In this document: positions 1 through 64,000 of the stretch, piece after piece | How positions within the stretch are numbered: position 1 is the first letter of the stretch | Layout: the number at the start of each line of letters is the position of its first letter | Source of the DNA: Escherichia coli | GTDB taxonomy: Bacteria; Pseudomonadota; Gammaproteobacteria; Enterobacterales; Enterobacteriaceae | Direction: 5' to 3' (one strand) | NCBI RefSeq assembly: GCF_009931435.1 | Contig: NZ_CP043414.1 | DNA length: 64,000 bases | Position numbers and translations under genes: made by a program | Notes under the pieces: model-generated | Seen by the model: the letters and a program-made list of their open reading frames with translations, nothing else | The model's database searches: none | What the model was told of the DNA's origin: nothing

Positions 1-1
1 C

Positions 2-457
2 GAGCTGAAAAAACTGATGCCAAACGTCGCGGCGTTTAACTCCGATAACCCAGCTAACCCGTATATGGAAGGCGAAGTTAACCTCGGCATGATCTGGAAC
101 GGTTCTGCTTTCGTTGCACGCCAGGCGGGTACGCCAATTGACGTGGTGTGGCCGAAAGAAGGCGGCATTTTCTGGATGGACAGTCTGGCAATTCCGGCAA
201 ATGCCAAAAACAAAGAAGGCGCGCTGAAATTGATTAACTTCCTGCTGCGCCCGGATGTGGCAAAACAGGTTGCTGAAACTATCGGTTATCCAACGCCAAA
301 CCTCGCCGCGCGTAAGCTGTTAAGCCCGGAAATAGCGAACGATAAAACGCTCTACCCGGATGCTGAAACCATTAAAAATGGCGAATGGCAGAATGACGTT
401 GGCGCAGCCAGCAGCATTTATGAAGAGTATTATCAGAAGCTGAAAGCAGGACGTTAA
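2..457 (+). CDS. potD: Spermidine/putrescine ABC transporter periplasmic binding protein, C-terminal part (5' end outside window)
   Basis: Frame is open from the window edge; translation ends ...IYEEYYQKLKAGR, matching the PotD C-terminus as recalled; followed by an intrinsic terminator. Confidence 0.9.
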   Translation, partial: ELKKLMPNVAAFNSDNPANPYMEGEVNLGMIWNGSAFVARQAGTPIDVVWPKEGGIFWMDSLAIPANAKNKEGALKLINFLLRPDVAKQVAETIGYPTPNLAARKLLSPEIANDKTLYPDAETIKNGEWQNDVGAASSIYEEYYQKLKAGR

Positions 458-465
458 TTCAGCAA

Positions 466-498
466 GCGGGCGGTGGTATTACCGCCCGTTTTTTATTT
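466..498 (+). terminator. Rho-independent terminator downstream of potD
   Basis: GC-rich inverted repeat cgggcggt / accgcccg followed directly by a T-run (ttttttattt). Confidence 0.7.
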
Positions 499-560
499 AG
501 CAAGGATGTGGCTAATGTTGCTGTTATGGACGAGTAAACGCTAAAAGAGGCAGTAAATAT

Positions 561-656
561 GCCAGATGCGGCGTCAACGCCTTCTCTGGTCTACGACACC
601 CGGAAATTCAATTCATTGCGCCCCATCGCAGGCCTGATAAGCGTAGCGCATCAGGC
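561..656. repeat. REP/BIME element (two palindromic units) between potD and cobB
   Basis: gccagatgcggcgtcaacgcc...ctac and gcctgataagcgtagcgcatcaggc match the E. coli REP palindromic-unit consensus. Confidence 0.7.
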
Positions 657-669
657 CATTACTCCTGAT

Positions 670-1491
670 TTATAATCCTTTCAGCAATTTCTCAACAAAC
701 TCTGGTACCACCTGGCTTGCCGGGCCGTAATATTTCTCGGCAAATTCATTACCGACCTGACTCGGTTCAAGATTGAGTTCGACAGTGTGCGCACCATGCA
801 GTTTCGCTTCGTGAACAAACCCAGCCGCCGGATAAACATGCCCTGATGTACCAATGGCAATGAAAATATCGGCCATCGACAACGCCATATAAATTTCATC
901 CATGCCGAGTGGCATTTCGCCAAACCAAACGACGTGCGGGCGCAAGGGTGCCGGGAACTGGCAACAATGGCATTTATCGTCTGACGTAACGTCTCCGGTC
1001 CAGTCGAGAATCTGACCACTTTGCGAACAACGTACTTTCAGCAATTCCCCATGCATATGAATCACATTGGTATTACCTGCGCGTTCGTGCAGATTGTCGA
1101 TATTCTGCGTCACCAGCAAAAAGCGATCGCCGAGAGCATCTTGCAGTTTAGCCAGCGCAAGATGCGCGGCGTTAGGCTGAATTTCTGGCTGCTGCAGCTG
1201 TCGACGGCGGGCGTTATAAAACGCTTGTACCAGTTCAGGATCGCGATCGAAACCTTCCGGCGTTGCCACATCTTCAACCCGATGTTCTTCCCACAGGCCA
1301 TCTGCGGCGCGAAAGGTACGAATACCTGATTCCGCAGAAATACCTGCCCCAGTCAGTACGAGTACTCTTGGTTTTTCCATTGCTTCCGGCACCACTTTAT
1401 CTCTGAAAAAAATACGCTGACGCAAACGCTCGCGCAGGCGGCGTTTATTTTTACGAAAACGACTTAACCGATGACCCCGACGCGACAGCAT
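670..1491 (-). CDS. cobB: NAD-dependent protein deacylase (sirtuin) CobB
   Basis: 273-aa [21 protein letters not shown]...[19 protein letters not shown] with sirtuin motifs; about 6 aa shorter at the C-terminus than the K-12 protein I recall. Confidence 0.9.
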
Positions 1492-1506
1492 AGCAACCTC
1501 TGTTGT

Positions 1507-2418
1507 TTACTCGGTTAGATGTAGGAAAGCCGCACCACGCATTCCTCCCGCATCACCGTGGCGCGCGCGTTCAATGCGCGGAACACGAGCTACAGGTAAG
1601 AGATGACGAGGCAGCCTGTCCGCCAGTTGCGTTGTGATTGCCGGGAAATTCGATAAGCCACCACCAATGACGACCAGGTCAGGGTCAACAATGGTCAGGA
1701 TATTTCCCAGACAAACCGCTAATAAATCCAGATAACGCTCAACGTGCGCCCTTGCCTGCTCATCGCCTTGATCATAAAGCGCAATAATTTCGGGAGCCTG
1801 CAACGGTTGATGATAATAGTGTTGATACAGCCACGCAAAACCGCGACCAGACAGATAATTTTCAATGCAGCCATGCTGACCACAGCCGCAGCGGCGTAAC
1901 GGGAAATCCAGCCCCATCATGGTTAACGCATCAACCGGCAGACGCATATGGCCAAACTCGCCGGTAATATAGCTTTTACCGGTAATTGGTTTACCGTTGA
2001 AAATCAGCCCGCCGCCAACGCCGGTGCCGAGAATCAACCCCATCACCAGTGGATATTGAGTAAATTCATCATCCCAGGCTTCTGAAAGGGCAAAACAGTT
2101 GGCATCGTTATCAAGGCGGACATCGCGATCAAGACGTGCGCTCAGATCTGCACGCAGCGATTTACCGCTGGCAGCGGGGACATTGGCGGCATACAGCGTA
2201 CCATCTTCTGTTTCCGGCATTCCCGGAATACCGATGCCGACAGAACCTTTACAGCCAAAACGTTGGTCAGCTTCGGCTACCAGCTCGCACACTGCATCTA
2301 AAAATGCGTCATAGCTGTCACGCGGTGTCGGCACCCGCTTTTCCCACTGCAACTGCCGACCGCTATCAAACACGCCAAGCGCAATTTTTGTTCCACCAAT
2401 ATCAAACCCGTAATACAT
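1507..2418 (-). CDS. nagK: N-acetyl-D-glucosamine kinase
   Basis: ROK-family kinase; start placed at the internal ATG ([17 protein letters not shown]) giving 303 aa; the track ORF extends 20 codons upstream. Confidence 0.9.
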
Positions 2419-2446
2419 TGCCGCTCCTTGTTTTAATGTACTGCCT

Positions 2447-5704
<3,258 letters not shown>

Positions 5705-5846
5705 CTAAATTGCCATGTTTTATCATCAATCTTGCCGCCTGATCTTAATCTGAAAAATCATCCAATACAGACAGATACCCATTACACCTCGGGTCATAAC
5801 CCGCAGGATCAACCGCATGTAAATTAAAAAAGAGCGTGTTGTCCTG

Positions 5847-6920
5847 ATGAAACAAAAAGAGCTATGGATTAACCAGATCAAAGGGTTATGTATTTGTCTT
5901 GTAGTGATTTATCACTCGGTCATTACCTTTTATCCGCATCTGACCACTTTTCAGCATCCGTTATCGGAAGTCCTGAGCAAATGCTGGATCTATTTCAATC
6001 TTTACCTTGCCCCCTTTCGTATGCCGGTTTTTTTCTTTATTTCTGGCTATTTGATTCGCCGCTATATCGATAGCGTGCCATGGGGAAATTGTCTCGATAA
6101 ACGCATCTGGAGCATCTTCTGGGTGCTGGCACTTTGGGGCGTAGTGCAGTGGCTGGCGATAAGTGCACTAAATCAGTGGCTGGCACCTGAGCGCAATTTA
6201 AGTAATGCCTCCAATGCCGCTTATGCCGATTCTACCGATGAGTTCCTGCACGGAATGATCACCGCCAGCACCAGCTTGTGGTATCTGTATGCTTTAATTG
6301 TCTATTTCGTGATATGTAAAATTTTTAACCGCCTGGCCCTGCCGTTATTTGTTCTGTTTGTACTGATGAGTGTGGCGGTTAATTTCGTACCCACACCGTG
6401 GTGGGGAATGAACAGTGTGATCCGCAATTTGCCTTATTACAGCCTTGGCGCATGGTTTGGCGCAACATTAATGACCTGTGTTAAAGAGGTGCCGTTGCGC
6501 CGCCATCTGCTGATGGCTTCTTTGCTGGCTGTTCTGGCGGTCGGTGCCTGGTTGTTTACTATCTCGCTGCTGTTGTCGCTGGTATCGATTGTGGTGATCA
6601 TGAAACTGTTTTATCAGTACGAGCAACGTTTCGGTATGCGCCCCACCAGCCTGCTGAATGTGATTGGCTCCAACACCATTGCTATCTACACCACCCATCG
6701 CATACTGGTAGAAATATTCAGCTTAAGCCTGATTCCGCAAATGAACGCGGCACGCTGGTCGCCGCAAGTCGAACTGACGCTCCTGCTGGTTTACCCCTTT
6801 GTCAGTTTGTTGATTTGTACTGTTGCGGGCTTGCTGGTAAGAAAACTTTCACAGCGCGCATTCAGCGATCTGTTGTTCTCCCCGCCTTCTCTGCCCGCTG
6901 CCGTCAGTTACTCCCGCTAA
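5847..6920 (+). CDS. ycfT: Inner-membrane acyltransferase-3 family protein YcfT
   Basis: 357-aa very hydrophobic multi-TM ORF at the position expected between lolC and mfd. Confidence 0.85.
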   Translation: MKQKELWINQIKGLCICLVVIYHSVITFYPHLTTFQHPLSEVLSKCWIYFNLYLAPFRMPVFFFISGYLIRRYIDSVPWGNCLDKRIWSIFWVLALWGVVQWLAISALNQWLAPERNLSNASNAAYADSTDEFLHGMITASTSLWYLYALIVYFVICKIFNRLALPLFVLFVLMSVAVNFVPTPWWGMNSVIRNLPYYSLGAWFGATLMTCVKEVPLRRHLLMASLLAVLAVGAWLFTISLLLSLVSIVVIMKLFYQYEQRFGMRPTSLLNVIGSNTIAIYTTHRILVEIFSLSLIPQMNAARWSPQVELTLLLVYPFVSLLICTVAGLLVRKLSQRAFSDLLFSPPSLPAAVSYSR

Positions 6921-7047
6921 GCCATCGCCCCAGCCGGGGCGATTCAATTTGCTAAACCATGTCGATTACGGATAATGAACAGCATTGCTTATCAGAGATA
7001 TGCCCCCATATGTTGAGGCATATCCTAACGAGAATCTGACAACCGTT

Positions 7048-10000
7048 ATGCCTGAACAATATCGTTATACGCTGCCCGTCAAAGCGGGTGAGCAGCGTCT
7101 GCTGGGCGAGTTAACTGGCGCTGCCTGCGCGACGCTGGTAGCGGAAATTGCCGAACGTCACGCCGGTCCGGTGGTACTTATTGCACCAGATATGCAAAAT
7201 GCCCTGCGTTTGCATGATGAAATCAGCCAGTTTACCGATCAGATGGTGATGAATCTGGCGGACTGGGAAACCCTTCCCTACGACAGTTTTTCGCCTCATC
7301 AGGACATTATCTCCTCACGCCTTTCCACTCTTTACCAGCTACCAACGATGCAGCGTGGCGTACTGATTGTTCCGGTGAATACGCTTATGCAGCGCGTTTG
7401 CCCGCACAGTTTCCTCCACGGCCACGCGCTGATGATGAAAAAAGGTCAGCGGTTATCTCGTGATGCCTTACGTACGCAACTGGACAGTGCCGGTTATCGC
7501 CATGTTGACCAGGTTATGGAGCACGGCGAATACGCCACGCGCGGCGCGTTGCTGGATCTTTTCCCGATGGGCAGCGACTTGCCTTATCGTCTTGATTTTT
7601 TTGATGATGAAATCGATAGCCTGCGCGTATTTGACGTTGACAGCCAGCGTACGCTGGAGGAAGTAGAAGCCATCAATCTGCTGCCCGCGCACGAATTTCC
7701 GACAGATAAAGCGGCAATTGAACTGTTCCGCAGCCAGTGGCGCGATACCTTCGAAGTGAAGCGCGACCCGGAACATATTTATCAGCAAGTGAGTAAAGGC
7801 ACATTACCTGCCGGGATCGAGTACTGGCAGCCGCTATTCTTCAGCGAACCGCTGCCGCCACTGTTCAGTTATTTCCCTGCCAATACGCTGTTGGTGAATA
7901 CTGGCGATCTGGAAAACAGTGCCGAACGTTTCCAGGCTGACACGCTGGCGCGTTTTGAAAATCGCGGCGTCGATCCGATGCGTCCACTGTTGCCACCACA
8001 ATCGCTCTGGCTGCGGGTAGACGAGCTCTTTTCAGAGCTAAAAAACTGGCCGCGTGTGCAGCTAAAAACTGAACATTTACCGACAAAAGCAGCGAATGCC
8101 AATTTAGGTTTCCAGAAGCTGCCAGACCTGGCCGTTCAGGCACAACAAAAAGCGCCGCTGGATGCGCTGCGTAAGTTCCTCGAGTCTTTCGACGGTCCGG
8201 TGGTGTTCTCGGTAGAAAGTGAAGGTCGCCGTGAAGCGCTGGGTGAACTGCTCGCGCGAATTAAAATTGCTCCTCAACGCATTATGCGTCTTGATGAAGC
8301 CAACGACCGTGGGCGTTATCTGATGATTGGCGCTGCCGAACATGGTTTTGTCGATACGGTACGTAATCTGGCGCTGATTTGCGAAAGCGATCTGCTCGGT
8401 GAACGCGTTGCCCGTCGTCGTCAGGATTCTCGCCGCGCCATCAACCCCGATACACTGATCCGTAACCTTGCGGAGCTGCATATTGGTCAGCCGGTGGTCC
8501 ATCTGGAGCACGGCGTCGGGCGCTATGCAGGAATGACCACGCTGGAAGCGGGCGGCATTACTGGCGAGTACCTGATGCTCACCTATGCCAACGACGCCAA
8601 ACTGTATGTTCCGGTGTCATCACTGCATCTGATTAGCCGTTACGCCGGTGGCGCGGAAGAAAACGCCCCGCTGCATAAACTTGGCGGTGATGCGTGGTCG
8701 CGGGCGCGGCAGAAAGCGGCGGAAAAAGTGCGTGATGTGGCGGCGGAATTGCTGGATATCTACGCGCAACGCGCCGCCAAAGAGGGCTTCGCGTTTAAAC
8801 ACGATCGTGAACAATATCAATTGTTCTGCGACAGCTTCCCGTTTGAAACCACGCCGGATCAGGCGCAAGCCATTAATGCAGTGCTTAGCGATATGTGTCA
8901 GCCGCTGGCGATGGATCGTCTGGTGTGCGGTGATGTTGGCTTTGGTAAAACTGAAGTCGCGATGCGCGCCGCGTTCCTGGCGGTAGATAACCACAAGCAG
9001 GTGGCGGTGCTGGTGCCTACCACCCTTCTCGCGCAGCAGCATTACGACAACTTCCGCGACCGTTTCGCCAACTGGCCGGTACGCATCGAAATGATCTCCC
9101 GTTTCCGCAGCGCCAAAGAGCAGACGCAAATCCTTGCGGAAGTGGCGGAAGGGAAAATCGATATTCTGATCGGTACGCACAAACTGCTGCAAAATGACGT
9201 CAAGTTTAAAGATTTAGGTCTGCTGATTGTCGATGAAGAACACCGCTTCGGGGTGCGTCATAAAGAGCGCATCAAAGCGATGCGGGCGAACGTGGATATT
9301 CTGACACTTACCGCAACGCCGATCCCACGTACGCTGAATATGGCAATGAGCGGAATGCGCGATCTGTCGATTATCGCTACGCCGCCTGCCCGTCGTCTGG
9401 CAGTTAAAACCTTTGTCCGTGAGTATGACAGTCTGGTGGTCCGGGAGGCGATCCTGCGTGAAATTTTGCGCGGGGGACAGGTTTATTATCTCTACAATGA
9501 TGTGGAAAACATCCAGAAAGCTGCCGAACGACTGGCGGAGCTGGTGCCAGAGGCGCGGATCGCCATCGGTCACGGGCAGATGCGCGAGCGCGAACTGGAA
9601 CGGGTGATGAATGATTTCCATCATCAACGTTTCAACGTGCTGGTTTGTACCACCATTATCGAAACCGGGATCGATATCCCGACTGCCAACACCATTATCA
9701 TCGAGCGGGCGGATCACTTCGGTCTGGCGCAGCTGCATCAGTTGCGCGGTCGCGTCGGACGTTCGCATCATCAGGCATATGCATGGCTGCTGACGCCGCA
9801 TCCAAAAGCGATGACTACCGATGCGCAAAAACGTCTTGAAGCGATTGCCTCGCTGGAAGATCTCGGTGCAGGTTTTGCGCTGGCAACGCACGATCTGGAG
9901 ATTCGCGGCGCGGGTGAACTGCTTGGCGAAGAACAAAGCGGCTCAATGGAAACTATCGGTTTCTCGCTGTATATGGAGTTGCTGGAAAACGCCGTCGATG

Positions 10001-10494
10001 CGCTGAAAGCCGGACGCGAGCCGTCGCTGGAAGATCTCACTAGCCAGCAAACGGAAGTCGAGCTGCGGATGCCGTCGCTATTACCAGATGATTTCATTCC
10101 TGACGTGAATACGCGTTTGTCGTTCTATAAACGTATTGCCAGCGCCAAAACGGAAAACGAACTGGAAGAGATCAAAGTCGAGCTTATCGATCGCTTCGGC
10201 CTGCTGCCGGATCCGGCGCGTACCCTGCTGGATATTGCCCGTCTGCGTCAGCAAGCGCAGAAACTGGGGATCAGGAAGCTGGAAGGTAATGAGAAAGGTG
10301 GGGTGATCGAATTTGCCGAGAAGAATCACGTTAATCCGGCCTGGTTGATTGGTTTGCTGCAAAAACAGCCACAGCATTACCGCCTTGATGGTCCGACGCG
10401 CCTGAAGTTTATTCAGGATTTGAGCGAGCGGAAAACGCGTATCGAATGGATTCGCCAGTTTATGCGTGAACTGGAAGAGAACGCGATCGCTTAA
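7048..10494 (+). CDS. mfd: Transcription-repair coupling factor Mfd
   Basis: Start at internal ATG (MPEQYRYTLPVKAGEQ) gives 1148 aa; superfamily-2 helicase motifs GDVGFGKTEVA and DEEHRFGV. Confidence 0.93.
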   Translation: MPEQYRYTLPVKAGEQRLLGELTGAACATLVAEIAERHAGPVVLIAPDMQNALRLHDEISQFTDQMVMNLADWETLPYDSFSPHQDIISSRLSTLYQLPTMQRGVLIVPVNTLMQRVCPHSFLHGHALMMKKGQRLSRDALRTQLDSAGYRHVDQVMEHGEYATRGALLDLFPMGSDLPYRLDFFDDEIDSLRVFDVDSQRTLEEVEAINLLPAHEFPTDKAAIELFRSQWRDTFEVKRDPEHIYQQVSKGTLPAGIEYWQPLFFSEPLPPLFSYFPANTLLVNTGDLENSAERFQADTLARFENRGVDPMRPLLPPQSLWLRVDELFSELKNWPRVQLKTEHLPTKAANANLGFQKLPDLAVQAQQKAPLDALRKFLESFDGPVVFSVESEGRREALGELLARIKIAPQRIMRLDEANDRGRYLMIGAAEHGFVDTVRNLALICESDLLGERVARRRQDSRRAINPDTLIRNLAELHIGQPVVHLEHGVGRYAGMTTLEAGGITGEYLMLTYANDAKLYVPVSSLHLISRYAGGAEENAPLHKLGGDAWSRARQKAAEKVRDVAAELLDIYAQRAAKEGFAFKHDREQYQLFCDSFPFETTPDQAQAINAVLSDMCQPLAMDRLVCGDVGFGKTEVAMRAAFLAVDNHKQVAVLVPTTLLAQQHYDNFRDRFANWPVRIEMISRFRSAKEQTQILAEVAEGKIDILIGTHKLLQNDVKFKDLGLLIVDEEHRFGVRHKERIKAMRANVDILTLTATPIPRTLNMAMSGMRDLSIIATPPARRLAVKTFVREYDSLVVREAILREILRGGQVYYLYNDVENIQKAAERLAELVPEARIAIGHGQMRERELERVMNDFHHQRFNVLVCTTIIETGIDIPTANTIIIERADHFGLAQLHQLRGRVGRSHHQAYAWLLTPHPKAMTTDAQKRLEAIASLEDLGAGFALATHDLEIRGAGELLGEEQSGSMETIGFSLYMELLENAVDALKAGREPSLEDLTSQQTEVELRMPSLLPDDFIPDVNTRLSFYKRIASAKTENELEEIKVELIDRFGLLPDPARTLLDIARLRQQAQKLGIRKLEGNEKGGVIEFAEKNHVNPAWLIGLLQKQPQHYRLDGPTRLKFIQDLSERKTRIEWIRQFMRELEENAIA

Positions 10495-10637
10495 TGGTAA
10501 ATCGGGGGCGTTTCTGCGCCCCCATATCCAACATTTACAAATTATTTGCACTTCCCTGCACTATCCGACACTGTCACCATCCATAATTCAGGCTTATCTG
10601 TTTATTACAATAACCTTATATTTATTATGGATTTTTG

Positions 10638-11600
10638 GTGATGATCAAAACGCGTTTTTCTCGCTGGCTAACGTTTTTTACGTTCGCCGCTGCCGTGGCG
10701 CTGGCGCTACCGGTAAAAGCCAACACCTGGCCGCTGCCGCCAGCAGGCAGTCGTCTGGTTGGCGAAAACAAATTTCATGTGGTGGAAAATGACGGTGGTT
10801 CTCTGGAAGCCATCGCCAAAAAATATAATGTCGGCTTTCTCGCTCTGTTACAGGCCAACCCCGGCGTTGATCCTTACGTGCCGCGCGCGGGTAGCGTGTT
10901 AACGATCCCGTTGCAAACCCTACTTCCAGATGCGCCGCGCGAAGGCATTGTGATCAATATTGCGGAACTGCGTCTCTATTACTACCCGCCGGGTAAAAAT
11001 TCGGTAACCGTGTATCCCATCGGCATTGGTCAGTTGGGTGGTGACACGCTGACACCGACAATGGTGACCACCGTTTCTGACAAGCGTGCAAACCCAACCT
11101 GGACGCCAACGGCAAACATTCGCGCGCGGTATAAGGCACAGGGAATTGAGTTGCCTGCGGTAGTTCCGGCTGGACCGGATAACCCAATGGGCCATCATGC
11201 GATTCGTCTGGCGGCCTATGGCGGTGTTTATTTGCTTCACGGTACGAACGCCGATTTCGGCATTGGCATGCGGGTAAGTTCTGGCTGTATTCGTCTGCGG
11301 GATGACGATATCAAAACACTCTTTAGCCAGGTCACCCCAGGTACCAAAGTGAATATCATCAACACCCCGATTAAAGTCTCTGCCGAACCAGACGGTGCGC
11401 GTCTGGTTGAAGTACATCAACCGCTGTCAGAGAAGATTGATGACGATCCGCAGCTGCTGCCAATTACACTGAATAGCGCAATGCAATCATTTAAAGATGC
11501 AGCGCAAACTGACGCTGAAGTGATGCAGCATGTGATGGATGTCCGTTCCGGGATGCCGGTGGATGTCCGCCGTCATCAAGTGAGCCCACAAACTTTGTAA
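10638..11600 (+). CDS. ldtC: L,D-transpeptidase LdtC (YcfS)
   Basis: Signal peptide, LysM-like N-terminal region and YkuD catalytic motif HGTN...SSGCIRL; start at GTG 10638 (320 aa) or ATG 10641. Confidence 0.88.
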   Translation: MMIKTRFSRWLTFFTFAAAVALALPVKANTWPLPPAGSRLVGENKFHVVENDGGSLEAIAKKYNVGFLALLQANPGVDPYVPRAGSVLTIPLQTLLPDAPREGIVINIAELRLYYYPPGKNSVTVYPIGIGQLGGDTLTPTMVTTVSDKRANPTWTPTANIRARYKAQGIELPAVVPAGPDNPMGHHAIRLAAYGGVYLLHGTNADFGIGMRVSSGCIRLRDDDIKTLFSQVTPGTKVNIINTPIKVSAEPDGARLVEVHQPLSEKIDDDPQLLPITLNSAMQSFKDAAQTDAEVMQHVMDVRSGMPVDVRRHQVSPQTL

Positions 11601-11611
11601 ATCCTGGATAA

Positions 11612-11650
11612 AAAAATCCCCGCGACACGGCATGTCGCGGGGAAAAAAAT
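11612..11650 (-). terminator. Intrinsic terminator for bhsA in the convergent ldtC/bhsA gap
   Basis: Hairpin ccccgcgacacggcatgtcgcgggg flanked by A7 on both sides of the + strand, giving a U-run after the hairpin on the minus transcript. Confidence 0.6.
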
Positions 11651-11682
11651 CAGCAGTAGCAGGCATTAATGAGGGTTAATGC

Positions 11683-11940
11683 TTATTTATAAATTACTGC
11701 TGTTCCATGGAGGGTATTCGGACCGGTTACAGAAGTAATACGGAAAGATTTTGCGCCCATCTCATCCGCTTTTTGCGCCAGCTGCTCTTCCAGCGATCCC
11801 AGATTTGTCCCCGCGTTAGCACTGATAGTACCGACTTTTTGTTGGCCTTCTGGCGTTGACTGAACTTCGACAGCCGCAAAGCTGGCAAATGACATTGAGC
11901 TTAAAATCGCCGCAGCGATGAGGGTTTTTACGTTTTTCAT
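11683..11940 (-). CDS. bhsA: Multiple stress resistance / biofilm protein BhsA (YcfR)
   Basis: 85-aa secreted YhcN/BhsA-family ORF MKNVKTLIAAAILSSMSFASFA... Confidence 0.88.
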   Translation of the reverse strand: MKNVKTLIAAAILSSMSFASFAAVEVQSTPEGQQKVGTISANAGTNLGSLEEQLAQKADEMGAKSFRITSVTGPNTLHGTAVIYK

Positions 11941-12180
11941 AATAGTGGCCTTATGCAGATGAATGACGTCGCAAGCAATTACTTAACGATCGATAACTAA
12001 ATGATAGATGTGATCTGGATCACATACAAGATATTTTTTATAACAATCATTAATTAATTTAAAAATCTTTAAATTTCAGTTAAATAGAAAGCAATTATTT
12101 TTATGGTTTGTGGACTGGTGAACGGAGGTGATTATTTTTATAATAACCTTTCATTCACAGTCACCAGGTACAACGGCATC
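11941..12180. promoter_or_regulatory. Divergent bhsA/comR promoter region (expected ComR operator)
   Basis: 240-bp AT-rich intergenic region between divergent bhsA and comR; the operator itself is not pinpointed. Confidence 0.4.
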
Positions 12181-12813
12181 ATGGCAACTGACTCAACACA
12201 ATGTGTAAAAAAAAGCCGTGGCCGCCCAAAAGTGTTCGACAGGGATGCCGCGCTTGATAAGGCCATGAAATTGTTCTGGCAGCACGGTTATGAAGCGACT
12301 TCTCTTGCGGACCTCGTCGAAGCGACCGGAGCCAAAGCGCCCACGCTATACGCGGAATTTACCAACAAAGAGGGGTTATTCCGCGCCGTACTCGACCGCT
12401 ATATCGATCGTTTTGCCGCTAAGCATGAAGCACAGCTGTTTTGTGAAGAGAAAAGCGTGGAGTCTGCGCTGGCTGACTATTTTGCTGCCATCGCCAACTG
12501 CTTTACCAGCAAAGACACCCCGGCTGGCTGCTTTATGATCAACAACTGCACCACCCTCTCCCCGGATTCCGGAGATATCGCCAATACGCTGAAATCACGC
12601 CATGCGATGCAAGAGCGCACTTTGCAGCAGTTTTTATGTCAACGACAAGCGCGCGGGGAAATCCCGACCCACTGTGATGTGACGCATCTGGCTGAATTCC
12701 TTAATTGTATTATTCAGGGGATGTCGATCAGCGCACGCGAAGGTGCATCGCTGGAAAAACTGATGCAGATTGCCCGAACGACTTTGCGTTTATGGCCCGA
12801 ACTGGTGAAATAA
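12181..12813 (+). CDS. comR: TetR-family copper-responsive repressor ComR (YcfQ)
   Basis: N-terminal TetR helix-turn-helix; start at internal ATG (MATDSTQCVKKSRGRPK) gives 210 aa. Confidence 0.85.
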   Translation: MATDSTQCVKKSRGRPKVFDRDAALDKAMKLFWQHGYEATSLADLVEATGAKAPTLYAEFTNKEGLFRAVLDRYIDRFAAKHEAQLFCEEKSVESALADYFAAIANCFTSKDTPAGCFMINNCTTLSPDSGDIANTLKSRHAMQERTLQQFLCQRQARGEIPTHCDVTHLAEFLNCIIQGMSISAREGASLEKLMQIARTTLRLWPELVK

Positions 12814-12819
12814 GGCGCA

Positions 12820-12853
12820 AAAAAAAGCCCCTCAGCCTGAGCGAATGGGGGGC
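12820..12853 (-). terminator. Candidate terminator in the comR/ycfJ convergent gap
   Basis: A8 run followed by hairpin agcccc...gggggct; on the minus strand the hairpin is followed by U8. Confidence 0.45.
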
Positions 12854-12875
12854 TAAATTGCAGAATACAGCCTTG

Positions 12876-13415
12876 TTATACTTTGTTATTCAAAATCAGT
12901 TGCCCGTTGCCATCTAACGGGATCTGCGTACCCGGATCGCGGTCCATGCGGATTTTGCCCTGCTGATCGCCAATCTTATAGGTCACATCATAACCGAGCA
13001 TTTTTTCTGACTTGTCATACACCGTTTTACAACGCTGTTGCGTAGTCGTGTAAGTATCGCTTTCCTGGAGAGAGCCCTGGATCTGGTTACCGGCATAGCC
13101 ACCTCCCAGCGCCCCCACAACAGTGGCGACATCTTTACCGCGACCACCGCCAAACTGATGCCCTATCACGCCGCCAGCAACAGCGCCGAGCACCGACCCG
13201 GTAATGCGATTTTCATCCTGCACCGGTCGACGATGGGTCACTGTGACGTTGCGACACTCCTGACGCGGTGTTTTAACCGTTTCCTTGATTGGGGTTGCAG
13301 AAACAACCTGAGCGTATTGCGGGCCACGTTCAAACACGTTCAGACTGGCCACTGCCGCTACGCCCAACGCAGCTGCGACACCAATCCCCATACCCGCCAA
13401 CATTGATTTATTCAC
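12876..13415 (-). CDS. ycfJ: Glycine-zipper (17-kDa surface-antigen-like) membrane protein YcfJ
   Basis: Gly-rich segments GAVAGGVIGHQFGGGRG and VVGALGGGYAG; start placed at GTG 13415 with a strong SD (aaggagg, 7-nt spacing), giving 179 aa; ATG 13403 is the alternative. Confidence 0.8.
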   Translation of the reverse strand: MNKSMLAGMGIGVAAALGVAAVASLNVFERGPQYAQVVSATPIKETVKTPRQECRNVTVTHRRPVQDENRITGSVLGAVAGGVIGHQFGGGRGKDVATVVGALGGGYAGNQIQGSLQESDTYTTTQQRCKTVYDKSEKMLGYDVTYKIGDQQGKIRMDRDPGTQIPLDGNGQLILNNKV

Positions 13416-13540
13416 GGGAACACCTCCTTCTTTGCTGTTATGCCAATCATGCAAGTGAAGGAGAAAAGCAGCTATCAGACAGAAGATGAAAAGCGCGGGA
13501 ATGGCTGGAAATACTTAGGGATTCGGAGGAGTCTGAAGGA

Positions 13541-13631
<91 letters not shown>

Positions 13632-13641
13632 TACAAGCCGA

Positions 13642-14946
13642 TTAATGCAACTTCAAACGTGGACGGATAACGCGGTTAATACTCCCCACCAGCATCATTA
13701 ATCCGGTTTTAAAGTAACCATGCAGCGCAATCTGATGCATTCTGTATAGCGAGATGTATACAAAGCGCGCAATTCGTCCTTCAATCATCATTGAGCCGCG
13801 CGTCAGGTTACCCATCAGGCTACCGACGGTGGAGAAGTTCGACAGCGATACCAGAGAACCGTGATCTTTATACTGATAATTTTTCAGCGGCTTACCGTTC
13901 ATCTGCGCCAGAATGTTGTTCATTGCGCAGGTTGCCATCTGGTGTGCGGCCTGCGCACGCGGCGGAACAAAGCCCCCTTCCGGACGCGGGCATGACGCGC
14001 AGTCGCCAATAGCGTATATGTCTGGATCGCGAGTGGTTTGCAGCGTCGGTTCCACCACCAGCTGGTTGATACGGTTGGTTTCAAGACCACCGATATCTTT
14101 CAGGAAGTCTGGCGCTTTGATCCCGGCTGCCCACACCATCAGATCAGCCTCAATATATTCACCATCTTTAGTGTGCAGGCCGCCTTCATCAGCACTGGTG
14201 ACCATGGTTTGCGTCAGCACGCGAACGCCAAGTTTCGTTAACTCATTATGGGCCGCAGCAGAGATACGTGGCGGTAATGCAGGCAAAATACGTTCGCCCG
14301 CTTCTACCAGTGTTACGTTCAGGGCTTCGTTGGTCAGGCCTTTGTAACCATAGCTGTGCAGTTGCTTGACCGCGTTGTGCAATTCTGCGGAGAGTTCTAC
14401 ACCCGTCGCGCCGCCGCCGACAATCGCAATGTTCACTTTACCATTCGCGCCCAGGTTGGCGGAGTATTTCAGGAACAGATTCAGCATCTCCTGATGGAAA
14501 CGACGCGCCTGATGCGGGTTATCGAGGAAAATGCAGTTCTCTTTGACTCCTGGCGTATTGAAATCGTTAGAGGTGCTGCCCAACGCCATTACCAGGGTGT
14601 CATAGGCGATTTTACGTTCCGGAACCAGCAGTTCACCTTTCTCGTCGCGCAGTTCTGCAATAGTGATTGTTTTCGCTTCACGATCGATATCAATGACGGA
14701 ACCCAGCTGGAACTGGAAACCATGATTGCGCGCATGGGCCAGATAGCTCAACGCATCGACGCCTTCATCAAGCGAGCCAGTCGCCACTTCGTGCAGCAGC
14801 GGTTTCCACAAGTGGCTGTGGTTACGATCGACCAGCGTAATTTTGGCTTTTTTCTTGCGTCCCAGCTTATGTCCCAGCTGTGTCGCCATTTCCAGCCCAC
14901 CAGCACCGCCGCCGACAATCACAATTTTTTTCAATGGCGTAGTCAA
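13642..14946 (-). CDS. ndh: Type II NADH:quinone oxidoreductase (NDH-2)
   Basis: Start at TTG 14946 gives [25 protein letters not shown] (434 aa) with two dinucleotide-binding motifs; the track ORF begins 9 codons upstream. Confidence 0.9.
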
Positions 14947-15208
14947 CGTGACCCCCTTAAATTTATTAACCAATTGTTAACTAATGGTTATTAATATAGC
15001 TCTTAATTAACAACAGGTTACAGCAATGAAAATGTTCTTCGTTATTGAGAATAACATGAATGGTGCATTGGTCATACCAAAATTGATGTTAATCAAGTTT
15101 TGTTGCTGAAAAGATAGGCTGATTTACCGGATGAGATCAAAAAATACAGCTTATTGTTTATTATTTAAACGAATTCAGGAGGGTGAGACGTATATGGAGG
15201 GCGTTTGG

Positions 15209-15339
15209 TAGGCCTGATAAGACGCGAGCGGCGTCGCATCAGGCACATTGCCAGTGTCGGATGCGGCGTGAACGCCCTATCCGACCTACAGAATTTACAG
15301 AATCTGGAACGCATCAGGTATCAGCAAGGTTACCTGATG
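15209..15339. repeat. REP/BIME cluster plus perfect 9-bp-arm inverted repeat downstream of ycfP
   Basis: taggcctgataagacgcgagcggcgtcgcatcaggc, gtcggatgcggcgtgaacgccctatccgacctac, and catcaggta-N10-tacctgatg. Confidence 0.7.
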
Positions 15340-15351
15340 CGACGAGGGCAT

Positions 15352-15894
15352 TTAACCGAGGGTTTTGAACGCTTTAATGCGCTGCAAATGCGGGGAGATA
15401 TTCTTGAATTTGTGCGTCTGCTCTTCGTCCCAGACAATCTCGTAATAATGATGCAACTCTTCAGATGTCCGCTGGCTGTTAAGCGCTTCATCGTTACGCG
15501 ACAAAATCACCAGACAGCGATCGCGATTCTTCTCGCGGAAGTTGGTCACACACTTAGTGGTAATATCGGCATACTCTTCCGGGCGATCAATCTTGCCTTC
15601 CATGTTCTCATAAGGGAACAAATTAGGATTGAAGATCACCTGGCGGATATCGCAAAGAAAACCAATTCGCTCCGCCCAGTATCCGCCCAGACCAACGCCG
15701 CATATCAGCGGACGCTCATCGACGTTTAGTTGCAGCATTTTGTCCACTTCTTTGAGCAGATGCTGCATATCATGTTTCGGATGCCGCGTACTGTAGCTTA
15801 TCAAGCGTACATCCGGGTCAATAAACTGCAATTGTAAGACTTTCTCGTGGTTACCCGGACTGTTAGAGTCAAAACCGTGTAAATAGATAATCAT
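15352..15894 (-). CDS. ycfP: UPF0227 alpha/beta-hydrolase (esterase) YcfP
   Basis: Start at internal ATG ([18 protein letters not shown]) gives 180 aa. Confidence 0.88.
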
Positions 15895-15916
15895 CGCTTC
15901 CTCACATAAGCCAGGG

Positions 15917-17757
<1,841 letters not shown>

Positions 17758-17777
<20 letters not shown>

Positions 17778-18399
17778 CTTTACCTGACCAGATAATTTCG
17801 CCCGTCTGCACCAGCATTAGCTGCATTTGTAGGGTCGGAGCGTTAACGTTGCCAGAGGCGCTGGAGTACAGCACGTAATGAGCACCGACGTTGCGGGCAA
17901 TGCCTATGGCTTTACTACGGGTGCCTAAACTGTCCTGCGGCGACAAACCTAACTGTTGCTTAGCCATCGACAGTTGCTGGGCGGAAACCAGGGTAAATTT
18001 ACCGTTATTAGCCAGCGCATTTCGCAGCGTTTCGGTCGCTTCTGCGGCATTCAGCGAACCGTTAGTACGGTTGTTGACGCTATCAACCAGCAGGACGCTA
18101 CCCGCAGTCACGCCGTCAGCCCCAAGCATCTTACTGACCATCGGCTGCATTGCGCCATTCCAGTCATAATGGCGAATATGCGGCGCAGGCGGTGCGGTTT
18201 GATCTTCATGCTCAATTGGCCCTGGCTGCTGCGGGATCGTCGGCACCGAGGGCACTGTGGGCACAGGCTGTTGTGGCTCGGCAGGTTGTTCCGGCGCTGG
18301 TTTCACTTCTTCTACCGGTGCAGGTTCACGTTGCCCCACACACCCGGCGAGAAACATCGCCAGCGCGGCAATCAAAGCGTAGCGACTCATTTTTATCAT
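17758..18399 (-). CDS. lpoB: Outer-membrane lipoprotein LpoB (PBP1b activator)
   Basis: Lipoprotein signal with lipobox LAGC followed by a Pro/Gln-rich linker; 213 aa from the second Met. Confidence 0.88.
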
Positions 18400-18412
18400 C
18401 AAGATTCACCCC

Positions 18413-18790
18413 TTACAAATATAGATAAAGTCTGACTTTGTGCGCCCCCAGAAAATTGGCGCTGCCGTATAGCGTTACCGCCGAATGTGCGGGAATGGTA
18501 ACGCTGCGTGGCGTTTCCAGAGGATGCATCTCAAGTCCTCTGGCGTCATACCAGTAAAAACGATAATGAACGGTAACGGGTTCTTGCCTTTCGTTATAAA
18601 GCGTTGAGGATGCTGAAGGTTGAATATCAGACGTTGAAAGGACGGGCTTTTCTGCACTGATGCCCGCAGCCAATAAAGATGACTCCATCACCAGCGATTG
18701 CTCATCATTCACCGGAATTTCCGGATGTGAACGACAGCCCACCAGCACTAACAACGCCAGAGACACCAGCCCAAAGCATCCTTTTCTCAT
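18413..18790 (-). CDS. ycfL: Lipoprotein YcfL
   Basis: 125-aa ORF with lipobox LVGC. Confidence 0.85.
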   Translation of the reverse strand: MRKGCFGLVSLALLVLVGCRSHPEIPVNDEQSLVMESSLLAAGISAEKPVLSTSDIQPSASSTLYNERQEPVTVHYRFYWYDARGLEMHPLETPRSVTIPAHSAVTLYGSANFLGAHKVRLYLYL

Positions 18791-18792
18791 CG

Positions 18793-19152
18793 TTACAGAC
18801 CTTTATGCGCCAGCATTGGTCCCAGCGGACGGCCACCCAACAAGTGCATATGGATGTGATACACCTCTTGTCCGCCATGGCGATTGGTGTTCATGATCAG
18901 ACGATAGCCATCTTCGGCAATACCTTCTTGCTCAGCAATTTTTGCCGCTACGGTGATCATGCGTCCCAGCGCCTGCTCATGCTCAGCAGACACGTCGTTC
19001 ACAGTCGGAATGAGGATATTTGGAATGATCAGAATATGCGTTGGCGCTTGCGGCGAAATATCGCGAAACGCCGTTACCAGATCATCCTGGTAGACGATAT
19101 CGGAGGGGATCTCACGACGAATAATTTTGCTAAATATAGTTTCTTCTGCCAC
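18793..19152 (-). CDS. hinT: Purine nucleoside phosphoramidase HinT (HIT family)
   Basis: HIT histidine triad HIHMHLL; start at GTG 19152 gives 119 aa ([15 protein letters not shown]...); the track ORF starts 6 codons upstream. Confidence 0.85.
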
Positions 19153-19360
19153 GACATTTTCCTTTTTCAAATAGCCATGCGTTGCGCCATGCTACGCCGC
19201 GCCATACTGCGAGTATAGAGTATGGTCGAGTTAAACCTGCTCTTTCAACCTTAACTCACGATTTCTTAAGCAAAAAATCGTTTTACTGCCGTATATATCG
19301 TCATTATTCCCATTTCTGCCTGCGAATTCGCTGAAAAGACATTCTCTGTTTGGTTTACAC

Positions 19361-19390
19361 GCCAAATATGAATGCGTATATTTCTCATTT
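19361..19390 (+). promoter_or_regulatory. Candidate Fur box in the fhuE promoter
   Basis: AT-rich sequence with partial similarity to the Fur consensus on the bottom strand (aatgagaaatatacgcattc); weak match, supported mainly by fhuE being a known iron-regulated gene. Confidence 0.3.
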
Positions 19391-19485
19391 GCATTTACAT
19401 GCAAAATTATTCGCACACTATATATAACCGCTCATCATCCTCCTCCGGCATGAGCCTGACGACAACATAAACCAAGAGATTTCAA

Positions 19486-21675
19486 ATGCTTTCAACACAA
19501 TTTAACAGGGATAATCAACATCAAACCACCTCCAAACCGTCACTACTCGCCGGTTGCATAGCACTGGCACTCTTACCTTCCGCCGCTTTTGCTGCACCAG
19601 CCACTGAAGAAACGGTGATTGTTGAGGGTTCCGCCACTACTCCAGTTGATGACGAAAATGATTACAGCGTAACGTCTACCTCTGCGGGTACCAAAATGCA
19701 GATGACTCAACGTGATATTCCTCAGTCGGTCACTATTGTTAGTCAGCAGCGGATGGAAGATCAGCAGTTACAAACGCTGGGCGAAGTGATGGAAAACACG
19801 CTGGGGATCAGCAAAAGTCAGGCGGATTCCGATCGTGCTCTTTATTATTCCCGCGGATTCCAGATCGATAACTATATGGTTGATGGTATCCCCACCTATT
19901 TTGAATCGCGCTGGAATCTGGGCGACGCACTTTCTGATATGGCACTGTTTGAACGCGTAGAAGTAGTGCGTGGCGCGACAGGACTCATGACCGGTACGGG
20001 TAATCCATCTGCGGCAATTAATATGGTTCGAAAACACGCGACCAGTCGTGAATTTAAAGGCGATGTCTCGGCAGAATACGGTAGCTGGAACAAAGAACGG
20101 TATGTAGCGGATTTACAAAGTCCACTCACCGAAGATGGTAAAATCCGCGCGCGAATTGTCGGCGGCTACCAGAATAACGACTCATGGCTGGACCGCTACA
20201 ACAGTGAAAAGACCTTCTTCTCCGGCATTGTCGATGCTGATTTAGGCGATCTTACGACGCTTTCAGGCGGTTACGAATATCAGCGCATTGATGTTAATAG
20301 CCCAACCTGGGGCGGTTTACCGCGCTGGAATACTGATGGCAGCAGCAACAGTTACGATCGCGCACGCAGTACCGCACCTGACTGGGCGTACAACGATAAA
20401 GAGATCAACAAGGTCTTTATGACCCTGAAGCAGCGGTTTGCTGATACCTGGCAAGCGACACTGAATGCCACCCACTCCGAAGTCGAATTTGACAGCAAAA
20501 TGATGTATGTCGATGCCTATGTAAACAAAGCGGATGGTATGCTGGTTGGGCCATACAGTAATTATGGACCTGGCTTTGATTATGTCGGCGGCACCGGTTG
20601 GAACAGCGGCAAACGTAAAGTTGATGCGCTGGATTTGTTCGCTGACGGTAGTTATGAATTGTTTGGTCGTCAGCACAATCTCATGTTTGGTGGCAGTTAC
20701 AGCAAACAAAACAATCGTTACTTCAGTTCATGGGCCAACATCTTCCCGGATGAAATTGGCAGTTTCTACAACTTTAATGGCAATTTCCCACAAACCGACT
20801 GGTCACCACAGAGTCTGGCGCAGGACGATACCACACATATGAAATCGTTATATGCTGCCACTCGTGTCACCCTTGCCGATCCGCTGCATCTGATCCTTGG
20901 CGCACGTTATACCAACTGGCGGGTTGATACGCTGACTTACAGCATGGAGAAAAACCACACCACGCCTTATGCTGGTCTGGTGTTTGACATTAATGACAAC
21001 TGGTCGACCTACGCCAGCTATACCTCTATTTTCCAGCCGCAAAATGATCGTGACAGTTCAGGCAAATATCTGGCTCCAATCACCGGTAACAACTACGAGC
21101 TGGGTCTGAAATCGGACTGGATGAATAGCCGTCTGACCACCACGTTAGCCATCTTCCGTATTGAGCAGGATAATGTCGCTCAGTCCACCGGTACACCTAT
21201 CCCCGGCAGCAACGGCGAAACCGCCTATAAAGCGGTGGATGGGACAGTCAGTAAAGGTGTGGAATTTGAACTCAACGGCGCAATTACCGACAACTGGCAG
21301 CTGACGTTTGGCGCAACGCGCTATATTGCAGAAGATAACGAAGGAAACGCCGTTAATCCTAATCTGCCACGCACCACGGTTAAAATGTTCACCAGCTATC
21401 GGTTACCTGTCATGCCAGAGTTGACGGTCGGCGGTGGTGTTAACTGGCAAAATCGCGTGTATACCGACACCGTGACACCGTATGGCACCTTCCGCGCCGA
21501 GCAAGGTAGCTACGCGCTGGTGGATCTCTTCACCCGCTACCAGGTGACGAAAAACTTCTCGTTACAGGGGAACGTCAATAACCTGTTCGACAAAACCTAC
21601 GATACCAACGTGGAAGGTTCTATCGTCTACGGCGCACCGCGTAATTTCAGCATTACCGGCACGTATCAATTCTGA
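19486..21675 (+). CDS. fhuE: TonB-dependent outer-membrane receptor for coprogen/ferric rhodotorulic acid FhuE
   Basis: 729-aa ORF with signal peptide and C-terminal ...TGTYQF terminal aromatic residue. Confidence 0.92.
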   Translation: MLSTQFNRDNQHQTTSKPSLLAGCIALALLPSAAFAAPATEETVIVEGSATTPVDDENDYSVTSTSAGTKMQMTQRDIPQSVTIVSQQRMEDQQLQTLGEVMENTLGISKSQADSDRALYYSRGFQIDNYMVDGIPTYFESRWNLGDALSDMALFERVEVVRGATGLMTGTGNPSAAINMVRKHATSREFKGDVSAEYGSWNKERYVADLQSPLTEDGKIRARIVGGYQNNDSWLDRYNSEKTFFSGIVDADLGDLTTLSGGYEYQRIDVNSPTWGGLPRWNTDGSSNSYDRARSTAPDWAYNDKEINKVFMTLKQRFADTWQATLNATHSEVEFDSKMMYVDAYVNKADGMLVGPYSNYGPGFDYVGGTGWNSGKRKVDALDLFADGSYELFGRQHNLMFGGSYSKQNNRYFSSWANIFPDEIGSFYNFNGNFPQTDWSPQSLAQDDTTHMKSLYAATRVTLADPLHLILGARYTNWRVDTLTYSMEKNHTTPYAGLVFDINDNWSTYASYTSIFQPQNDRDSSGKYLAPITGNNYELGLKSDWMNSRLTTTLAIFRIEQDNVAQSTGTPIPGSNGETAYKAVDGTVSKGVEFELNGAITDNWQLTFGATRYIAEDNEGNAVNPNLPRTTVKMFTSYRLPVMPELTVGGGVNWQNRVYTDTVTPYGTFRAEQGSYALVDLFTRYQVTKNFSLQGNVNNLFDKTYDTNVEGSIVYGAPRNFSITGTYQF

Positions 21676-21685
21676 ATAACACCTG

Positions 21686-21712
21686 TAAAAAAGGCAGCCA
21701 TCTGGCTGCCTT
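21686..21712. terminator. Intrinsic terminator in the fhuE/ptsG convergent gap (mainly for ptsG)
   Basis: Hairpin ggcagcca-tctg-gctgcc preceded by A7 on the + strand, i.e. a U-run after the hairpin on the minus transcript. Confidence 0.6.
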
Positions 21713-21734
21713 AGTCTCCCCAACGTCTTACGGA

Positions 21735-23168
21735 TTAGTGGTTACGGATGTACTCATCCATCTCGGTTTTCAGGTTATCGGATTTAGTACCGAAAATCGC
21801 CTGAACACCAGAACCAGCAACCACTACGCCCGCTGCGCCCAGTTTCTTCAGGCCAGCCTGATCCACTTTAGACACATCAGCAACGCTGACGCGCAGACGG
21901 GTAATACATGCGTCGAGGTTAGTGATGTTTTCTTTACCACCAAACGCAGCAACCAGAGCCGGTGCCATTTCGCTGGTACCTGTCGCTTTTGCATCATCAG
22001 TCGCGTCTTCACGACCCGGCGTTTTCAGATCCAGTGCTTTAATCAGCACGCGGAAGATGGTGTAGTAAACAATTGCATAACCGATACCGACGATCGGGAA
22101 CAGCCACAGTTTGCTGCTGTTACCAGACAGAACGATGAAGTCGATCAGACCGTGCGAGAACGACGTACCGTCACGCATCCCCAGAAGAATACAGATAGGG
22201 AATGCCAGGCCTGCCAGAATCGCGTGGATGATGTACAGGATCGGCGCAACGAACATGAAGGAGAACTCGATAGGCTCGGTGATACCGGTCAGGAACGAGG
22301 TCAGCGCCGCGGAGATCATGATACCGCCCACTTTCGCGCGGTTTTCCGGTTTAGCAGAGTGCCAGATAGCAATTGCGGCAGCTGGCAGACCGTACATTTT
22401 GAACAGGAAGCCGCCAGACAGTTTACCCGCAGTCGGGTCACCCGCCATATAACGCGGAATGTCGCCGTGGAAAACCTGACCTGCAGCGTTGGTGTATTCA
22501 CCAATCTGCATCTGGAAAGGTACGTTCCAGATGTGGTGCAGACCAAACGGTACCAGGCAACGTTCGATGAAACCGTAAATGCCAAACGCAACTACCGGGT
22601 TCTGGTAAGCAGCCCACTGAGAGAAGGTCTGGATTGCAGAACCAATAGGCGGCCAAATGAAGGACAGCACAACGCCAGTAAAGATGGCAGCCAGGCCTGA
22701 AATGATCGGCACAAAGCGTTTACCGGCAAAGAAGCCAAGATACTCAGGCAGCTTAATACGGTAGAAACGGTTAAACATGTACGCTGCGATCGCACCGGAG
22801 ATGATCCCCCCGAGTACGCCAGTATCCGCCAGGTGTTTAGAGGCGATTTCTTCAGCAGGTAAATGCAGTACCAGTGGCGCAACCACGGCCATGGTTTTAA
22901 CCATGATGCCATAGGCAACAACTGCGGCCAGCGCGGATACGCCATCGTTATTGGTAAAGCCGAGGGCGACACCGATCGCAAAAATCAGTGGCATGTTTGC
23001 AAAGACGGAACCGCCTGCTTCTGCCATAACATGCGATACAACGGCGGGCAGCCAGCTGAAATTCGCGGAACCGACGCCCAGCAGAATACCTGCGATAGGC
23101 AGTACGGATACCGGCAGCATCAGCGATTTACCGACCTTTTGCAGGTTAGCAAATGCATTCTTAAACAT
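21735..23168 (-). CDS. ptsG: Glucose-specific PTS enzyme IICB
   Basis: 477-aa [36 protein letters not shown]... with C-terminal EIIB motif [13 protein letters not shown]. Confidence 0.95.
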
Positions 23169-23200
23169 AATTGAGAGTGCTCCTGAGTATGGGTGCTTTT
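23169..23200 (-). promoter_or_regulatory. ptsG 5' leader / RBS region, the known SgrS pairing target
   Basis: Minus-strand sequence aaaagcacccatactcaggagcactctcaattATG directly upstream of the start codon. Confidence 0.6.
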
Positions 23201-23461
23201 TTACGTTCTCACGCGTGGCAAGGGGGGAGAGCCTCGCCGTGTACAGGGCATCTAAGCGCCCTTTATTTATTACACAGAGTAAAATAATTCAGTGCCGATT
23301 TGTTTGACGGCTATCACGTTTCAACTTCAGATCATTGGAGAAGTTGCACATTTTGACAAAACATATGTCACAATATTTCAAACGTGGTTATTCACCGCCC
23401 AATTTTCGGCGGTGAACTTTACTCGTTTTAGCCATTAATTACGAGCTTTAAAAAAACTCAT

Positions 23462-24259
23462 TCAAAGGATGGATTGAAGGCGGGAAGCGTCGATGTGAAA
23501 CAGACGGGCGAAGTTATCGGTGGTTACCTGCGCCAGTTCTTCAACGGCAACACCTTTCAACACAGCCATGTATTCTGCAACGTCACGAACCATCGCAGGT
23601 TGATTCTCTTTTCCTCGATGCGGAACCGGTGCAAGGTAAGGTGAGTCAGTTTCTACCAGTAACCGATCGAGGGGGACATAACGCGCGGCATCGCGCAGTT
23701 GCTCCGCATTACGGAAGGTCACAATGCCGGAAAAGGAGATGTAAAATCCGAGATCCAGTAATTTACCCGCCGTTTCTCTGTCCTCTGTAAAACAGTGTAG
23801 TACGCCACCACAATCCGTCACTTTTTCTTCGCGCAGAATTGCCAGCGTATCGGCGCGGGCGTCACGGGTGTGGACGATAACCGGCTTGTTCAGTTCACGA
23901 CCAATCTGGATATGATGGATGAAGGACTCTTGCTGCCGTACTTTAGTTTCCGGCGTGTAATAATAATCCAACCCGGTTTCACCCAGCGCAACAACGCCCT
24001 CTTCTGCCGCCAGACGGCGTAAATCTTCTACATCGTAGGGATCATTCTGGTTGAGTGGATGCACGCCACAAGAAAATACGACGTTGTCACGTTCGCCTAC
24101 CAGATCCCGCATGTGTAAATAACCCGGTAATGTTGTGGCGACTGCCAGACAAAATTTCACATCGCGTGCGGCGGCTTTCGCCAGAACGTCATCCACGTCC
24201 TTATGCAAAGATTCATAATCCAGACCATCGAGATGGCAGTGTGAGTCGACTAAAAACAT
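23462..24259 (-). CDS. ycfH: TatD-family metal-dependent nuclease YcfH
   Basis: Start at internal ATG ([15 protein letters not shown]) gives 265 aa. Confidence 0.88.
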
Positions 24260-24269
24260 GATGTTTCTC

Positions 24270-25274
24270 TTAAAGATGAGGAACCGGTAGCACAACGCCC
24301 GGTTGCAGGTAATGCTCAATACGCAGTAAAAGATCGGTGATGAGAAGCTCGCGGTTAATACCTGTGACAGACATTAACTGTTCACGAATGTGGCAAACAT
24401 CCCCCAGTATAGCCTGTAGACGCGAGGGAGAAAGATGGTTTGCCAGTTCGACGACCAGGCCCGGCACATCAACATTGGTAACCTGCGCAGCGCCATGATG
24501 GCGTTTTAGCGCATCCATCAGCAACGTTGCCAGCCAGTGTAAACGCGCCGGAGCTTGTTCATGATTAAGGGCCGCTAGCAGCGAATACCAGTCGCCCGAT
24601 TGCACGCTATATGCCAGCGCCTGACACAATGTTTCACGAGCCTGCCAGATATCTCCCTGAAACAACGCCAGTGCCGCACCAGGCGAACCGGCGCTTAAGC
24701 GCAATGCGGCAAGTAATGTATCCTGTGACATTGTCACTTCGCGTGAAAGCCAAGTCACGGCGTACTGTTCCGGCGGCGGCGCAAGGTAATGTAACCGACA
24801 ACGACTACGTAATGTTGCCAGTAAACGTTCAGGCTCGCGGGTAGCAAGGAAAAACCAGGTTTCTGCTGGCGGCTCTTCAAGCGTTTTCAGCAATGCGTTA
24901 GCCGCAGCGTCGGTCAGTAAGGCAGCATCGGTTACCCAGACAACTTTTGCACCGCCTAAGCGTGCGTGCTCATTCAGCTTTTCGGTAACTTCACGTACCG
25001 CATCAATGCCCAGCGCATTTTTCCCTTTTTCGGGAGCCAGGGTGTAATAATCGGGATGCGTGCCAGCCTGCATCAACTGACATCCACGACAGTGACCGCA
25101 ACTTTTGTGGCCCTGCGGTTGTTGGCAGAGTAAATAACGGCTCAGGGCGTAGATTAAAGCATCCTCGCCCATACCCGGTAACGCCTGAATGAGTAGCGCA
25201 TGGTGACCTCTTCCGGCCTGATAGCTGGCTACCAGTTTTTCGAAATCAGGTCGTAACCATGGATACCATCTCAT
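24270..25274 (-). CDS. holB: DNA polymerase III delta-prime subunit
   Basis: 334-aa [31 protein letters not shown]... with zinc module CGHCRGC; overlaps tmk by 4 nt. Confidence 0.92.
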
Positions 25275-25912
25275 GCGTTCTGCTCCTTAACCCAATTGGT
25301 CACGGTAGTGCGGATTGCATCCATCACGGACTCCAGCGGCTGGGTGGCATCAATGGTATGAATGCTTTTATCTTGTGCTGCCAGTTCCAGATAGCGGGCG
25401 CGGGTGCGATTAAAGAAATCGAAAGACTCTTGCTCAATACGATCCAGCTCGCCGCGCGCACGCGCGCGTTTTAAGCCAACTTCCGGGGTAACATCGAGAT
25501 AGAGCGTTAAGTCGGGGCGAAAATCCCCGAGAACAGCATCACGCAGCGTTGCCAACATATGTTGGTCAATACCACGTCCGCCCCCCTGATACGCTTGAGT
25601 AGAGAGATCGTGGCGGTCGCCAATAACCCAAGTGCCGTTAGCCAGCGCAGGTTTGATGACCGTTTCTACCAGTTGAACGCGCGCGGCATAAAACATCAGA
25701 ACTTCGGCTTTATCGGTAATGACTTCATCGCCTACCGATTTGATATCCAGCACCAGGCTTCTTAACTTTTCGGCAAGTTGCGTACCGCCAGGTTCCCGAG
25801 TGAAAACCATGTCGCGGATACCCAGTTGCTCGAGCGTCTCAACCACCACGTTACGCGCGGTAGTTTTGCCTGCGCCTTCCAGCCCCTCAATGACGATATA
25901 CTTACTGCGCAT
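25271..25912 (-). CDS. tmk: Thymidylate kinase
   Basis: 213-aa ORF with P-loop GLEGAGKTT. Confidence 0.92.
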
Positions 25913-26924
25913 TTTTTTCCTTAAGCACTTTCAGATAATCCTGCACAGACTTGTTATGACTGGCAAGATTGGTATTAAACGTGTGACCACCTTTACCATC
26001 GGCCACAAAATAGAGATACGGCGTTTTTGCCGGATGCGCAGCAGCCTTCAGCGAATCCGCCCCCGGCGTCGCTATCGCACCTGGCGGCAAACCGGTAATG
26101 GTATAGGTGTTATACGCTGTCGGCGTTTCCAGGTCTGCACGAGAAAGTTTGCCATTATAACGCTCTCCCATCCCGTAAATCACGGTCGGGTCGGTCTGCA
26201 GGCGCATACCAATGCGTAAACGGTTGATAAATACCGAGGCAACCTGATCGCGTTCGCTGGAAACGGCGGTTTCTTTTTCGATAATTGATGCCATCGTCAC
26301 CAACTGGTTTTTATCTTTATAAGGCAGACCGTCCGCACGCCCTTCCCAGGCGCTATCGACCGCTTTCACCATTTTCTTGTGCGCTCGCTTGAGTAACGCG
26401 ACATCGGTGGTATTGGCGGTATACATCCAGGTGTCTGGCCAGAACCAACCTTCAATCCACTCCGGGTTTTCCAGTTCAAGTGCCTGCGCTACGGTGGCGT
26501 ACTTATCGTCGCTCAGCGTGTGTTTGATATACGGGGCCTCACGCAATTGCTTGAGGTAATCGCTCAAACGCATCCCTTCTACCAGTCGCAGAGGGAACTG
26601 TGCTTCTTTACCGCTTTCCAGCAATTTCAGCATCTCACGTACGGTCATCTGCGGTGTAAAGCGGTAAGTCCCGGCTTTAAAGTGAGAAAGATCCGGTTCG
26701 ATACGCAGCAGCCATTGAAAAACCCGTGGGCGATTGATGATCTTATCGGCGTAAAGCTGTTCACCGAGCGCCAGACGTCCGGTCCCTGGCTTCAGGGTAA
26801 ATATCGTCTCTTCTTTGATAAGCAATTTGCTGTCGGCAAGATGGCGAACCTTCCAGACGCCCACACCAGCGGCGATACCCAGTACCACCAGCAATAACAA
26901 GATAATCAATAACACTTTTTTCAT
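25902..26924 (-). CDS. mltG: Endolytic murein transglycosylase MltG (YceG)
   Basis: 340-aa ORF with N-terminal membrane anchor; overlaps tmk by 11 nt. Confidence 0.9.
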
Positions 26925-26926
26925 GA

Positions 26927-40047: not shown

Positions 40048-41001
40048 TTATTTGTTGAGCTGGAACAGCGACAATCCCTGCATATCGGTAAATGCTTTAT
40101 ACGATGCCTGCAATGCCGTTTGCTGCATGATGTAAGATGAAATAGTTGCATTCCAGTCCACATCAACCAGATCGCTCATCTGCTGCGTTTGCCCTAAAGC
40201 GCGATCGCTACCTAATGAATCCAGCGACTCCAGTTCGTTCAGCTGCGTGCCTAATTCCGCGCGAACGGTCAGCACATTATTCAGCGAATTTTTCAGTCCG
40301 CGGTTGGTTTTATCCAGTGTCGCAGCGGCGGTTTCTTTATCCGCTTCGCTATCCGCGACCGGCGTTTTCAGGGCTGCGATGGCGCTATCCAGCATGGCAA
40401 AAAGATTGGTTTCAGAAGCGCTACCGTCTGGTTCCGCTACCGCGTTGCTGGTAATACTGTCGAAAATTTTGTCACCCGTGTGCCCTATCACCATCGAACG
40501 CGAAGCATCGACCTGTTGTTTAATACTTTCTGCTCCGCCAACATATTCGCCGTCTGCCTCACTAAACGGCGCAGTTTCTGTTTTATAACCGGCAAAAATG
40601 TAGCGCCCGTTACCGTCAGTGGTGTTCGCCAGATTCAGCAACTGGTCACGAAGCCCCTGAATATCCGTAGCCAGTGAGGCCCGGTCATCGTCACTCAAGG
40701 TGCCATTGCTGGCGTAGACAATTTTTTCCTGAGCATTCTGGATAGCAGTGGTGACCTGGCTAAGCACACTCTCTTCCAGTGACACTTTTTGAGTGGCGAA
40801 AGTACGCGCCAGCGTGTACTGACTGTTTTGCGCCTGTGCCTGGGAGAGAACAACAGCTTGTGATGCAGCAATGGGATCATCTGAAGGGTTAACGACTCGC
40901 TTACCCGTCGACATCTGTTCGCCGTACTTCATCCATTCTGCCTGAGAATTGGTGATGCCACGCATGTTTTGCTGGTACATCATCTGGGTACTGAAACGCA
41001 T
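40048..41001 (-). CDS. flgL: Flagellar hook-associated protein 3 (HAP3)
   Basis: 317-aa ORF MRFSTQMMYQQNMRGITNSQAEW... Confidence 0.92.
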   Translation of the reverse strand: MRFSTQMMYQQNMRGITNSQAEWMKYGEQMSTGKRVVNPSDDPIAASQAVVLSQAQAQNSQYTLARTFATQKVSLEESVLSQVTTAIQNAQEKIVYASNGTLSDDDRASLATDIQGLRDQLLNLANTTDGNGRYIFAGYKTETAPFSEADGEYVGGAESIKQQVDASRSMVIGHTGDKIFDSITSNAVAEPDGSASETNLFAMLDSAIAALKTPVADSEADKETAAATLDKTNRGLKNSLNNVLTVRAELGTQLNELESLDSLGSDRALGQTQQMSDLVDVDWNATISSYIMQQTALQASYKAFTDMQGLSLFQLNK

Positions 41002-41012
41002 TTTATCTCCCC

Positions 41013-42656
41013 TTAGCGAATGTTAATCAGCGCATCAAAAATCGCGTTTGCCGTCTGCAGAACCTGCGCATTCGCCAGGTAATACTGCTGAAAACGTTGC
41101 AAATTTCCGTACTCCTCATCGAGATTGACACCGGAAATCGACTGCTGCTGATTGGAAAGCTGCGTCACCACATTACCTTGCGTGGCGCTACTGGTTTTCA
41201 ACGTCGCGGTTTTATTACCGATATCACTCACTAACGATGCATAAGCATCGTTAAAGGATTTCGCACCGCCCACCGTTTTACTGTTGCTTTGCAGATCCAG
41301 CAGGGCCTGACCGTTGCGGTTGTCGCTATCACCCGCATCTTCTTCGCTCGCCATGGCGATTTTCGCTTCGTCAGTGATTAATACATCCATGTTGACGATG
41401 GCGTCACTTACCGGTTTCAGCGTGAAGCTGTCGTTAACGGCAGGCGTTCCTGTAAACGTCAACTCCAGACCATCAAATGCCACTTTACCGTTGGCATCCG
41501 GCGCCACCGTAAAAGTGGTATTGCTGGCAAGGCGGGTGACCTGCCACTGATTATTATCGAACGAGATTTTGTAATCTGTCGCCAGTACCGCGGAGGCATC
41601 AGTTACCGTTGCACCGATCGCAACGCCACCATTGTTGTTAGTATTTTGCAGAACCGCGGGCTTACCGATAGCAAAGAAATCCTCCCCTTCTTTACCATTG
41701 GCATCATACCCCTTGTTATGTTGGGCATTGAAAGCCTCGGCAAATGCCAGCGCCAGTTGTCCGAGCGTATTACGCGTCTGGTCGAGATCCTGAGAACGAA
41801 ATGTCAGAATACCGCCCAGTGACCCGGTATTCAGCAATTTCTCCGGGATCTCAAGATTGCCCGCAGTCCCATCAACATAAGCGACAGTCGTACGAGAAGG
41901 GTCGGCGCTGGAAGGAACTGCCGCCAGCTGCCGCGCCGTACTACCCTGAACCAGTGAGTAGCCATTGGCCATCGTGATGTTATAAGTGCCACCATCCTGA
42001 ACGCTGACTTCTACGCCAACAATCTGGTTTAATTCGCTCACCAGTTGATCGCGTTGATCCAGCAGATTGTTAGGTGACGCCCCTGCCCCCACGCCTGTCA
42101 GGCGGGAGATCTGATCGTTCAGGCTGGCGATTTGTTTAGCGTAATTGTTGATCTGATCAACGCTGGCACCTATCGCGATATTGACCTGTTTGTCCTGGTC
42201 GCGCAGATATTGATCGGTGGTTTTAAACTGATTCACCAACCCTTCTGATTTCCCAATCAGCGCCTGGCGTGCTGCCGGGTCTTCCGCGTTACTTACCAGC
42301 GTTTGCAGGCTGGTGAAGAAATCCTGCATCTGTGTTGCCAGCGAAGAGGTACTGGTGGAGAGCATATTGTCGATTTTCGACATCTGCTCATAGCGGGCAG
42401 TCAGGCCGCTACTTTGCGTCTGCGCAGCACGTAACTGGTTGGTAATAAACGCATCATACTCACGCTGCACACCAGAAACGTAGACGCCATTGCCAACCCA
42501 GCCACCCGCGCCCAACGTGCTGTTGGCCTGCGCCATAATAGTGGTTTGGCGGGTATATCCGGCAACGTTATAGCTGGAAATATTATTACTTGCCGTATTT
42601 AACGCCGCCTGAGCCGCGTTCAGTCCGCTCATGGCGTTATTGATCAAGCTGGACAT
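41013..42656 (-). CDS. flgK: Flagellar hook-associated protein 1 (HAP1)
   Basis: 547-aa ORF MSSLINNAMSGLNAAQAALNTASNNISS... Confidence 0.92.
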   Translation of the reverse strand: MSSLINNAMSGLNAAQAALNTASNNISSYNVAGYTRQTTIMAQANSTLGAGGWVGNGVYVSGVQREYDAFITNQLRAAQTQSSGLTARYEQMSKIDNMLSTSTSSLATQMQDFFTSLQTLVSNAEDPAARQALIGKSEGLVNQFKTTDQYLRDQDKQVNIAIGASVDQINNYAKQIASLNDQISRLTGVGAGASPNNLLDQRDQLVSELNQIVGVEVSVQDGGTYNITMANGYSLVQGSTARQLAAVPSSADPSRTTVAYVDGTAGNLEIPEKLLNTGSLGGILTFRSQDLDQTRNTLGQLALAFAEAFNAQHNKGYDANGKEGEDFFAIGKPAVLQNTNNNGGVAIGATVTDASAVLATDYKISFDNNQWQVTRLASNTTFTVAPDANGKVAFDGLELTFTGTPAVNDSFTLKPVSDAIVNMDVLITDEAKIAMASEEDAGDSDNRNGQALLDLQSNSKTVGGAKSFNDAYASLVSDIGNKTATLKTSSATQGNVVTQLSNQQQSISGVNLDEEYGNLQRFQQYYLANAQVLQTANAIFDALINIR

Positions 42657-42689
42657 GGAGGTTCCTTATAAGCCTTCAATTACAGAGTA

Positions 42690-42716
42690 TTATCGGCAGC
42701 GACACGCCGGACTTGA
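42690..42716 (-). promoter_or_regulatory. Candidate sigma28 (class 3) promoter for flgKL
   Basis: Minus strand reads tcaagtcc-N11-GCCGATAA: perfect sigma28 -10 element, 5/8 match at -35, about 35 nt upstream of the flgK ATG. Confidence 0.45.
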
Positions 42717-42721
42717 GTTAT

Positions 42722-43663
42722 TCAGAACAGATTATCAATGTTCATGCTGTAGGTTTTGCTCACCTTGTCGCTTATCGATTTCATCTGCTGAATCATGCTG
42801 GTGAGTTTGCGGGCATAGTGAGGATCGGTGGCATAGCCCGCGTCCTGTAGGGCCTGCGCCCCCTGCTCCGCACTCGCGGCGGTCGTCACGGCAGCGTAGC
42901 GCGGGTTACGTGTTAATAGCCCAACGTAATCCGACAATGCTTCCAGATACGAGCTGTAGACCCGAAACTTCGCTTTTACTTTCTTCGCTTCGCCATTTTC
43001 ATATTCAGTCGTGGTGATTTCAGTGACTGGCCCTTTCCAGTTGCCAGAGGCTTTGACGCCAAACAGGTTATAGCTCGGCTCGCCGTTTTCACGGCGGATT
43101 TGCCGTTGTCCCCAGCCAGATTCCAGCGCCGCCTGAGCGAGGATCAAATGATGTGGCACACCGCTTTGCTGGCTTGCCAGTTGGGCGGGCAACGAGAGTT
43201 GCGCGAGGAATGCTTTACTGTCACCCGGCAGCGAATCATCGTAGTTACGTGGTACGGCCTTTTGCACCAGCTGCGAAAGCGTCTGATTTTGATAACGCAC
43301 CACGGTTTCGAGCGGGAATTTCATCGGTGCTGCTGGCGTGGACTCCTCTGGCGATGGTTGTTCTGGCGTCATCTGTTTAACCATCATCTCTGCCAGCCCC
43401 AGACCTTTGCCCGCCGTCATCTGTTGGGCAATCTGCTGGTCATACATACTGGTATACAGGCGAGTGTGCTCGCTGCTGAACAGGCCATCTTTTGGTAAAG
43501 CGTCGCGCATGCTTTTCAACATCATCTGCACGAACATCCCTTCCACCTGGCGGGCCACCGGACGGATATTTGCCGCCGGATCTTCGCCCGCTTTCGCCTT
43601 AAGTTCGTTGAGCGATTGTGCATCCCAGGCCGCACTTGCCAGTAGTTTGCTGTCGCTGATCAT
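42722..43663 (-). CDS. flgJ: Flagellar rod-assembly protein / peptidoglycan hydrolase FlgJ
   Basis: Start at internal ATG ([22 protein letters not shown]) gives 313 aa; its ATG shares a nucleotide with the flgI stop (TGATG). Confidence 0.9.
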   Translation of the reverse strand: MISDSKLLASAAWDAQSLNELKAKAGEDPAANIRPVARQVEGMFVQMMLKSMRDALPKDGLFSSEHTRLYTSMYDQQIAQQMTAGKGLGLAEMMVKQMTPEQPSPEESTPAAPMKFPLETVVRYQNQTLSQLVQKAVPRNYDDSLPGDSKAFLAQLSLPAQLASQQSGVPHHLILAQAALESGWGQRQIRRENGEPSYNLFGVKASGNWKGPVTEITTTEYENGEAKKVKAKFRVYSSYLEALSDYVGLLTRNPRYAAVTTAASAEQGAQALQDAGYATDPHYARKLTSMIQQMKSISDKVSKTYSMNIDNLF

Positions 43664-44760
43664 CAGATGATTTCCAGTTTTGCCCGCAGACATCCCGCAC
43701 TTTGCATTGATTGCAGTATGGACATCAGATCCATCGGCGTAGCGCCCAGCGCATTGAGCGCACGCACCACGTTATTGAGGCTGGCGCTGGAACGTACGCT
43801 TTGCAGCGAACCGCCGCTCTGGCGTAAATCGATCTGCGTCTGTGGAGTAACCACAGTCTGCCCGCCACCAAACGGTGTATCTGGCTGGCTGACATTGGCC
43901 TGCCGATTTACCGTAACCGAGAGATTCCCCTGCGCTACCGCGCAGCTGTCGAGGGTCACTTCGCGATTCATCACCACCGAACCAGTGCGCGAGTTAATCA
44001 CTACTTTAGCGTCCTGCGGGGAGACATTAACCTGCATATTCTGGATATCGGCAAGGAAACGGACCTGGGAACTGTTGCCACTCGGTACGCGCACCTGAAT
44101 AGTCCGCGCATCTAACGCGGTGGCGCTGCCATATCCACGCACGCGGTTGATGGTGTCAGCGATTTGCTGCGCCATACTGAAATCTTCGTCGTTAAGTTGC
44201 AAATTAAGGGTATTCCCGACGCCAAACTGGCTGGGCAATTCACGTTCAATAACCGCACCATTGGTGATCCGTCCACCGTTCAGTTGGTTCACCTGAACAC
44301 TGCTACCGCCAGCGGAGGCCCCTGCGCCGCCAACCAGAATATTGCCCTGTGCCAGCGCATACACCTGACTGTCAACGCCCTTAAGCGGTGTCATCAATAA
44401 CGTACCGCCACGCAGACTTTTGGCATTTCCCATGGAAGAAACCACCACGTCAATGGTTTGCCCCTGACGTCCAAACGGTGGAAGTGACGCCGTCACCATT
44501 ACCGCAGCGACGTTTTTTAGCTGCATATTAGTGCCCGTCGGAACGGTAATTCCCAGCTGTGAGAGCATGTTATTAAGCGTTTGTGTGGTAAACGGCGTCT
44601 GAGTTGTCTGGTCACCGGTGCCATCCAGCCCCACCACCAGGCCATAGCCAATCAGTGAGTTTTGCCTTACCCCCTGAACACTGGTGAGATCGCGAATACG
44701 CTCAGCCTGAGCTGCCGTGATAACCAGTAGAAGAATTAATGCAGAGAGAAATTTAATCAC
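43663..44760 (-). CDS. flgI: Flagellar P-ring protein
   Basis: Signal peptide; start placed at the second of two tandem GTG codons to give 365 aa. Confidence 0.9.
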
Positions 44761-44771
44761 CACAGCCTCAC

Positions 44772-45470
44772 TTACATTGGCGACAGGTTAAGGAAGAAAC
44801 GCTGCAACCAGCCCATATTTTGCGCTTCGTTAATGTAGCCATTGCCTACGTATTCAATGCGCGCATCCGCCACCTGAGTAGACGGTACGGTATTACTGCC
44901 GCTGATGGTGCGAGGATTAACTACACCAGAGAAGCGAATAAATTCGGTACCCTGATTAATGGCGATCTGTTTTTCACCCACCACATGCAGGTTGCCGTTG
45001 ACCAGTACCTGGTCAACCGTCACCGTCAACGTGCCGCTAAAGGTATTGCTGGCATTGGCCCCGCCTTTTCCGTTGAACGTGTTGCCACCAGAGGCTTCGA
45101 CATCGGCACGAGCGTTACCAAACAGCCCCTGCAAATAGCGCGGCACAGTATCAAAGCCAAAATTAGTTTTACCGTCACGGCTGGCATTCGCAGAGGAGCT
45201 TTTGCTGGCGCTGACGTTCTCCTGCAACACGATGGTCAGCGTATCGCCAATATTGCGTGGTCGACGATCTTCAAACAGCGGTTGATAGCCATAGTTAATC
45301 GGCTGAGCAGACTGGAAAATAGAACCGTTGGCGACGGGCGTCGGACCGGGAACCGGTTGTGCACTGGTCGCCCCCTGTACCAGCGGCGTGGAGGGTATCC
45401 AGGCGCAGCCGGTTAGTGAAAGCACCAACAAGCTGGAAATGGCATAAGTATGCGCAGCGTTTTTTTGCAT
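44772..45470 (-). CDS. flgH: Flagellar L-ring lipoprotein
   Basis: Start at internal ATG ([22 protein letters not shown], lipobox LTGC) gives 232 aa. Confidence 0.9.
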
Positions 45471-45522
45471 GGCTATCATCTTCAAAAATCAGTAACCCGG
45501 TGAATCTGCCACCGGTTATGCC

Positions 45523-46323
<801 letters not shown>

Positions 46324-46350
46324 TTATTGACAAAATGCATATGTCTTCAT

Positions 46351-46384
<34 letters not shown>

Positions 46385-46475
46385 AAGGTATAGAAAAATC
46401 AATAAATTGCGATGTACCCCGTAGACCGATAAGTTTGCACACCGGGCAACTTACGTTTGTCATGTATCCGTTCAA

Positions 46476-47231
46476 TTAACTCATCGACAGCAGTTGGTTG
46501 GCACGGCCTGCGTTATCATCGACGCTGCTGATCACCTTCATCTGCATTTCAAAACGCCGCGCGCTGGCAATCATGTCGCTCATTGCCGCAACGGCATTGA
46601 CGTTACTGCCTTCCAGAACCCCCGACATCACACGTAAGGTTGGATCTGCCTGCAGTACCGGCCCACGCGTAGCCTGGCTTTCTGCGCTTAAACGAAAAAT
46701 GCCGTCGTCACCGCGCTGCACTTCGCTGCCCGTGGCTTTCACCAGCTTCAGACGCCCCACTGGTGCAACCGTATTTGCCGGATCGCCAGAATTCAGCGCT
46801 GAGATTGTGCCATCGGCAGCAACAGTGATTTCCGCCCCTTCCGGCACAGCAATTGGCCCCGCCTCGCCGATCACCGGATGCCCCTGAATTGTCAGTTGCC
46901 CGGTGGGATCAACCTGAATGCTGCCATTACGCGTATACCCTTCGCTACCGTCATCGGTCTGCACGGCCAGCCAGCCGTCCTGCTGCAACGCGACGTCCAG
47001 CGGGCGCGAGGTGTAATCCATCTTACCGGGCGTCATGTCAGCACCCGGTGTTGACGCCGTAACCAGCGTGCGCGTGGGTAGTGAAAGCCCTTCCACCGGC
47101 ACTGCACGCAAGGCGTTTAACTGTGCGCGAAAACCGGGCGTAGAGGCATTGGCCAGATTACTGGCGGTCACCGCCTGTTGATTCAGCGTCTGGCTGGCTG
47201 CCCCCATCGCGGTATAAATTGCGTGATCCAT
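46476..47231 (-). CDS. flgF: Flagellar proximal rod protein
   Basis: 251-aa ORF MDHAIYTAMGAASQTLNQQAVTASNLANASTPGFRAQ... Confidence 0.92.
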   Translation of the reverse strand: MDHAIYTAMGAASQTLNQQAVTASNLANASTPGFRAQLNALRAVPVEGLSLPTRTLVTASTPGADMTPGKMDYTSRPLDVALQQDGWLAVQTDDGSEGYTRNGSIQVDPTGQLTIQGHPVIGEAGPIAVPEGAEITVAADGTISALNSGDPANTVAPVGRLKLVKATGSEVQRGDDGIFRLSAESQATRGPVLQADPTLRVMSGVLEGSNVNAVAAMSDMIASARRFEMQMKVISSVDDNAGRANQLLSMS

Positions 47232-47250
47232 TGAGCTATCCCGTCAGCGA

Positions 47251-48456
47251 TTAGCGTAAGTTAACCAGCGTGTTGAGGATCTGGTCCTGGGTTTTGATGG
47301 TCTGGGCGTTAGACTGATAGTTACGCTGGGCAACGATCATATTGACCAGTTCTTTGCTGAGATCGACATTGGACGCTTCCAGCGCACCGTTGGTCAGGGT
47401 GCCAAAGTTGCCCGTCCCGGCTGTCCCCAACAGCGCCACGCCAGAAGATTGCGTCGCAGACCAGACGTTGTCGCCTTCGGATGCCAGACCTTCGTTGTTG
47501 GCAAAGTTCGCCAGTACAATCTGCCCCAGCAGTTGGGTTTGTTCGTTGGAATAGTTGCCGACAACCGTACCGTCATCATTGATTTGATAACTCACCAGAT
47601 CGCCCGGTTTGTAGCCGTTCTGGGTGGTTGCCACAATGTTGTTAGCACCGGTATTTTGCTGCATGGAGTTGAGGAAGCTCAGGCTAAACGTGGCGGGATC
47701 TGCGCCGTTAATTGCTCCGGTGGTAATATCCTTTGTTGGATCTGAGGTCAGAACGCCATTGGCATTAAACACCAGCGTCGTTGCAGGGTTAGCTGTGCCT
47801 TTTGGATCACTGCTATCCAGGGTGTAAACATCCCAGTTATTATCCCCGGTCTTCACAAAATAAACGCTCATATCATGAGCATTACCCTGACTATCGAAAA
47901 CAGTCACCGAACCTTTTTTGTTATAGCTATCCGCATTGCTGGCATCGAATCCTTTAACAGAGGGAAGCGGATCACTGGAATTCAGGTTGATCTGCATCGA
48001 CGCCGTGGTGGTAGTTTTCGCTGCCATCAGGGTATTCGGGATCGAAATATTGGTCGGATTCGCCCCTTGTTGAATAGTCGGCGGCGTACCGGTTGCCGGA
48101 TACCCCGTCAGCTGTAATCCTTGCATGTTCACCAGGTTACGATTTTCATCAAGCTTAAATTGTCCATTACGGCTGTAAAAAACCGAACCATTGCTGTCTA
48201 CCAGACGGAAAAAACCATTCTGGCTGATAGCAACGTCCAGACCTCGCCCGGTGTTGGTGGTCGTGCCATCGGTAAAGTCCTGAGTGATACCGGCAACTTT
48301 TACCCCCAGTCCCACTTTCGAACCGGCAAACATATCGGCAAAAGAGGCCGTGCCTGATTTAAAGCCGTAGGTGGCGGAGTTGGCGATATTGTTGCCAATA
48401 ACATCGAGGTTGGTGGCGGCAGCGTTTAATCCGCTAACCGCTTGAGAAAAGGCCAT
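47251..48456 (-). CDS. flgE: Flagellar hook protein
   Basis: 401-aa ORF MAFSQAVSGLNAAATNLDVIGNNIANSATYGFK... Confidence 0.92.
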   Translation of the reverse strand: MAFSQAVSGLNAAATNLDVIGNNIANSATYGFKSGTASFADMFAGSKVGLGVKVAGITQDFTDGTTTNTGRGLDVAISQNGFFRLVDSNGSVFYSRNGQFKLDENRNLVNMQGLQLTGYPATGTPPTIQQGANPTNISIPNTLMAAKTTTTASMQINLNSSDPLPSVKGFDASNADSYNKKGSVTVFDSQGNAHDMSVYFVKTGDNNWDVYTLDSSDPKGTANPATTLVFNANGVLTSDPTKDITTGAINGADPATFSLSFLNSMQQNTGANNIVATTQNGYKPGDLVSYQINDDGTVVGNYSNEQTQLLGQIVLANFANNEGLASEGDNVWSATQSSGVALLGTAGTGNFGTLTNGALEASNVDLSKELVNMIVAQRNYQSNAQTIKTQDQILNTLVNLR

Positions 48457-48481
48457 GACTGACTCCTGAAATTTGAGGGCT

Positions 48482-49177
48482 TTAAATTATCTGCCGTACT
48501 TCGTCGAGGGTGGTGGTGCCGTAAGTGCCGAGATCCAGCGTATTACCGTTGTTGCCGCGGATCACACCCTGCACCAGAGCAAACTGCAGCGGCTGGGCAA
48601 CCAGTTGTGTACCACCGCTACTGGCGCTAATCGCTACATTGTAAGAACCGTTCGGCGCAGTGCTGCCGTCAGTCAACGTACCGTCCCAGGTGAAACTGTG
48701 GACTCCGGCAGTCAGTTCACCGATATCAATGGTACGGACAACCGCGCCGTTTTTATCGGTGATGGTGGCCGTAACTTTGTCTGCCGCCTGCTGCAACTCA
48801 ACACCAAACGGTGTGGTCGTGGTCACAGCCCCTTCTTCACTGCCGGTTCCGGCAAGAACTGTGGTGCCGGGGATCATCACACCGTGACCGATCAGGTTAC
48901 TGGCCTGTAACGACTGGCTGTTATCAATCTGTCCGGAAATAGATCCGAGCGTGGTATTGAGTTTTTCAATCCCGCTGACCGTGCTGATTTGTGCCAATTG
49001 CGACGTCAGCTCGTTGTTTTCCATTGGATTGGTCGGGTCCTGGTTTTTCAGCTGCGCCACCAGCAAAGTCAGAAAACTGCTTTGTAAATCTGCGGCGTTG
49101 CTACCCGTGAGTGAGCTACTGCTGGTGGTGCTGACGCCGGTATTTGTCGGATCGGTGGTGGTTACCGCAATGGACAT
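48482..49177 (-). CDS. flgD: Flagellar hook-capping protein
   Basis: 231-aa ORF at the conserved position between flgC and flgE. Confidence 0.9.
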   Translation of the reverse strand: MSIAVTTTDPTNTGVSTTSSSSLTGSNAADLQSSFLTLLVAQLKNQDPTNPMENNELTSQLAQISTVSGIEKLNTTLGSISGQIDNSQSLQASNLIGHGVMIPGTTVLAGTGSEEGAVTTTTPFGVELQQAADKVTATITDKNGAVVRTIDIGELTAGVHSFTWDGTLTDGSTAPNGSYNVAISASSGGTQLVAQPLQFALVQGVIRGNNGNTLDLGTYGTTTLDEVRQII

Positions 49178-49188
49178 AGATTTCTCCT

Positions 49189-49593
49189 TTATTGACCAAG
49201 CGTAAGGGTTTTCAGCATCATGCTTTTCACCGTGTTGAGCACTTCAACATTGGCCTGATAGCTGCGTGACGCCGACATGGTGTTAACCATCTCGCCGACA
49301 ACATCAACGTTTGGCATTTTCACGTAGCCCTTTGCATCCGCCAGCGGATTACCCGGTTCATAAACCAGTTTGTCCGGAGCCTGACTTTCTATAACATCGG
49401 CAACCTTTACGCCGCCTGTCGCAGCGCCTGGCGCAGCGTTCACCTGGAATACCACCTGTTTTGCCCGATATGGCTGTCCATCGGGACCGGTCACGCTATC
49501 AGCATTCGCCAGATTACTGGCCGCCACATTCAGGCGCTGGGACTGGGCAGTTAACGCCGACCCGGCGATATCAAAAATGTTCAGCAGTGCCAT
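49189..49593 (-). CDS. flgC: Flagellar proximal rod protein
   Basis: 134-aa [36 protein letters not shown]... Confidence 0.92.
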
Positions 49594-49596
49594 CCG

Positions 49597-50013
49597 TTAA
49601 TTTCCGCTCTGTAAAACGTTCATCATGCCTTTGATTTGCCCGCTCAACGCGCTAAGGCTCATCTGGTATTGCAGGCTGTTATCGGCAAACTGAGTGCGTT
49701 CGCGATCCATATCGACGGTATTACCGTCCAGCGAAGGCTGGTCCGGAATACGGTATTGCAGTTCTGCGGTAGGAGGCGTCAGCGCCTGCGCCGGAATGTG
49801 TTGCGTTGAGGTCATCGTCAGCGCAACCATGCTGGTTTCATCCCGTCCACGCTGCATGACCTTTTTAAGTTCACTGGCAAAATCGATATCGCGTGCCTGA
49901 TAACCAGGGGTATCGGCATTGGCGATGTTTGCTGCCAGCACTTCCTGACGCTGGGCGCGCAGATTGAGCGCCTCTTGTTGAAAACGTAAGGCGGCGTCGA
50001 GCTTATCGAGCAT
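49597..50013 (-). CDS. flgB: Flagellar proximal rod protein
   Basis: 138-aa [45 protein letters not shown]... Confidence 0.92.
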
Positions 50014-50167
50014 ATCTCCTCCGCAAGTATCAAAATTCTGCCATCAGCTTAAATGCCTTTACGCGCGCGTTATCGGCGGAATAAACGCAAAATGGGTCGC
50101 TATTTATGCCGTTGATGGTCATTGCGTACAGGTACAATTCACGTTGTAGAAATGGCTGGGAGCGAAA
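50014..50167. promoter_or_regulatory. Divergent flgB / flgA class 2 (FlhDC-dependent) promoter region
   Basis: 154-bp gap between divergent flgB and flgA; the FlhD4C2 box itself is not resolved. Confidence 0.5.
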
Positions 50168-50827
50168 ATGCTGACAATAAAACGTAGCGTGGCGATCATT
50201 GCGATACTGTTCAGTCCGTTAAGTACGGCGAGCAATCTCACATCGCAGTTACAAACCTTTTTTAGCGCCCAGCTCGCGGGAGTAAGTGATGAGGTTCGTG
50301 TTTCTATTCGTACATCGCCCCATCTACTTCCGCCGTGCGAGCAACCACTGCTTTCGATAAGCAATAATTCCCGCCTGTGGGGAAATGTGAATGTGCTGGC
50401 ACGCTGCGGTAACGACAAACGATATTTGCAAGTCAATGTACAGGCCACAGGAAATTATGTGGTTGCCGCGATGCCCATTGTGCGGGGAGGAAAGCTGGAA
50501 GCTGGCAATGTAAAACTGAAACGCGGACGACTGGACACCTTGCCGCCGCGTACTGTGTTGGATATCAATCAACTTATTGATGCCGTTAGCCTGCGCGATC
50601 TATCACCCGAACAACCTATCCAATTAACCCAGTTGCGCCAGGCCTGGCGTGTAAAAGCGGGACAACGCGTCAACGTGATCGCCAACGGTGATGGATTTAG
50701 CGCCAACGCTGAAGGTCAGGCGTTGAACAATGCTGCCGTCGCACAGAATGCGCGGGTGCGCATGGTATCGGGACAGGTGGTCAGCGGCGTTGTTGATGCA
50801 GATGGGAATATTCTTATAAACCTGTAA
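50168..50827 (+). CDS. flgA: Flagellar P-ring assembly chaperone
   Basis: 219-aa ORF with signal peptide. Confidence 0.9.
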   Translation: MLTIKRSVAIIAILFSPLSTASNLTSQLQTFFSAQLAGVSDEVRVSIRTSPHLLPPCEQPLLSISNNSRLWGNVNVLARCGNDKRYLQVNVQATGNYVVAAMPIVRGGKLEAGNVKLKRGRLDTLPPRTVLDINQLIDAVSLRDLSPEQPIQLTQLRQAWRVKAGQRVNVIANGDGFSANAEGQALNNAAVAQNARVRMVSGQVVSGVVDADGNILINL

Positions 50828-50831
50828 GCTG

Positions 50832-50858
50832 TTAAAGATTACCCGACCCATGCCGATA
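50832..50858 (+). promoter_or_regulatory. sigma28 (FliA) class 3 promoter for flgMN
   Basis: TAAAGATT-N11-GCCGATAA: 7/8 match at -35, perfect -10, exact 11-nt spacer, about 45 nt upstream of the flgM ATG. Confidence 0.75.
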
Positions 50859-50902
50859 AATAAGCAACACATGATAAAAGCGCCCTCAATGAGGAATAAA
50901 CC

Positions 50903-51196
50903 ATGAGTATTGACCGCACTTCACCTCTGAAGCCCGTAAGCACCGTTCAACCGCGTGAAACCACTGACGCGCCGGTAACGAATACCCGGGCGGCAAAAAC
51001 AACCGCCGCCACCAGCACCAGTGTGACGTTAAGCGACGCGCAAGCAAAACTAATGCAACCCGGCAGCAGTGATATCAATCTTGAACGTGTCGAAGCGTTA
51101 AAACTGGCGATTCGTAACGGTGAACTAAAAATGGACACCGGCAAAATTGCCGATGCGCTAATCAACGAAGCGCAGCAAGACTTGCAGAGTAACTGA
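50903..51196 (+). CDS. flgM: Anti-sigma-28 factor
   Basis: 97-aa [28 protein letters not shown]... Confidence 0.92.
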
Positions 51197-51200
51197 TCGT

Positions 51201-51617
51201 ATGACGCGTCTTGCAGAGATCCTCGACCAGATGTCCGCAGTGCTTAACGATCTCAAAACAGTAATGGATCAAGAGCAGCAACATCTCTCAATGGGGCAGA
51301 TCAACGGCAGCCAGTTGCAATGGATTACAGAACAAAAAAGCTCACTGCTGGCGACGTTGGATTACCTCGAACAGTTACGCAGAAAAGAACCCAATGCAGA
51401 AAATAGCGTTGATATTAGTCAACGTTGGCAGGAAATTACGGTGCAAACTCAGCAACTACGTCAAATGAATCAACATAATGGCTGGTTACTGGAAGGACAG
51501 ATTGAGCGCAATCAACAGGCGCTGGAAATGTTAAAACCGCATCAGGAACCGACGCTGTACGGGGCGAACGGTCAGACATCAATACCCCATCGCGGCAGTA
51601 AAAAGATTTCGATCTGA
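51201..51617 (+). CDS. flgN: Flagellar export chaperone for FlgK/FlgL
   Basis: 138-aa ORF starting 4 nt after the flgM stop. Confidence 0.9.
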   Translation: MTRLAEILDQMSAVLNDLKTVMDQEQQHLSMGQINGSQLQWITEQKSSLLATLDYLEQLRRKEPNAENSVDISQRWQEITVQTQQLRQMNQHNGWLLEGQIERNQQALEMLKPHQEPTLYGANGQTSIPHRGSKKISI

Positions 51618-51626
51618 AGATTATCT

Positions 51627-51647
51627 CCGGCCTGCAGTGCAGGCCGG
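51627..51647. terminator. Palindrome in the flgN/murJ convergent gap, possible bidirectional terminator
   Basis: Near-perfect palindrome ccggcctgca-g-tgcaggccgg; no adjacent T/U run on either strand, so the function is uncertain. Confidence 0.35.
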
Positions 51648-51656
51648 AATGCATTG

Positions 51657-53279
<1,623 letters not shown>

Positions 53280-53301
53280 CTACCGCCAGATGTTACAGGG
53301 T

Positions 53302-54225
53302 TTATTCACTCATCGCATCGCGCCAGATCTTGTCAACGATACGTTGCGCCAGCACGGCCTGTTCGCCGGCGGTTTGCGGAACTGTCTGATTTTGCACGCA
53401 TTCAATGAAGTGCCGCGCACAGCCGACAAATCCACGTTGCTCAAGAGTACTCTGCCAACCAGGAATCGGTTTATGCACCACGCCCTGCCCGCGCTCCTCA
53501 CGCCATTCGCGCATATCCGTAATGTCGATGAGCGCACCGTCAGTCACGGCCTGCACGGTTTCACGCTGACTTCCGGCACGGCGATGCATACAGGTGGTGA
53601 TCTGCAAAGGACCGGCCGAAAAATGGTGCTCGGCAAACAGCATTTCGCCCGCGTCATTAGTCAGTAGCGTACCGCCATCCAGAGAGGCTTTACCGCCCGA
53701 CAACCACAGCACGGTATCCACCACATGCAGATAATCATCCAGCAACGTGAAATAAAGGTCGTGTGGCCCGACGCTATTACTACGATGTTTATCCATTCTT
53801 AGCGAGGCGGCGGTGGAGAGTTGTGTTTTTAACTCAACGTAGAGTGGTGCGAAGCGACGGTTAAAACCGACCATCAACGTCAGTTTTTTCCGCGCCGCCA
53901 GTTCAACCAGCCGTTCAGCATCGCGCAGATTTTCTGCCAGCGGTTTATCGACACAGACATGCACCCCCGCATTGAGTAACGCACTGACCACGTCAAAGTG
54001 GCTGGCGGTGCTGGAATGCACATAAACAGCGTCACAACAGGCAGCAAGGCTGGATAACGAATCGGCATAAGGAATGCGCCAGCTTTCACAAATTGGCAGG
54101 GCTTTCGCGCGCGTTGGCGACCAGGCGCCTTGTAAGGTCCAGTCAGATGCTGCCGCCAGCACCGGCAACCACGCTTTTTGCGCGATGCCGCCTAATCCCA
54201 CTACGCCGATACGTAATTTTTTCAC
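53302..54225 (-). CDS. yceM: Gfo/Idh/MocA-family oxidoreductase YceM (MviM)
   Basis: Start at GTG 54225 gives KKLRIGVVGLGGIAQKAWLP (307 aa) with a Rossmann motif. Confidence 0.85.
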   Translation of the reverse strand: MKKLRIGVVGLGGIAQKAWLPVLAAASDWTLQGAWSPTRAKALPICESWRIPYADSLSSLAACCDAVYVHSSTASHFDVVSALLNAGVHVCVDKPLAENLRDAERLVELAARKKLTLMVGFNRRFAPLYVELKTQLSTAASLRMDKHRSNSVGPHDLYFTLLDDYLHVVDTVLWLSGGKASLDGGTLLTNDAGEMLFAEHHFSAGPLQITTCMHRRAGSQRETVQAVTDGALIDITDMREWREERGQGVVHKPIPGWQSTLEQRGFVGCARHFIECVQNQTVPQTAGEQAVLAQRIVDKIWRDAMSE

Positions 54226-54226
54226 T

Positions 54227-55469
<1,243 letters not shown>

Positions 55470-55704
55470 TCTATACCTACTCCTTCCCGTAACGTCTTTA
55501 ATACGCTGTAAGTATTACTATACCTGCGCAACCAGACCCTGTGAAAAGTCCAGAATGCCGTTTTCTGCATTATTCACATATTTGATAAAAACTCTCTATC
55601 AAAGCGACGTTTTGATAAAAAAATATTGTCCCCGAAGTGATGGGAAAAGTCTTAACGGCAATGCAGAATAGAAAGTGCTCATCTTTTATTTCCCGGGAGG
55701 GGAA

Positions 55705-56913
55705 ATGTCCCGCGTGTCGCAGGCGAGGAACCTGGGTAAATATTTCCTGCTCATCGATAATATGCTGGTCGTGCTGGGGTTCTTTGTTGTCTTCCCGCTG
55801 ATCTCTATCCGCTTCGTTGATCAAATGGGCTGGGCCGCCGTCATGGTCGGTATTGCCCTTGGTCTACGTCAGTTTATTCAGCAAGGTCTGGGGATTTTCG
55901 GCGGCGCAATTGCCGACCGCTTTGGTGCCAAACCGATGATTGTCACCGGTATGCTGATGCGTGCCGCCGGATTCGCCACAATGGGTATCGCCCACGAACC
56001 GTGGCTACTGTGGTTTTCATGCCTGCTTTCGGGACTCGGCGGCACGTTGTTTGATCCTCCGCGTTCGGCGCTGGTGGTGAAACTAATCCGTCCACAACAG
56101 CGTGGTCGTTTTTTCTCGCTGTTAATGATGCAGGACAGTGCCGGTGCGGTCATTGGCGCATTGTTGGGGAGCTGGCTGTTGCAATACGACTTTCGCCTGG
56201 TCTGCGCCACAGGGGCAGTTTTGTTTGTGCTGTGTGCAGCGTTCAATGCGTGGTTGTTACCGGCATGGAAACTCTCCACCGTACGCACGCCCGTTCGCGA
56301 AGGCATGACCCGCGTGATGCGCGACAAGCGTTTTGTCACCTATGTCCTGACGCTGGCGGGTTACTACATGCTGGCTGTACAAGTGATGCTGATGCTGCCA
56401 ATTATGGTCAACGACGTCGCGGGCGCGCCGTCTGCCGTTAAATGGATGTATGCCATTGAGGCGTGTCTGTCGTTAACGTTGCTCTACCCTATCGCCCGCT
56501 GGAGTGAAAAACATTTTCGTCTGGAACACCGATTGATGGCTGGGCTATTAATAATGTCATTAAGCATGATGCCAGTGGGTATGGTCAGCGGCCTGCAACA
56601 ACTTTTCACTCTGATTTGTCTGTTTTATATCGGGTCGATCATTGCTGAGCCTGCGCGTGAAACCTTAAGTGCTTCGCTGGCAGATGCAAGAGCACGCGGC
56701 AGCTATATGGGGTTTAGCCGTCTGGGTCTGGCGATTGGCGGCGCGATTGGTTATATCGGTGGTGGCTGGCTATTTGACTTGGGTAAATCTGCGCACCAAC
56801 CAGAGCTTCCGTGGATGATGCTGGGCATTATTGGCATCTTCACTTTCCTTGCGCTGGGTTGGCAATTTAGCCAGAAACGCACCGCGCGTCGTTTGCTGGA
56901 ACGCGACGCCTGA
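55705..56913 (+). CDS. mdtH: MFS multidrug efflux transporter MdtH
   Basis: Start at internal ATG ([27 protein letters not shown]) gives 402 aa. Confidence 0.9.
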
Positions 56914-56976
56914 TTTGATACTCCCCCCTGACTCCTCCATACTGAAAGTGAACTGACAGCCAAATGGAGGAGTCAC

Positions 56977-57624
56977 GTGAAGCTATACATTTACGATCAC
57001 TGCCCTTACTGCCTCAAAGCCCGCATGATTTTCGGCCTGAAAAATATCCCCGTCGAATTACATGTTCTGCTCAATGACGACGCAGAAACACCCACCCGGA
57101 TGGTCGGTCAAAAACAGGTTCCCATTCTGCAAAAAGATGACAGCCGCTATATGCCAGAAAGCATGGACATCGTTCACTATGTCGATAAACTCGACGGCAA
57201 ACCGTTACTGACCGGCAAACGTTCACCTGCCATTGAAGAATGGCTGCGCAAGGTCAACGGCTACGCCAACAAACTGCTGTTACCGCGTATTGCCAAATCG
57301 GCATTTGATGAGTTTTCTACTCCCGCCGCACGCAAATATTTTGTCGACAAGAAAGAAGCCAGCGCGGGTAATTTTTCCGACCTGCTGGCCCACTCTGACG
57401 GTCTGATTAAGAATATCAGCGATGATTTACGTGCGCTGGACAAACTTATCGTCAAACCGAACGCCGTGAATGGCGAACTTTCGGAAGACGATATTCAGCT
57501 ATTTCCGCTCCTGCGTAATCTGACGCTGGTAGCCGGAATCAACTGGCCAAGCCGCGTTGCTGATTACCGCGATAATATGGCGAAACAGACACAAATCAAT
57601 TTGTTATCATCAATGGCGATTTAA
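56977..57624 (+). CDS. grxB: Glutaredoxin 2
   Basis: 215-aa ORF MKLYIYDHCPYCLKARMIFGLKNIP with CPYC active site. Confidence 0.93.
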   Translation: MKLYIYDHCPYCLKARMIFGLKNIPVELHVLLNDDAETPTRMVGQKQVPILQKDDSRYMPESMDIVHYVDKLDGKPLLTGKRSPAIEEWLRKVNGYANKLLLPRIAKSAFDEFSTPAARKYFVDKKEASAGNFSDLLAHSDGLIKNISDDLRALDKLIVKPNAVNGELSEDDIQLFPLLRNLTLVAGINWPSRVADYRDNMAKQTQINLLSSMAI

Positions 57625-57757
57625 TCCTGACCCGCCGCGGCAGCCTGTATTCGCGGGTTGCCGCCGTTTTCAGTTTTTTCTGCTGGCGAGTTTATCGCTG
57701 GTGACACATGCTGCGTTGTGTCAGGATATTGACGCAGATTTCATGTCGAGGACTACC

Positions 57758-58318
57758 ATGAACAAGTTTTTATTTGCCGCTGTATTGTTCGTCAGTGGCC
57801 TGCTCGTTGGCTGTAATCAACTCACCCAATACACCATCACCGAACAAGAAATTAACCAGTCGCTTGCGAAACATAATAATTTCTCAAAAGATATCGGTTT
57901 ACCCGGCGTGGCTGACGCCCATATTGTTCTGACAAACCTGACCAGCCAAATTGGTCGCGAAGAGCCGAATAAGGTTACCCTAACCGGAGACGCCAATCTG
58001 GACATGAACTCCCTGTTCGGTAGCCAGAAAGCGACCATGAAACTGAAGCTGAAAGCGCTGCCTGTGTTTGATAAAGAAAAAGGCGCGATCTTCCTGAAAG
58101 AGATGGAAGTAGTCGATGCGACGGTACAACCGGAAAAAATGCAAACGGTGATGCAAACGTTGCTTCCCTATTTGAACCAGGCATTACGCAATTACTTTAA
58201 CCAGCAACCTGCTTATGTCCTGCGCGAAGATGGCAGTAAGGGCGAAGCAATGGCGAAGAAACTGGCGAAAGGTATTGAAGTGAAGCCTGGTGAAATTGTC
58301 ATTCCGTTTACTGATTAA
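57758..58318 (+). CDS. yceB: Lipoprotein YceB (DUF1439)
   Basis: Start at internal ATG (MNKFLFAAVLFVSGLLVGCNQL, lipobox LVGC) gives 186 aa. Confidence 0.85.
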   Translation: MNKFLFAAVLFVSGLLVGCNQLTQYTITEQEINQSLAKHNNFSKDIGLPGVADAHIVLTNLTSQIGREEPNKVTLTGDANLDMNSLFGSQKATMKLKLKALPVFDKEKGAIFLKEMEVVDATVQPEKMQTVMQTLLPYLNQALRNYFNQQPAYVLREDGSKGEAMAKKLAKGIEVKPGEIVIPFTD

Positions 58319-58324
58319 TCACGA

Positions 58325-58349
58325 GGGCGCATTTGCGCCCTTTATTTTT
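58325..58349 (+). terminator. Rho-independent terminator downstream of yceB
   Basis: Hairpin gggcgc-attt-gcgccc followed by tttattttt. Confidence 0.7.
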
Positions 58350-58355
58350 CGTGCA

Positions 58356-58373
58356 AAGGAAAACGTTTCCGCT
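58356..58373 (+). promoter_or_regulatory. PurR operator in the pyrC promoter
   Basis: Palindromic core GGAAAACGTTTCCG matching the PurR box core AAACGTTT, about 50 nt upstream of the pyrC ATG. Confidence 0.6.
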
Positions 58374-58423
58374 TATCCTTTGTGTCCGGCAAAAACATCC
58401 CTTCAGCCGGAGCATAGAGATTA

Positions 58424-59470
58424 ATGACTGCACCATCCCAGGTATTAAAGATCCGCCGCCCAGACGACTGGCACCTTCACCTCCGCGATGGCGACATGTT
58501 AAAAACTGTCGTGCCTTATACCAGCGAAATATATGGACGGGCTATCGTAATGCCCAATCTGGCTCCGCCCGTGACCACCGTTGAGGCTGCCGAGGCGTAT
58601 CGCCAGCGCATTCTTGACGCCGTACCTGCCGGGCACGATTTCACCCCGCTGATGACCTGTTATTTAACAGATTCGCTGGATCCTAATGAGCTGGAACGTG
58701 GATTTAACGAAGGCGTGTTCACCGCTGCAAAACTTTACCCCGCAAACGCAACAACTAACTCCAGCCACGGCGTGACGTCGGTTGACGCAATCATGCCGGT
58801 ACTTGAGCGCATGGAAAAAATCGGTATGCCGCTACTGGTGCATGGTGAAGTGACACATGCAGATATTGACATTTTTGATCGTGAAGCGCGCTTTATTGAA
58901 AGCGTGATGGAACCGCTGCGCCAGCGCCTGACCGCGCTGAAAGTCGTTTTTGAGCACATCACCACCAAAGATGCTGCCGACTATGTCCGTAACGGAAATG
59001 AACGGCTGGCTGCCACCATCACTCCGCAGCATCTGATGTTTAACCGCAACCATATGCTGGTTGGTGGCGTGCGTCCACACCTGTATTGTCTACCCATCCT
59101 CAAACGCAATATTCACCAACAGGCACTGCGTGAACTGGTCGCCAGCGGTTTTAATCGCGTATTCCTCGGTACGGATTCTGCGCCGCATGCACGTCATCGC
59201 AAAGAGAGCAGCTGCGGCTGCGCGGGCTGCTTCAACGCCCCAACCGCGCTGGGCAGTTACGCTACCGTCTTTGAAGAGATGAATGCTCTGCAGCACTTTG
59301 AAGCATTCTGTTCTGTAAACGGCCCACAGTTCTATGGCTTGCCGGTCAACGACACATTCATCGAACTGGTCCGCGAAGAGCAACAGGTTGCTGAAAGCAT
59401 CGCATTGACTGATGACACACTGGTGCCATTCCTCGCCGGGGAAACGGTACGCTGGTCCGTTAAACAATAA
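58424..59470 (+). CDS. pyrC: Dihydroorotase
   Basis: 348-aa [36 protein letters not shown]... Confidence 0.95.
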
Positions 59471-59504
59471 AAATCGTAGCTTCCTGTTGTCATTAGGTTA
59501 TTTT

Positions 59505-59524
59505 AACTGTATAAATAACCAGTA
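59505..59524 (+). promoter_or_regulatory. LexA (SOS) box of the dinI promoter
   Basis: aaCTGTataaataacCAGta fits CTGT-N8-ACAG with one mismatch in the right arm, about 20 nt upstream of the dinI ATG. Confidence 0.75.
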
Positions 59525-59543
59525 TATTCAACAGGGGGCTATT

Positions 59544-59789
59544 ATGCGAATTGAAGTCACCATAGCGAAAACTTCTCCATTGCCAGCTGGGGCTATTGAC
59601 GCCCTGGCTGGCGAACTTTCCCGCCGTATTCAGTATGCGTTTCCTGATAATGAAGGCCACGTATCGGTACGTTATGCCGCAGCGAATAATTTATCGGTTA
59701 TTGGCGCAACAAAAGAAGATAAACAGCGCATTAGCGAAATTCTCCAGGAAACGTGGGAAAGCGCCGATGACTGGTTTGTCAGCGAATAA
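59544..59789 (+). CDS. dinI: DNA damage-inducible protein I (RecA modulator)
   Basis: Start at internal ATG gives the 81-aa protein MRIEVTIAKTSPLPAGAIDALAGELSRRIQYAFP... Confidence 0.92.
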   Translation: MRIEVTIAKTSPLPAGAIDALAGELSRRIQYAFPDNEGHVSVRYAAANNLSVIGATKEDKQRISEILQETWESADDWFVSE

Positions 59790-59810
59790 TATGCAGTGAT
59801 TTTTGTTTTT

Positions 59811-59836
59811 GCCGGGTCGCCCCGGCTTTTTTATTT
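59811..59836 (+). terminator. Rho-independent terminator downstream of dinI
   Basis: Hairpin gccggg-tcgc-cccggc followed by ttttttatttt. Confidence 0.7.
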
Positions 59837-60078
59837 TACTTACGAATTTCGAGTACAAAATTTCTACACTTCCTCAAAATAATTGCACAATATGCTAAAA
59901 AAATATGAATGACATGCTGTTTTATTGTTCATATAAATCTTAAAAGCAAAAATTTATCTGTTCCCCCCTTTAAAAATTCGGTGAATACCCTTACTTATTG
60001 GTATACTGAAGTTGCTTCAGATAAAAACGCATTGAACCTCGAATAACGTTGTCTAGTAACACGAATTAGGGGGCCATG

Positions 60079-60333
60079 ATGGAAAAAAATAATGAAGTCA
60101 TTCAGACTCATCCGCTCGTAGGGTGGGACATCAGCACCGTTGATAGCTATGATGCGCTGATGTTGCGTTTGCACTACCAGACCCCAAATAAGTCCGAGCA
60201 GGAAGGGACTGAAGTTGGTCAGACGCTCTGGTTAACCACTGATGTTGCCAGACAATTTATTTCGATATTAGAAGCAGGAATCGCCAAAATTGAATCCGGT
60301 GATTTCCCGGTAAACGAGTATCGGCGTCATTAA
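60079..60333 (+). CDS. bssS: Biofilm regulator BssS
   Basis: 84-aa protein MEKNNEVIQTHPLVGWDISTVDSYDALMLRLHYQ... from the second of two tandem ATG codons. Confidence 0.88.
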   Translation: MEKNNEVIQTHPLVGWDISTVDSYDALMLRLHYQTPNKSEQEGTEVGQTLWLTTDVARQFISILEAGIAKIESGDFPVNEYRRH

Positions 60334-60447
60334 CATGACATGACCATCCACCCAAAAGGCACCTCACTGGTGCCTTTACCATTTCTGGGTTGTATATCTG
60401 CATTCAGTTAATTACTCTGCTTAAACCATGAGAGCAGAGAGAAAAAA

Positions 60448-61566
60448 ATGAAATACGATCTCATCATTATTGGCAGCGGTTCCGTAGGCGCTGCCGCCGG
60501 GTATTATGCAACCCGTGCCGGTTTAAACGTGCTAATGACCGACGCCCATATGCCACCGCATCAACACGGCAGCCACCACGGCGATACGCGATTAATTCGC
60601 CATGCTTATGGTGAAGGCGAAAAGTATGTCCCGCTGGTCCTCCGCGCGCAAACGCTGTGGGATGAACTCTCCCGCCACAACGAAGAAGATCCCATTTTTG
60701 TACGCTCGGGTGTCATTAACCTTGGCCCGGCTGATTCCGCATTTCTCGCCAACGTCGCCCACAGCGCTGAACAGTGGCAACTCAACGTTGAAAAGCTCGA
60801 TGCGCAAGGGATTATGGCACGCTGGCCAGAAATACGCGTCCCGGACAACTACATCGGCTTATTTGAGACTGATTCCGGCTTTTTACGCAGCGAACTGGCG
60901 ATTAAAACCTGGATCCAACTGGCGAAGGAAGCGGGTTGTGCGCAGTTGTTCAACTGCCCGGTCACCGCAATTCGTCATGACGATGATGGCGTAATTATTG
61001 AAACGGCTGACGGTGAGTATCAGGCGAAAAAAGCGATCGTCTGCGCGGGAACATGGGTAAAAGATCTGCTCCCGGAACTGCCTGTCCAGCCCGTACGCAA
61101 AGTATTTGCCTGGTATCAGGCCGATGGTCGCTATAGCGTGAAGAATAAATTCCCGGCGTTTACCGGTGAACTGCCCAATGGCGATCAATATTATGGTTTT
61201 CCGGCAGAAAACGACGCGTTGAAGATTGGCAAACATAACGGAGGCCAGGTTATCCATTCAGCGGATGAACGTGTTCCGTTTGCGGAAGTCGTCAGCGATG
61301 GCTCGGAAGCCTTCCCGTTCTTGCGCAATGTGTTGCCGGGTATCGGTTGCTGCCTGTACGGCGCTGCCTGCACCTATGATAATTCGCCTGACGAAGATTT
61401 TATTATCGATACTCTACCCGGCCACGATAATACACTGCTCATTACCGGCCTGAGCGGGCACGGTTTTAAATTTGCGTCAGTTTTAGGGGAAATAGCTGCC
61501 GATTTTGCGCAAGACAAAAAAAGCGATTTTGATTTGACGCCATTCAGGCTTTCCCGCTTCCAATAA
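60448..61566 (+). CDS. solA: N-methyl-L-tryptophan oxidase
   Basis: 372-aa [24 protein letters not shown] with FAD-binding GxGxxG motif. Confidence 0.93.
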
Positions 61567-61586
61567 TCATCATTACGGCCTCCAGA

Positions 61587-61727
61587 ATGAGGCCGTTTTT
61601 ACAGGAGTATTTAATGCGTCGGCTGTTGCACTATCTCATCAATAATATTCGCGAGCATCTGATGCTTTATCTTTTTCTCTGGGGACTGTTGGCAATTATG
61701 GACCTGATCTACGTGTTTTATTTTTAG
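61587..61727 (+). CDS. yceO: Small hydrophobic protein YceO (46 aa)
   Basis: Hand translation [46 protein letters not shown]; an internal ATG at 61614 has a good SD (aggag) and would give 37 aa. Under 60 aa, so absent from the ORF track. Confidence 0.6.
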
Positions 61728-61988
61728 TTTTTCCGCACTGACATAAACTGACAAATATTTAATCTCCCTTTCATTTAGCGTGAAAAATTGAATGAGATTC
61801 TTCCTACCTCTACAGCACTCACCAGACCTTCCAGATGCTGAACCCACTAAACTTATGAAGATTCTTTCATTATTAATTCAAAATTATTGAAATAAAAATA
61901 AATATCATTCAATTTGTTATTTTTGTGTTGCAATTCATTCTCCGACACGCCATTTTCTTTCTCTCGCAAATTCGTTTTGGATGCACTT

Positions 61989-62555
61989 ATGTCATTCACA
62001 AATACCCCTGAACGCTATGGTGTTATATCTGCGGCCTTCCATTGGCTAAGCGCAATTATTGTCTATGGCATGTTTGCTTTAGGTCTGTGGATGGTCACGC
62101 TCAGTTATTACGATGGCTGGTACCACAAAGCACCCGAATTGCATAAAAGCATCGGCATTTTGTTAATGATGGGGCTGGTTATTCGCGTTCTTTGGCGTGT
62201 CATATCTCCACCGCCGGGTCCGCTGCAAAGTTATTCGCCCATGACTCGTGTTGGCGCAAAGGCTGGACATCTTGCATTGTACCTATTGCTCTTTGCCATC
62301 GGCATCAGCGGCTATCTGATCTCCACTGCCGATGGTAAACCGATCAGCGTTTTTGGCTGGTTTGACGTCCCCGCGACCCTTGCCGATGCAGGCGCACAGG
62401 CTGACTTTGCCGGTGCCCTGCATTTTTGGCTCGCGTGGAGCGTCGTAGTACTGTCCGTTATGCACGGATTTATGGCCCTGAAGCATCATTTCATCGATAA
62501 GGACGACACTCTGAAGCGCATGCTGGGAAAGTCGTCATCTGACTATGGAGTATAA
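61989..62555 (+). CDS. yceJ: Cytochrome b561-family membrane protein YceJ
   Basis: Start at internal ATG (MSFTNTPERYGVISAAFHWLSAIIVYGMF) gives 188 aa with conserved His residues in TM helices. Confidence 0.88.
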   Translation: MSFTNTPERYGVISAAFHWLSAIIVYGMFALGLWMVTLSYYDGWYHKAPELHKSIGILLMMGLVIRVLWRVISPPPGPLQSYSPMTRVGAKAGHLALYLLLFAIGISGYLISTADGKPISVFGWFDVPATLADAGAQADFAGALHFWLAWSVVVLSVMHGFMALKHHFIDKDDTLKRMLGKSSSDYGV

Positions 62556-62558
62556 AAA

Positions 62559-63134
62559 ATGAAAAAAAGCCTGCTTGGTTTAACCTTCGCTTCCTTGATG
62601 TTCTCTGCGGGTTCAGCGGTTGCCGCCGATTACAAAATTGACAAAGAAGGTCAGCACGCCTTTGTTAACTTCCGCATCCAGCATCTTGGCTATAGCTGGT
62701 TATATGGCACCTTTAAAGATTTCGACGGTACTTTTACCTTTGATGAAAAAAATCCCGCTGCTGATAAAGTGAATGTGACAATTAACACCACCAGCGTCGA
62801 TACTAATCACGCCGAACGCGATAAACATCTTCGCAGTGCAGATTTCCTCAATACCGCAAAATATCCACAGGCAACATTCACCTCCACCAGCGTGAAGAAA
62901 GACGGTGACGAACTGGATATTACCGGCGATCTGACGCTGAACGGGGTCACCAAACCCGTCACGCTGGAAGCGAAATTAATTGGTCAGGGCGACGACCCGT
63001 GGGGCGGTAAACGTGCAGGCTTTGAGGCCGAAGGCAAAATTAAGCTCAAAGACTTCAATATCAAGACAGATTTAGGTCCAGCTTCTCAGGAAGTGGACCT
63101 GATTATTTCAGTGGAAGGCGTACAGCAGAAGTAA
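62559..63134 (+). CDS. yceI: Periplasmic YceI-family (polyisoprenoid-binding) protein
   Basis: 191-aa ORF with signal peptide [22 protein letters not shown]; starts 4 nt after the yceJ stop. Confidence 0.9.
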
Positions 63135-63146
63135 GCGTGAAATGTT

Positions 63147-63167
63147 GCCGGATGACACGCATCCGGC
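63147..63167. terminator. Hairpin in the yceI/yceA convergent gap, candidate terminator
   Basis: Inverted repeat gccggatg-acacg-catccggc followed by an AT-rich stretch. Confidence 0.4.
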
Positions 63168-63175
63168 AATGATAT

Positions 63176-64000
63176 TTATTCTGTTGGATCAGGAATGCCC
63201 AGTGTTGTATTCAGACGTCCACGAGACTTATTAAAGATCTTATTGCCATTTTCACGTCCTGCCCGACGGCGTCGCTGTTCTTCTGGCGGTAACGCGCTTT
63301 CTTCGCAGCAAATCTCACTGCAACAACCTTTGTATTTTTCTGCACATACTGGACACTGAATAAACAGCAGGTGGCAGCCATCATTTTTACAGTTGGTATG
63401 GCTGTCGCACGGCGCACCGCACTGGTGGCAATGCGCGATAATCTCATCAGATATACGTTCGCCCATCCGCTCGTCAAACACAAAATTTTTGCCAATAAAA
63501 CGCACCGGTAAGCCCTGCTCGCGCGCCTTACGGGCGTATTCAATAATTCCGCCTTCGATATGCCAGACTTTATTGAATCCGTTATGTTTCATCCAGGCAC
63601 TGGCCTTTTCACAACGAATGCCGCCGGTGCAGTACATAACGATTTTTTTATCTTTATGTTCCTGCATCATCTCGACTGCTTTTGGCAGCTGCTCACGGAA
63701 GGTATCTGCCGGAATTTCCAGCGCGTTTTCAAAGTGCCCCACTTCATACTCATAATGATTACGCATGTCGATAAACAGAGCATCGGGATCGTCAAGCATG
63801 GCGTTCACTTCTGCCGCTTGCAGATACTCACCAACATTGCTGGCATCAAAGTGAGGATCGTCAATACCGTCGGCTACGATGCGATCGCGCACCTTCATGC
63901 GCAGTACCCAGAAGGATTTCCCGTCATCATCCAACGCGATGTTCAGGCGTAAGCCATCTAAAGCCGGGTCGAAGCCGTATAGCTGTGCGCGAAATGTTTC
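63176..64000 (-). CDS. trhO: tRNA uridine(34) hydroxylase TrhO / YceA (rhodanese-domain protein), C-terminal about 275 aa; N-terminus outside window
   Basis: Minus-strand frame is open to the window edge (...[33 protein letters not shown]...); rhodanese active site [12 protein letters not shown] and Cys-rich C-terminus. Confidence 0.85.

Follow-up and report, generated by a model that had tools for sequence, protein, structure and literature searches.

A compact potD-cobB junction as the probable scar of a ymfA-ycfZ deletion in Escherichia cryptic clade I

In Escherichia coli K-12 the genes cobB (b1120) and potD (b1123) are separated by ycfZ (b1121) and ymfA (b1122), so that the potD-cobB distance in MG1655 is 1,430 bp. 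In the stretch of DNA analysed here (64,000 nucleotides of contig NZ_CP043414.1, filed as E. coli and hereafter called the window) the same two genes face each other across only 212 bp. The locus thus raises the question of whether the lineage that carries it never acquired the two intervening genes or lost them, and, in the latter case, how the loss came about. An earlier note made from the letters of the window had given this K-12 gene order, and it was correct: MG1655 does not have a spacer of approximately 210 bp. The evidence set out below makes it very probable that the 212-bp spacer is the scar of a single deletion of approximately 1.2 kb, by which ymfA-ycfZ were lost from a sublineage within Escherichia cryptic clade I.

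The part of potD present in the window is the 3' end of the gene for the spermidine/putrescine-binding protein (positions 17-457, plus strand, from the ORF list; stop codon TAA at 455-457). It is 96.5% identical to K-12 potD and is annotated as potD in every matching genome. On the minus strand, cobB (670-1491) is intact and, from the ORF list and the annotation of the matching genomes, encodes a Sir2-family NAD-dependent protein deacylase of 273 residues, with 96.1% identity to K-12 cobB. The two genes are convergent and the spacer between them occupies positions 458-669. It opens with the intrinsic terminator of potD (464-499, plus strand), recognized by a terminator scan and as an inverted repeat, in which a 12-bp G+C-rich stem (464-491) is followed by a T-run. 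The predicted RNA fold has a free energy of −20.3 kcal/mol (z = −4.95), none of 200 shuffled sequences was as stable, and the sequence is identical in K-12. From what is established about such terminators, the remaining hairpin and T-run (the U-run of the RNA) would end potABCD transcripts as before the deletion. The sole ORF that was mechanically listed in the spacer (559-675, 38 aa) runs across the REPs and is not credible as a real gene; a second small ORF is a relic of only nine codons at 515-544. Thus, the description given in the earlier note, namely a spacer of about 210 bp with a terminator and REP/BIME sequences, was borne out by the terminator scan, the REP pattern match and the folds, and its statement that no ORF is present there proved essentially right, the 38-residue frame and the relic being the only ones found.

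The cobB-proximal part of the spacer is a BIME with two REPs in inverted orientation. The first is a degenerate Y-type REP (561-594, plus strand) with four mismatches, by our own count, to the consensus GCCGGATGCGGCGTNAACGCCTTATCCGGCCTAC. It was missed by a scan limited to three mismatches, which found three other Y-type REPs in the window (15256-15289, 35074-35107 and 46351-46384, the copy at 46351 being a perfect match to the consensus). The four mismatches partly compensate one another in the stem, and the hairpin has a free energy of −14.3 kcal/mol. The second is a Z-type REP (628-656, minus strand), identified both as an inverted repeat and by pattern matching with one mismatch (0 expected in shuffles), which folds with −16.3 kcal/mol and z = −4.1. 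Matches to the REP consensus, imperfect palindromes and hairpins are, therefore, found in both elements. For a query containing the Z-REP, the median number of matching places was 12 in each E. coli genome, indicating that this REP is dispersed in many copies. The linker between the two (595-627, no strand assigned) is conserved in K-12 and in other strains and contains ATTCAATTCATTG, a motif that, by eye, differs at one position from the IHF consensus WATCAANNNNTTR and recalls the linker of BIME-1/RIP elements; we take it to be a putative IHF site.

In the RNA, the Z-REP provides the first hairpin encountered 3' of cobB, the stem of which comes to within 12 nt of the stop codon of the gene; by analogy with what is established for REPs, the hairpins of both the Z-REP and the Y-REP would form a structured 3' end of the convergent cobB mRNA. 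The spacing between the Z-REP and the cobB stop (657-672 in the window) is essentially unchanged in K-12. Liang, Rudd and Deutscher reportedly found in 2015 that REPs no more than about 15 nt away from a stop codon stall ribosomes and lower expression. An Rfam scan of the spacer gave a sub-threshold match to the REP-derived naRNA4 (520-591, minus strand), and an Rfam match to a miRNA was dismissed as due to chance.

Comparison with K-12 places the point of difference outside the REPs. From position 558 to 64000 (63.4 kb) the window aligns with K-12 in one megablast segment (96.88% identity), in agreement with the earlier note, which described every other gene as collinear with K-12. At the other end, positions 1-517 align with K-12 gap-free through the ATG of ymfA and the two sequences diverge immediately beyond it. 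In the only large gap of the alignment, 1,270 bp of the K-12 sequence correspond to 40 bp in the window; from 558 on, the window aligns with the REPs and cobB of K-12. What is retained of ymfA at the left edge of the deletion is its leader with the start codon (492-517, plus strand; ATG at 515-517), the whole 57-bp potD-ymfA leader being kept along with AAGGA (502-506), which by eye resembles a Shine-Dalgarno sequence. Beyond the ATG, the bases from 518/522 to 551 align with the last codons of ycfZ, its stop codon and downstream bases, as found in K-12, strain 200164, VCSW7 and E. whittamii. The start codon of ymfA is in frame with the last approximately eight codons and the stop of ycfZ, and the resulting ORF (515-544, plus strand) reads ATG TTG CTG TTA TGG ACG AGT AAA CGC TAA, which is translated as MLLLWTSKR, the TAA at 542-544 being that of ycfZ. 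The corresponding ycfZ tail is ...GCC GCG TTG TTA TGG ACG AGT AAA CGG TAA in E. whittamii and ...TTA CTA TGG... in strain 200164, where it ends in TGG ACG AGT AAA CGx TAA. The sequence that follows the stop codon, AAGAGGCAGTAAATAT (545-560, plus strand), is a short variant that is also present in the intact strain 200164, whereas K-12-type alleles have 12-13 extra bases after the ycfZ stop.

Strain 200164 carries the closest intact allele at the junction, the difference in length being 1,214 bp. The junction sequence of the window type is GGCTAATGTTGCTGTTATGGACGAGTAAACGCTAA, and the deletion junction itself falls within 518-521 (517/518-521), approximately 40 bp from the first REP. Its exact position is ambiguous over 2-5 nt and any microhomology amounts to at most 2-3 nt. 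None of the intact ycfZ tails compared (K-12, 200164, VCSW7, IAI1 and E. whittamii) matches the TTGCTGTTATGG of the window exactly, which accounts for the ambiguity. On the basis of these alignments, the deletion would begin directly behind the start codon of ymfA and end approximately eight codons before the ycfZ stop, with a loss of approximately 1,214 bp, leaving behind the potD terminator, the ymfA leader, the in-frame relic of nine codons and the pre-existing BIME downstream of cobB. Since the microhomology is at most 2-3 nt, the molecular mechanism would be an illegitimate, slippage-type deletion rather than a REP-mediated recombination.

The relic ORF is still preceded by a putative ribosome-binding site, but it sits beyond the terminator. 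We infer that this frame of nine codons is neutral. In the clade I strain 2013C-4282, which carries a different scar at this locus (see below), the start codon of the ymfA remnant has changed from ATG to AGG (approximately position 3240 of its locus), which argues that ymfA remnants are not under selection.

The distribution of the junction was determined in a census of 5,426 complete E. coli genomes. Of these, 4,827 carry 80% or more of the K-12 cassette, that is the ymfA-ycfZ pair; any match to it was obtained in 4,850 and none in 576, so that the cassette is absent from approximately 10.6%. The window-type junction is found in only 14 genomes, in one piece and with 98.8-99.4% identity over 171 bp. 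The carriers were sequenced independently and come from pig, cattle, goat, dog and humans. A collapse of the assembly or a sequencing artefact, for which nothing was found in favour, has practically no probability in the face of an identical junction in 14 independently sequenced complete genomes; the same one-piece junction in all of them rules it out and also indicates a single event. Each query from the region also matched five places on records labelled as plasmids, which are probably mislabelled replicons or large chromosomal fragments.

Most of the genomes that lack the cassette have another allele. The comparison with a panel of genomes proposed in the earlier note was made, and it revealed that absence of the cassette is common among complete E. 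coli genomes through this other deletion, which has a spacer of 155 bp and is referred to here as O157-type. It is present in 561 of the 5,426 genomes, including O157:H7, O145:H28 and four clade I genomes (an example is the spacer at 1958-2112 of the locus of O157:H7 OK1). In the O157-type allele, ymfA codons 1 to approximately 15, in their IAI1-type version, run into the BIME linker directly ahead of the Z-REP; the tail of ycfZ and the Y-REP have disappeared, and so has most of the linker. The window is clearly not of this type, as it keeps only the ATG of ymfA and has the Y-REP, the linker and the ycfZ tail. Each allele thus retains sequence that is missing from the other, neither can be derived from the other, and the two are independent deletions. 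The O157-type junction was also found, with approximately 92% identity by our own count, in the non-coli Escherichia sp. E1V33 (approximately 5823-5980), which means that this allele either is of old date or has passed from one species to another.

As regards the lineage in which the window-type allele is found, the plsX-fabG region of the window has at least 99% identity in only 18 of the 5,426 complete genomes, one of which is 2013C-4282. This is a completely sequenced genome of cryptic clade I (PMC10100065). A 1,368-bp gene described as a clade I-specific marker (PMC10100065) lies on a genomic island outside the window. We conclude that the window probably stems from Escherichia cryptic clade I, because of its divergence of approximately 3% from K-12 (96.87% identity over 64 kb), the presence of only 18 close relatives and the inclusion among them of a recognized clade I genome. 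No complete genome is identical to window positions 1-1600, the best match having 98.1% identity. Among the 15 closest relatives listed for plsX-fabG, 11 belong to the 14 genomes of the window type and the remaining four (2017-02-2CC, 2013C-4282, WL297 and 2020CK-00188) have the O157-type spacer. All 14 window-type genomes appear to be clade I; with the four of the O157 type they make up the 18 genomes at or above 99% identity, and all complete clade I genomes would, thus, be without the cassette, by either allele.

This distribution modifies what had been proposed at the outset, namely a strain-specific presence/absence difference: the presence/absence polymorphism is genuine within Escherichia, and it is a property of a lineage, shared by 14 genomes of cryptic clade I, rather than of a strain. 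Clade I as the clade in which the deletion happened is what we infer. An intact cassette was not found in any of the 18 complete genomes closely related to the window (14 of the window type and four of the O157 type), so that none of them offers a progenitor allele from within the clade.

The polarity of the change was evaluated on a sample of 80 cobB loci from species-representative genomes, scored for PotD, YmfA and YcfZ. In most of the sampled Enterobacteriaceae outside Escherichia (including Citrobacter, Salmonella, Enterobacter, Klebsiella, Leclercia, Trabulsiella and Buttiauxella) cobB and potD face each other with no gene in between, usually at a distance of 40-120 bp; in none of the non-Escherichia loci sampled does the junction contain ymfA or ycfZ. 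Such a distribution is what would be expected if the junction of the window were an ancestral empty site, that is, if its lineage had never acquired ymfA-ycfZ and K-12-like strains had gained them, and the deeper, family-level ancestral state would indeed be a compact junction. As an explanation for the window, however, the empty site is very improbable. The spacers of the outgroups could not be aligned with window positions 464-675, and the window holds parts of the cassette at both flanks (the ymfA leader with its ATG on one side; the last approximately eight codons of ycfZ, its stop and the downstream bases on the other), so that an insertion would have had to take place exactly after a pre-existing ATG and to borrow a pre-existing C-terminus and stop codon. 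Furthermore, E. whittamii and the Escherichia species representative L003 have an undamaged cassette, and E. albertii has ycfZ. All three branch outside the group formed by E. coli and clade I, and the cassette is also carried by 4,827 genomes of E. coli itself. It was, therefore, already there before E. coli and the lineage of the window diverged, having been gained in the Escherichia stem. A cassette that predates the split, taken together with coding remnants on both sides, makes a secondary deletion far more likely than a site that was never filled; the polarity thus rests on the relic sequences and the Escherichia outgroups rather than on the other genera.

A deletion mediated by the REP/BIME, either through REP-REP recombination or through cleavage or slippage at the REP hairpins, is also very improbable. 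The earlier note had placed the indel on the REP element, which is suggested by the position of the BIME only approximately 40 bp from the junction, by the O157-type deletion, which does end in the BIME linker just before the Z-REP, and by the unrelated inserts that make this junction a variable site in other genera. This placement did not hold for the window. Its two REPs and linker are undamaged and follow one another as in cassette-bearing strains, the same two-REP BIME being present between ycfZ and cobB in K-12, IAI1, 200164, VCSW7 and E. whittamii. The breakpoints fall at ymfA codon 2 and at the 3' end of ycfZ, and on their potD flank the intact alleles contain no REP that could act as the recombination partner. 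With a BIME that is shared with intact alleles and no potD-side REP, recombination between REPs or targeted to them does not explain the window allele; the idea of a REP hotspot fits better the O157-type allele, which ends inside the BIME. A different proposal, unlikely though deserving more weight than those considered so far, is that clade I received the allele through homologous recombination, the donor being a different, unsampled lineage of Escherichia. It is favoured by the coexistence of two different empty alleles among the complete clade I genomes (14 of the window type and four of the O157 type), by the O157-type allele that E. coli has in common with Escherichia sp. E1V33 across the species boundary, and by cobB itself, which among clade I genomes is 94.8-98.4% identical to that of the window, versus 97.6-99.3% for the neighbouring nagK and lolE, a difference that suggests a mosaic cobB with recombination tracts beside the junction. 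However, all carriers of the window-type junction among the 5,426 complete genomes appear to belong to clade I, and import would change the place of the deletion event, not the nature of the feature. A single deletion of ymfA-ycfZ within clade I is, therefore, the explanation that we retain.

Other changes at the potD-cobB junction were met in the genomes compared. Outside Escherichia, several genera have unrelated inserts just downstream of cobB (from approximately position 5822 of the loci). Some Citrobacter have a PEMT/ICMT-like membrane protein of 168 residues there, and Buttiauxella sp. B2 has a similar 170-residue ORF at the cobB-potD junction. Enterobacter has an EAL-HDOD protein at this site, with a 645-residue ORF alongside in two loci; Cedecea has an amidase, with similar ORFs of approximately 450-490 residues in Dryocola and Buttiauxella; and Kosakonia has MipA, beside ORFs of 228 and 448 residues that look like a two-component regulator and sensor kinase. 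Two labels call for comment: L003, recorded as E. coli SCPM-O-B-8794, has 93.8% identity to the window and is probably a non-coli Escherichia species, and the locus recorded as Chryseobacterium sp. 18061 (L037) carries an Enterobacteriaceae cobB, with a potD fragment approximately 4.8 kb away, and its label looks wrong.

Within Escherichia, ycfZ alone is deleted in E. coli E69, ymfA and the 5' end of ycfZ are deleted in PM06121, and several internal deletions are present at the locus of Escherichia sp. MOD1-EC7003. In JSMCR1 the deletion extends from approximately potD codon 90 through most of ycfZ, so that potD becomes a pseudogene. IS1 or IS903B is found in or beside the cassette in 2017.02.04CC, PSS-08-1, E1433, EC2641 and TUM2820, the IS1 of TUM2820 being located between potD and ymfA.

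The two genes that were lost encode membrane proteins, with a TPM domain (PF04536) in YcfZ and a DUF3592 domain (PF12158) in YmfA, according to Pfam. A tblastn search of the entire window with both K-12 proteins, as suggested in the earlier note, gave nothing significant (best E = 0.08), so that both genes are absent and no relocated copies are present. Neither protein matched the PADLOC defence models or NCBIfam. No functional study of ycfZ, ymfA or DUF3592 was found in the literature, where the genes appear only in lists and as a microarray marker. A study with a virulence/CGH microarray had already reported two groups of porcine EPEC that differ in ycfZ (b1121), one having the gene and the other lacking it (PMC2749873), and for this reason the presence/absence polymorphism of ymfA-ycfZ is already known; YmfA and YcfZ are also listed in a table that compares the membrane proteins of different E. 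coli strain groups (PMC10304320).

The sequences of the two proteins diverge to a very different extent. YmfA of K-12 and of IAI1 share only 74.7% amino-acid identity, versus 96.6% for YcfZ, whose gene is adjacent and overlapping (comparison of positions 615-1861 of the IAI1 locus with 6480-7726 of the K-12 locus). At the DNA level, 3,269 of the 4,850 genomes with a match to the cassette have only 90-95% identity to that of K-12. It is conceivable, although we regard it as improbable, that the repeated loss of ymfA-ycfZ is advantageous in some niches and that neutral decay is not the whole story. If this were true, the envelope proteins could be costly or could be exploited by, for example, a phage, a predator or a host factor, and the dimorphic YmfA, along with the IS hits and the recurrent losses (at least two independent deletions at the level of lineages, of the window type and the O157 type, and further independent ones in E69, MOD1-EC7003, PM06121 and JSMCR1), would mark a locus under conflict-type selection. 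On this reading, the relic of nine codons, with its putative ribosome-binding site, might even be translated.

The present analysis provides a clean description, at the level of the breakpoints, of one more small lineage-specific deletion in Escherichia, which is an ordinary event and reveals neither a new mechanism nor a new element. It also indicates that natural strains can do without ymfA and ycfZ, two uncharacterized envelope genes, and that their loss has occurred several times independently, which is a modest hint for work on their function. The window-type junction could serve as a marker of a clade I sublineage, being present in 14 of 18 complete clade I genomes and in none of the complete genomes outside the clade.

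Each part of the spacer can be compared with a known system. As in the Rho-independent terminator of the potABCD operon, a 12-bp G+C-rich hairpin with a U-run starts 7 nt past the potD stop codon; the difference is in what comes next, namely ymfA in the cassette-bearing strains and the scar in the window. The cobB-proximal half resembles the BIME-1/RIP elements, in which a Y-REP, an IHF-binding linker and a Z-REP follow one another: the window has inverted Y and Z REPs approximately 33 nt apart, with an IHF-like motif in the linker, directly after a stop codon and between convergent genes. It differs from them in the degenerate Y-REP, the BIME-1 subtype and the binding of IHF being putative, and the element is not specific to the window, K-12 carrying it too. 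Finally, the locus resembles gene-content differences of the type that distinguishes K-12 from O157:H7, as it is again ymfA and ycfZ that are lacking between the convergent potD and cobB; however, the allele of the window, with its spacer of 212 bp, differs from the O157-type allele and its spacer of 155 bp.

Follow-up and report, generated by a model that had tools for sequence, protein, structure and literature searches.

Does the cobB gene of this Escherichia coli strain end early, or does the gene of the reference strain K-12 end late? The window analysed here (the whole stretch of 64,000 nucleotides from contig NZ_CP043414.1) carries cobB on the minus strand, and the gene ends a few nucleotides short of a REP element. 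An earlier note on this DNA, made from the sequence, had described an early TAA and an adjacent frame that runs on into the REP, and it offered a genuine strain variant or a sequencing error as the explanation. The features at this end of the gene are listed below.

670 to 1491, minus strand: cobB coding sequence, long isoform CobB-L, 273 aa, NAD+-dependent sirtuin deacylase (ORF list).
1378 to 1380, minus strand: internal ATG (Met38, in the sequence ...PEAM38EKPRV), putative start of the short isoform CobB-S, 236 aa.
670 to 672, minus strand: TAA stop codon immediately following Leu273; K-12 lacks the T at 672 (ORF, alignment).
658 to 669, minus strand: 12-nt spacer ATCAGGAGTAAT that separates the stop codon from the REP stem; it is untranslated here, and its homologue in K-12 is codons 274-278.
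651 to 653, minus strand: TGA within the 5' arm of the REP stem; it closes the +1 frame here and is the actual cobB stop in K-12-type genomes.

The translated ORF ends in EKLLKGL and is followed by TAA. The minus strand at this point reads GGA TTA TAA ATC AGG AGT AAT GGC CTG ATG CGC; both the ORF and this reading bear out the stop at 670-672 and the length of 273 aa. In the +1 frame the same letters are GAT TAT AAA TCA GGA GTA ATG GCC TGA, or D-Y-K-S-G-V-M-A-stop, and the minus-strand reading likewise agrees with the note's adjacent frame YKSGVMA, whose TGA at 651-653 is embedded in the REP. The note had also put the long isoform of K-12 at 279 aa with the ending KGLKAGSIA, which is what the annotated cobB translation of K-12 DHB4 (locus L001; 840 nt, 279 aa) gives; the exact K-12 protein is named NPD_ECOLI in the protein collection. 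Pairwise alignment of the 3' ends (window GGATTATAAATCAGGAGTAATGGCCTGA, K-12 GGATTA-AAAGCGGGAAGCATTGCCTGA) yielded one single-base indel, the T of TAA, plus several substitutions, as the note had proposed. Without that T, K-12 reads AAA GCG GGA AGC ATT GCC up to the TGA that lies in the REP's 5' arm. The alternative frame of the window is the unused homologue of the K-12 extension. K-12 CobB (UniProt NPD_ECOLI, RefSeq WP_000952737.1, 279 aa) shares with the window the nagK-cobB synteny, the Sir2 domain, the N-terminal extension of 37 residues and Met38; it differs in the missing T of TAA, the added KAGSIA and a stop codon (TGA) that lies within the REP, and the window differs in having no ycfZ-ymfA downstream.

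Next, we asked whether the extra T is real. If it were a sequencing or assembly error, a spurious base would have made a false TAA and truncated a 279-aa CobB, and what speaks for this is the expectation set by the 279 aa of K-12. Three assemblies (OZ038830.1, CP041520.1 and ABAKVB010000002.1), retrieved via an exact match to the NagK of the window (the product of the neighbouring gene), match the window at 99.8% identity across 4.9 kb, show 0 differences from it in cobB and share its 54-nt 3' end exactly; two of them are complete chromosomes. The exact 273-aa CobB of the window (P0002) was seen on 186 contigs. The T sits outside any homopolymer run (TTATAAAT), and at least 3370 of the complete E. 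coli genomes have it, as do all outgroups examined. We concluded that the base is not a sequencing error, because three independent assemblies have identical DNA and the exact protein occurs on 186 contigs; an error has next to no probability. Of the two explanations offered by the note, the genuine variant stood and the error fell away.

The substitutions around the stop codon form a dense patch. Against the closest complete genome, N96 (98.5% identity over 12 kb), there are 9 mismatches in the 45 nt at 647-691. With a background mismatch rate of 1.48% against N96, the Poisson probability is about 4e-8 per 45-nt interval, or about 5e-4 after multiplication by approximately 12,000 interval positions. 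The changes in the coding part are synonymous (GAG/GAA, AAA/AAG and GGA/GGC), and the five changes after the stop are non-coding. The patch, in a 54-nt probe (646-699), has 3 and 4 mismatches against two non-coli Escherichia species representatives (L023 and L024) and 8-9 mismatches against E. coli. Such a divergent patch fits ordinary recombination or retained old polymorphism, and is not specific to cobB. Gene conversion from another REP copy was considered as the source of the post-stop substitutions and was rejected, as no donor copy was found in 5426 complete E. coli genomes, and a search within the window gave no second copy of the 54-nt 3' end. Clusters of 7-11 substitutions per 45 nt against N96 were seen at 647-691, 2234-2278, 7606-7650, 9508-9552 and 11443-11487, and short clusters of this kind resemble the mosaic left by recombination on a fine scale.

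Among 5426 complete E. coli genomes, the best identity to the window was 98.5% for positions 1-12000 and 99.0% for positions 25000-49000, and none of these genomes contained any 28-mer of the 54-nt 3' end of the window. Judged from these comparisons, the source is a poorly represented E. coli lineage, because there is no closer complete genome and no match to the 54-nt cobB 3' end in that set; its near-identical relatives are OZ038830.1, CP041520.1 and ABAKVB010000002.1. A Shigella origin was rejected: the window has no IS-type repeats of 200 nt or more, and its NagK and CobB are labelled E. coli or Escherichia.

To count the two forms of the gene end, the same 5426 complete E. coli genomes were searched with megablast probes in such a way that every 28-nt seed must span the indel. 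The allele counts were as follows.

K-12-type deletion: 1708 genomes (31%), 1697 of them at 99% or higher identity to the probe.
T present, main probe: 3280 genomes (60%), with 1837 at 99% or higher, 328 at 95-99% and 1115 at 90-95% identity.
T present, third haplotype (IMT16316 type): 90 genomes (2%), all at 99% or higher identity.
Assigned to neither allele by this seed-based counting: 348 genomes (6%).

The stop codon therefore follows KGL directly in at least 3370 of the 5426 complete E. coli genomes (about 62%). Individual examples are Z0117EC0005, N96, RIVM_C037791, IMT16316 and E138, together with the E. coli loci L002-L010, L017, L018 and L020. RefSeq already holds both alleles, with WP_000952736.1, WP_000952729.1 and WP_000952746.1 at 273 aa and WP_000952737.1 at 279 aa; the three shorter proteins, which end in KGL and occur in many E. 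coli, are reference CobB sequences of just the kind that the note had named as evidence against its reading. The common 273-aa CobB of E. coli (WP_000952736.1; P0001, present in 64,878 collection blocks) has the same length as the window protein, the same KGL-TAA and a stop 12-13 nt upstream of the same REP. The window differs from it by three amino-acid and 24-26 synonymous changes and by a divergent 22 nt after the stop.

The same position of the stop was found outside E. coli: in two assemblies of E. albertii (L011 and L022), in E. whittamii (L025), in Escherichia sp. MOD1-EC7003 (L028), in two further GTDB species representatives labelled E. coli (L023 and L024), and in Citrobacter amalonaticus (CTG TGA) and C. 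portucalensis (CTG TAA); the outgroup comparison at DNA level covers these Escherichia and Citrobacter assemblies. PMC10965786 (citing Tucker and Escalante-Semerena 2010) gives CobB isoforms of 273 and 236 aa for Salmonella and other Enterobacteriaceae. These lengths of Salmonella enterica CobB-L and CobB-S, as given there, equal those predicted here from Met1 and Met38. The Salmonella protein is an orthologue from another genus and is compared by isoform lengths, with both starts in the present strain being predicted ones.

These data also bear on the polarity of the change. The lineage of the window could instead have gained a T, and with it a premature stop that removed a functional, ancestral KAGSIA tail. 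The K-12 reference strain does have the longer form, as do 31% of the complete E. coli genomes. Against such a truncation, all outgroups examined (five non-coli Escherichia species representatives, the second E. albertii assembly and two Citrobacter) stop after KGL, and PMC10965786 puts Salmonella CobB-L at 273 aa. The deletion allele is moreover nearly monomorphic (1697 of 1708 genomes at 99% or higher identity) while the T allele is diverse, as expected of a young deletion. We consider a derived truncation very unlikely. The window very probably carries the ancestral, majority cobB allele, and the 279 aa of K-12 would be a derived stop-loss form: the 273-aa form is taken as ancestral because the outgroups share it, most E. 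coli genomes have it and the T allele is the more diverse one, and the deletion allele as derived because it has almost no sequence diversity. On the same grounds the 279-aa form appears to be a young derivative. The word 'early' for the TAA of the window had the polarity the wrong way round, since outgroups and most E. coli stop directly after KGL. We found no statement in the accessible literature that K-12 cobB is the derived state.

With the 273-aa form as ancestor, the following course of events can be proposed. In the window, translation of CobB would end at the TAA after EKLLKGL and yield the canonical enterobacterial long isoform of 273 aa, and a start at Met38 would yield the short isoform of 236 aa (273-37, computed from Met38); this start is probably used in the present strain. 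The K-12 lineage would have lost the T of TAA (TTATAAA to TTAAAA), after which its ribosomes would translate six codons that had been non-coding (KAGSIA) and terminate at the TGA within the REP stem to give 279 aa. The indel, its polarity, its frequency among genomes and its recurrence in separate assemblies are the parts of this account that the data show. As a further step we infer that the six-residue K-12 tail has no functional effect: it is located far past the Sir2 domain, and in genomes that do not translate it the sequence is free to drift. The +1-frame tail varies in genomes in which it is untranslated (KSGVMA, KSGVIA, KAGVIA, KAGKIS and KAGKIA), and the spacer at 658-669 of the window departs from the common E. 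coli sequence by 5 substitutions.

That variation is relevant to one further possibility, namely that a programmed +1 frameshift at UUA-UAA-A yields a minor 279-aa product from the 273-aa allele. A shift at the stop would give a K-12-like tail, and an SD-like AAGGA is found just upstream. The tRNA-Leu that decodes UUA cannot re-pair at UAU, where it would meet two mismatches; the shifted-frame tail is not conserved among lineages, and the Citrobacter sequence after the stop is unrelated. The SD-like element here has no spacer, and in the arrangement of the prfB frameshift site the SD-like element does have one. Frameshifting was rejected because UUA cannot re-pair as UAU and the product is not conserved, and we regard it as extremely improbable. 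The preferred account remains loss of the stop codon in the K-12 lineage.

We examined whether the 273-aa protein is a complete sirtuin. The Pfam SIR2 family (PF02146) matched residues 48-221 with E=5.5e-54 and 183.3 bits (cut-off 24), over the full profile (1-180), and the domain ends at residue 221 in both alleles. H147, C155, C174 and C177 are all present; PMC10965786 assigns positions 147, 155 and 174 to the active site and the Zn site. Orthology with K-12 cobB is indicated by 270 of 273 identical residues and by the gene order lolE-nagK-cobB-potD, which is that of annotated E. coli genomes. The three substitutions relative to K-12 are V161I, P170S and E171D. All three (encoded at about 979-1011, minus strand) fall between the zinc-binding Cys155 and Cys174, in the small zinc module, and P170S and E171D are also found in N96. 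The window CobB can be described from its sequence as an intact sirtuin with an unchanged catalytic core. The crystal-structure chain of 1S5P comprises K-12 residues 40-274, and a 273-aa Salmonella CobB is reported to be active (PMC10965786). The intact domain, the Salmonella protein and the end of the 1S5P chain together suggest that the 273-aa form would be active as a deacetylase.

The DNA beyond the stop codon belongs to the spacer between cobB and the convergent potD gene, and the features in it are as follows.

628 to 657, minus strand: REP element 1, hairpin GGCCTGAT-GCGCTACGCTT-ATCAGGCC with a TGC tail (MFE and centroid folds).
559 to 594, plus strand: REP element 2, inverted relative to REP element 1 and pairing as a second hairpin (fold, consensus likeness).
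517 to 522, no strand: empty site where K-12 has about 1.2 kb with ycfZ-ymfA (break in the BLAST alignment, equal to 1891 and 3113 of L001).
464 to 494, plus strand: intrinsic terminator of the convergent potD, a 12-bp stem and then a T-run (potD ends at 457).

The palindrome GGCCTGATGCGCTACGCTTATCAGGCC at 631-657, which contains the TGA at 651-653, is the hairpin of REP element 1. The hairpin GGCCUGAUG.GC...GC.CAUCAGGCC appeared in both the MFE and the centroid folds, and the 161-nt region has a z-score of -2.68. The REP motif CTTATCMGGCCTRC occurs in 5 copies in the window, with 0.05 expected. REP element 2 resembles the EcoCyc REP consensus quoted in PMC12306157. REP element 1, the linker and REP element 2 (559-657) make up a BIME-like pair that fills the convergent cobB-potD spacer. 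The pair is like other REP and BIME sequences of E. coli, which are imperfect palindromes with the consensus tail CTTATCAGGCCTRC, occur as dispersed copies, lie between convergent genes and combine two inverted units. In the window the REP sequence at 559-657 is wholly extragenic, with the cobB stop (670) on one side of it and the potD stop (457) on the other; in K-12-type genomes, by contrast, the REP is not strictly extragenic and holds the cobB stop codon inside its 5' arm. A search of the cobB strand gave no intrinsic terminator.

Two side observations concern the repeats themselves. Positions 520-591 on the minus strand resemble the Rfam family naRNA4/CssrE, a REP-derived nucleoid-associated RNA, below the threshold (26.8 bits against a gathering score of 59.5, E=0.007). 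This similarity is consistent with a REP/BIME spacer and would not be evidence of that RNA. An ORF of 38 aa on the plus strand (559-675) passes through both REPs, overlaps the cobB stop on the opposite strand and is a called gene in L014 (4244-4360), where REP sequence has almost certainly been mistaken for a gene.

The spacer also differs from that of K-12 by the ycfZ-ymfA pair, and we considered whether the cobB 3' difference could be the junction of that indel. This was rejected: the junction (517-522) is about 150 nt away. The two polymorphisms are independent, as strain EcPNK006 has the 279-aa form without ycfZ and L003 has the 273-aa form with ycfZ. The ycfZ-ymfA pair is present in many 273-aa strains and in E. 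albertii. In strain E138 an IS1 interrupts ycfZ. L007/L008 and EcPNK006 are all without ycfZ-ymfA, as is the window, but with a different junction sequence, which suggests more than one deletion event.

REPs located less than 16 nt from a stop codon stall ribosomes and down-regulate translation, according to PMC12306157, which summarises Liang, Rudd and Deutscher 2015. Where the stop lies with respect to the REP could set differing CobB levels in the two allele classes through REP-dependent ribosome stalling. The spacer of 12 nt (658-669) is under the 16-nt limit described in PMC12306157, and the REP hairpin is predicted to be stable. Against a difference of this kind, both alleles lie within the same rule, which would predict no difference between them, and cobB was not found in the RepRanger supplements of PMC12306157 that were examined. 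We consider such a regulatory effect unlikely. Because both alleles satisfy the distance rule, cobB is a candidate for REP control in either form. The regulatory reading is compatible with the stop-loss history and is not a replacement for it. In a more specific version, the single-base difference has moved the stop from 12-13 nt upstream of the hairpin (about 62% of genomes) into the hairpin's 5' arm (about 31%), and if REP-dependent stalling depends on this geometry, the allele classes would differ in the amount of CobB; this version seems a little less probable still. CobB is the main lysine deacetylase of the cell, and if the dosage reading were true, acetylation data obtained in K-12 could not be carried over quantitatively to most E. 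coli.

The window holds the known canonical form of a known gene, and the repeat beside it is of a known type; the finding, though real, is an ordinary one and matters little. It offers a small clarification: the K-12 reference would be the derived allele, a six-residue stop-loss extension into the REP that is carried by about one third of complete E. coli genomes. An annotation of truncation or frameshift would be wrong for a 273-aa CobB that ends in KGL, and the natural pair of alleles may serve as a ready comparison for CobB dosage or REP-linked translational control.

Follow-up and report, generated by a model that had tools for sequence, protein, structure and literature searches.

At which codon does translation of ndh begin in this Escherichia coli genome, and does the identity of that codon carry regulatory meaning? 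The window analysed here is a stretch of 64,000 nucleotides, to which all positions refer unless a locus is named, and ndh lies on its minus strand. Mechanical ORF calling extends the gene over 13642..14973 (-), giving a 443-aa product that starts at a TTG at 14973-14971. A preliminary description of the locus had noted this non-ATG beginning, nine codons too far upstream, and proposed that a second TTG, at 14946-14944, gives the known N-terminus of the type II NADH dehydrogenase (NDH-2) and is a rare start codon on a tightly regulated gene. Our analysis upholds this account. We conclude, with a probability of about 0.95, that ndh is translated from the TTG at 14946-14944 and that no other start contributes significantly. 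Annotation, the ribosome-binding site, the orthologues, the onset of coding constraint and the poor conservation of the upstream extension lead to this codon independently of one another; the 443-aa product of the longest ORF is wrong for this gene and the 434-aa call is right.

Read from 14946, the ndh CDS (13642..14946, minus strand) comprises 1305 nt, 434 codons with the stop following, and encodes a type II NADH:quinone oxidoreductase according to its ORF, RefSeq and Pfam. A Pfam search matched residues 6-338 of the product to PF07992, the pyridine nucleotide-disulphide oxidoreductase fold (E=9.4e-65), and two GxGxxG motifs are present, GGGAGG at residues 12-17 for FAD and GGGATG at residues 177-182 for NADH. 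Solved NDH-2 homologues include B. subtilis YjlD (9pxk, 3e-42) and the enzymes of S. aureus (5na1, 4e-35) and C. thermarum (4nwz, 3e-28), and all three alignments begin at residues 4-7 of the ndh product. An NCBIfam search of the product returned no model above its cut-off, so the family assignment rests on Pfam, the PDB homologues and the RefSeq annotation. According to the literature, the NDH-2 of E. coli is a respiratory NADH dehydrogenase that does not pump protons, an activity that the present product would share. The gene order ycfP-ndh-ycfJ is conserved and the ndh region was matched in 5425 of 5426 complete E. coli genomes; with a 551-nt query across the region most strains are 90-95% identical, because of indels in the REP-containing ycfP-ndh spacer.

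The minus strand reads TTTAAGGGGGTCACG (in longer form, AATAAATTTAAGGGGGTCACG) followed by TTG ACT ACG CCA TTG AAA AAA ATT GTG ATT GTC GGC GGC GGT GCT GGT GGG, and the codons after the first TTG (14944..14946, minus strand) encode the known N-terminal sequence of NDH-2. The annotations agree with this placement: the RefSeq/PGAP ndh occupies 2805..4109 of locus L001, its CDS start at 2805 maps to window position 14946 and its product has 434 aa, while the same 1305-nt gene with the same TTG start is annotated in K-12 as b1109. Between about 15039, where the leader probably begins, and the TTG there is neither an ATG nor a GTG, and no in-frame ATG occurs until codon 20, past the GGGAGG motif for FAD. 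A non-ATG start is therefore forced by the sequence. Such a start is rare but not out of place here. Initiation at UUG accounts for 3% of E. coli gene starts, against 83% for AUG and 14% for GUG (Hecht et al. preprint, 10.1101/063800), and two of the 39 annotated neighbouring genes, ndh and plsX, begin with TTG, so that one or two TTG-start genes per 64-kb window match expectation. The TTG start of plsX is annotated in a near-identical RefSeq genome and maps to window position 33414 (-). No further TTG start occurs among the 39 neighbours, and the SD-like pairing of plsX (-7.6 kcal/mol) is weaker than that of ndh.

Immediately upstream of the ndh TTG, the Shine-Dalgarno (SD) sequence UAAGGGGGU (14951..14959, minus strand) forms a 9-bp duplex with the 3' end of 16S rRNA, made up of eight Watson-Crick pairs and one G-U pair, at -12.4 kcal/mol. 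Only two of the 39 neighbouring genes, for which the median is -6.1, have a stronger pairing. The SD is separated from the TTG by the four nucleotides CACG (14950-14947), or by five if counted from the last G, within the distance of about 4-9 nt for a canonical UUG start. This pairing would position the 30S subunit at the TTG, and initiator fMet-tRNA would then decode the UUG through a first-position mismatch. Bacterial UUG starts are read in this way, with formyl-Met inserted, and because fMet-tRNA reads the UUG, NDH-2 would begin with formyl-Met and not with Leu. Since residue 2 is Thr, methionine aminopeptidase would be expected to remove the Met, leaving a predicted mature N-terminus of TTPLKK. 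UUG is intrinsically weaker than AUG and is paired here with an unusually strong and well-spaced SD, and NDH-2 output would therefore be set by the combination of the two. In reporter assays, output from the three canonical starts AUG, GUG and UUG as a group is 10-100% of that from AUG (10.1101/063800). In comparative work, sub-optimal start codons tend to accompany stronger SD sequences (PMC5622118), a pattern that ndh, with its TTG and strong SD, fits.

The TTG start of ndh is already known, a 45-year-old published fact that is in the standard annotation, and ndh serves as a textbook case of rare start-codon use. In their 1981 study, Young et al. reportedly matched the N-terminal protein sequence of the purified enzyme. 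Our result on the start is chiefly a quality check on longest-ORF gene calling. The UUG start was published by Young, Rogers, Campbell, Jaworowski and Shaw (1981, Eur J Biochem 116:165-170, PMID 6265208), and the citation of this original ndh sequence paper, reference 27 of PMC3237581, carries "UUG initiation codon" as its subtitle. A neighbouring gene, ycfJ, is also over-extended by its longest ORF: the mechanical ORF (12876-13454, minus strand) starts at a TTG at 13454 and gives 192 aa, while the RefSeq start is a GTG at 13415 giving 179 aa, preceded by the strongest SD of the neighbourhood, AAGGAGGTG (-17.3 kcal/mol).

Other codons could in principle open the ndh frame. The upstream TTG (14971..14973, minus strand), from which a 443-aa product would be made, is the first start-capable codon past an in-frame TAA (14979-14977), two codons after it, and its frame runs without a stop into ndh in E. 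coli, Salmonella and some Citrobacter, amounting to 22 of the 81 sequences compared. However, it has no SD (duplex +0.8 kcal/mol) and its frame is not conserved. Only 30 of the 81 sequences keep it in frame, the other 51 having indels of 1-2 nt that shift it, and in others of the set a stop codon intervenes after it; the distance from one TTG to the other is 25, 26, 27 or 28 nt across the 81. The motif around it, caaTTGg, is kept as a piece of an AT-rich, non-coding inverted repeat and not as a codon. Moreover, RefSeq and the K-12 annotation ignore it, and Young et al. 1981 reportedly placed initiation at the UUG from which the short protein is made. We regard translation from this codon as highly improbable. 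It is also very unlikely that the upstream TTG serves as a second start in E. coli and closely related bacteria, yielding a minor N-terminally extended NDH-2 proteoform beside the 434-aa protein. The nine-codon extension is open in an Escherichia/Salmonella/Citrobacter subset and E. coli genes often have alternative starts close together (PMC13245402), but the same absence of an SD and of conservation at the upstream TTG speaks against dual use, and the TRAINSPOTTER, TetRP and Salmonella riboproteogenomics supplements give no alternative ndh start. The gene (ndh/b1109) is itself absent from these three sets of supplementary tables, and trypsin-based N-terminomics would be expected to miss it, since trypsin leaves an N-terminal peptide, (M)TTPLK, of just 5-6 residues.

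Within the gene, two further in-frame codons are start-capable, the GTG at codon 9 (14920..14922, minus strand) and the ATG at codon 20. The GTG has no SD (-0.9 kcal/mol) and sits inside the first Rossmann beta-strand, KIVIVGGG, so that a start there would cut into the strand, while a start at the ATG would remove this strand together with the GGGAGG motif. Codons 2-8 vary purely at the third position and are therefore translated, which refutes a downstream start; we give it practically no credence.

Conservation among relatives bears out the TTG at 14946-14944. Orthologues were collected in one scan of species-representative genomes, from which the best 80 loci, all from Enterobacteriaceae and with 92-100% protein identity, were taken. 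In these other species the homologous start codon is TTG in 67 of the best 80 loci, ATG in 7 and GTG in 6; neither CTN nor TTA, to which an ordinary leucine codon would be free to change, is found at this position in any of the 80, and bases 2 and 3 of the codon are invariant among them. The preliminary description had named the orthologues as a check on the TTG and its SD, and the comparison returned start-capable codons only, behind an SD whose G-run shows little or no variation across 79 sequences. A neighbour-joining tree of 79 sequences served for counting substitutions by parsimony. On average, 0.3, 0.2 and 10.2 changes fall on positions 1, 2 and 3 of ndh codons 2-21, and coding constraint therefore begins straight after the TTG.

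The ATG starts belong to Kluyvera and relatives (7 of the best 80 loci), and the GTG starts to two Raoultella, Pseudocitrobacter, Yokenella, K. georgiana and Enterobacter sp. Bisph1 (6 of the 80). In 12 of these 13 non-TTG species the spacer is 4 nt, as against the usual 5 nt, and the sequences suggest a route from cacGTTG to cacGTG, by loss of one T, and on to cacATG. At four loci an ATG (L042, L081) or a GTG (L043, L048) abuts the conserved TTG on its 5' side and in frame, at locus positions 1498-1503 (for example GGGGGTCATGTTGACT); in these the start could lie one codon earlier, with very short SD spacing. Two loci are anomalous. In Citrobacter amalonaticus (L024, a single-contig assembly) an additional G is present in the SD G-run and there is an apparent frameshift at ndh codons 5-6, both at about locus positions 1470-1510, and in Leclercia NCTC13032 (L060) ndh failed the intact-CDS check. 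Both cases are probably homopolymer assembly errors and not pseudogenes.

Within the species the codon does not vary detectably. We searched complete E. coli genomes with a 37-nt query centred on the ndh TTG; a match requires an exact 28-nt seed and is therefore lost if any of the 19 central nucleotides, the TTG among them, differs. The query matched 5406 of 5426 genomes, and about 19 others differ somewhere in the central part. The same 37-nt query carrying ATG, GTG or the GTG created by a one-base deletion matched none of the 5426. The ndh TTG is thus effectively fixed in E. coli.

Whether selection holds the weak codon in place is a separate question from whether it is the start. The tree shows at least 4 changes at the first base of the start codon, compared with a median of 20 changes at the 149 four-fold sites of ndh, of which only 2.7% changed 4 times or fewer, four-fold sites being an imperfect neutral yardstick. 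Together with the absence of ATG and GTG variants from all 5426 E. coli genomes, this difference supports the reading that the TTG is selected as a cap. We suggest, with hesitation, that mild selection keeps the TTG, possibly capping synthesis of an uncoupled, peroxide-forming dehydrogenase; the odds for this lie somewhere between doubtful and even. The fuller proposal, that purifying selection across Enterobacteriaceae maintains the TTG as a translational cap that works with the strong SD and the leader inverted repeat, is tentative and on balance unlikely. If it holds, transcriptional control by FNR and PdhR would act on an mRNA with a low, fixed translational ceiling.

We give roughly an even chance to the view that the TTG is a real start whose identity has no regulatory meaning, a near-neutral codon that is offset by the strong SD and persists by inertia. 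Species representing 13 of the best 80 loci have switched to a stronger codon, ATG or GTG, with the SD kept and without apparent harm, which also weakens the case for a selected cap, and start-codon selection is generally weak (PMC5622118). In laboratory evolution that favoured more NDH-2, the PdhR box was mutated and no start-codon change was reported there (PMC12510636). Set against inertia is the rate itself: changes at the first base of the start codon, where A or G would still work, are about fivefold rarer than those at the four-fold sites of ndh, the adjoining spacer bases -1 and -2 have changed 7-10 times, and the missing ATG and GTG variants in E. coli point the same way. The sole new angle of this work is quantitative, namely that across some 80 enterobacterial species the TTG varies less than synonymous sites do. 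This would fit selection that limits synthesis of an energetically wasteful, ROS-generating NDH-2, and would be a small refinement and not a discovery.

The description of ndh as tightly regulated agrees with the literature on its transcription. FNR directly represses ndh from a site at -50.5 (PMC3688515, Table 1), a PdhR box lies upstream of the gene and its mutation raises ndh expression (PMC12510636), and control by IHF and Arr is the subject of a work cited as reference 64 of PMC2634741. In the window, a motif match to the perfect FNR consensus, TTGATTAACATCAA, is found at 15083..15096 (-), a predicted repressor site upstream of the promoter. Taking its centre, 15089.5, with the published -50.5 would place the transcript start near 15039 and give an AU-rich leader of about 93 nt (14947..15039, minus strand). 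A scan upstream of ndh for consensus sigma-70 promoters found none, so the leader length rests on the published FNR position. A half-site, TTGATctcaTCCGG (15127-15140, minus strand), lies 44 bp further upstream of the FNR box, a spacing that suits two FNR sites. Between the FNR box and the presumptive -10 region, motif matching also located a PdhR-type palindrome, TTGGTATGACCAA (15068..15080, minus strand), which we infer to be the PdhR box of PMC12510636.

The leader also contains an AT-rich inverted repeat, TAACCTGTTGTTAATTAA ... TTAGTTAACAATTGGTTA (14967-15020, minus strand), that hardly varies among 31 Enterobacteriaceae species, a conservation well above that of synonymous sites. The predicted leader RNA forms a long hairpin from it, in which the invariance leaves no covariation to be seen. 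Each arm may be read as resembling an IHF-type site, TAACAAnnnnTTA, and the repeat may act either in the DNA, as a binding site for protein, or in the RNA. We also considered an RNA structure that masks the start. The minimum-free-energy fold pairs CGUUGAC of the start region with GUCGGCG of codons 11-13; however, the fold of the whole leader does not outperform those of shuffled sequences (z = -1.38) and orthologues show synonymous variation in the partner codon GUC, and this candidate was rejected. An Rfam search of the leader for a riboswitch or known RNA returned only the upstream, REP-derived naRNA4 and sub-threshold noise. The match to naRNA4, a REP-derived nucleoid-associated RNA, falls at 15211-15286 in the ycfP-ndh spacer, with a minus-strand score of 70.9 bits and a plus-strand score of 47.3 bits.

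These features can be compared with known systems. The ndh of K-12 (b1109, NP_415627.1) is identical to the present gene from the SD through codon 6 and has the same annotated start and 434 codons, and promoter, leader and start region are nearly identical between the two. The differences are all at strain level: codon 7 differs synonymously (AAA vs AAG), the leader carries a few substitutions, and the REP-containing ycfP-ndh spacer has indels. Among other genes, rpsT, which encodes ribosomal protein S20, resembles ndh in having a UUG start that is decoded as Met. The UUG of rpsT is implicated in autogenous translational control by S20, whereas the documented control of ndh is transcriptional and we know of no translational regulator for it. 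The rpsT TTG has Ribo-RET support and an N-terminal peptide, MANIKSAKKR (supplement of PMC13245402), and infC, which encodes IF3 and has an AUU start, is a confirmed non-canonical start (10.1101/063800). The infC AUU is like the ndh UUG in that a sub-optimal start codon sets the expression level. IF3 disfavours the AUU of its own gene, creating a feedback loop; because UUG is a canonical start, unlike the AUU of infC, feedback of this type is not expected for ndh.

Follow-up and report, generated by a model that had tools for sequence, protein, structure and literature searches.

In Escherichia coli K-12, fhuE is treated in the literature as being under the control of Fur only. A Fur site upstream of the gene was predicted by Chen et al. 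(2007), with a score of 12.4 bits and a centre at position 1160880 of NC_000913.2. Under iron-replete conditions a Fur ChIP-exo peak, P31, covers positions 1160863–1160895 of the same sequence version; it is intergenic, is assigned to fhuE (PMC10164565) and is credited to Seo et al. (2014) as well (tables of PMC10164565; Gao 2023 pan-regulon). RNA-seq of the K-12 Δfur mutant shows fhuE about 32-fold upregulated (log2 fold change +5.0, p 1.8e-113), and the gene is upregulated in Δfur derivatives of all eight strains with a value, out of nine strains (log2 fold change 3.0–8.4), while expression of the neighboring gene hinT is unchanged (PMC10164565). A fusion of the fhuE promoter to lacZ is also repressed by Fur.

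Among other Fur operators of K-12, the strong boxes of fhuF, sodA, ryhB and fepB-entC score 19–24 bits in the models described below and carry the canonical left half-site TGATAAT of the Fur consensus (GATAATGATAATCATTATC or TGATAATnATTATCA). The box of the fur promoter, GATAATGCGTATCATTATA, which was mapped by DNase I footprinting, has a below-average matrix score yet is bound. The footprinted tonB operator, GAATATGATTGCTATTTGCATTTAAAATCG, is likewise weak (8–14 bits in these models, 11.5 bits in Chen et al., 2007) and overlaps its promoter. Overlapping Fur sites phased by 6 bp are an architecture described by Chen et al. (2007).

We analyzed the corresponding locus in a 64-kb stretch of Escherichia DNA, referred to here as the window. 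The hinT coding sequence lies on the minus strand at 18793–19152, with a GTG start at 19152, and encodes a HIT-family purine nucleoside phosphoramidase, as indicated by a full-length HinT translation match, the HIT domain and the RefSeq annotation. On the plus strand, fhuE occupies 19486–21675 (open reading frame list, Pfam domains and RefSeq annotation) and encodes a TonB-dependent coprogen/rhodotorulic acid receptor of 729 residues, the same length as in K-12. The protein contains the Plug (4e-19) and TonB_dep_Rec_b-barrel (1e-52) domains of Pfam, and its identity is further supported by orthology and by synteny with K-12 in the order ptsG-fhuE-hinT; in the window ptsG is the next gene after fhuE, on the minus strand. 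The initial annotation, made from the sequence alone, had named fhuE as a TonB-dependent siderophore receptor, and the domains and the RefSeq annotation as FhuE agree. A putative Shine-Dalgarno sequence of fhuE, AAGAGA, can be read at 19474–19479 on the plus strand; orthologous upstream regions of other genera have AAGGG at this position. The divergent intergenic region between the two genes is 333 bp long (19153–19485), slightly wider than the 19171–19485 first delimited.

Of 5426 complete E. coli genomes, 5425 gave a match in a megablast search with 19100–19600. RefSeq annotates both fhuE and hinT at every match listed, one partial match listed having hinT only, and the gene product is named ferric-rhodotorulic acid/ferric-coprogen receptor FhuE. 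The window itself belongs to a minority Escherichia lineage: among the 5426 complete genomes, just 1–14 share 99% identity or more with a given sampled segment (about 10–14 for the segments sampled apart from fhuE) and most share 90–97%, and its FhuE is closest to that of Escherichia sp. MOD1-EC7003 (98% identity). Compared with K-12 FhuE, there is a slight difference at the N-terminus.

The intergenic region aligns to positions 1161552–1161884 of K-12 NC_000913.3 with no indels and 11 substitutions (approximately 97% identity), and positions 19363–19399 are identical in the two sequences. We converted coordinates as window position = 19486 − (NC_000913.3 coordinate − 1161551), after shifting published NC_000913.2 coordinates by +777 near 0.6–1.2 Mb and by +1976 or +1977 beyond. 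The +777 offset is supported by other ChIP-exo peaks and footprints that coincide with the matrix sites trained in this study. With this offset and the gap-free alignment, peak P31 projects onto 19365–19397 of the window and the centre of the site of Chen et al. (2007) onto 19380. Because 19363–19399 is identical to K-12, the K-12 binding and expression data can be transferred to the window. Fur occupancy and repression at the window operator are thus supported, by way of the identical K-12 sequence, and the strain would be expected to regulate fhuE as K-12 does. This agrees with the initial proposal that fhuE is Fur-repressed, for which the ChIP-exo peak, the Δfur response and the lacZ fusion all speak in K-12.

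To locate the site by sequence, we trained palindromic Fur weight matrices by iterative best-site refinement on the intergenic regions of 21 well-established K-12 Fur targets other than fhuE (fhuA, fepA-fes, fepD-entS, fepB-entC, fur, fiu, tonB, yncE, sufA, ydiE, cirA, mntH, nrdH, exbB, nfeF-nfeR, feoA, ryhB, sodA, fecA, fecI and fhuF). Three registers were used: the classical 19-mer GATAATGATAATCATTATC, the 7-1-7 15-mer TGATAATnATTATCA and the 7-1-7 motif extended to 19 bp. Chance levels were taken from 5000 dinucleotide shuffles of the region, with a uniform or an AT-rich background. After the shift from NC_000913.2 to NC_000913.3, the sites trained in the classical register fall inside the published footprints (Chen et al., 2007, Table 3), which validates the matrices as well as the conversion of coordinates.

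The best match of the extended 7-1-7 matrix in the region is AATGCGTATATTTCTCATT at 19371–19389, centred at 19380, with a score of 13.6 bits that is reached by 1.9% of shuffles with the uniform and 7% with the AT-rich background. Its centre is the same as that of the site predicted by Chen et al. (2007), and the two scores are nearly equal (13.6 and 12.4 bits). This match ranks third among those of the extended matrix in the whole window and scores below 18 of the 21 leave-one-out training sites. The classical 19-mer matrix gave its best match at 19374–19392 (6.3 bits, reached by 42% of shuffles) and the 15-mer matrix at 19401–19415 (5.9 bits, 46%), with 5.8 bits for 19373–19387, a part of the 19-mer site. 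By these two matrices the region 19153–19485 is indistinguishable from its dinucleotide shuffles; we reject them as adequate detectors and do not count them as evidence against the site. Sequence scoring alone is marginal for the fhuE Fur site.

These results bear out the cautious wording of the initial annotation, which had pointed to a candidate around 19361–19390 as a partial match of uncertain position: the best matrix site and the centre of Chen et al. (2007) both lie within this interval, and the score is low enough, with two types of matrix at chance, that inspection of the sequence alone would leave the position uncertain. The matrix scan that it recommended is marginal with the extended register and at chance with the classical and 15-mer registers. 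It had also taken the lack of a Fur motif above threshold as grounds for refutation, an unsafe rule here, since two of four matrices find nothing above chance at a site that is real. A deeply conserved Fur site that is occupied in vivo in K-12 can score no better than chance when a classical Fur-box matrix is used, and a matrix threshold alone would wrongly reject it. Phylogenetic footprinting and the published ChIP-exo data resolve the site.

The 19-mer lies in a predicted promoter. A consensus scan places the −35 element, TTTACA, at 19354–19359 on the plus strand, within the conserved block TGTTTACA (19352–19359), and the promoter scan places the −10 element, TATATT, at 19377–19382 on the same strand, inside the Fur site. 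Separated by a 17-bp spacer, the two elements make 10 of 12 consensus matches. Transcription of fhuE would then start near 19389–19390; a search of the accessible literature for a mapped fhuE start site found none. A weaker Fur site (6.7 bits) overlaps the primary one with an offset of 6 bp, at 19377–19395, centred at 19386. Jointly, the two sites make up exactly the conserved 25-bp core AATGCGTATATTTCTCATTTGCATT (19371–19395), which is bounded by the inverted repeat AATGC/GCATT. Hexamers resembling ATTATC lie at 19381, 19387 and 19393, so that the core has the 6-bp-phased cluster form mentioned above. The predicted −10 element is contained in the primary site and the inferred start lies at the 3' edge of the core.

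The unusual left half, AATGCGTAT, is common to the fhuE core and the footprinted fur box, and 12 of 19 positions are identical between the two sites; the fur right half is ATTATA versus TTTCTC in fhuE, and the fhuE site runs on into the hexamers ATTTGC and ATTTAC. With the tonB operator, the second Fur site shares the 11-mer ATTTGCATTTA; the tonB operator differs from fhuE in its 5' half and is without the TTCTCA half-site. The sequence TTTCTCATT or TTCTCATT is found in the feoA, exbB, ryhB and fepB regions, TTTCTCATT linking the primary site with the Fur-controlled region of feoA, and ATTTGCATTT is common to the fhuE core and fepA-fes. Among the promoters sharing such words, fur, tonB and fepA-fes have footprinted operators and feoA, exbB and ryhB are ChIP-exo targets. 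With the strong boxes, fhuE has in common the right half-site ATTcTCA, the 6-bp hexamer phasing and probably the class of Fe2+-Fur occlusion of a sigma-70 promoter. Its left half-site, in contrast, is degenerate, TGCGTAT in place of TGATAAT, and it scores 13.6 bits against their 19–24. Relative to the K-12 fhuE promoter, the locus, gene order, site centre and distance of 106 bp to the ATG are all the same.

An ortholog scan with one genome per species yielded 54 fhuE loci, from which 51 distinct upstream regions were aligned. The same 19-mer, or a variant with one to four substitutions such as AATGCGTATATTTCGCATT, AATGAGTATATTTCTCATT, AATGCGTATTATTCTCATT and AATAGTTATTATTCTCATT, is the best upstream match to the Fur matrix in approximately 50 genomes, which represent 17 genera ranging from Escherichia to Rahnella and Pantoea; it is located about 95–166 bp upstream of the fhuE ATG. 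Only two blocks are conserved in the alignment, TGTTTACA and AATGCGTATATTTCTCATTTGCATT, and the flanks cannot be aligned. Per-genus identity to the window across the 17 genera is 0.95 for the 19-mer (19371–19389), 0.89 for 19390–19395 and 0.84 for the −35 block, compared with 0.48 for the spacer (19360–19370) and 0.34 for the flanks. The −35 element is kept at a spacing of 16–18 bp in all genera aligned and the −10 TATATT hardly varies among some 50 orthologous promoters. The trinucleotide GCG at 19374–19376, which departs from the Fur consensus, is near-invariant from Escherichia to Pantoea, and several substitutions in distant genera shift the site towards the consensus (AATGAGTAT, TATTATTCTCATT).

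Based on these observations, we are confident that the Fur operator of fhuE is the core at 19371–19395, lying over the −10 element and the inferred start and corresponding to the documented K-12 site. Part of the conservation of the core must be owed to the −10 hexamer, and one could argue that the core is preserved only as a promoter, Fur acting elsewhere or indirectly. The marginal matrix scores at the core would fit this reading, as would the weak matches at 19399–19417 (5.9 bits) and 19296–19314 (9.1 bits), to which Fur might bind instead. Promoter-only conservation is unlikely, however, since the −10 hexamer accounts for just 6 of the 25 bases that are near-invariant, and since the core, and neither of the two weak matches, is where the ChIP-exo peak falls. 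Neither of these matches is conserved between genera, and the core has 9- to 11-mers in common with footprinted Fur operators; overall we consider the explanation very improbable. The prospect that the resemblance to Fur sites is a chance product of AT-richness, fhuE not being under direct Fur control in this lineage, is close to negligible: two of four matrices do score the region no better than shuffles, but the sequence is identical to one bound experimentally in K-12 and is extremely conserved.

The strong conservation of positions that do not fit the Fur consensus raises the question whether a second protein shares the operator with Fur, reading either the dyad AATGC-N15-GCATT or the downstream palindrome GCAT-N4-ATGC. 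Such a protein would explain why GCG at 19374–19376 and other non-consensus positions are near-invariant across genera. In its favor are also the perfect inverted repeat of 5 bp at the borders of the core and the conservation of GCAT-N4-ATGC in many genera. The GCG-containing half, however, also occurs in the fur box footprinted with Fur (AATGCGTAT); GCG is therefore compatible with Fur binding and a second factor is not needed. The position that does vary shifts towards the Fur consensus, an inverted repeat of only 5 bp could be due to chance, and the K-12 literature has Fur as the sole regulator of fhuE. We regard a second protein as a shade less probable still than conservation of the core as a promoter only. 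A broader idea is that selection holds the operator at sub-optimal Fur affinity, either for derepression earlier than at the genes with strong boxes or for a second factor reading AATGC-N15-GCATT; this is speculative and rather unlikely, though less so than the alternatives above.

Taking the core as the Fur operator, the region can be read as a sigma-70 promoter for fhuE that is overlaid by a Fur operator. In iron-sufficient cells the core, which may be seen as two overlapping 7-1-7 sites 6 bp apart or as a series of ATTATC-like hexamers, would be occupied by Fe2+-Fur dimers. Since the core covers the −10 element and the inferred start, the standard mechanism, promoter occlusion, is the most likely one: bound Fur would keep RNA polymerase away. 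Under iron limitation, Fur would depart and fhuE would be transcribed. The fhuE Fur site is already known, and its recovery in a slightly divergent Escherichia lineage is nothing new in kind; the main value of the analysis is one of annotation, placing the operator at 19371–19395 in the window. Mildly notable are the conservation of the non-consensus bases of the site across families and an additional upstream dyad in many genera other than Escherichia, described below.

Several other elements were found in and around the region. The secondary Fur-like match at 19296–19314, TATCGTCATTATTCCCATT (9.1 bits), is judged non-functional and was rejected as a Fur site, being unconserved beyond Escherichia and outside the ChIP-exo peak. 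A palindrome with a predicted 6-bp stem, TTGCAT-ttac-ATGCAA (19389–19404, plus strand), lies where the fhuE transcript is predicted to begin. Its GCAT-N4-ATGC core is present in many other genera and disrupted in K-12, where positions 19400–19401 read AA instead of the TG of the window. This element might form a stem-loop at the 5' end or belong to an extended operator. In the middle of the untranslated region, at 19430–19455, a hairpin GCTCAT...ATGAGC is predicted; most genera have a similarly placed hairpin of unrelated sequence. A structured 5' UTR or riboregulator at fhuE is unsupported: the UTR has no match in Rfam at E ≤ 1, its folding z score is −1.05 (mean −0.5 over 51 orthologous UTRs), not better than shuffles, and RNAalifold on the MAFFT alignment of the UTRs gave no consensus pairs.

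Elsewhere in the window, the strongest Fur-matrix match is AATAAAAATAAATATCATT at 61891–61909 (21 bits), which falls in the yceJ/yceO/solA region. Since the K-12 ChIP-exo table has no Fur peak near the equivalent position, this match is probably an AT-rich false positive. A cluster of matches of 14.8, 11.7 and 9.3 bits lies in AT-rich sequence upstream of ndh (14917–15043), and the K-12 ChIP-exo table lists no peak at its equivalent. A second K-12 Fur ChIP-exo peak near fhuE, P32 (1161165–1161198), maps to approximately 19062–19095, inside the hinT coding sequence, and is seen under both iron-replete and iron-starved conditions (PMC10164565); by eye, this stretch has no obvious Fur-like sequence. 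For hinT, a promoter-like match on the minus strand at 19219–19248 (TTGAAA, 18-bp spacer, CATACT; 9 of 12 positions) is more than 120 bp away from the Fur core, consistent with hinT not being Fur-regulated.

The additional dyad, TGAAA-N5-TTTCA, occurs in 25 of the 51 fhuE upstream regions, 42–53 bp upstream of the Fur 19-mer and with a variable centre. It is carried by Citrobacter, Kluyvera, Dryocola, Enterobacter, Lelliottia, Huaxiibacter, Silvania and Mangrovibacter, and its centre lies approximately 61–71 bp upstream of the inferred start, a position typical of activators. The dyad is absent from all Escherichia regions aligned, including that of the window, which reads TGAAAAGACATTCTC at about 19331–19347. 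This distribution across the aligned sequences suggests that Escherichia lost the dyad.

What the first reader, a model, noticed from the sequence alone, without database searches (positions are those of the whole stretch)
23169..23461. ptsG leader and upstream control region
The ptsG 5' leader (aaagcacccatactcaggagcactctcaatt-ATG) is the established pairing site of the sRNA SgrS. The roughly 290-bp upstream region before ycfH should hold the CRP and Mlc operators, which I could not place confidently by eye. An overlapping 118-aa ORF on the + strand (22951-23307) is probably spurious.
Basis: partly seen in the sequence, partly recalled or inferred. Interest (0 to 1): 0.3.

Follow-up and report, generated by a model that had tools for sequence, protein, structure and literature searches.

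The report
E. coli ptsG promoter and leader
This 293-bp stretch is the ordinary, well-studied control region of the E. coli glucose-transporter gene ptsG, and I could place its SgrS pairing site, one CRP site and two Mlc operators at exact coordinates.

Summary
Window 23169-23461 is the ycfH-ptsG intergenic region of E. coli, read on the minus strand, and it is 100% identical to natural isolates. K-12 SgrS nt 168-187 pairs with 23196-23177, covering the Shine-Dalgarno AGGAG. This is the best duplex of about 64,000 positions tested in the whole window (-27.1 kcal/mol; next best -23.3). A footprint across 79 Enterobacterales places the protein sites. The CRP box is at 23321-23300: its half-sites GTGA and TCAA are invariant and its spacer is variable. 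Mlc operator O1 is at 23287-23265, over the P1 -10 and start. Mlc operator O2 is at 23456-23434, just after the ycfH stop. A matrix built only from these two boxes also finds strong sites in the K-12 malT, manX and ptsH promoters and a weaker one in mlc. These positions match the published geometry as I recall it (CRP at -40.5, Mlc at about -6 and -175 from P1). I could not retrieve those papers. The antisense 118-aa ORF is spurious. Everything central is already known. The only mildly new items are side observations: conserved leader hairpins, one with an invariant C-rich loop, and two natural polymorphisms.

The parts
23434..23456 (-). Mlc operator O2 (TTTTTTTAAAGCTCGTAATTAAT), centre 23445, about -175 from P1 and 6 bp after the ycfH stop
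   Evidence: It meets the Mlc rules of PMC4288165: TT at -6,-5, AA at +5,+6, A/T at +/-11 (sequence). The arms are 81-89% conserved and the centre 64% in 79 Enterobacterales. It has the second-best matrix score in the window, 26.0.
23416..23421 (-). TAAAGT, a -10-like hexamer for the minor upstream promoter P2 (inferred)
   Evidence: GAGTAAAGT is nearly invariant in Enterobacteriaceae. It fits a P2 start about 140 bp upstream of P1, which I recall from Plumbridge 1998 but did not verify here.
23390..23417 (-). GC-rich stem-loop (GTTCACCGCC / GGCGGTGAAT), probably the ycfH intrinsic terminator
   Evidence: dG is -18.8 kcal/mol, z -4.17, with 0 of 200 shuffles as good. A hairpin is predicted in 77 of 77 orthologues with 73 distinct stem-arm combinations, and 41 of 77 have at least 5 T in the next 10 nt. 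The T-tract is weak in E. coli.
23300..23321 (-). CRP site AAACGTGATAGCCGTCAAACAA (core 23318-23303), centre 23310.5, which is -40.5 from the inferred P1 start
   Evidence: It is the only match within 2 mismatches to TGTGAN6TCACA in the intergenic region. GTGA and TCAA are 100% conserved and the spacer 74% in 79 species. It is among the two most conserved 20-nt blocks.
23278..23283 (-). P1 -10-like hexamer TTTACT, with the inferred +1 at about 23270
   Evidence: 95% conserved. The +1 is placed from the published 103-nt K-12 leader, which is from memory; PMC7870926 uses a 105-nt 5' UTR reporter. It was not mapped here.
23265..23287 (-). Mlc operator O1 (TTATTTTACTCTGTGTAATAAAT), centre 23276, covering P1 from -17 to +6
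   Evidence: It meets the TT/AA and +/-11 A/T rules. The left arm is 100% conserved, the right arm 94% and the centre 73%. It has the top matrix score in the window, 27.0.
23245..23262 (-). Leader hairpin 1, near the 5' end of the P1 transcript
   Evidence: Predicted in the minimum-energy fold. 97.7% of cells are paired and 2 pairs carry compensatory changes.
23217..23238 (-). Leader hairpin 2, with the conserved C-rich loop CUCUCCCC (23231-23224)
   Evidence: 6 of 7 pairs show compensatory changes. CUCCC sits in a hairpin loop in 68 of 81 leaders, with 46 different stems.
23203..23214 (-). Leader hairpin 3 (4 bp, GAGA loop)
   Evidence: Predicted in the fold. 76.7% of cells are paired with one-sided changes only, so support is weak.
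23177..23196 (-). SgrS pairing site GCACCCATACTCAGGAGCAC (8-nt core ATACTCAG at 23190-23183; C23187 and C23185 face SgrS G178 and G176)
   Evidence: Duplex with SgrS nt 168-187 at -27.1 kcal/mol, the best in the whole window. The core is 94% conserved. The position is conserved in 77 of 80 orthologues. Literature.
23180..23184 (-). Shine-Dalgarno AGGAG, 11 nt before the ATG, inside the SgrS duplex
   Evidence: Read directly from the sequence. ACTCAGGAG is present in 77 of 80 orthologues.
23166..23168 (-). ptsG start codon
   Evidence: The product is 100% identical to E. coli PtsG (L078).
22951..23307 (+). Spurious antisense ORF (118 aa, TTG start)
   Evidence: Its C-terminal third is changed by the A7 allele in K-12. 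The length of the open frame varies from 27 to 119 codons in orthologues. It has no Pfam match.

Best explanation
The region is the canonical transcriptional and post-transcriptional control region of E. coli ptsG, read on the minus strand.

Transcription from the main promoter P1 starts at about 23270. It is activated by cAMP-CRP bound at 23321-23300 (class II position, -40.5). It is repressed by Mlc bound to two 23-bp AT-rich quasi-palindromes. O1 (23287-23265) overlaps the -10 and the start, and so excludes RNA polymerase. O2 (23456-23434) lies about 169 bp upstream, over the minor promoter P2. When glucose is transported, dephosphorylated PtsG itself captures Mlc at the membrane and repression is lifted.

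The P1 transcript has a leader of about 102 nt. It carries three small conserved hairpins, followed by a single-stranded A-rich stretch and the ribosome-binding site. Under sugar-phosphate stress, SgrS with Hfq pairs through nt 168-187 with 23196-23177. This covers the Shine-Dalgarno AGGAG, blocks translation and leads to RNase E decay.

Shown here: the sequence features, their statistical standing, their conservation, and the sharing of the Mlc box with other Mlc-regulon promoters. Inferred from the literature: protein binding, start sites, Hfq and RNase E dependence, and the PtsG-Mlc sequestration loop.
For: SgrS. A 17-bp duplex at -27.1 kcal/mol ranks first of 63,978 windows (mean -8.8, sd 2.9, next best -23.3). 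Its position is conserved in 77 of 80 orthologues, and the core and flanks are 86-100% conserved. Published compensatory genetics on G176 and G178 are cited in PMC2760806 and PMC7870926. The AdiZ preprint's C-19 maps to window 23187.

CRP. It is the single match within 2 mismatches in the intergenic region. Its half-sites are invariant and its spacer variable in 79 species.

Mlc. There are exactly two matches to the minimal pattern in the intergenic region, and they coincide with the most conserved AT-rich blocks. The matrix built from them scores 27.0 and 26.0 against 18.5 for the next site in the window. It also finds malT at 23.6, manX at 16.9, ptsH at 16.3 and mlc at 9.8 in K-12. The +/-11 positions are T and T, as required for Mlc rather than NagC.

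Geometry. With +1 at 23270, the CRP centre is at -40.5, O1 at -6 and O2 at -175. These match the positions I recall from Plumbridge 1998 and Kimata 1997/1998.

General statements that CRP activates ptsG, that Mlc, Fis and ArcA repress it, and that SgrS binds near the start codon come from PMC8846999 and PMC11588850.
Against: No binding or start-site data were generated, and the primary mapping papers were not held. The +1 positions and the numbers -40.5, -6 and -175 therefore rest on memory plus geometric consistency.

The CRP core and the minimal Mlc pattern are not enriched above chance on their own: 17 against 27 expected, and 60 against 76 expected, in the window.

One study reports no ChIP enrichment of Mlc or Fis at ptsG in MG1655 under its conditions (PMC8846999).

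I used K-12 SgrS, because the strain's own sgrS is not in the window.
Confidence: 0.95

Rival explanations
1. The two AT-rich palindromes are operators for the paralogue NagC, or generic AT-rich or Fis-binding promoter DNA, rather than Mlc operators.
For: PMC4288165 states that the NagC and Mlc logos are essentially indistinguishable. Fis sites are reported in this promoter. The minimal pattern is not enriched in the window.
Against: Both boxes have T at -11 and +11, the Mlc-specific feature; high-affinity NagC sites have G or C there. The matrix derived from them finds sites in malT, manX, ptsH and mlc, the Mlc regulon. The pattern of conserved arms and a variable centre is that of a dimeric operator, not of general AT-richness.
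Confidence: 0.04
2. The complementarity to SgrS is incidental: the block is conserved only because it is the ribosome-binding site.
For: The duplex includes the Shine-Dalgarno sequence, which would be conserved anyway. An 8-mer match alone is expected about twice in 128 kb of sequence.
Against: Conservation extends well 5' of the Shine-Dalgarno sequence (ATACTC 94%, GCAC 91%). The duplex is the best in the window by 3.8 kcal/mol. Published G176C/G178C and compensatory data support pairing. A second sRNA, AdiZ, uses the same site in Salmonella.
Confidence: 0.02
3. The CRP-like box is a chance match, and ptsG activation by CRP is indirect or acts elsewhere.
For: It has 2 mismatches in the core, and about 0.1 such matches are expected by chance in 293 bp. 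The right half-site TCAAA is weak.
Against: The half-sites are 100% conserved and the spacer variable across 79 species. The centre falls at exactly -40.5 from the inferred P1 start. crp-knockout evolution studies repeatedly select ptsG promoter mutations.
Confidence: 0.03
4. The 118-aa + strand ORF (22951-23307) encodes a real antisense protein.
For: It is an uninterrupted 118-codon frame in this strain.
Against: It has a TTG start. It lies antisense to a highly expressed gene. A common within-species indel (A7) rewrites its last third. Stops appear at codon 27 in 20 of 78 orthologues. It has no Pfam family.
Confidence: 0.01

Closest known systems
E. coli K-12 ptsG regulatory region (promoters P1 and P2, CRP site, two Mlc operators; Plumbridge 1998, Kimata 1997/1998)
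   Same: Same locus and same gene order (ycfH-ptsG-fhuE). The region is 291 of 293 positions identical to MG1655, and every operator sequence is unchanged.
   Different: There are two natural polymorphisms outside the operators. C replaces T at 23297 (P1 spacer, -27), an allele identical in about 1,452 complete genomes. The leader has A6 instead of A7 at 23202-23197; the 52-nt leader segment around the A-run is identical in 242 of 5,423 genomes.
SgrS-ptsG mRNA pairing (Vanderpool and Gottesman 2004; Kawamoto 2006; Maki 2010; PMC7870926)
   Same: SgrS nt 168-187 pair with the region around the Shine-Dalgarno sequence. The 8-bp core holds the G176:C and G178:C pairs.
   Different: Nothing in the duplex differs. 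The A-run polymorphism lies one base 5' of the duplex.
Other Mlc operators (malT, manX, ptsH P0, mlc)
   Same: All are 23-bp AT-rich quasi-palindromes with TT-N9-AA and A/T at +/-11, and all are found by the ptsG-derived matrix.
   Different: ptsG has two operators about 169 bp apart. I found only one strong site in each of the others.
AdiZ-ptsG pairing in Salmonella and Citrobacter (bioRxiv 10.1101/2025.06.06.658255)
   Same: It targets the same leader site; ptsG C-19 corresponds to window 23187.
   Different: The preprint states that the AdiZ seed is not conserved in Escherichia, so it probably does not apply to this window.

Membership tests
SgrS target site (Hfq-dependent sRNA pairing at a ribosome-binding site) | Complementarity to the SgrS 3' seed (nt 168-181/187), including pairs with G176 and G178 | tested here: met
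   17 pairs at -27.1 kcal/mol; C23185 pairs with G176 and C23187 with G178. It is the best of 63,978 windows.
SgrS target site (Hfq-dependent sRNA pairing at a ribosome-binding site) | The duplex overlaps or abuts the Shine-Dalgarno sequence or the start codon | tested here: met
   AGGAG at 23184-23180 lies inside the duplex at 23196-23177.
SgrS target site (Hfq-dependent sRNA pairing at a ribosome-binding site) | The site is conserved in species that carry SgrS | tested here: met
   The best pairing position is the same in 77 of 80 orthologous leaders, and the core is 94% conserved. The sgrS genes of those species were not fetched.
SgrS target site (Hfq-dependent sRNA pairing at a ribosome-binding site) | Hfq- and RNase E-dependent repression in vivo | not testable with these tools
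   Literature only.
CRP (cAMP receptor protein) class II activator site | A 22-bp site with TGTGA-N6-TCACA half-sites | tested here: met
   cGTGA-N6-TCAaA has 2 core mismatches. This is not significant by count alone.
CRP (cAMP receptor protein) class II activator site | Half-sites under selection while the spacer is free | tested here: met
   GTGA and TCAA are 100% conserved and the spacer 74% in 79 species.
CRP (cAMP receptor protein) class II activator site | Centred near -41.5 or -40.5 from the transcription start | tested here: inconclusive
   The centre at 23310.5 is -40.5 only if +1 is 23270. That +1 comes from remembered literature and a 105-nt UTR reporter, not from data here.
CRP (cAMP receptor protein) class II activator site | cAMP-CRP binding and activation | not testable with these tools
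   Literature states that CRP activates ptsG.
Mlc operator (ROK-family NagC/Mlc box) | A 23-bp quasi-palindrome with TT at -6,-5 and AA at +5,+6 | tested here: met
   Both O1 and O2 meet it. They are the only two matches in the intergenic region.
Mlc operator (ROK-family NagC/Mlc box) | A or T at +/-11 (Mlc) rather than G or C (high-affinity NagC) | tested here: met
   T and T in O1, and T and T in O2.
Mlc operator (ROK-family NagC/Mlc box) | The same motif is present in other Mlc-regulon promoters | tested here: met
   The ptsG-derived matrix finds malT at 23.6, manX at 16.9, ptsH at 16.3 and mlc at 9.8. At most 5e-5 of window positions score at or above 16.3.
Mlc operator (ROK-family NagC/Mlc box) | It overlaps the promoter so as to repress it | tested here: inconclusive
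   O1 spans -17 to +6 of the inferred P1. O2 lies about -34 from the remembered P2. The start sites were not mapped here.
Mlc operator (ROK-family NagC/Mlc box) | Mlc binding, relieved by dephosphorylated PtsG | not testable with these tools
   Literature. One ChIP-qPCR study saw no enrichment.

The most novel reading that the evidence does not exclude
The P1 leader carries a structurally conserved hairpin (23238-23217) whose stem changes freely by compensatory substitutions while its apical loop keeps CUCCCC in most Enterobacterales. This could be an undescribed cis-regulatory RNA element of ptsG, for example a docking site for a protein or a G-rich sRNA, or a determinant of stability or translation. 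It would act separately from the SgrS site.
Probability: 0.2. Interest if true: 0.35.

Novelty: already known. Interest (0 to 1): 0.1.

Why it matters
It matters little as a discovery. ptsG control by CRP, Mlc and SgrS is a textbook model of catabolite control and sRNA silencing. The footprint also shows that the whole architecture is conserved across Enterobacterales: O2, a hairpin, CRP, O1, three leader hairpins and the SgrS site. The conserved C-rich loop in the leader is the only element I could not tie to a described function.

Tried and rejected
- Full-length SgrS against the leader with RNAduplex gave a meaningless end-to-end duplex.
- A 34-nt SgrS probe did not discriminate; the ptsG site was not among the top hits. 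Restricting the probe to the published nt 168-187 did discriminate.
- The CRP core and minimal Mlc pattern counts are at or below chance in the window. I therefore did not rely on them.
- The primary mapping papers (Plumbridge 2001, PMC29661; El Qaidi 2008, PMC2446801; PMC24238, the id I recalled for Kimata 1997; Kimata 2001, PMC125514) are not held. Several searches for site coordinates and for start-site datasets found nothing usable.
- RNAalifold on a broad 35-species leader alignment returned no structure. A narrower alignment with an explicit structure did work.
- I considered that the C-rich loop sequesters the Shine-Dalgarno sequence as an anti-SD. The predicted pairing probability is about 5e-5, so I rejected this.
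- A permissive Rfam search of the region gave only a chance hit, HCV_SLVII at E 0.65.
- The sigma-70-like match at 23359-23331 lies in the least conserved part of the region (0.38 identity) and is at chance frequency.

Full report
**What is there.** The window is E. coli chromosome. ptsG is the 477-aa ORF at 21735-23168 on the minus strand. fhuE lies downstream of it on the plus strand, and ycfH (23462-24319), holB and tmk lie upstream on the minus strand. The 421 bp around the finding match 5,424 of 5,426 complete E. coli genomes, annotated ptsG/ycfH. K-12 has the same arrangement. The finding's coordinates, 23169-23461, are exactly the 293-bp ycfH-ptsG intergenic region. The quoted leader string is at 23199-23169 on the minus strand, followed by the ATG at 23168-23166.

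The intergenic sequence is identical to natural isolates such as CFSAN061763. It differs from MG1655 at two positions: C for T at 23297, and A6 for A7 at 23202-23197. Both are natural alleles. The 52-nt leader segment is identical in 242 of 5,423 genomes, and the 53-nt promoter segment in about 1,452.

**SgrS site.** sgrS is not in the window; no Rfam SgrS hit was found. I therefore used K-12 SgrS (L002:868-1094). SgrS nt 168-187 form a 4+8+5 bp duplex with 23196-23177 at -27.1 kcal/mol. The 8-bp core CUGAGUAU:ATACTCAG lies at 23190-23183, with G178 and G176 facing C23187 and C23185. The Shine-Dalgarno AGGAG (23184-23180) lies inside the duplex.

I scanned the same 20-nt SgrS segment against every second 24-nt window on both strands of the 64 kb. 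This site is the best of 63,978 (next best -23.3; mean -8.8, sd 2.9). In 80 orthologous loci the best site within -300..+60 starts at -31 to -25 in 77. Conservation covers GCAC (91%), the core (94%), GA (100%) and GCAC (86%). The CC at 23192-23191 is free to vary (18%); C23191 faces the U182 mismatch.

This agrees with PMC7870926, which states that nt 168-187 are complementary, that 168-181 are sufficient, and that G176 and G178 are critical. It also agrees with PMC2760806, which describes an 8-bp core at the ribosome-binding site. A 2025 preprint reports that the Salmonella sRNA AdiZ uses the same site, with ptsG C-19 corresponding to window 23187, but that its seed is not conserved in Escherichia.

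**CRP and Mlc operators.** Consensus counting alone is weak.
- TGTGAN6TCACA with up to 2 mismatches occurs 17 times in the window, against 27 expected. It occurs once in the intergenic region, at 23318-23303 (CGTGATAGCCGTCAAA).
- The minimal Mlc pattern from PMC4288165 is TT at -6,-5, AA at +5,+6 and A/T at +/-11. It occurs 60 times against 76 expected. Exactly two matches fall in the intergenic region, at 23287-23265 and 23456-23434.

I therefore fetched 80 ptsG loci from Enterobacterales genomes. ycfH-ptsG synteny and an intergenic length of about 290-340 bp are conserved. I aligned the upstream regions. The mean identity of the other sequences to the window base across the intergenic region is 0.62.
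- In the CRP box, GTGA and TCAA are 100% conserved and the spacer 74%.
- O1 has a left arm at 100%, a right arm at 94% and a centre at 73%.
- O2 has arms at 81-89% and a centre at 64%.
- The stretches between these blocks are at 34-38%.
- The two most conserved 20-nt blocks are O1 and the CRP box.

I then built a symmetric matrix only from the 65 distinct orthologous O1 and O2 instances. It scores O1 at 27.0 and O2 at 26.0, and the next window site at 18.5. In K-12 it finds one strong site in each of the malT (23.6), manX (16.9) and ptsH (16.3) promoters, and a weaker one in mlc (9.8). At most 5e-5 of window positions reach 16.3. The motif is therefore shared by the Mlc regulon. T at both +/-11 positions in both boxes fits Mlc rather than NagC.

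**Geometry.** The published K-12 leader is 103 nt (from memory; PMC7870926 uses a 105-nt UTR reporter). This puts P1 +1 at about 23270 in this A6 strain. The CRP centre (23310.5) then falls at -40.5, O1 (centre 23276) at -6, spanning -17 to +6, and O2 (centre 23445) at -175. These are the values I recall from Plumbridge 1998. The primary papers were not held, so I treat this as consistency, not proof. TTTACT (23283-23278, 95% conserved) is the likely P1 -10. TAAAGT (23421-23416), which is conserved, would suit the reported minor promoter P2 about 140 bp upstream.

**Other features in the 293 bp.**
- A GC-rich hairpin at 23417-23390 folds at -18.8 kcal/mol (z -4.2). A hairpin is predicted in all 77 orthologues tested, with many different stems, and is usually followed by a T-rich tail. 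It is most simply the ycfH terminator, with a degenerate T-tract in E. coli.
- The P1 leader has three small hairpins. On a 31-sequence Enterobacteriaceae alignment, 89% of cells pair, against 37-47% when the partners are slid. Eight pairs carry compensatory changes, and no shuffle of 500 reaches the observed values.
- Hairpin 2 (23238-23217) has compensatory changes in 6 of 7 pairs, yet its loop CUCUCCCC is kept. CUCCC lies in a hairpin loop in 68 of 81 leaders, with 46 distinct stems. I found no description of this loop in the papers I could read. A role as an anti-SD is not supported (pairing probability about 5e-5).

**Antisense ORF.** The 118-aa + strand ORF is antisense to the first 218 nt of ptsG and the leader. 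The common A7 allele frameshifts it in K-12 (101 codons, with a different tail). Its length in orthologues ranges from 27 to 119 codons, and it has no Pfam match.

**Verdict.** The elements are the known ptsG regulatory elements in a natural allele. Novelty: already known. Interest is low (0.1).

Noticed in passing
window 23217-23238 (-): Leader hairpin 2 has a freely covarying stem (6 of 7 pairs compensatory) but a conserved C-rich loop. CUCCC sits in a hairpin loop in 68 of 81 Enterobacterales leaders. I found no described function for it, and pairing with the Shine-Dalgarno sequence is not predicted.
   Followed up: partly
window 23197-23202 and 23297: There are two natural polymorphisms against K-12. 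The leader A-run has 6 A instead of 7; the 52-nt leader segment around it is identical in only 242 of 5,423 complete genomes. Position 23297, in the P1 spacer, is C instead of T, an allele in about 1,452 genomes. Both lie outside the operators and the SgrS duplex.
   Followed up: partly
window 23466: The last codon of ycfH is CTT (Leu) here but CGT (Arg) in K-12 and in the best-matching E. coli genome compared. This was the only difference from that genome (CFSAN061763) in the 421-bp query, whose top database matches were all 99.8% identical. The C-terminal residue varies among other genera.
   Followed up: partly
window 23390-23417 (-): A strong conserved stem-loop lies between Mlc O2 and the CRP site. 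It is probably the ycfH terminator, although its T-tract is weak in E. coli. The remembered P2 start would fall inside its 5' arm.
   Followed up: partly
window 12009-12024: A perfect CRP consensus, TGTGATCTGGATCACA, lies in the comR-bhsA divergent intergenic region. An AT-rich sequence next to it (12036-12058) scores 18.5 with the Mlc matrix but fails the TT/AA rule.
   Followed up: partly
window 23218-23226 (-): The 9 nt CCCCCTTGC in the leader are perfectly complementary to SgrS nt 7-15 (GCAAGGGGG). 6% of shuffled leaders give a match at least as long, and both partners lie in hairpins, so this is probably chance.
   Followed up: partly
L004 and L005 (about 1395-1480 upstream part), also L020, L022 and L030: Citrobacter werkmanii and C. 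youngae carry an insertion of about 125 nt in the ptsG leader just 5' of the SgrS site, and Pseudocitrobacter and one Enterobacter carry one of about 85-125 nt. In L004 it is an imperfect palindrome (dG -49.7 kcal/mol). From memory it resembles an ERIC/IRU element.
   Followed up: partly
window 23943-23965: A sequence inside the ycfH coding region (TATTATTACACGCCGGAAACTAA on the minus strand) meets the minimal Mlc pattern and scores 13.8 with the matrix. It is probably chance.
   Followed up: no
window 36307-36643, 34278-34446, 15211-15286, 58374-58423: Rfam gathering-threshold hits elsewhere in the window are the rne 5' UTR element, SraB sRNA, naRNA4 and the PyrC leader.
   Followed up: no
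window 23245-23262 (+) and 23331-23359 (-): The simple scanners flag a + strand terminator-like site, which is only the reverse complement of leader hairpin 1 plus the AT-rich O1. They also flag a sigma-70-like promoter in the least conserved part of the region. Both are at chance frequency.
   Followed up: yes

What the first reader, a model, noticed from the sequence alone, without database searches (positions are those of the whole stretch)
42657..42721. Candidate internal class 3 promoter for flgKL
On the minus strand the flgJ-flgK gap reads tcaagtcc-N11-GCCGATAA: a perfect sigma28 -10 element with a partial -35. This would let the hook-associated proteins be expressed late, independently of the flgB operon.
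Basis: partly seen in the sequence, partly recalled or inferred. Interest (0 to 1): 0.3.

Follow-up and report, generated by a model that had tools for sequence, protein, structure and literature searches.

The report
Known sigma-28 promoter of flgKL

Summary
On the minus strand, the 65-nt flgJ-flgK gap (42657-42721) reads TCAAGTCC (42716-42709), an 11-nt spacer, then GCCGATAA (42697-42690).

The gap matches the E. coli K-12 flgJ-flgK gap at every base but one, a spacer base (G to T at 42704). The K-12 site is a published FliA ChIP-seq peak assigned to flgKL, with the tenth-highest occupancy score of 52. An independent ChIP-chip study found it bound by sigma-28 and RNA polymerase. A reconstituted system showed sigma-28 activating it in vitro.

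In 12 Escherichia, Citrobacter and Salmonella-type sequences, both octamers and the 11-nt spacing never change. Nine of the 11 spacer columns and 30 of the 65 gap columns do change (P = 6e-6).

Published dRNA-seq in Salmonella 4/74 places a primary flgK start 24 nt upstream of the ATG. That is 9 nt past GCCGATAA in Salmonella-type sequence. The corresponding window position is 42680-42683.

The gap holds no terminator, so flgKL is also read through from the class 2 flgB operon. In K-12 that read-through supplies most flgK mRNA under standard conditions.

Verdict: a real feature, a correct interpretation, already known and of low interest. Sequence alone was only suggestive; position, conservation and published experiments settle it.

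The parts
42709..42716 (-). -35 element TCAAGTCC of the flgKL class 3 promoter (5 of 8 matches to TAAAGTTT)
   Evidence: Read. Identical to the K-12 FliA ChIP-seq motif. Invariant in all 12 Escherichia, Citrobacter and Salmonella-type sequences.
42698..42708 (-). 11-nt spacer GGCGTGTCGCT; position 42704 carries T where K-12 and nearly all E. coli carry G
   Evidence: The length is 11 in all 12 sequences while 9 of 11 columns vary. Only 3 of 5,413 E. coli genomes match the whole window gap exactly.
42690..42697 (-). -10 element GCCGATAA (8 of 8 matches to consensus)
   Evidence: Invariant in all 12 sequences, together with the preceding CT.
42680..42683 (-). Predicted transcription start (G 42683, A 42681 or A 42680); inferred, not measured in this organism
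   Evidence: The Salmonella 4/74 primary flgK TSS lies 24 nt upstream of the ATG, which corresponds to 42680. E. coli FliA promoters start 18-23 bp downstream of the motif centre (bioRxiv 10.1101/188474), which corresponds to 42684-42679.
42657..42679 (-). Short flgK 5' UTR with Shine-Dalgarno AAGGAA (42667-42662); also the flgJ-flgK intercistronic region of the class 2 read-through transcript
   Evidence: Sequence. Highly conserved across genera. No terminator-like hairpin in the gap.
41013..42656 (-). flgK (hook-filament junction protein 1), first gene driven by the promoter
   Evidence: TIGR02492 equivalog, E = 4e-101. RefSeq annotation of matching genomes.
40048..41001 (-). flgL (hook-filament junction protein 2), second gene of the unit
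   Evidence: TIGR02550 equivalog, E = 6.5e-105. Annotation.
39971..40048 (-). FlgO small RNA region (flgL 3' UTR) with the intrinsic terminator that ends the flgKL unit
   Evidence: 98% identical to the annotated K-12 flgO. Terminator hairpin 40006-39978 followed by a T run. FlgO is sigma-28-dependent and processed from the flgL mRNA according to PMC10578931.
42722..43663 (-). flgJ, last gene of the class 2 flgB operon, whose transcript reads through the gap into flgKL
   Evidence: TIGR02541 equivalog. Annotation. RT-PCR across the flgJ-flgK boundary in K-12 is reported in PMC4183435.

Best explanation
The site is the class 3 promoter of flgKL. RNA polymerase carrying sigma-28 (FliA) recognises TCAAGTCC-N11-GCCGATAA and starts transcription about 7-10 nt downstream, at window 42680-42683. 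The product is a flgK-flgL mRNA with a roughly 24-nt leader that ends at the terminator after flgL. The FlgO small RNA is processed from its 3' UTR. FliA is held inactive by FlgM until the hook-basal body is complete and FlgM is exported, so this promoter fires late. The same genes are also transcribed earlier, because there is no terminator after flgJ and the FlhDC-dependent class 2 flgB transcript reads through the gap. Shown here: the motif, its position, its identity to the K-12 site, its conservation pattern, and the absence of a terminator or a sigma-70-like promoter in the gap. Taken from published experiments on near-identical or orthologous sequence: FliA and RNA polymerase binding, fliA dependence, in vitro activation, and the start site. 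Inferred: that the same events occur in the organism this window comes from.
For: The motif lies 33 nt upstream of the flgK ATG on the same strand. The gap differs from K-12 at one spacer base only.

Published evidence on the K-12 site:
- It is a FliA ChIP-seq peak assigned to flgKL, score 47, tenth of 52.
- ChIP-chip regions SigF_10 (1137178-1137740) and RNAP_529 (1137528-1137878) cover it, and the supplementary-table row returned lists no sigma-70 region there.
- fliA overexpression in a strain lacking flhD restores flgK expression, and RT-PCR crosses the flgJ-flgK boundary.
- A flgK promoter fragment is strongly activated by sigma-28 in a reconstituted system.

Computed here:
- The leave-one-out weight-matrix score is 16.3 bits, twelfth of 25 bound sites.
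- In 12 sequences from three genera, 0 of 16 element columns vary against 30 of 65 gap columns, hypergeometric P = 6e-6. Spacer length is always 11 and 9 of 11 spacer columns vary.
- 5,413 of 5,426 E. coli genomes keep the gap at 90% identity or more. The sampled variants differ only in the spacer and the immediate flanks.
- The gap has no terminator-like or sigma-70-like site.
- All flg genes in the window are intact.

Salmonella 4/74: a primary flgK TSS at 1221586 lies 24 nt upstream of the ATG. Expression steps up from flgJ (65 TPM) to flgK (311) and flgL (292).
Against: Nothing was measured in the organism of this window, and fliA itself lies outside the window. The -35 element matches consensus at only 5 of 8 positions. 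Three other sites in the window score as well or better (27121+, 48779-, 17010-). They have the same or nearly the same sequence in K-12 but are not in the FliA ChIP-seq list, so motif score alone does not predict function. In K-12, deleting fliA reduces flgK only about 2.3-fold, so the promoter's contribution under standard conditions is modest. I could not read a flgK-specific E. coli start-site record, because Thomason 2015 and Wozniak 2010 are not held. The rare spacer T allele is untested.
Confidence: 0.95

Rival explanations
1. The motif is a chance sigma-28-like match with no promoter function, and flgKL is expressed only by read-through from the flgB class 2 promoter.
For: About 0.63 consensus-like sites with up to 3 mismatches are expected per window by chance. 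GCCGATAA occurs 11 times in the window. Three equally scoring sites in the window are not FliA-bound in K-12. A fliA deletion lowers flgK only about 2.3-fold.
Against: Two independent studies show FliA and RNA polymerase bound at the near-identical K-12 site. Sigma-28 activates it in vitro. fliA overexpression restores flgK expression without FlhDC. Salmonella has a primary TSS at the expected distance. Both octamers are invariant while the spacer sequence varies.
Confidence: 0.01
2. The conserved blocks in the gap are kept for an RNA-level role in the read-through flgJ-flgK transcript, such as a ribosome-binding, processing or translational-control element, rather than for sigma-28 recognition.
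For: The leader next to the ATG (GTAATTGAAGG...AAGGAAC) is also strongly conserved. The gap is transcribed as part of the class 2 mRNA.
Against: The pattern is two invariant octamers at a fixed 11-nt distance across a freely varying spacer. That is what bipartite DNA recognition by a sigma factor predicts, not a hairpin or a single-stranded RNA motif. The octamers equal the sigma-28 consensus elements and are bound by FliA in vivo. An RNA-level role for the downstream leader is compatible with the promoter and does not replace it.
Confidence: 0.02
3. The gap also, or instead, holds a weak FlhDC/sigma-70-dependent promoter for flgK.
For: A reconstituted transcription-translation study saw low but significant activation of a flgK promoter fragment by FlhDC (bioRxiv 10.1101/024604).
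Against: The gap has no sigma-70-like -35/-10 pair. The ChIP-chip supplementary-table row returned for that region lists no sigma-70 binding region. The authors of the in vitro study say that a computational search they cite found no FlhDC site upstream of flgK. The extent of the fragment they used is not known to me.
Confidence: 0.03

Closest known systems
E. coli K-12 flgKL class 3 (FliA) promoter; motif at NC_000913.2 1137542-1137569, PMC4183435 Table 2
   Same: Same locus and same flanking genes. The -35 octamer, -10 octamer, 11-nt spacing, distance to the ATG and leader are identical.
   Different: One spacer base differs: G in K-12 and nearly all E. coli, T at window 42704. Only 3 of 5,413 genomes match the window gap exactly.
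Salmonella enterica flgK class 3 promoter (Kutsukake and Ide 1995 and Wozniak et al. 2010, as cited in PMC4183435; TSS in PMC4643027)
   Same: Salmonella-type genomes have the same TCAAGTCC-N11-GCCGATAA. The dual class 2 and class 3 arrangement is the same. The primary TSS lies 24 nt upstream of the ATG.
   Different: The spacer sequence is ACGTCGTAGCT, differing at 7 of 11 positions. The -10-to-ATG distance is one base shorter (32 against 33 nt).
flgMN class 3 promoter inside flgA (window 50833-50860, + strand)
   Same: It belongs to the same regulon and has the same dual design, with a class 3 promoter nested in a class 2 unit. It was found by the same scans and is listed as a ChIP-seq site.
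   Different: Its -35 element is much closer to consensus (TAAAGATT), giving 25 bits against 16 bits. It lies inside a coding sequence rather than in an intergenic gap.

Membership tests
Sigma-28 (FliA) class 3 flagellar promoter | Bipartite motif resembling TAAAGTTT-N11-GCCGATAA with 11-nt spacing | tested here: met
   TCAAGTCC-N11-GCCGATAA matches 5 of 8 and 8 of 8 positions. The leave-one-out matrix score is 16.3 bits, twelfth of 25 bound sites. A 5 of 8 match in the -35 element is typical of the 52 published sites.
Sigma-28 (FliA) class 3 flagellar promoter | Located upstream of, and co-oriented with, a late flagellar or chemotaxis gene | tested here: met
   The -10 element ends 33 nt upstream of the flgK ATG on the same strand. 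flgK and flgL were identified by equivalog models.
Sigma-28 (FliA) class 3 flagellar promoter | Occupied by FliA-RNA polymerase holoenzyme in vivo | not testable with these tools
   Not measurable for this organism. The K-12 site, which has identical elements, is bound in ChIP-seq (score 47) and in ChIP-chip (SigF_10 and RNAP_529).
Sigma-28 (FliA) class 3 flagellar promoter | Transcription depends on, or is activated by, FliA | not testable with these tools
   Published for K-12. flgK falls from 318 to 138 in a fliA deletion and is restored by fliA overexpression in an flhD deletion. Sigma-28 strongly activates the promoter in vitro.
Sigma-28 (FliA) class 3 flagellar promoter | Transcription start a few nucleotides downstream of the -10 element | not testable with these tools
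   The Salmonella 4/74 primary TSS is 24 nt upstream of the flgK ATG, 9 nt after GCCGATAA in Salmonella-type sequence. I could not read a flgK-specific E. coli record.
Sigma-28 (FliA) class 3 flagellar promoter | Both elements and their spacing conserved among relatives while the spacer sequence is free to vary | tested here: met
   Across 12 sequences from three genera, 0 of 16 element columns vary, 9 of 11 spacer columns vary and the spacing is always 11, P = 6e-6.
Overlapping class 2/class 3 unit (flgBCDEFGHIJKL with nested flgKL) | No terminator between flgJ and flgK, so class 2 transcripts read through | tested here: met
   No terminator-like hairpin on the minus strand in 42657-42721. 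The only strong one follows flgL at 40006-39978. RT-PCR across the boundary in K-12 is reported in PMC4183435.

The most novel reading that the evidence does not exclude
The non-consensus -35 octamer TCAAGTCC is strictly invariant across Escherichia, Citrobacter and Salmonella-type genomes. This might reflect selection for a deliberately sub-maximal promoter that sets the ratio of junction proteins (and the FlgO small RNA) to flagellin. The rare spacer T allele at 42704 might shift that strength. My evidence neither supports nor excludes this. Invariance of the three non-consensus positions alone is not statistically compelling.
Probability: 0.1. Interest if true: 0.2.

Novelty: already known. 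Interest (0 to 1): 0.05.

Why it matters
The finding matters little as a discovery. The flgKL class 3 promoter is one of the six or seven canonical FliA promoters of E. coli and Salmonella, described since the 1990s and mapped genome-wide in 2014. It is also a calibration point: three equally scoring sigma-28-like motifs in the same window are not bound in K-12, so motif score alone would over-call.

Tried and rejected
- Papers not held. I tried to read Wozniak et al. 2010 (PMC2937404) for 5' RACE starts and Thomason et al. 2015 (PMC4288677) for E. coli dRNA-seq starts. Neither is held.
- Cappable-seq TSS file (PMC4782308). It is cut before the flg region.
- Kim et al. 2012 TSS supplements. 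They contain no flgK entry.
- Cho et al. 2014 TSS table. It had no hit at the coordinates; the file is cut.
- Genome-collection scan with a degenerate flgK N-terminus pattern. It returned only 9 loci, all Escherichia or Citrobacter, because Salmonella FlgK has His at residue 7.
- Metagenome scan with the His variant. It returned one contig that begins 34 nt upstream of flgK and so lacks the promoter. Its FlgK sequence did allow an exact-protein look-up that recovered four genome loci with the full gap.
- Rfam search of 39000-52000. Nothing reached gathering threshold.
- Rejected readings. The chance-motif, sigma-70 promoter and RNA-element readings are dealt with under rival explanations.
- Searches not run. 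I did not run the large protein-homology searches, because the answer did not depend on them.

Full report
**What is in the sequence**

On the minus strand the window carries flgJ (stop codon TGA at 42724-42722), a 65-nt gap (42721-42657) and flgK (ATG at 42656), followed by flgL (ORFs). NCBIfam equivalog models identify FlgJ, FlgK, FlgL and FlgI, and RNase E on the opposite strand. The gap reads ATAAC-TCAAGTCC-GGCGTGTCGCT-GCCGATAA-TACTCTGTAATTGAAGGCTTATAAGGAACCTCC.
- TCAAGTCC at 42716-42709;
- an 11-nt spacer at 42708-42698;
- GCCGATAA at 42697-42690.

Against the sigma-28 consensus TAAAGTTT-N11-GCCGATAA (as printed in PMC2859248), this is 5 of 8 plus 8 of 8 with the canonical spacing.

**Is it more than chance?**

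From sequence alone, only moderately.
- A consensus scan allowing three mismatches finds 3 sites in the window against 0.63 expected from shuffles.
- I built a weight matrix from the 24 strongly bound FliA ChIP-seq sites of Fitzgerald et al. 2014, leaving flgKL out. The site scores 16.3 bits, twelfth of 25 in leave-one-out ranking. Five sites in the window reach that score against 0.18 expected from a first-order Markov null.
- Exact GCCGATAA occurs 11 times on the two strands, so a perfect -10 is not remarkable in itself.
- Three of the five high-scoring sites are in pabC antisense (27121+), in flgD sense (48779-) and in thiK upstream of nagZ (17010-). They have the same or nearly the same sequence in K-12 but are absent from the published list of 52 FliA-bound regions. 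Motif score alone would therefore over-call.

**Identity of the locus**

The region matches E. coli chromosomes over its full length, at best 98.8% identity across 16 kb. Gene order is that of K-12: flgN-M-A, flgB to flgL, rne. The gap differs from K-12 MG1655 at one position, the fifth spacer base (G in K-12, T at window 42704).

The K-12 sequence TCAAGTCCGGCGGGTCGCTGCCGATAAT is printed in Table 2 of Fitzgerald et al. 2014 (PMC4183435) as the FliA ChIP-seq motif for flgKL. Its fold-above-threshold score is 47, the tenth highest of 52. [quoted passage not shown] It also shows by RT-PCR that flgKL is co-transcribed with the FlhDC-dependent flgB operon.

Two independent lines agree:
- A ChIP-chip study lists a sigma-28 region (SigF_10, 1137178-1137740) and an RNA polymerase region (RNAP_529, 1137528-1137878) over the gap. 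The supplementary-table row returned lists no sigma-70 region there (PMC3923258 Table S2).
- In a reconstituted transcription-translation system, the flgK promoter showed "strong activation by sigma28" (bioRxiv 10.1101/024604).

**Conservation test run here**

I collected the flgJ-flgK gap from:
- K-12;
- two other E. coli, plus E. albertii, E. whittamii and Escherichia sp. E1V33;
- four Citrobacter;
- Salmonella-type genomes. I reached these through an exact-protein look-up of a FlgK about 98% identical to the PDB chains 9go6 and 2d4y. I call them Salmonella-type from my own knowledge that those entries are Salmonella; no tool reported the organism.

In the 12 aligned sequences:
- 30 of the 65 gap columns vary;
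- none of the 16 columns of the two octamers varies (hypergeometric P = 6e-6);
- 9 of the 11 spacer columns vary;
- the spacer is 11 nt long in every sequence.

This is the pattern expected for bipartite recognition of DNA by a sigma factor. Within E. coli, 5,413 of 5,426 complete genomes hold the gap at 90% identity or more, nearly all with a single difference from the window. Two sampled divergent variants differ only in the spacer, the base before the -35 element and the second base after the -10 element.

**Start site**

I could not read an E. coli record specific to flgK. For S. Typhimurium 4/74, Dataset 3 of Srikumar et al. 2015 (PMC4643027) lists a primary TSS for flgK at 1221586 (+). 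flgJ ends at 1221545 and the flgK CDS starts at 1221610. That gives a 24-nt leader. In the Salmonella-type sequence, whose gap has the same 64-nt length, the start falls on the A of ATTGAAGG, 9 nt after the last base of GCCGATAA. The same tables show promoter usage at this TSS (657 TPM) comparable to that of flgB (600). Gene expression steps up from flgJ (65 TPM) to flgK (311) and flgL (292).

For E. coli FliA promoters generally, starts lie 18-23 bp downstream of the motif centre (bioRxiv 10.1101/188474). Both rules place the start in this window at 42680-42684, most likely on A 42680, A 42681 or G 42683. It remains untested in this strain.

**How it works**

- FliA-RNA polymerase binds the two octamers and makes a flgK-flgL mRNA with a short leader that carries the Shine-Dalgarno AAGGAA (42667-42662).
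- The unit ends at a strong intrinsic terminator after flgL (40006-39978).
- The flgL 3' UTR is 98% identical to the annotated K-12 small RNA FlgO. FlgO is sigma-28-dependent and processed from the flgL mRNA (PMC10578931).
- FlgM sequesters FliA until the hook-basal body is complete (PMC4183435 introduction), so the promoter is a late one.
- The gap has no terminator-like hairpin and no sigma-70-like promoter. The class 2 flgB transcript therefore runs through it, which makes flgKL dual-regulated.
- In K-12 under the published conditions, deleting fliA reduced flgK only from 318 to 138, while fliA overexpression without FlhDC restored expression to wild-type or higher.
- Work in Salmonella, cited in that paper, links the class 3 promoters of flgKL and fliDST to swarming and the repair of sheared flagella.
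- All flg genes in the window are intact. fliA lies outside the window.

**Verdict**

The feature is the already known flgKL class 3 promoter. The only peculiarity is a rare spacer allele with no expected consequence. Interest is low.

Noticed in passing
window 50833-50860 (+): This is the strongest sigma-28 motif in the window, TAAAGATTACCCGACCCATGCCGATAAA (25 bits). It lies at the 3' end of flgA and across the short flgA-flgM gap, upstream of flgM. It corresponds to the published flgMN class 3 promoter of K-12 and differs at two spacer bases.
   Followed up: partly
window 39971-40048 (-): The flgL 3' UTR is 98% identical to the annotated K-12 small RNA FlgO and includes its terminator hairpin (40006-39978). 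Rfam has no model that reports it.
   Followed up: partly
window 48752-48779 (-), 27121-27148 (+), 16983-17010 (-): Three sigma-28-like motifs score as high as the flgK site: in flgD (sense), in pabC (antisense), and in thiK about 70 nt upstream of nagZ. Their sequences are the same or nearly the same in K-12, yet none is in the published FliA ChIP-seq list. The flgD site starts with C where T is critical, according to aer promoter mutagenesis.
   Followed up: partly
window 42704 (-) and the window as a whole: Only 3 of 5,413 complete E. coli genomes match the 65-nt gap exactly, which includes the spacer T at 42704. The best identity of a 16-kb stretch to any complete E. coli genome is 98.8%. 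The source is therefore a lineage poorly represented in that collection. Shigella, which the collection does not include, was not checked.
   Followed up: partly
whole window, both strands: Exact GCCGATAA occurs 11 times. By my own arithmetic, about 2 would be expected for equiprobable bases. Most copies lie inside genes, and the cause (codon or dipeptide usage, or something else) was not examined.
   Followed up: no
window 42657-42683 (-): The flgK leader (GTAATTGAAGG...AAGGAAC) is almost invariant across Escherichia and largely conserved in Citrobacter and Salmonella-type genomes. That is more than the Shine-Dalgarno sequence alone would need. Whether it carries an additional signal was not tested.
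   Followed up: no
K-12 flgL (b1083), external data: PMC3923258 Table S7: In the wild-type versus rpoS-deletion expression table, flgL values differ by about 2 log2 units between the two groups of columns. flgH, flgI and flgJ do not differ, and flgK differs only slightly. I did not verify the column order or the cause; a probe overlapping FlgO is one possibility.
   Followed up: no

Follow-up and report, generated by a model that had tools for sequence, protein, structure and literature searches.

Evidence for a sigma-28 (FliA)-dependent flgMN promoter in the flgA–flgM gap of an Escherichia genome

The flagellar genes flgA, flgM and flgN lie on the plus strand of the window (the whole 64-kb stretch of DNA analysed here), with flgB, flgC and flgD divergent upstream and murJ convergent downstream in the ORF list; the names flgA, flgM, flgN and murJ derive from the RefSeq annotation of near-identical E. 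coli loci. The gap between flgA and flgM is 75 nt long and contains in full a bipartite motif, TAAAGATTACCCGACCCATGCCGATAA, whose only exact occurrence in the window is at 50833..50859 on the plus strand. The motif is formed from two boxes and an 11-nt spacer, TAAAGATT-ACCCGACCCAT-GCCGATAA, and lies on the same strand as flgM. Five nucleotides (GCTGT, 50828..50832) lie between the flgA stop codon and the T of TAAAG, and 43 nt separate the last motif base from the flgM ATG. The features of the locus, in order along the plus strand, are:

50014..50167: flgB–flgA divergent intergenic region with FlhDC-dependent class 2 promoters, the second source of flgM transcripts (flgAMN)
50168..50827 (+): flgA coding sequence, 219 aa, stop codon TAA at 50825..50827 (ORF list and RefSeq annotation)
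50833..50840 (+): −35 element TAAAGATT, 7 of 8 positions matching TAAAGTTT
50841..50851 (+): spacer ACCCGACCCAT, 11 nt, variable between species, two bases different from K-12, last T (50851) invariant
50852..50859 (+): −10 element GCCGATAA, 8 of 8 positions matching the consensus, with the critical C-G-A at 50854..50856
50867 (+): inferred transcription start, an A, 8 nt past the last −10 base
50867..50902 (+): predicted flgM leader, 36 nt, with Shine-Dalgarno sequence GAGGA at 50891..50895
50884..50894 (+): inverted repeat CCTC (50884..50887)-AAT-GAGG (50891..50894), overlapping the flgM Shine-Dalgarno sequence
50903..51196 (+): flgM, anti-sigma-28 factor, 97 aa (ORF list and RefSeq annotation)
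51201..51617 (+): flgN, export chaperone, second gene of the flgMN transcript (ORF list and RefSeq annotation)

A preliminary description of this DNA had given the motif as 50832..50858, one base too low, and had counted 4 nt from the flgA stop codon where there are five. Its assignment to the flgA–flgM gap was correct, but not the accompanying phrase "3' end of flgA", the motif being wholly intergenic. Minus-strand matches overlapping the motif, either sigma-70-like or terminator-like, were discarded as being at chance level (3 against 1.9 expected and 6 against 2.7, respectively).

Across both strands of the window (128 kb), only three sites fall within three mismatches of the sigma-28 consensus TAAAGTTT-N11-GCCGATAA, and the flgA–flgM site carries a single mismatch. 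Position-weight matrices (PWMs) were trained on the FliA sites that Fitzgerald et al. 2014 list from ChIP-seq in their Table 2 (PMC4183435), using all 51 sites that remained once flgMN had been excluded to avoid circularity, or 24 strong ones, with the spacer columns in or out. In every version the top match of the window is 50833..50860, at 24.3–27.6 bits, and the K-12 flgMN site, though excluded from training, ranks second among the 52 bound sites, behind tar. Scores from 200 dinucleotide-preserving shuffles of the window, taking the best per shuffle, had a mean of 14.6 bits (sd 2.2) and a maximum of 20.6, compared with 25.9 observed, and the match is therefore far beyond chance. The near-consensus sigma-28 motif that had been proposed is thus borne out by its one mismatch and by its rank as the top leave-one-out match of the window, and the weight-matrix scan suggested as a check places it above every shuffle.

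Other sigma-28-like sites in the window provide a useful yardstick for this score:

42689..42716 (−): flgKL class 3 promoter, TCAAGTCC-N11-GCCGATAA, second-best PWM match, ~20 bits
16983..17010 (−): sigma-28-like TCAACAATTTATCAGGCTTGCCGATGAC, ~18–19 bits, at the 3' end of thiK, sense, ~50–75 nt upstream of nagZ
27121..27148 (+): sigma-28-like TACAGAATTGTCGCATAATGCCGTTAAC, ~17–18 bits, antisense within pabC

The flgKL promoter starts 5 nt past the stop codon (TGA 42724..42722) of the upstream class 2 gene, flgJ, a layout identical to that of the flgMN promoter after flgA, and its K-12 orthologue coincides with a FliA ChIP-seq peak of fold-above-threshold (FAT) 47 (PMC4183435). The thiK site differs in K-12 by a single T-to-G change immediately preceding GCCGAT, while the pabC site is identical there and has a −10 box, GCCGTTAA, that is devoid of the CGA core. 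Neither is among the 52 K-12 FliA ChIP-seq peaks (PMC4183435). Both were set aside as candidate new promoters, being present in K-12 yet unbound, and with the CGA core missing from one; the thiK site is probably weak or inactive. The matrix separates true promoters (flgMN at 24–28 bits, flgKL at ~20) from unbound intragenic look-alikes (~18 bits), and flgMN can serve as a clean positive control when other windows are scanned with a ChIP-seq-derived sigma-28 matrix.

Conservation was followed with a FlgM protein scan of one genome per species, which returned 80 loci, among them loci from Citrobacter, Salmonella, Enterobacter, Buttiauxella, Lelliottia, Cedecea, Kosakonia, Atlantibacter, Yokenella, Phytobacter, Leclercia and other Escherichia species; 78 loci, from about 20 enterobacterial genera, had enough upstream sequence. 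In all 78, the best PWM match within the 250 nt before flgM scored 19.9–26.4 bits, always with an 11-nt spacer, whereas control 250-nt segments from the same loci reached 16.2 bits at most, and none of the 1840 attained 19.9. When 75 distinct sequences were anchored on the motif, TAAAG and TGCCGAT held 2.0 bits at each column and never varied, while columns in the spacer, in the flanks on either side and even in the 3' coding end of flgA held 0.2–1.5 bits. For 65 of the 79 loci, the motif starts 5–6 nt past the stop codon of flgA.

Of 5426 complete E. coli genomes, 5425 carry the region and, from the closest allele to the most divergent, substitutions occur in the spacer, the linker between stop codon and box, the leader and flgA, and none in the boxes. 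The gap is 97.3% identical to that of E. coli K-12 MG1655, with both boxes and the whole leader the same; the sole differences are at spacer positions 50846 and 50850, each an A here and a T in K-12. The allele has no intact match among the 5426 genomes, the best having 1 mismatch over 111 nt, and its A/A spacer is shared with one of them, strain 2013C-4282. This spacer allele is the only strain-specific feature of the promoter. More widely, flgA shares 93.6% DNA identity with K-12, and FlgM agrees with the K-12 protein at 96 of 98 translated positions, the stop codon being counted. The flgA–flgM–flgN segment (50100..51700) is at least 99% identical to only 14 of the complete E. coli genomes and 90–95% identical to 4766, and the thiK–nagZ region (16500..17500) is at best 97.5% identical to any of the 5426. 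Sequence divergence on this scale points to an E. coli-like but divergent Escherichia lineage as the source of the window.

Direct evidence for sigma-28 binding comes from K-12, in which the corresponding site, TAAAGATTACCCGTCCCTTGCCGATAAA, coincides with a FliA ChIP-seq peak of FAT 48 assigned to flgMN (Fitzgerald et al. 2014, PMC4183435). The peak centre converts to approximately 50871 in the window, using a genome-version offset of 776 nt inferred from motif positions, and this is the expected centre of RNA polymerase bound at the flgMN promoter. Genomic SELEX with reconstituted RpoF holoenzyme also yielded a peak, of intensity 15, in the flgA–flgM spacer (Shimada et al. 2017, PMC5493296), and so an additional factor is unneeded for binding. 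Overexpression of fliA in an flhD deletion restored flgM expression in K-12, and the existence of overlapping flgAMN and flgMN operons was backed by the authors' data (PMC4183435). The K-12 FlhDC ChIP-seq peak at 1130152 (NC_000913.2) would, after coordinate conversion, map to approximately 50103 in the window. This arrangement has been reviewed as a negative feedback circuit, in which flgM is transcribed from a sigma-70 P1 in the flgA–flgB region and a sigma-28-dependent P2 upstream of flgM (PMC3861889).

Together, these data identify 50833..50859, with near certainty, as the sigma-28 (FliA)-dependent flgMN promoter (class 3, or P2), with a start at about 50867 and its genes also read from the flgA promoter. 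The sequence analysis establishes the motif's presence, position, statistical strength and conservation; FliA occupancy and binding by the holoenzyme, along with promoter activity and the transcription start, are carried over from the K-12 and Salmonella orthologues and would be expected to hold here. The two spacer substitutions probably leave the promoter active in this strain. The preliminary description of a class 3 promoter driving the anti-sigma factor is upheld as regards sigma-28, given the identical K-12 boxes, the ChIP-seq peak and the SELEX result, but is incomplete in that flgMN is dual class 2/3 and is expressed from the flgA promoter too. The promoter is already known, having been recognised since the 1990s and mapped genome-wide in 2014.

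Placement of the transcription start draws on published numbering of related constructs. Romilly et al. 2020 (PMC7549644) made a fusion of flgM from +1 to 105 that includes the first 23 codons, which implies a 36-nt leader and therefore +1 at 50867. A sigma-28 cryo-EM preprint numbers the tar non-template strand as −13C, −12G, −11A and −9A; the last A of GCCGATAA is then −8, and +1 is again at 50867, an A. Numbering from the aer promoter (CGA at −11 to −9) gives 50865. The flgM start most likely lies within 50865..50867, and 50867 would be the position on which two independent lines agree, namely the Romilly leader and the tar numbering. A Cappable-seq supplement (PMC4782308) has no entry for K-12 positions 113016x / 112938x or for flgM, and a bioRxiv paper on intragenic FliA promoters makes no mention of flgM.

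A leader initiated by sigma-28 is predicted to be 36–38 nt long in Escherichia and a few Buttiauxella, and 50–59 nt in Salmonella, Citrobacter, Enterobacter, Cedecea, Kosakonia and others. The segment missing from the Escherichia leader is ~17 nt, GC-rich and often folds as a hairpin; in the RNAalifold alignment of 33 long-form leaders, no common structure was found for it. The CCTC-N3-GAGG repeat is invariant in 17 of 17 representative genera and in all 33 long-form leaders, with variation in the adjacent bases. From the long-form leaders, RNAalifold predicts only the invariant 4-bp CCUC/GAGG helix, with zero covariation, and since these bases never vary, covariation cannot test the helix. 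This helix is absent from the minimum-free-energy fold of the Escherichia leader, and a search of 50700..51300 against Rfam, with E-values up to 1, returned no match. The repeat could be an anti-Shine-Dalgarno mini-hairpin. A broader proposal, which is speculative and which we regard as rather unlikely, is that CCUC-N3-GAGG (50884..50894) could be a conserved translational control element, and that Escherichia's loss of the ~17-nt segment, kept in most other Enterobacteriaceae, could alter the translation or stability of the class 3 flgM mRNA, which might relate to an apparent class 3 share weaker than that of Salmonella.

Other RNA elements in the window score above the Rfam gathering threshold: the rne 5' UTR element (36307..36643, +), the SraB sRNA (34278..34446, −), naRNA4 (CssrE; 15211..15286, −) and the PyrC leader (58374..58423, +). 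The convergent genes flgL (40048..41001, −) and rne (36668..39853, +) leave 39854..40047 between their stop codons. FlgO, a sigma-28-dependent, Hfq-binding sRNA, has been described from the flgL 3' UTR (Melamed et al. 2023, PMC10578931), and the flgL 3' UTR at 39854..40047 should encode it here.

In the proposed mechanism, RNA polymerase carrying FliA would place sigma domain 2 on GCCGATAA and domain 4 on TAAAGATT, across the 11-nt spacer. The sigma-28 cryo-EM preprint describes the −10 element as read by domain 2, which contacts −13C and −12G strongly, and the −35 element as read by domain 4 through weaker contacts, aided by the β' zinc-binding domain touching the spacer. Transcription from ~50867 would then produce an flgMN mRNA with a 36-nt leader, encoding FlgM and the chaperone FlgN, and both genes would additionally be transcribed from the FlhDC-dependent flgA promoter upstream. 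With two promoters, flgM output would track both the early (class 2) stage and the late stage at which FliA is active. FlgM retained in the cell sequesters FliA; once the hook-basal body is complete, export of FlgM releases FliA, and transcription from the promoter replenishes FlgM, as is well established (PMC4183435, PMC3861889). Free FliA would in this way raise synthesis of its own inhibitor, constituting negative feedback. The flgMN promoter is the cis element that closes this FliA–FlgM loop, which couples late flagellar gene expression to hook-basal body completion. It had been claimed that the site explains the loop from sequence alone; the motif does account for the sigma-28 dependence of flgM, but the loop also needs the known function of FlgM. 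Confirming the site adds only that the standard wiring is retained in a divergent Escherichia lineage, and it therefore advances no open question.

The extent to which the promoter contributes to flgM expression is a separate matter, as it could be a genuine site for FliA–RNA polymerase that is minor or poised in Escherichia, with most flgM mRNA derived from the FlhDC-dependent flgA (class 2) promoter and the site mattering only at high FliA activity, for example after hook-basal-body completion, in filament repair or during swarming. We consider this possible, although it is not the reading we favour. K-12 RNA-seq values for flgM were 451 in the wild type and 318 in a fliA deletion, a difference that was not significant, and the flgAMN value fell to 3 in an flhD deletion (PMC4183435). 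The modest fall on loss of fliA is attributable to the class 2 promoter also transcribing flgM, so that, under laboratory conditions, the sigma-28 promoter may account for only a small share of flgM expression in Escherichia. The same study states that FliA adds little to dual-regulated transcripts under the authors' conditions, and that overexpressing fliA can make such promoters highly active (PMC4183435). Weighing against a minor role are the statement, restated in a 2026 paper, that about 80% of flgM transcription in Salmonella is class 3 (PMC13344023), a motif score among the best together with a high ChIP signal (FAT 48), and the strict conservation of both boxes across ~20 genera, which argues for a selectively important activity.

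Explanations that deny the site any promoter function fare far worse. Many weak intragenic FliA sites exist in E. coli, most of the 52 described by Fitzgerald et al. being intragenic, without stable RNA and not conserved, and the window itself has two other sites of at least 18 bits that are intragenic and unbound in K-12; a chance or non-functional resemblance of this kind is nevertheless effectively refuted already, and we give it practically no weight. The flgA–flgM site outscores the best of 200 shuffles by 5 bits, lies between genes on the flgM strand, 43 nt before the flgM ATG, has boxes that are invariant in 75 distinct sequences while neighbouring bases vary, and has a K-12 orthologue bound in vivo and in vitro. 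It is likewise very improbable that the conserved bases serve the flgAMN class 2 transcript, for instance as an RNA element for flgA termination or flgM translation, with an incidental match to sigma-28. The motif is indeed transcribed as RNA within the class 2 message and, in 65 of 79 loci, keeps its distance of 5–6 nt from the flgA stop codon, but a pattern of two constant boxes held 11 nt apart by a spacer that is free to vary is the mark of a bipartite DNA site rather than an RNA helix, the invariant bases coincide exactly with the sigma-28 contacts, and 50700..51300 lacks an Rfam match. A sigma-28 promoter for flgMN accordingly stands as the preferred reading.

The K-12 flgMN promoter (flgMp) resembles this site in its boxes, 11-nt spacing, distances of 5 nt from the flgA stop codon and 43 nt to the ATG, and leader, and differs in having T instead of A at window positions 50846 and 50850. 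The flgM class 3 promoter of Salmonella enterica was reportedly described by Gillen and Hughes in 1993. This promoter (PflgM) is also attributed to Wozniak and Hughes 2008, as relayed in PMC2859248. Like the present site, PflgM lies directly after the flgA stop codon, has the form TAAAGATT-N11-GCCGAT and belongs to a dual class 2/3 arrangement; in the subspecies arizonae and diarizonae, unlike here, the −10 box is GCCGATGA. The predicted flgM leader is ~52–53 nt in Salmonella as opposed to 36 nt here, and a class 3 share of ~80% of flgM transcription reported in Salmonella (PMC13344023) compares with the modest fliA effect in K-12 (PMC4183435). Beyond flgM, the tar, motA, fliC, tsr, yhjH and flgKL promoters all share the bipartite consensus TAAAGTTT-N11-GCCGATAA with the flgMN site. 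They part company in their regulation, as tar, fliC, tsr and yhjH are fully dependent on FliA, whereas flgMN and flgKL are also transcribed by read-through from class 2 promoters (PMC4183435).

Follow-up and report, generated by a model that had tools for sequence, protein, structure and literature searches.

The flgN-murJ palindrome of Escherichia: most likely the core of a trimmed REP pair and probably a shared protective 3' hairpin

In the 64,000-nt stretch of E. coli DNA considered here (the window), flgN and murJ run towards each other and are separated by a short spacer with a palindrome at its center (Table 1). Gene names come from the RefSeq annotation of E. coli 2017-02-2CC, which matches the window with 100% identity over 501 nt, and from that of K-12 (95% identity). 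An earlier note on this DNA, made from the sequence alone, had given the spacer, the names of the two genes, their convergent orientation, and the palindrome between them, all of which can be found in the sequence and in the RefSeq annotation. The coordinates it attached to the palindrome, 51618-51656, hold for the spacer as a whole; the palindrome proper is confined to 51626-51648. Nor is the palindrome almost perfect, as had been said. It is perfect, the central base of an odd palindrome being unpairable by definition. The base of the stem lies exactly 8 nt from the stop codon of flgN and the same distance from that of murJ. Three open reading frames that overlap the spacer (51436-51654 and 51572-51727 on the - strand, 51637-51918 on the + strand) were rejected as antisense-strand artefacts of the real genes.

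Table 1. Features at the junction of flgN and murJ (window coordinates)
Feature	Coordinates	Strand	Remarks
flgN	51201-51617	+	Flagellar export chaperone; stop TGA at 51615-51617; name from RefSeq annotation
Antisense-flgN stretch crossed by murJ read-through before the Rho stop	51250-51625	-	Approximate mapping from K-12
flgN-murJ spacer	51618-51656	both	39 nt; flanking genes convergent
Palindrome TCCGGCCTGCA-g-TGCAGGCCGGA	51626-51648	both	Perfect, odd, 11+1+11 nt
Stem arms and loop	51626-51635 with 51639-51648; loop 51636-51638	either	10 bp and 3-nt loop
Left arm TCCGGCCTGC	51626-51635	+	Matches the REP 3' tail; preceded by TTATC, as in REP
Right arm, also TCCGGCCTGC	51639-51648	-	Equals the tail of a second, inverted REP
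C-rich, G-poor tract, antisense to murJ and untranslated	51649-51848	+	66 C, 39 G; candidate rut region
murJ	51657-53192	-	Lipid II flippase, 511 aa; stop TAA at 51657-51659; name from RefSeq annotation

The free energy of the RNA fold had been proposed as a check, and it speaks for a stable hairpin on both strands: a 10-bp stem and 3-nt loop at -20.8 kcal/mol on each, with z-scores of -4.1 and -4.9 and no shuffled sequence out of 200 folding equally well. With 8 G-C pairs in its 10-bp stem, the hairpin has the GC-rich stem-loop of an intrinsic terminator. What is missing is the U-rich tract, some 7 to 8 nt directly after the stem, where the sequence reads AAUGCAUU on the + strand and GAUAAUCU on the - strand. 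The tail after the stem, AATGCATTG (+) or GATAATCTT (-), carries a T-run on neither strand, which the earlier note had also observed. A scan for consensus terminators and promoters was silent at the palindrome, though it called six weaker hairpins nearby, and an Rfam scan of 50800-52400 (E <= 10) returned two chance matches and none at the palindrome.

Every E. coli genome with the locus, 5,425 in all, keeps the palindrome. Across the same 5,425 genomes, a 51-nt query found at most two places per genome, which we take for self-matches of the locus, one on each strand, the palindrome being single-copy; the window contains no second copy of the palindrome in its 21-nt form. For a wider view, eight Escherichia sequences were compared: the window, K-12, two cryptic-clade strains, E. 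albertii, E. whittamii, and two others. The length of the spacer (39 nt) and the 8 nt from stop codon to stem are constant throughout. Variable columns number 0 of 20 in the stem, 2 of 3 in the loop, and 9 of 16 in the flanks, so that the stem stands apart from loop and flanks taken together (11 of 19, or 58%; Fisher p = 4.5e-5). The loop occurs as AGT, ACT, AAT, and GAT. Because the loop varies, the fixed part is the 10 bp that can pair around 3 nt, and not the full 11+11 DNA palindrome. The stem shows no compensatory base change among the eight sequences, so conservation by itself is no proof of a role at the level of RNA. It may be, too, that a hairpin required on both strands is barred from passing through G-U intermediates, each of which would be a C-A mismatch on the other strand, and would for that reason be unusually rigid.

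The flgN region was also retrieved from 61 genomes of other species, and the spacer was read in each. In Salmonella and Citrobacter the spacer is 70 to 91 nt long, and where an inverted pair of REP sequences is clear (Salmonella and most Citrobacter), it is 82 to 91 nt. The two REPs lie tail-to-tail, as in TGCCGGATGGCAGCGTTTCGCCTTATCCGGCCTAC-GGTACAGT-GTAGGCCGGATAAGCAAAGCGCCATCAGGCA, and begin 5 to 6 nt from the stop codons. When the spacers are aligned by MAFFT with the coding flanks as anchors, the arms of the Escherichia palindrome fall on the inner, or tail, halves of the two REPs, and the arm TCCGGCCTGC matches the REP tail, whose consensus is TCCGGCCTAC. The left junction is the cleaner of the two. 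GATTATC followed by TCCGGCCTGC in Escherichia is close to what remains of TGATT-GCCGGATGGCGGTGTGGCACCTT-ATCCGGCCTGC in C. amalonaticus when the 23 nt of GCCGGATGGCGGTGTGGCACCTT are taken out, Escherichia having one additional T. The right-hand junction is less clean. In position, then, the palindrome is orthologous to the REP pairs of Salmonella and Citrobacter, and it is most likely, to judge by the alignment, the core of a trimmed REP pair. By parsimony the direction of change would be from REP pair to palindrome. The relation to REP sequences is absent from the earlier note.

What the palindrome shares with REP, BIME, and REPIN elements is the tail TCCGGCCT(G/A)C in both arms, the TTATC before the left arm, the site occupied by the inverted REP pair in Salmonella and Citrobacter, and a place between convergent genes, near their stop codons. 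The similarity does not go beyond TTATC and some 10 nt in each arm. A full REP unit runs to about 35 nt, folds into an imperfect hairpin of its own, and ends in GTAG/CTAC; here about 11 of those 35 nt are left per REP, a tail of 10 to 11 nt plus TTATC that ends in GCAG and not in GTAG. Since the individual REP hairpins are gone, the end is GCAG, and the sequence is single-copy where REPs occur in many copies, the palindrome no longer qualifies as a REP. PMC3337134 presents REP pairs as a mobile unit (the REPIN) and single REPs as remnants of such pairs. By analogy, a remnant made of two tails may be regarded as a variation on the same theme. In the window there are 7 occurrences of the motif TYMGGCCTRC, where 0.96 would be expected; canonical REP tails account for 4 of them and the arms of the palindrome for 2. 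Canonical REP and BIME sequences of the window comprise a single REP (628-655), a tail-to-tail pair with a long spacer (13543-13630), a head-to-head Y/Z pair (15208-15289), and a single Z-type REP (46351-46384). The missing annotation of a REP at flgN-murJ is uninformative, as the RefSeq record of K-12 has no repeat feature at 5200-6000 either, where REP1 lies, and so probably leaves REPs out altogether.

Beyond Salmonella and Citrobacter, the spacer is occupied by hairpins of other descriptions. In Enterobacter, Leclercia, Lelliottia, and allies, there is a hairpin of the form AAAC-GGGGAGCACC...GGTGACTCCCC-TTTT, with an A-run upstream and a T-run downstream, by its sequence evidently a canonical intrinsic terminator. 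It resembles the Escherichia palindrome in position and in being a GC-rich hairpin, but it differs in having the T-run and the upstream A-run, and its sequence is unrelated. Other related genera likewise have a stable hairpin in the same spacer with a sequence unrelated to that of Escherichia. (Folds were compared across genera for their energies only, since minimum-energy folds reach into the flanks; T-runs were read directly.) Conservation had been proposed as a check, and its outcome is a stem invariant within Escherichia together with other genera that keep the hairpin and not the sequence. That a hairpin is kept with unrelated sequences points to selection on the hairpin as such. In Kluyvera, the spacer after flgN is 43 nt long and contains a hairpin GCGGGGCA...TGCCCCGC that also has no T-run, and U-less hairpins at this place are thus not unique to Escherichia. 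Two of the records consulted carry an enterobacterial flgN under unexpected names, CACSKA010000011.1 (Chryseobacterium sp. 18061) and NZ_JAGEMM010000094.1 (Microvirga antarctica), with 67% and 77% identity to E. coli FlgN, respectively. The Microvirga contig is 289 nt long at 1x coverage, and both cases are probably contamination or mislabelling.

These comparisons bear on two readings in which the hairpin plays no part at the 3' end of a message. The palindrome might be no more than what a decayed REP pair has left behind, with no function, and its ancestry agrees with that, as does the failure to detect a dominant 3' end (see below). A relic, however, would hardly show 0 of 20 stem positions changed across the genus while 58% of the neighboring noncoding positions have changed, nor would every related genus be expected to keep some stable hairpin at the position. 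A mere relic is accordingly very improbable. Alternatively, the palindrome might act as DNA, either as an operator for a dimeric protein or as a REP-like target at which gyrase or another REP-binding protein would remove supercoils between the convergent genes. BIMEs bind gyrase, IHF, and Pol I, and descent from REP lends the idea some color, as do the perfection of the palindrome, its strict conservation in sequence, and the lack of compensatory change. But the innermost A-T positions of the 11+11 arrangement vary and only the 10 pairable bp are fixed, as fits a hairpin; other genera retain the hairpin and not the sequence; and the outer REP halves are gone from a palindrome that is single-copy in each of the 5,425 E. 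coli genomes. The suggestion that this is a protein-bound element finds no support in a site whose center varies and whose sequence has been replaced in other genera with the hairpin kept, and we regard a DNA-level site as extremely unlikely.

The palindrome is not alone in the window. A count of perfect inverted repeats whose loop does not exceed 8 nt gives 3 with arms of 11 nt or longer, where 0.13 would be expected from dinucleotide shuffles, and 6 with arms of 10 nt or longer, where the expectation is 0.68. Palindromes of the flgN-murJ kind are about 20 times more common in the window than in shuffled sequence. Of the five others, two lie between convergent open reading frames (21691-21712 and 63145-63169) and a third (11617-11643) lies just past a gene. 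The repeat at 29151-29172 presumably stands directly after a gene as well. Because other repeats of the window adjoin the ends of genes, the flgN-murJ palindrome may be counted as one of a class of 3'-end hairpins.

Some of these repeats deserve description in their own right. The palindrome at 63145-63169, TTGCCGGATG-acacg-CATCCGGCAA, is perfect, without a U-tract, and set in a 41-nt spacer between convergent reading frames at 62559-63134 (+) and 63176-63934 (-). Its arms resemble REP heads (GCCGGATG), the parts that lie outermost when two REPs are joined tail-to-tail, and from its sequence it looks like the mirror case of the flgN-murJ element. The 10+2+10 palindrome at 21691-21712, AAGGCAGCC-at-c-TGGCTGCCTT, separates convergent reading frames at 19486-21675 (+) and 21735-23168 (-); an A-run upstream on the + strand provides a T-run for the - strand gene only. 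At 11617-11643 a GC-rich 11-bp hairpin, TCCCCGCGACA-cggca-TGTCGCGGGGA, stands between two A7 runs of the + strand. It is terminator-like for the - strand only, yet the gene next to it upstream, 10635-11600, is a + strand gene. Finally, a perfect 11+4+11 palindrome at 33331-33356, CAGTGCCTGCA-atgc-TGCAGGCACTG, lies inside or at the 5' edge of the reading frame 32344-33414 (-).

If the hairpin acts in RNA, one way in which it might do so is by tuning translation: a ribosome at the stop codon would meet or melt the base of the hairpin and stall, and the yield of FlgN, of MurJ, or of both would fall. Liang, Rudd, and Deutscher are said to have reported in Mol Cell in 2015 that REPs within about 15 nt of a stop codon stall ribosomes and lower yield. 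By analogy, the 8 nt from each stop codon to the stem, constant across Escherichia, would be suitable, and the REPs of Salmonella and Citrobacter are similarly placed, 5 to 6 nt from the stops. The spacing may, however, reflect nothing more than a compact spacer. Tuning of this sort is distinctly unlikely to be what the hairpin is for, although it is compatible with the protective role favored below and does not exclude it.

The fate of transcripts at this junction can be judged on the murJ strand from published data. For K-12, Adams et al. (2021, PMC7815308, Supplementary file 2) call a region of Rho-dependent termination on the strand antisense to flgN, at 1129747 (+), about 370 nt past the stop codon of murJ (K-12 1129374). 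Its Rho score is 4.94 (p = 6e-9), and reads in the 800 nt upstream and downstream number 72 and 16 in untreated cells and 142 and 156 with bicyclomycin (PMC7815308). From these counts, the ratio of downstream to upstream reads rises from 0.22 to 1.10 when Rho is inhibited. If the hairpin freed half of the polymerases, a ratio of about 0.65 would be expected; the observed 1.1 means that, as an intrinsic terminator, it is inefficient on the murJ strand. Rho-independent termination is thus contradicted for the murJ strand in K-12 only, and this read-through and the lack of a U-tract on either strand uphold the view that the palindrome is not a classical intrinsic terminator. A second Rho region has been called inside essential murJ, at K-12 NC_000913.3 1128462 (+), near window position 52570 on the - strand, with 217 and 42 reads in untreated cells, 152 and 119 with bicyclomycin, and a Rho score of 4.04 (PMC7815308, Supplementary file 2).

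On the flgN strand, no Rho termination region antisense to murJ has been called (PMC7815308, Supplementary file 2), and the indications are compositional. Over the first 200 nt past the hairpin, C/G is 1.69, in the 99th percentile of the 200-nt windows of the stretch analysed, and the tract has the appearance of a loading (rut) site for Rho, so far as its base composition can suggest. Downstream C/G on the murJ strand is weak, at 1.14. The possibility that the element is Rho-dependent, raised earlier, is hence borne out for the murJ strand by the K-12 record, while for the flgN strand composition points the same way. Even so, Rho acts downstream of the hairpin, whose part is more readily understood as protection or pausing than as termination.

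Term-seq had been named as a further check. No dominant 3' end near the hairpin, K-12 11293xx-11295xx, is listed on either strand in any of three conditions (PMC7815308, Supplementary files 1 and 3), an absence that is weak evidence, since the list gives only about 1000 ends for each condition and the expression of both genes is modest; as to read-through, it is complete on the murJ strand with bicyclomycin. The TERMITe supplements have no entry for the hairpin. SMRT-Cappable-seq gives no operon with b1069 or b1070, only rimJ-yceH-yceM, which ends at 1127817, and a literature search for flgN together with REP or with bicyclomycin produced nothing relevant. In ExcludonFinder, murJ-flgN is one of the convergent pairs whose transcripts overlap in half or more of 58 RNA-seq samples (PMC12288877), which agrees either with read-through or with a shared hairpin.

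Overlapping transcripts might also suggest that the hairpin is an overlapping bidirectional terminator (Ju et al. 2019), where polymerase from either gene pauses at a set point, the hairpin, the converging polymerase collides with it, and trailing ones dislodge the complex, with no U-tract needed. This model, with its need for a stem-loop, has been described for convergent pairs of E. coli (bioRxiv 10.1101/2022.10.23.513370), and murJ-flgN offers a convergent pair, a short spacer, a single symmetric hairpin common to both strands, and a place in the list of overlapping transcript ends (PMC12288877). Against it, murJ and flgN are not highly expressed together, and when Rho is inhibited, transcription on the murJ strand goes on at full density for more than 1 kb, so that collisions are insufficient in those conditions. 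The bidirectional terminators of that work are reported to carry A- and U-tracts around the stem, and such flanking tracts are absent here. Termination by collision therefore seems unlikely.

A closer parallel is found in the stem-loops of Dar & Sorek (2018, PMC6061677). According to that study, the Rho-dependent transcripts of E. coli have their steady-state ends directly behind stable stem-loops without a U-tract, to which the RNA is trimmed back by PNPase and RNase II; rut sites follow immediately downstream, and about a quarter of such protective stem-loops are REPs. The flgN-murJ hairpin is likewise stable and GC-rich, comes just past the coding sequence, and has neither a U-tract nor an A-tract upstream. 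C exceeds G downstream on the + (flgN) strand, with the C/G of 1.69 given above, and on the murJ strand read-through is sensitive to bicyclomycin, with the Rho score of 4.94. There are two differences: a single hairpin serves two convergent genes here, and it is for the transcripts of that study that a steady-state 3' end beside the stem is documented. In every feature tested other than the 3' end itself, the hairpin fits the class.

The preferred reading, which we consider probable, is that the palindrome is a trimmed REP-pair core acting as a shared protective 3' hairpin for the Rho-terminated mRNAs of flgN and murJ. The ancestor of Escherichia, Salmonella, and Citrobacter would have carried an inverted REP pair (BIME/REPIN) in the flgN-murJ spacer. 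In Escherichia, both outer REP halves would have been lost, leaving two inner tails to pair with each other, and the resulting perfect palindrome would give the same stable hairpin to the 3' end of the flgN mRNA and to that of the murJ mRNA. Because there is no U-tract, the hairpin alone would free no RNA polymerase, which would continue into the antisense of the opposite gene, where the untranslated RNA would be terminated by Rho, as is seen on the murJ strand in K-12. The RNA would then be trimmed by 3'-to-5' exonucleases back to the hairpin, and the hairpin would protect the message. On the best reading, its function is that of a two-way protective or pausing hairpin at the 3' end, an element of a known kind.

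There is a further possibility, in which the palindrome is not a passive 3' cap but an active device coupling the two genes, either as a point of collision and pausing or as a hairpin that stalls ribosomes. If this were true, the expression of flagellar flgMN and of murJ, encoding the essential lipid II flippase, would interfere with each other in the manner of an excludon. We think it very unlikely.

Taken as a protective hairpin, the element belongs to a known class in which it is nothing out of the ordinary, and a trimmed REP pair would give it a tidy origin. It has little importance beyond annotation, a hairpin without a T-run being the common sort of stem-loop that caps Rho-terminated messages. 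Those who engineer the locus or measure expression there may nonetheless wish to bear in mind that murJ is transcribed antisense into flgN as far as the Rho stop. For the enterobacteria, the spacer would offer a clean, small example of a single site swapping its 3'-end device in the course of evolution, from an intrinsic terminator (of the Enterobacter type) to a REP pair (Salmonella and Citrobacter) to a 23-nt palindrome of REP tails (Escherichia).

Follow-up and report, generated by a model that had tools for sequence, protein, structure and literature searches.

The PUR box in the pyrC promoter of Escherichia coli and its distribution among the Enterobacterales

The yceB-pyrC region

The plus strand of a 64-kb stretch of Escherichia coli DNA (the window; all positions below refer to it unless a locus is named) carries mdtH, grxB, yceB, pyrC, dinI, bssS, and solA, in the orientation opposite to that in strain K-12. 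The 1.8 kb between positions 57700 and 59500 matched 5425 of 5426 complete E. coli genomes, and the RefSeq annotation under these matches describes YceB as a lipoprotein and PyrC as dihydroorotase. The identity over this segment was at least 99% in only 11 of the 5425 genomes and 95-99% in the rest. As so few genomes are this similar over 1.8 kb, while the promoter block described below is identical in 99% of them, the window likely comes from an under-sampled lineage of E. coli.

The features of the region are listed in Table 1. The start of yceB was placed from the length of the K-12 gene (561 nt) and from the signal peptide that begins with MNKFLFAA. The yceB terminator (GAGGGCGCATTTGCGCCCTT followed by a T-run) lies 3' of the yceB stop codon, which ends at 58318; its folding energy was -15.2 kcal/mol (z = -5.25), and none of 200 shuffled sequences was equally stable. 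The spacer between yceB and pyrC is 105 bp long. An earlier note on this DNA had placed a PurR-type operator in this spacer, 3' of the terminator of yceB and 5' of the start of pyrC, and the coordinates agree with this placement: a 16-bp sequence, hereafter the box, lies between the terminator (58323-58349) and the pyrC ATG (58424).

Table 1. Features of the yceB-pyrC region (positions in the window)
Feature	Position	Strand	Basis and remarks
yceB CDS (lipoprotein), upstream neighbour	57758-58318	+	ORF and RefSeq annotation
yceB intrinsic terminator	58323-58349	+	Terminator scan; 8-bp GC-rich stem (AGGGCGCA/TGCGCCCT), then T-run
-35-like hexamer GTGCAA, putative, pyrC promoter	58351-58356	+	3/6 consensus matches; 17 bp 5' of the -10 hexamer
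Probable PurR operator (PUR box), AGGAAAACGTTTCCGC	58357-58372	.	PWM, conservation, literature; central CpG at 58364/58365
-10 hexamer TATCCT, pyrC promoter	58374-58379	+	5/6 positions invariant; first base is the start of the PyrC_leader match
PyrC leader, Rfam RF02372	58374-58423	+	Covariance-model match, hairpin arms
Alternative start sites, putative	58386-58388	+	From the description in PMC6524683
pyrC CDS (dihydroorotase), regulated gene	58424-59470	+	ORF of 348 aa, RefSeq annotation, orthologues

A generic sigma-70 scan of positions 58250-58470 called no promoter, the hexamers GTGCAA and TATCCT being weak. The assignment of the pyrC promoter depends on the description in the literature, the Rfam leader, and conservation; the TGCAA of the -35-like hexamer was invariant in 15 taxa. 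The box occupies the 17-bp spacer between the two hexamers, approximately from -30 to -15, and a single base separates it from TATCCT. That is, it lies within the promoter of a gene of nucleotide metabolism. A PurR motif between the -35 and -10 elements is the commonest arrangement among PurR-controlled promoters (14 of 32, 44%; Cho 2011, PMC3159470).

Judging from the description in PMC6524683, in which the C starts are 6-7 nt past the -10 hexamer, transcription of pyrC would start at C58386 or C58387 when the CTP/GTP ratio is high and at G58388 when it is low. With two extra C residues at its 5' end, the transcript can fold into a hairpin in which the ribosome-binding site is sequestered (PMC6524683). 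In the window, TCCGGC (58385-58390) and GCCGGA (58406-58411) form the two arms, and the 3' arm covers the Shine-Dalgarno sequence GGAG (58409-58412). The predicted hairpin had a folding energy of -8.7, -5.6, and -3.6 kcal/mol for transcripts starting at 58386, 58387, and 58388, respectively, and no hairpin was predicted for a start at 58389. The CCGG at the start sites was invariant in the alignment of orthologous promoters, and so were the hairpin arms across genera; the loop was variable. The Rfam PyrC_leader model was matched along its entire length (1-50), with 68.7 bits (gathering score, 50; E = 5e-11). This leader adjoins the box and belongs to the same control region, but it senses pyrimidines at the RNA level and is mechanistically independent of a PurR box acting at the DNA level.

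Among 12 other loci scanned with the RF02372 model, only that of Citrobacter (L003) reached the gathering score, as the window did. Other Enterobacteriaceae (L014, L015, and others) have the invariant hairpin arms with longer loops, and 48-67 nt between the -10 hexamer and the ATG. The model seems to be narrower than the true spread of the leader element.

Sequence and symmetry of the box

The earlier note had described the 14-mer GGAAAACGTTTCCG as a palindrome. This 14-mer occurs once in the window, on the plus strand at 58358-58371, inside the interval 58350-58380 to which the note referred. It is not self-complementary: five of its seven symmetric pairs about the central CG match, which makes it an imperfect palindrome. 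The description is correct for the core AAACGTTT (58361-58368), a perfect palindrome and the sole perfectly self-complementary part of the 14-mer. The functional register is the 16-mer at 58357-58372, a CpG-centred imperfect dyad with five of eight symmetric pairs and the perfect 8-bp core, which is the form of a PUR box. The GGAAA and TTTCC arms have their centre of symmetry elsewhere, at C58364. The core octamer is unremarkable by itself (two occurrences in the window, 1.7 expected).

We scored the window with a position weight matrix (PWM) built from the 28 motif instances found under in vivo ChIP-chip peaks of PurR (PMC3159470, Table 1). As pyrC is not among these instances, the matrix is independent of the pyrC site. 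The PWM scan proposed in the earlier note ranked the box (17.0 bits) first among the roughly 128,000 positions of the window, both strands counted. Genuine PurR sites scored from 8.4 to 24.6 bits when each was left out of the matrix in turn, and the pyrC box is in the middle of this range. Sequences generated with a first-order Markov model are expected to contain about 0.29 hits of at least 17 bits per 64 kb, and the chance of such a hit in the 105-bp spacer between yceB and pyrC is about 4e-4.

The box agrees with the PWM consensus ACGAAAACGTTTGCGT at 13 of 16 positions, the departures being at positions 2, 13, and 16. When a symmetrised half-site model was applied (consensus ACGCAAAC), the box scored 10.4 bits in its left half and 7.2 bits in its right half; the sum of 17.5 bits exceeds that of 13 of the 28 real sites. 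With 10.4 bits, the left half (AGGAAAAC / ACGAAAAC) is a near-consensus PurR half-site, and the right half has GTTTCC where the PurR consensus has GTTTGC.

The next-best hits of the PWM in the window were at 1420-1435 on the minus strand (GCGCGAGCGTTTGCGT, 14.1 bits) and at 57213-57228 on the minus strand (12.3 bits, in grxB). Both are within ORFs and have lower scores, and both are probably chance matches.

Comparison with known sites, also suggested in the earlier note, bore out the relationship to PurR operators. The box has the same locus and sequence as the PUR box of K-12 pyrC (Choi & Zalkin 1990, J Bacteriol 172:3201; Wilson & Turnbough 1990, J Bacteriol 172:3208), and in the alignment the K-12 promoter did not differ from the window in the box or in the sequence that flanks it. 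The pyrD operator CGGAAAACGTTTGCGT (PMC3159470, Table 1) is identical to the box at 13 of 16 positions, with GGAAAACGTTT in both. Like pyrC, pyrD is a pyrimidine gene with modest PurR control and start-site switching that responds to CTP/GTP. The two differ in the right half, which is the consensus TTGCGT in pyrD and TTCCGC in pyrC, and ChIP-chip detected pyrD but not pyrC. The canonical operators of pur genes (purF, purT, and purHD, among others; consensus ACGNAAACGTTTGCNT) are likewise 16-bp CG-centred imperfect dyads that lie over the promoter. A full-text search with the operator sequence returned no paper in which the pyrC site is printed and found only a near-identical site of Haemophilus influenzae purB; this predicted hflD-purB PurR site (AGGAAAACGTTTCCGT) is identical to the pyrC box at 15 of 16 positions.

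Conservation and origin of the box

Orthologous loci were collected with one genome per species, which gave 80 pyrC loci; Salmonella was not among them. The box was present in all 16 loci from the family Enterobacteriaceae, with scores of 14.6-19.1 bits at 57-82 bp 5' of the ATG. These loci are from Escherichia albertii, Citrobacter, Kluyvera, Pseudocitrobacter, Superficieibacter, Pseudescherichia, several Enterobacter and Klebsiella isolates, and Mangrovibacter, among others. The conservation in related enterobacteria, whose lack the earlier note had named as a refutation, was therefore observed within the family, and it ended there: in the other loci from Enterobacterales, the PWM scan found no site above 7 bits in the 250 bp upstream of pyrC. 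The absence of the box from Yersiniaceae, Pectobacteriaceae, Erwiniaceae, Hafniaceae, and Morganellaceae sets a boundary of the regulon.

In the Enterobacteriaceae alignment, the central AACGTTT of the box was invariant. After near-duplicate Escherichia rows were dropped, 10 of the 16 columns of the box and 7 of the 8 columns of the core were invariant. The TGCAA, the box, TATCCT, and the CCGGC block were near-invariant, as was the distal GCCGGAGC. Between genera, the sequence 5' of the -35-like hexamer and the hairpin loop were scrambled, and so were the terminator region and the spacer between the Shine-Dalgarno sequence and the ATG (mean majority fractions of 0.33 and 0.41, respectively). 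Conservation within the family was about equal throughout the 39-bp promoter block 58352-58390, with the box no more conserved than the hexamers; thus, the box is not singled out by conservation alone.

Six types of substitution were seen in the box, with a mean cost of 0.68 bits in the PWM against 3.23 bits for all 48 possible substitutions (P = 0.0098), and this pattern is compatible with the specificity of PurR. The consensus G at position 13 was found in none of the orthologues.

Of 5423 E. coli genomes, 5372 have the 47-bp segment 58346-58392 without any difference from the window. Among the 51 genomes with a non-identical segment, the one variant inspected was that of isolate SC476 (water, USA), which has a G to A substitution at box position 3 (L082:74, corresponding to 58359). 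This is a high-information position, with G in 53 of 56 half-sites, and the SC476 sequence may represent a natural weak-operator allele.

The comparison with the sister families is more informative than conservation within the family; their promoters were anchored on the -10 hexamer and examined in the region about 60-115 bp 5' of pyrC (L016-L028 and L031, with pyrC at position 1501). These promoters have a common skeleton, [G/A]TGCA[A/T], 16 bp, TTAT[C/G/T][C/A]T, and CCCGGC or CCCCGCC, which is kept in Rahnella, Yersinia, Pectobacterium, Brenneria, Acerihabitans, Hafnia, Edwardsiella, Erwinia, Rosenbergiella, and Photorhabdus. Across the Enterobacterales, [G/A]TGCA[A/T] is 16-17 bp away from TTATCCT. 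The 16-mers homologous to the box scored from -1 to -31 bits in the sister families, and their left halves were unrelated and varied freely. To the right, the spacer sequence CTTT[C/A]CGC is common to Yersinia, Pectobacterium, Rahnella, and Brenneria, which do not have the full box.

Judging from these alignments, the box looks like an innovation specific to the Enterobacteriaceae; it seems to have arisen when the left 8-9 bp of an older promoter spacer were remodelled, beside a TTT[C/A]CGC that was already there and resembled a PurR half-site. An ancestral constraint of the promoter, rather than PurR, may keep position 13 off the consensus G and the repression weak.

PurR-like sequences were also seen at other pyrC loci. 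In two Yersinia species and Erwinia endophytica, 16-mers of 18.4-19.8 bits are present inside the pyrC coding sequence at about +570 (AGGCAATCGTTTTCTT in L017:2070-2085; AGGCAATCGTTTCCTT in L018:2070-2085 and L021:1396-1411). They lie on codons for G-N-R-F-L and are missing from most relatives, and their carriers have no promoter box. They could be a coincidence or a roadblock site like that in purB. In Photobacterium piscicola, the only species of Vibrionaceae for which a locus was retrieved, a PurR-like box (CAGCAAACGATTGCTT, 15.2 bits; L060:1382-1397) lies about 90 bp 5' of pyrC; pyrC may have been recruited independently to a PurR regulon there.

PurR control of pyrC and other explanations

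E. coli encodes PurR, and studies of PurR operators have established that PurR binds a CG-centred dyad as a dimer loaded with hypoxanthine or guanine. The purR gene is outside the 64-kb window and is located near 1.74 Mb in K-12 (PMC3159470). The direct repression of pyrC by PurR is credited to Choi & Zalkin (1990) and Wilson & Turnbough (1990) in papers that cite them, which also attribute to Choi & Zalkin (1990) the binding of PurR at pyrC in vitro. In Cho (2011, PMC3159470), direct repression by PurR is given as "experimentally determined" for pyrC, which is also counted among the pyrimidine genes that respond to the deletion of purR. According to Charlier et al., PurR represses pyrC and pyrD modestly, to an extent similar to the 3-4-fold effect at carAB P1, and pyrC much more weakly than the pur genes.

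PurR was not detected at pyrC by ChIP-chip either with or without adenine (Cho 2011, PMC3159470). Together with glnB, pyrC is one of only 2 of the 15 classical PurR sites that were not recovered, and Cho et al. did not explain this result (PMC3159470). A weak half-site does not account for it, as the pyrC box is in the middle of the range of in vivo sites in the half-site model. The result could be genuine, with the box unoccupied in ordinary growth and conserved for another factor or for conditions outside those tested, although we regard this as very unlikely.

Taken together, AGGAAAACGTTTCCGC at 58357-58372 is very probably the operator through which PurR, a member of the LacI/GalR family, represses pyrC, as the earlier note had proposed. 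The motif match, the placement in the promoter, the lineage-specific conservation, and the PurR-compatible substitutions were observed in the present study; the binding of PurR and the PurR-dependent repression of pyrC are taken from the literature.

The conserved spacer might instead serve only the promoter or the selection of the start site, with no purine control and with a coincidental resemblance to a PUR box. The conservation of the entire block 58352-58390 rather than of the box alone fits such a role, as does the failure of ChIP-chip to reveal PurR at pyrC, and a 17-bit match somewhere in 64 kb is not rare. As the right half TTT[C/A]CGC is present in the promoters of Yersinia, Pectobacterium, Rahnella, and Brenneria without a full box, part of the conservation of the box is indeed related to the promoter and not to PurR. 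However, the sister families have the same skeleton with left halves that vary and score far below a PurR site, which means that the promoter does not require AGGAAAACG. The fixation of AGGAAAACG in the Enterobacteriaceae thus needs another constraint, which PurR binding supplies, and promoter function alone fails to explain the invariance of the box. A match of this quality is also rarely expected by chance within the short spacer, the substitutions track what PurR tolerates, and direct repression by PurR is reported, according to the citing papers, from both genetics and biochemistry. A role in the promoter only is therefore improbable. It is more improbable still that the box is the operator of another repressor of the LacI/GalR family (such as Cra/FruR, RbsR, or CytR), acting instead of or besides PurR. 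Operators of this family commonly have a CG-centred dyad with A/T-rich inner positions. The similar dyads, the shared AACGTT core, the deviation of the right half GTTTCC from the PurR consensus, and the ChIP-chip result would all be compatible with another family member, but the left half is nearly the PurR consensus, the full box falls among true PurR sites, and the literature that we searched gave no evidence for another such regulator.

The remaining two explanations are extremely unlikely. Fur is listed as a second regulator of pyrC in networks derived from RegulonDB, in which the inputs to pyrC are PurR and Fur, and within 58250-58500 the sequence closest to the 19-bp Fur consensus (58359-58377, 11 of 19 positions) overlaps the PUR box. 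Yet 11 of 19 is a background value, reached or exceeded at 246 positions of the window on the strand scanned, and nothing in the Fur consensus corresponds to the conserved core AAACGTTT. Equally doubtful is a structural role of the GGAAA and TTTCC arms as a DNA or RNA hairpin, for example in terminating read-through from yceB. In Escherichia, the arms are perfect over 5 bp with a 3-nt spacer, and they are flanked by a longer inverted repeat, CAAAGGAAAA/TTATCCTTTG, with 9 of 10 positions paired. Most other genera, however, have CGAAA for GGAAA and TCCTTAG for TCCTTTG, so that both dyads decay without compensation, and the lack of covariation in the alignment contradicts a conserved hairpin. In addition, a real and strong yceB terminator is present 9 bp upstream, and the element itself lies upstream of the pyrC start sites. 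The inverted repeat CAAAGGAAAA/TTATCCTTTG (58354-58363 and 58373-58382; 10 nt, 90% complementary) brackets the box and the -10 hexamer in Escherichia; it falls to about 7 of 10 pairs in other genera without compensation and is thus probably fortuitous. Neither it nor the GGAAA/TTTCC pair was retained as a functional dyad, as they are not maintained in other genera.

If the box is the operator of PurR, the repressor, loaded with its corepressor hypoxanthine or guanine, would bind as a dimer to the imperfect dyad around the CpG at 58364/58365. Since the box fills the spacer between the -35 and -10 elements, steric occlusion of RNA polymerase is the likely mode of action; bound PurR would compete with the polymerase and, when purines are abundant, lower initiation slightly. 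Such control would be layered on a separate and stronger pyrimidine control of pyrC, the two being independent and additive. In the latter, the CTP/GTP-sensitive choice between C58386/C58387 and G58388 would decide whether the hairpin hides the Shine-Dalgarno sequence.

The pyrC box is the site described since 1990 and is already known. The comparative analysis makes a minor addition, namely that the box is confined to the Enterobacteriaceae and seems to be a later insertion of the missing half-motif into an older, more widely conserved pyrC promoter, the spacer of which already held the other half. The site is a textbook example of cross-talk between purines and pyrimidines, in which a purine-sensing repressor trims the synthesis of a pyrimidine enzyme and would thereby help to balance the nucleotide pools.

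Follow-up and report, generated by a model that had tools for sequence, protein, structure and literature searches.

The SOS box of dinI is already known, the gene being a canonical, long-established member of the LexA regulon. The E. coli locus considered here raises the question of whether a sequence that departs from the K-12 operator still serves as the LexA operator of dinI, and of what this departure might mean for the control of the gene. The locus was analysed within a 64-kb stretch of DNA (hereafter the window), and lexA itself is located outside this stretch. The first-pass annotation had placed an SOS box just 5′ of dinI, with one right-arm mismatch to the pattern CTGT-N8-ACAG. The string on which it relied, aaCTGTataaataacCAGta, was found letter for letter in the window. 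The box proper is a 20-mer on the + strand, AACTGTATAAATAACCAGTA, which lies 19 nt 5′ of the dinI start codon; a search of the accessible literature did not return this exact 20-mer. It has the palindromic CTG-N10-CAG core and the AT-rich spacer of the Gammaproteobacterial LexA operator, TACTG(TA)5CAGTA. The mismatch count was also correct, and the mismatch itself, a C at box position 15, is frequent and tolerated, with C being found in 6 and A in 11 of 17 validated boxes. The coordinates of the box and of the features surrounding it are collected in Table 1.

The identity of the downstream gene was established from its product. The encoded protein matched the Pfam family DinI (PF06183) with 102 bits, for a cut-off of 24.2 (E = 2e-29), and the solved structure 1GHH over residues 1–81 of 81 (E = 1e-49 for 1GHH/7YWA), so that both profile and structure assign it to the DinI family, as the first-pass annotation had it. 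The gene order, yceB-pyrC-dinI-bssS-solA, is the same as in E. coli, and megablast found the region 59300–59900 in 5,425 of 5,426 complete E. coli genomes, where it is annotated as pyrC and dinI. The intrinsic terminator that follows dinI folds as RNA with -13.5 kcal/mol (z = -2.15). Counted from the stop codon through the terminator (59790–59837), the 3′ UTR amounts to about 48 nt and is devoid of the Klebsiella-specific segment from which the DinR small RNA derives. On the other side of the locus, a PyrC leader was matched by Rfam above the gathering score just 5′ of pyrC (58374–58423, +).

Table 1. Features of the dinI locus and other LexA-like sites of the window. Matrix score and heterology index (HI) refer to the 20-column LexA model described in the text, and conservation to 75 unique upstream sequences from Enterobacteriaceae.
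Feature	Position	Strand	Matrix score (bits)	HI	Hits expected by chance	Conservation (bits per column)	Remarks
Inferred -35 of the sigma-70 promoter of dinI, TTGTCA	59487-59492	+				1.50	5/6 to TTGACA; 17 bp before TATAAA; kept as TTGT[C/A]A
12 nt between TTGTCA and box						0.38	
LexA box of dinI in the window	59505-59524	+	25.8	2.75	5.9e-5, both strands of window	1.74 (mean)	
K-12 dinI allele			22.6	4.95	0.0015 in window		
Operator polymorphism, box position 2	59506	+					A here, C in K-12
Left half-site CTGT	59507-59510	+					
Inferred -10, TATAAA	59510-59515	+					within LexA box; 5/6 to TATAAT; 17 bp after TTGTCA
Spacer ATAAATAA	59511-59518	+					8 nt; 8/8 A/T
Right half-site CCAG	59519-59522	+					
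Shine-Dalgarno block	59531-59538					1.88	
Shine-Dalgarno AGGGGG of dinI	59533-59538	+					5 nt 5′ of ATG; nearly invariant across species
dinI coding sequence	59544-59789	+					81 aa + stop; ORF; Pfam and PDB matches; RefSeq annotation dinI
Intrinsic terminator of dinI	59811-59837	+					GCCGGG-TCGC-CCCGGC + T run; terminator scan
Site within tmk	25733-25752	-	13.6	11.2	0.84		
Site 5′ of ndh	14982-15001		11.3	13.0	about 3		

A palindrome of this kind could arise by chance in AT-rich intergenic DNA and have no regulatory role. In line with this possibility, the loose pattern CTGT-N8-ACAG with at most one mismatch occurred 20 times in the window, for 19.4 ± 4.7 occurrences expected from dinucleotide-preserving shuffles, and it was therefore uninformative alone. 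A signal emerged only after scoring the AT-rich spacer and the flanks as well. To this end we used a 20-column log-odds matrix, together with the Berg-von Hippel heterology index (HI), built from the 18 LexA boxes of Table 4 in PMC3009722, from which dinI was removed against circularity (17 training boxes). The HI scale of this matrix is comparable to that of the literature, since the K-12 dinI allele gave 4.95 for a published value of 4.8 (PMC11228462).

When both strands of the window were scanned with this matrix, the dinI site ranked first by more than 12 bits. Its score has an exact tail probability of 4.6e-10, and none of 300 random 64-kb sequences of the same first-order composition reached 25.8 bits, their best scores averaging 13.3 ± 2.2 bits and never exceeding 22.7. 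The validated boxes themselves (n = 18), when scored leave-one-out, ranged from 11.5 to 28.8 bits and from 0.6 to 12.8 HI units. The window box falls inside this range of experimentally validated sites and, far from scoring below them, it exceeds 14 of the 18. Among strong E. coli operators, recN and dinD scored 26.2 and 25.6 bits, respectively, under the same leave-one-out conditions, and the recN box shares the CCAG right arm of the window box; these two boxes serve other genes and the likeness concerns predicted strength only.

The same scan bore out the statement that no other LexA-like site is present in the window, as the next-best matches were at chance level. The second-best one, TGCTGGATATCAAATCGGTA, is internal to the tmk coding sequence and was discarded. 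The third, TAATGGTTATTAATATAGCT, is situated 37 nt 5′ of the ndh start codon and was also discarded, being probably a chance match. In Salmonella, ndh is weakly damage-induced and has a putative box with an HI of 12.04 at 157 bp from the ATG (PMC8072944). The Salmonella list also gives a second dinI box, with an HI of 17.6, at 42 bp from the ATG (PMC8072944). No such second upstream box was found among the top matches of the window scan, and the conserved sequence present there, CTGTTGTCA, fits a -35 element better.

We then compared the box with the published dinI operator. Over 121 bp (59440–59560), the window and K-12 BW25113 are identical at 120 positions, and the sole difference is the base at 59506. 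The aligned BW25113 20-mer, ACCTGTATAAATAACCAGTA, is identical to the dinI entry in Table 4 of PMC3009722, so that 19 of the 20 box bases are equal and only box position 2 differs (A for C). The K-12 box occupies the same pyrC-dinI-bssS locus, at the same 19 nt from the ATG. AZT raises dinI expression 49-fold in K-12, and this response is 39-fold dependent on LexA cleavage (PMC11228462). The window box is thus orthologous to an operator that is experimentally under LexA control. From the full 20-nt matrix and this orthology, on which the call rests because the loose core pattern is not enriched, we conclude that the 20-mer is almost certainly an SOS box, namely the LexA operator of chromosomal dinI in this E. 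coli strain.

This assignment was further examined by following the box across species. A scan at one genome per species yielded 80 dinI loci from other Enterobacteriaceae, in Escherichia, Citrobacter, Salmonella, Enterobacter, Lelliottia, Kosakonia, Kluyvera, Buttiauxella, Cedecea and other genera. A box was present 5′ of dinI in all 80 of them, with scores of 21.3–28.6 bits, and it was located 18–21 nt before the ATG in 76; in the other four, extra sequence has been inserted 3′ of the box, ahead of the ribosome-binding site. CTGT and CAG did not vary in any of the 75 unique upstream sequences that were aligned. The origin of the box as a chance palindrome is effectively refuted by this conservation in 80 of 80 species with an invariant core, by the position of the site one nucleotide away from a validated operator, and by the score probabilities given above.

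Two kinds of insertion were seen in this interval. One, of about 126 nt, was found in two Buttiauxella loci (L064 and L082, at about 1860–1985), and the other, of about 42 nt, in two Trabulsiella loci (L035 and L036, at about 1945–1990). The box and the -35 are still present upstream in both genera. The Buttiauxella insertion seems to resemble an ERIC repeat.

The alignment also showed that the LexA box is conserved as a discrete block, separated by a poorly conserved stretch from a second block, TTGTCA, and followed by a third one at the Shine-Dalgarno sequence (Table 1). Such a footprint is what one would expect if a -35 element, an operator enclosing the -10 and a ribosome-binding site succeeded one another. 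Within the box, five of the six positions of TATAAA were invariant across the 75 sequences and the sixth was kept in 70 of them. We therefore considered the possibility that the block is conserved merely as the core promoter of dinI, LexA binding to the A allele being weak or irrelevant. Promoter constraint alone would indeed keep part of the box, as the invariant TATAAA lies inside it. Yet the equally invariant CTG (59507–59509) and CAG (59520–59522) are outside the -10 and are disposed symmetrically, as a dimeric repressor requires. Furthermore, expression from the K-12 allele depends strongly on LexA in vivo, and the only change in the window goes towards the consensus, A being the base found in 13 of 17 validated boxes. 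A block maintained only for promoter function is, in the light of these observations, highly improbable, and the LexA operator remains the preferred reading.

The first-pass annotation had also proposed that the box overlaps the likely dinI promoter. This view is supported by the conserved TTGTCA, by its distance of 17 bp to the TATAAA in the box and by the start site mapped in Klebsiella, which together suggest that TTGTCA-17 bp-TATAAA is a near-consensus sigma-70 promoter of dinI. The promoter call relied on the conservation of the two hexamers. A built-in consensus promoter scan reported no + strand promoter 5′ of dinI; it missed TATAAA because it demands a T at position 6 of the -10, and the dinI hexamer ends in A rather than in this highly conserved T. 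We discarded TATATT (59523–59528) as an alternative -10, since it would place the -35 in the unconserved spacer and the start site in the Shine-Dalgarno sequence; such a start would be external to the box, contrary to the Klebsiella mapping. With TATAAA as the -10, transcription is predicted to start at about 59521–59523, inside the box; a literature search for a mapped dinI transcription start in E. coli returned nothing usable. In vitro, dinI is transcribed preferentially by the sigma-70 holoenzyme (PMC3141248).

An operator may be functional and nonetheless contribute little, if most dinI expression came from pyrC read-through or from a further promoter. The distance from the pyrC stop codon (59470) to the dinI ATG is only 73 nt, and a scan of 59300–60100 found no terminator-like site in this gap. 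Against this stand the 39-fold LexA dependence observed in K-12 with the same arrangement and the conservation of the -35 hexamer as a separate block. In Klebsiella, a monocistronic, damage-induced dinI transcript starts in the box (PMC10907235). We consider it very unlikely that the box plays a minor part, and retain the view that dinI is controlled by LexA from its own promoter.

The proposed mechanism is as follows. In undamaged cells, a LexA dimer would sit on the half-sites CTGT and (C)CAG, with the AT-rich spacer in between. It would thereby cover the -10 and the predicted start and exclude RNA polymerase; such promoter occlusion is likely, since the box spans both the inferred -10 and the predicted start site. 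Upon DNA damage, RecA filaments on single-stranded DNA stimulate the self-cleavage of LexA, and the operator would empty. The derepressed dinI transcript, extending from the box to the terminator, would be roughly 315 nt long; its product, DinI, modulates the RecA filament. By this scheme, we infer that LexA occupies the dinI box in the strain from which the window derives.

Related systems behave as this scheme would have it. In Klebsiella pneumoniae, the mapped start of dinI transcription falls within the orthologous box and the LexA ChIP signal decreases after mitomycin C (PMC10907235). The dinI-DinR locus of this species thus combines a LexA box, ChIP-verified occupancy and damage inducibility; it differs from the window locus in having additional 3′ UTR sequence, from which the small RNA DinR is produced (PMC10907235), whereas the dinI 3′ UTR of the window is limited to the short stretch described above. 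Salmonella dinI has a box at 19 bp from the ATG with an HI of 4.0, and is induced 22.8-fold (PMC8072944). Both the Salmonella enterica dinI and the dinI copies of the Gifsy prophages have a strong box at this distance, with HI values of 3.9–5.3, and are damage-inducible (PMC8072944). In the Salmonella arizonae locus (L026), the box, AACTGTATATATATACAGTA, is found at the same distance from the ATG as the window box. The Salmonella boxes differ from the window box by their spacer and by their right arm, which is ACAG instead of CCAG. The prophage copies are paralogues, with about 45–50% protein identity.

Phage-borne dinI homologues gave results that agree with the Gifsy prophage data (PMC8072944). 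A strong LexA box was found upstream of all five that were sampled, and it was located 13–19 nt before the ATG in four of them. In the fifth, from Erwinia phage EtG, it precedes a longer annotated ORF, at 228 nt 5′ of the region that was matched. Two LexA boxes, 28–29 nt apart, were seen in phage mEp460 (L085, 340–387) and in an Stx2d phage (L086, 339–387), one abutting the -35 and the other just before the ribosome-binding site. The dinI homologues of lambdoid and Stx phages differ in this respect from the chromosomal gene, which has a single box.

We next turned to the base that distinguishes the window from K-12. To determine its frequency, we used 40-base probes centred on the polymorphism, which do not seed across the mismatch and therefore allow the two alleles to be counted separately. 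Among 5,426 complete E. coli genomes, the A allele was found in 208 and the C allele of K-12 in 4,819. The window thus carries a minority, more consensus-like operator allele and not the K-12 sequence. The remaining genomes, as far as sampled, showed GCCTG or were altered either at box position 19 or immediately 3′ of the box, and none of the sampled variants altered the CTGT or CAG core. The E. coli operator therefore varies at the flanking positions 1, 2 and 19, and not in its core. Across other Enterobacteriaceae, A is the commonest base at position 2 (60 of the 75 unique sequences). By contrast, C was found in the representatives of Escherichia that were sampled (E. coli, E. albertii and E. 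whittamii); among the 17 validated boxes, only 1 has C.

Replacing C by A at position 2 changes the predicted score by +3.3 bits and the heterology index by -2.2 units, and A at 59506 is accordingly predicted to tighten LexA binding modestly. Whether this base, which about 4% of complete E. coli genomes carry, is a natural polymorphism of operator strength is a more doubtful matter, and we put it forward only tentatively. If it were so, and if the Berg-von Hippel relation held literally, a decrease of 2.2 in the HI would correspond to an up to roughly 9-fold tighter binding of LexA. The A allele could then lower the basal expression of dinI or delay its induction, and it could shift the size of the subpopulation that is spontaneously 'ON'. 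In Salmonella, a shift in the 'ON' subpopulation is reported to accompany a single-nucleotide polymorphism of the yebG box (PMC8072944).

The finding of the dinI box has little weight beyond correct annotation, and the only mildly new element is this natural variation of the operator. Operator variants such as the A allele, an IS insertion and a deletion provide natural material on the relation of operator strength to the timing of SOS genes and to cell-to-cell heterogeneity. The insertion and the deletion each represent a rare case of a strain in which the operator is lost. The IS insertion was observed in E. coli MLI108K1 (L093, NZ_CP116994.1, 3030–4370), where the ISL3-like element ISKox3 interrupts the dinI box, precisely within its AT spacer. 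It is flanked by an 8-bp target duplication, ATAAATAA, and separates CTGT and the promoter from CCAG and dinI. The deletion, of about 520 bp, was found in E. coli ST2747 (L094, NZ_CP007394.1, 3030–3090). It starts after box position 3 (ACC) and takes away the rest of the operator and the whole of dinI, so that pyrC abuts the region upstream of bssS.

Some observations concern the window at large. The best match of positions 40001–64000 among the 5,426 complete E. coli genomes was 98.7% over 24 kb, and the 601-bp dinI region was 100% identical to that of strain 2017-02-2CC. It seems that the lineage of the window, possibly Shigella or a divergent branch of E. coli, is absent from this collection, or that the locus is mosaic. 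The window is not collinear base for base with 2017-02-2CC, their identity amounting to about 98.5–98.7% with few indels, and the annotation coordinates taken from this strain are approximate to the left of about 50 kb in the window. One of the differences is an indel of about 57 nt with REP-like sequence in the potD-cobB intergenic region (515–626). Finally, Rfam matches above the gathering score were obtained for the RNase E 5′ UTR element (36307–36643, +), for the small RNA SraB (34278–34446, -) and for the REP-derived naRNA4 (15211–15286, -).
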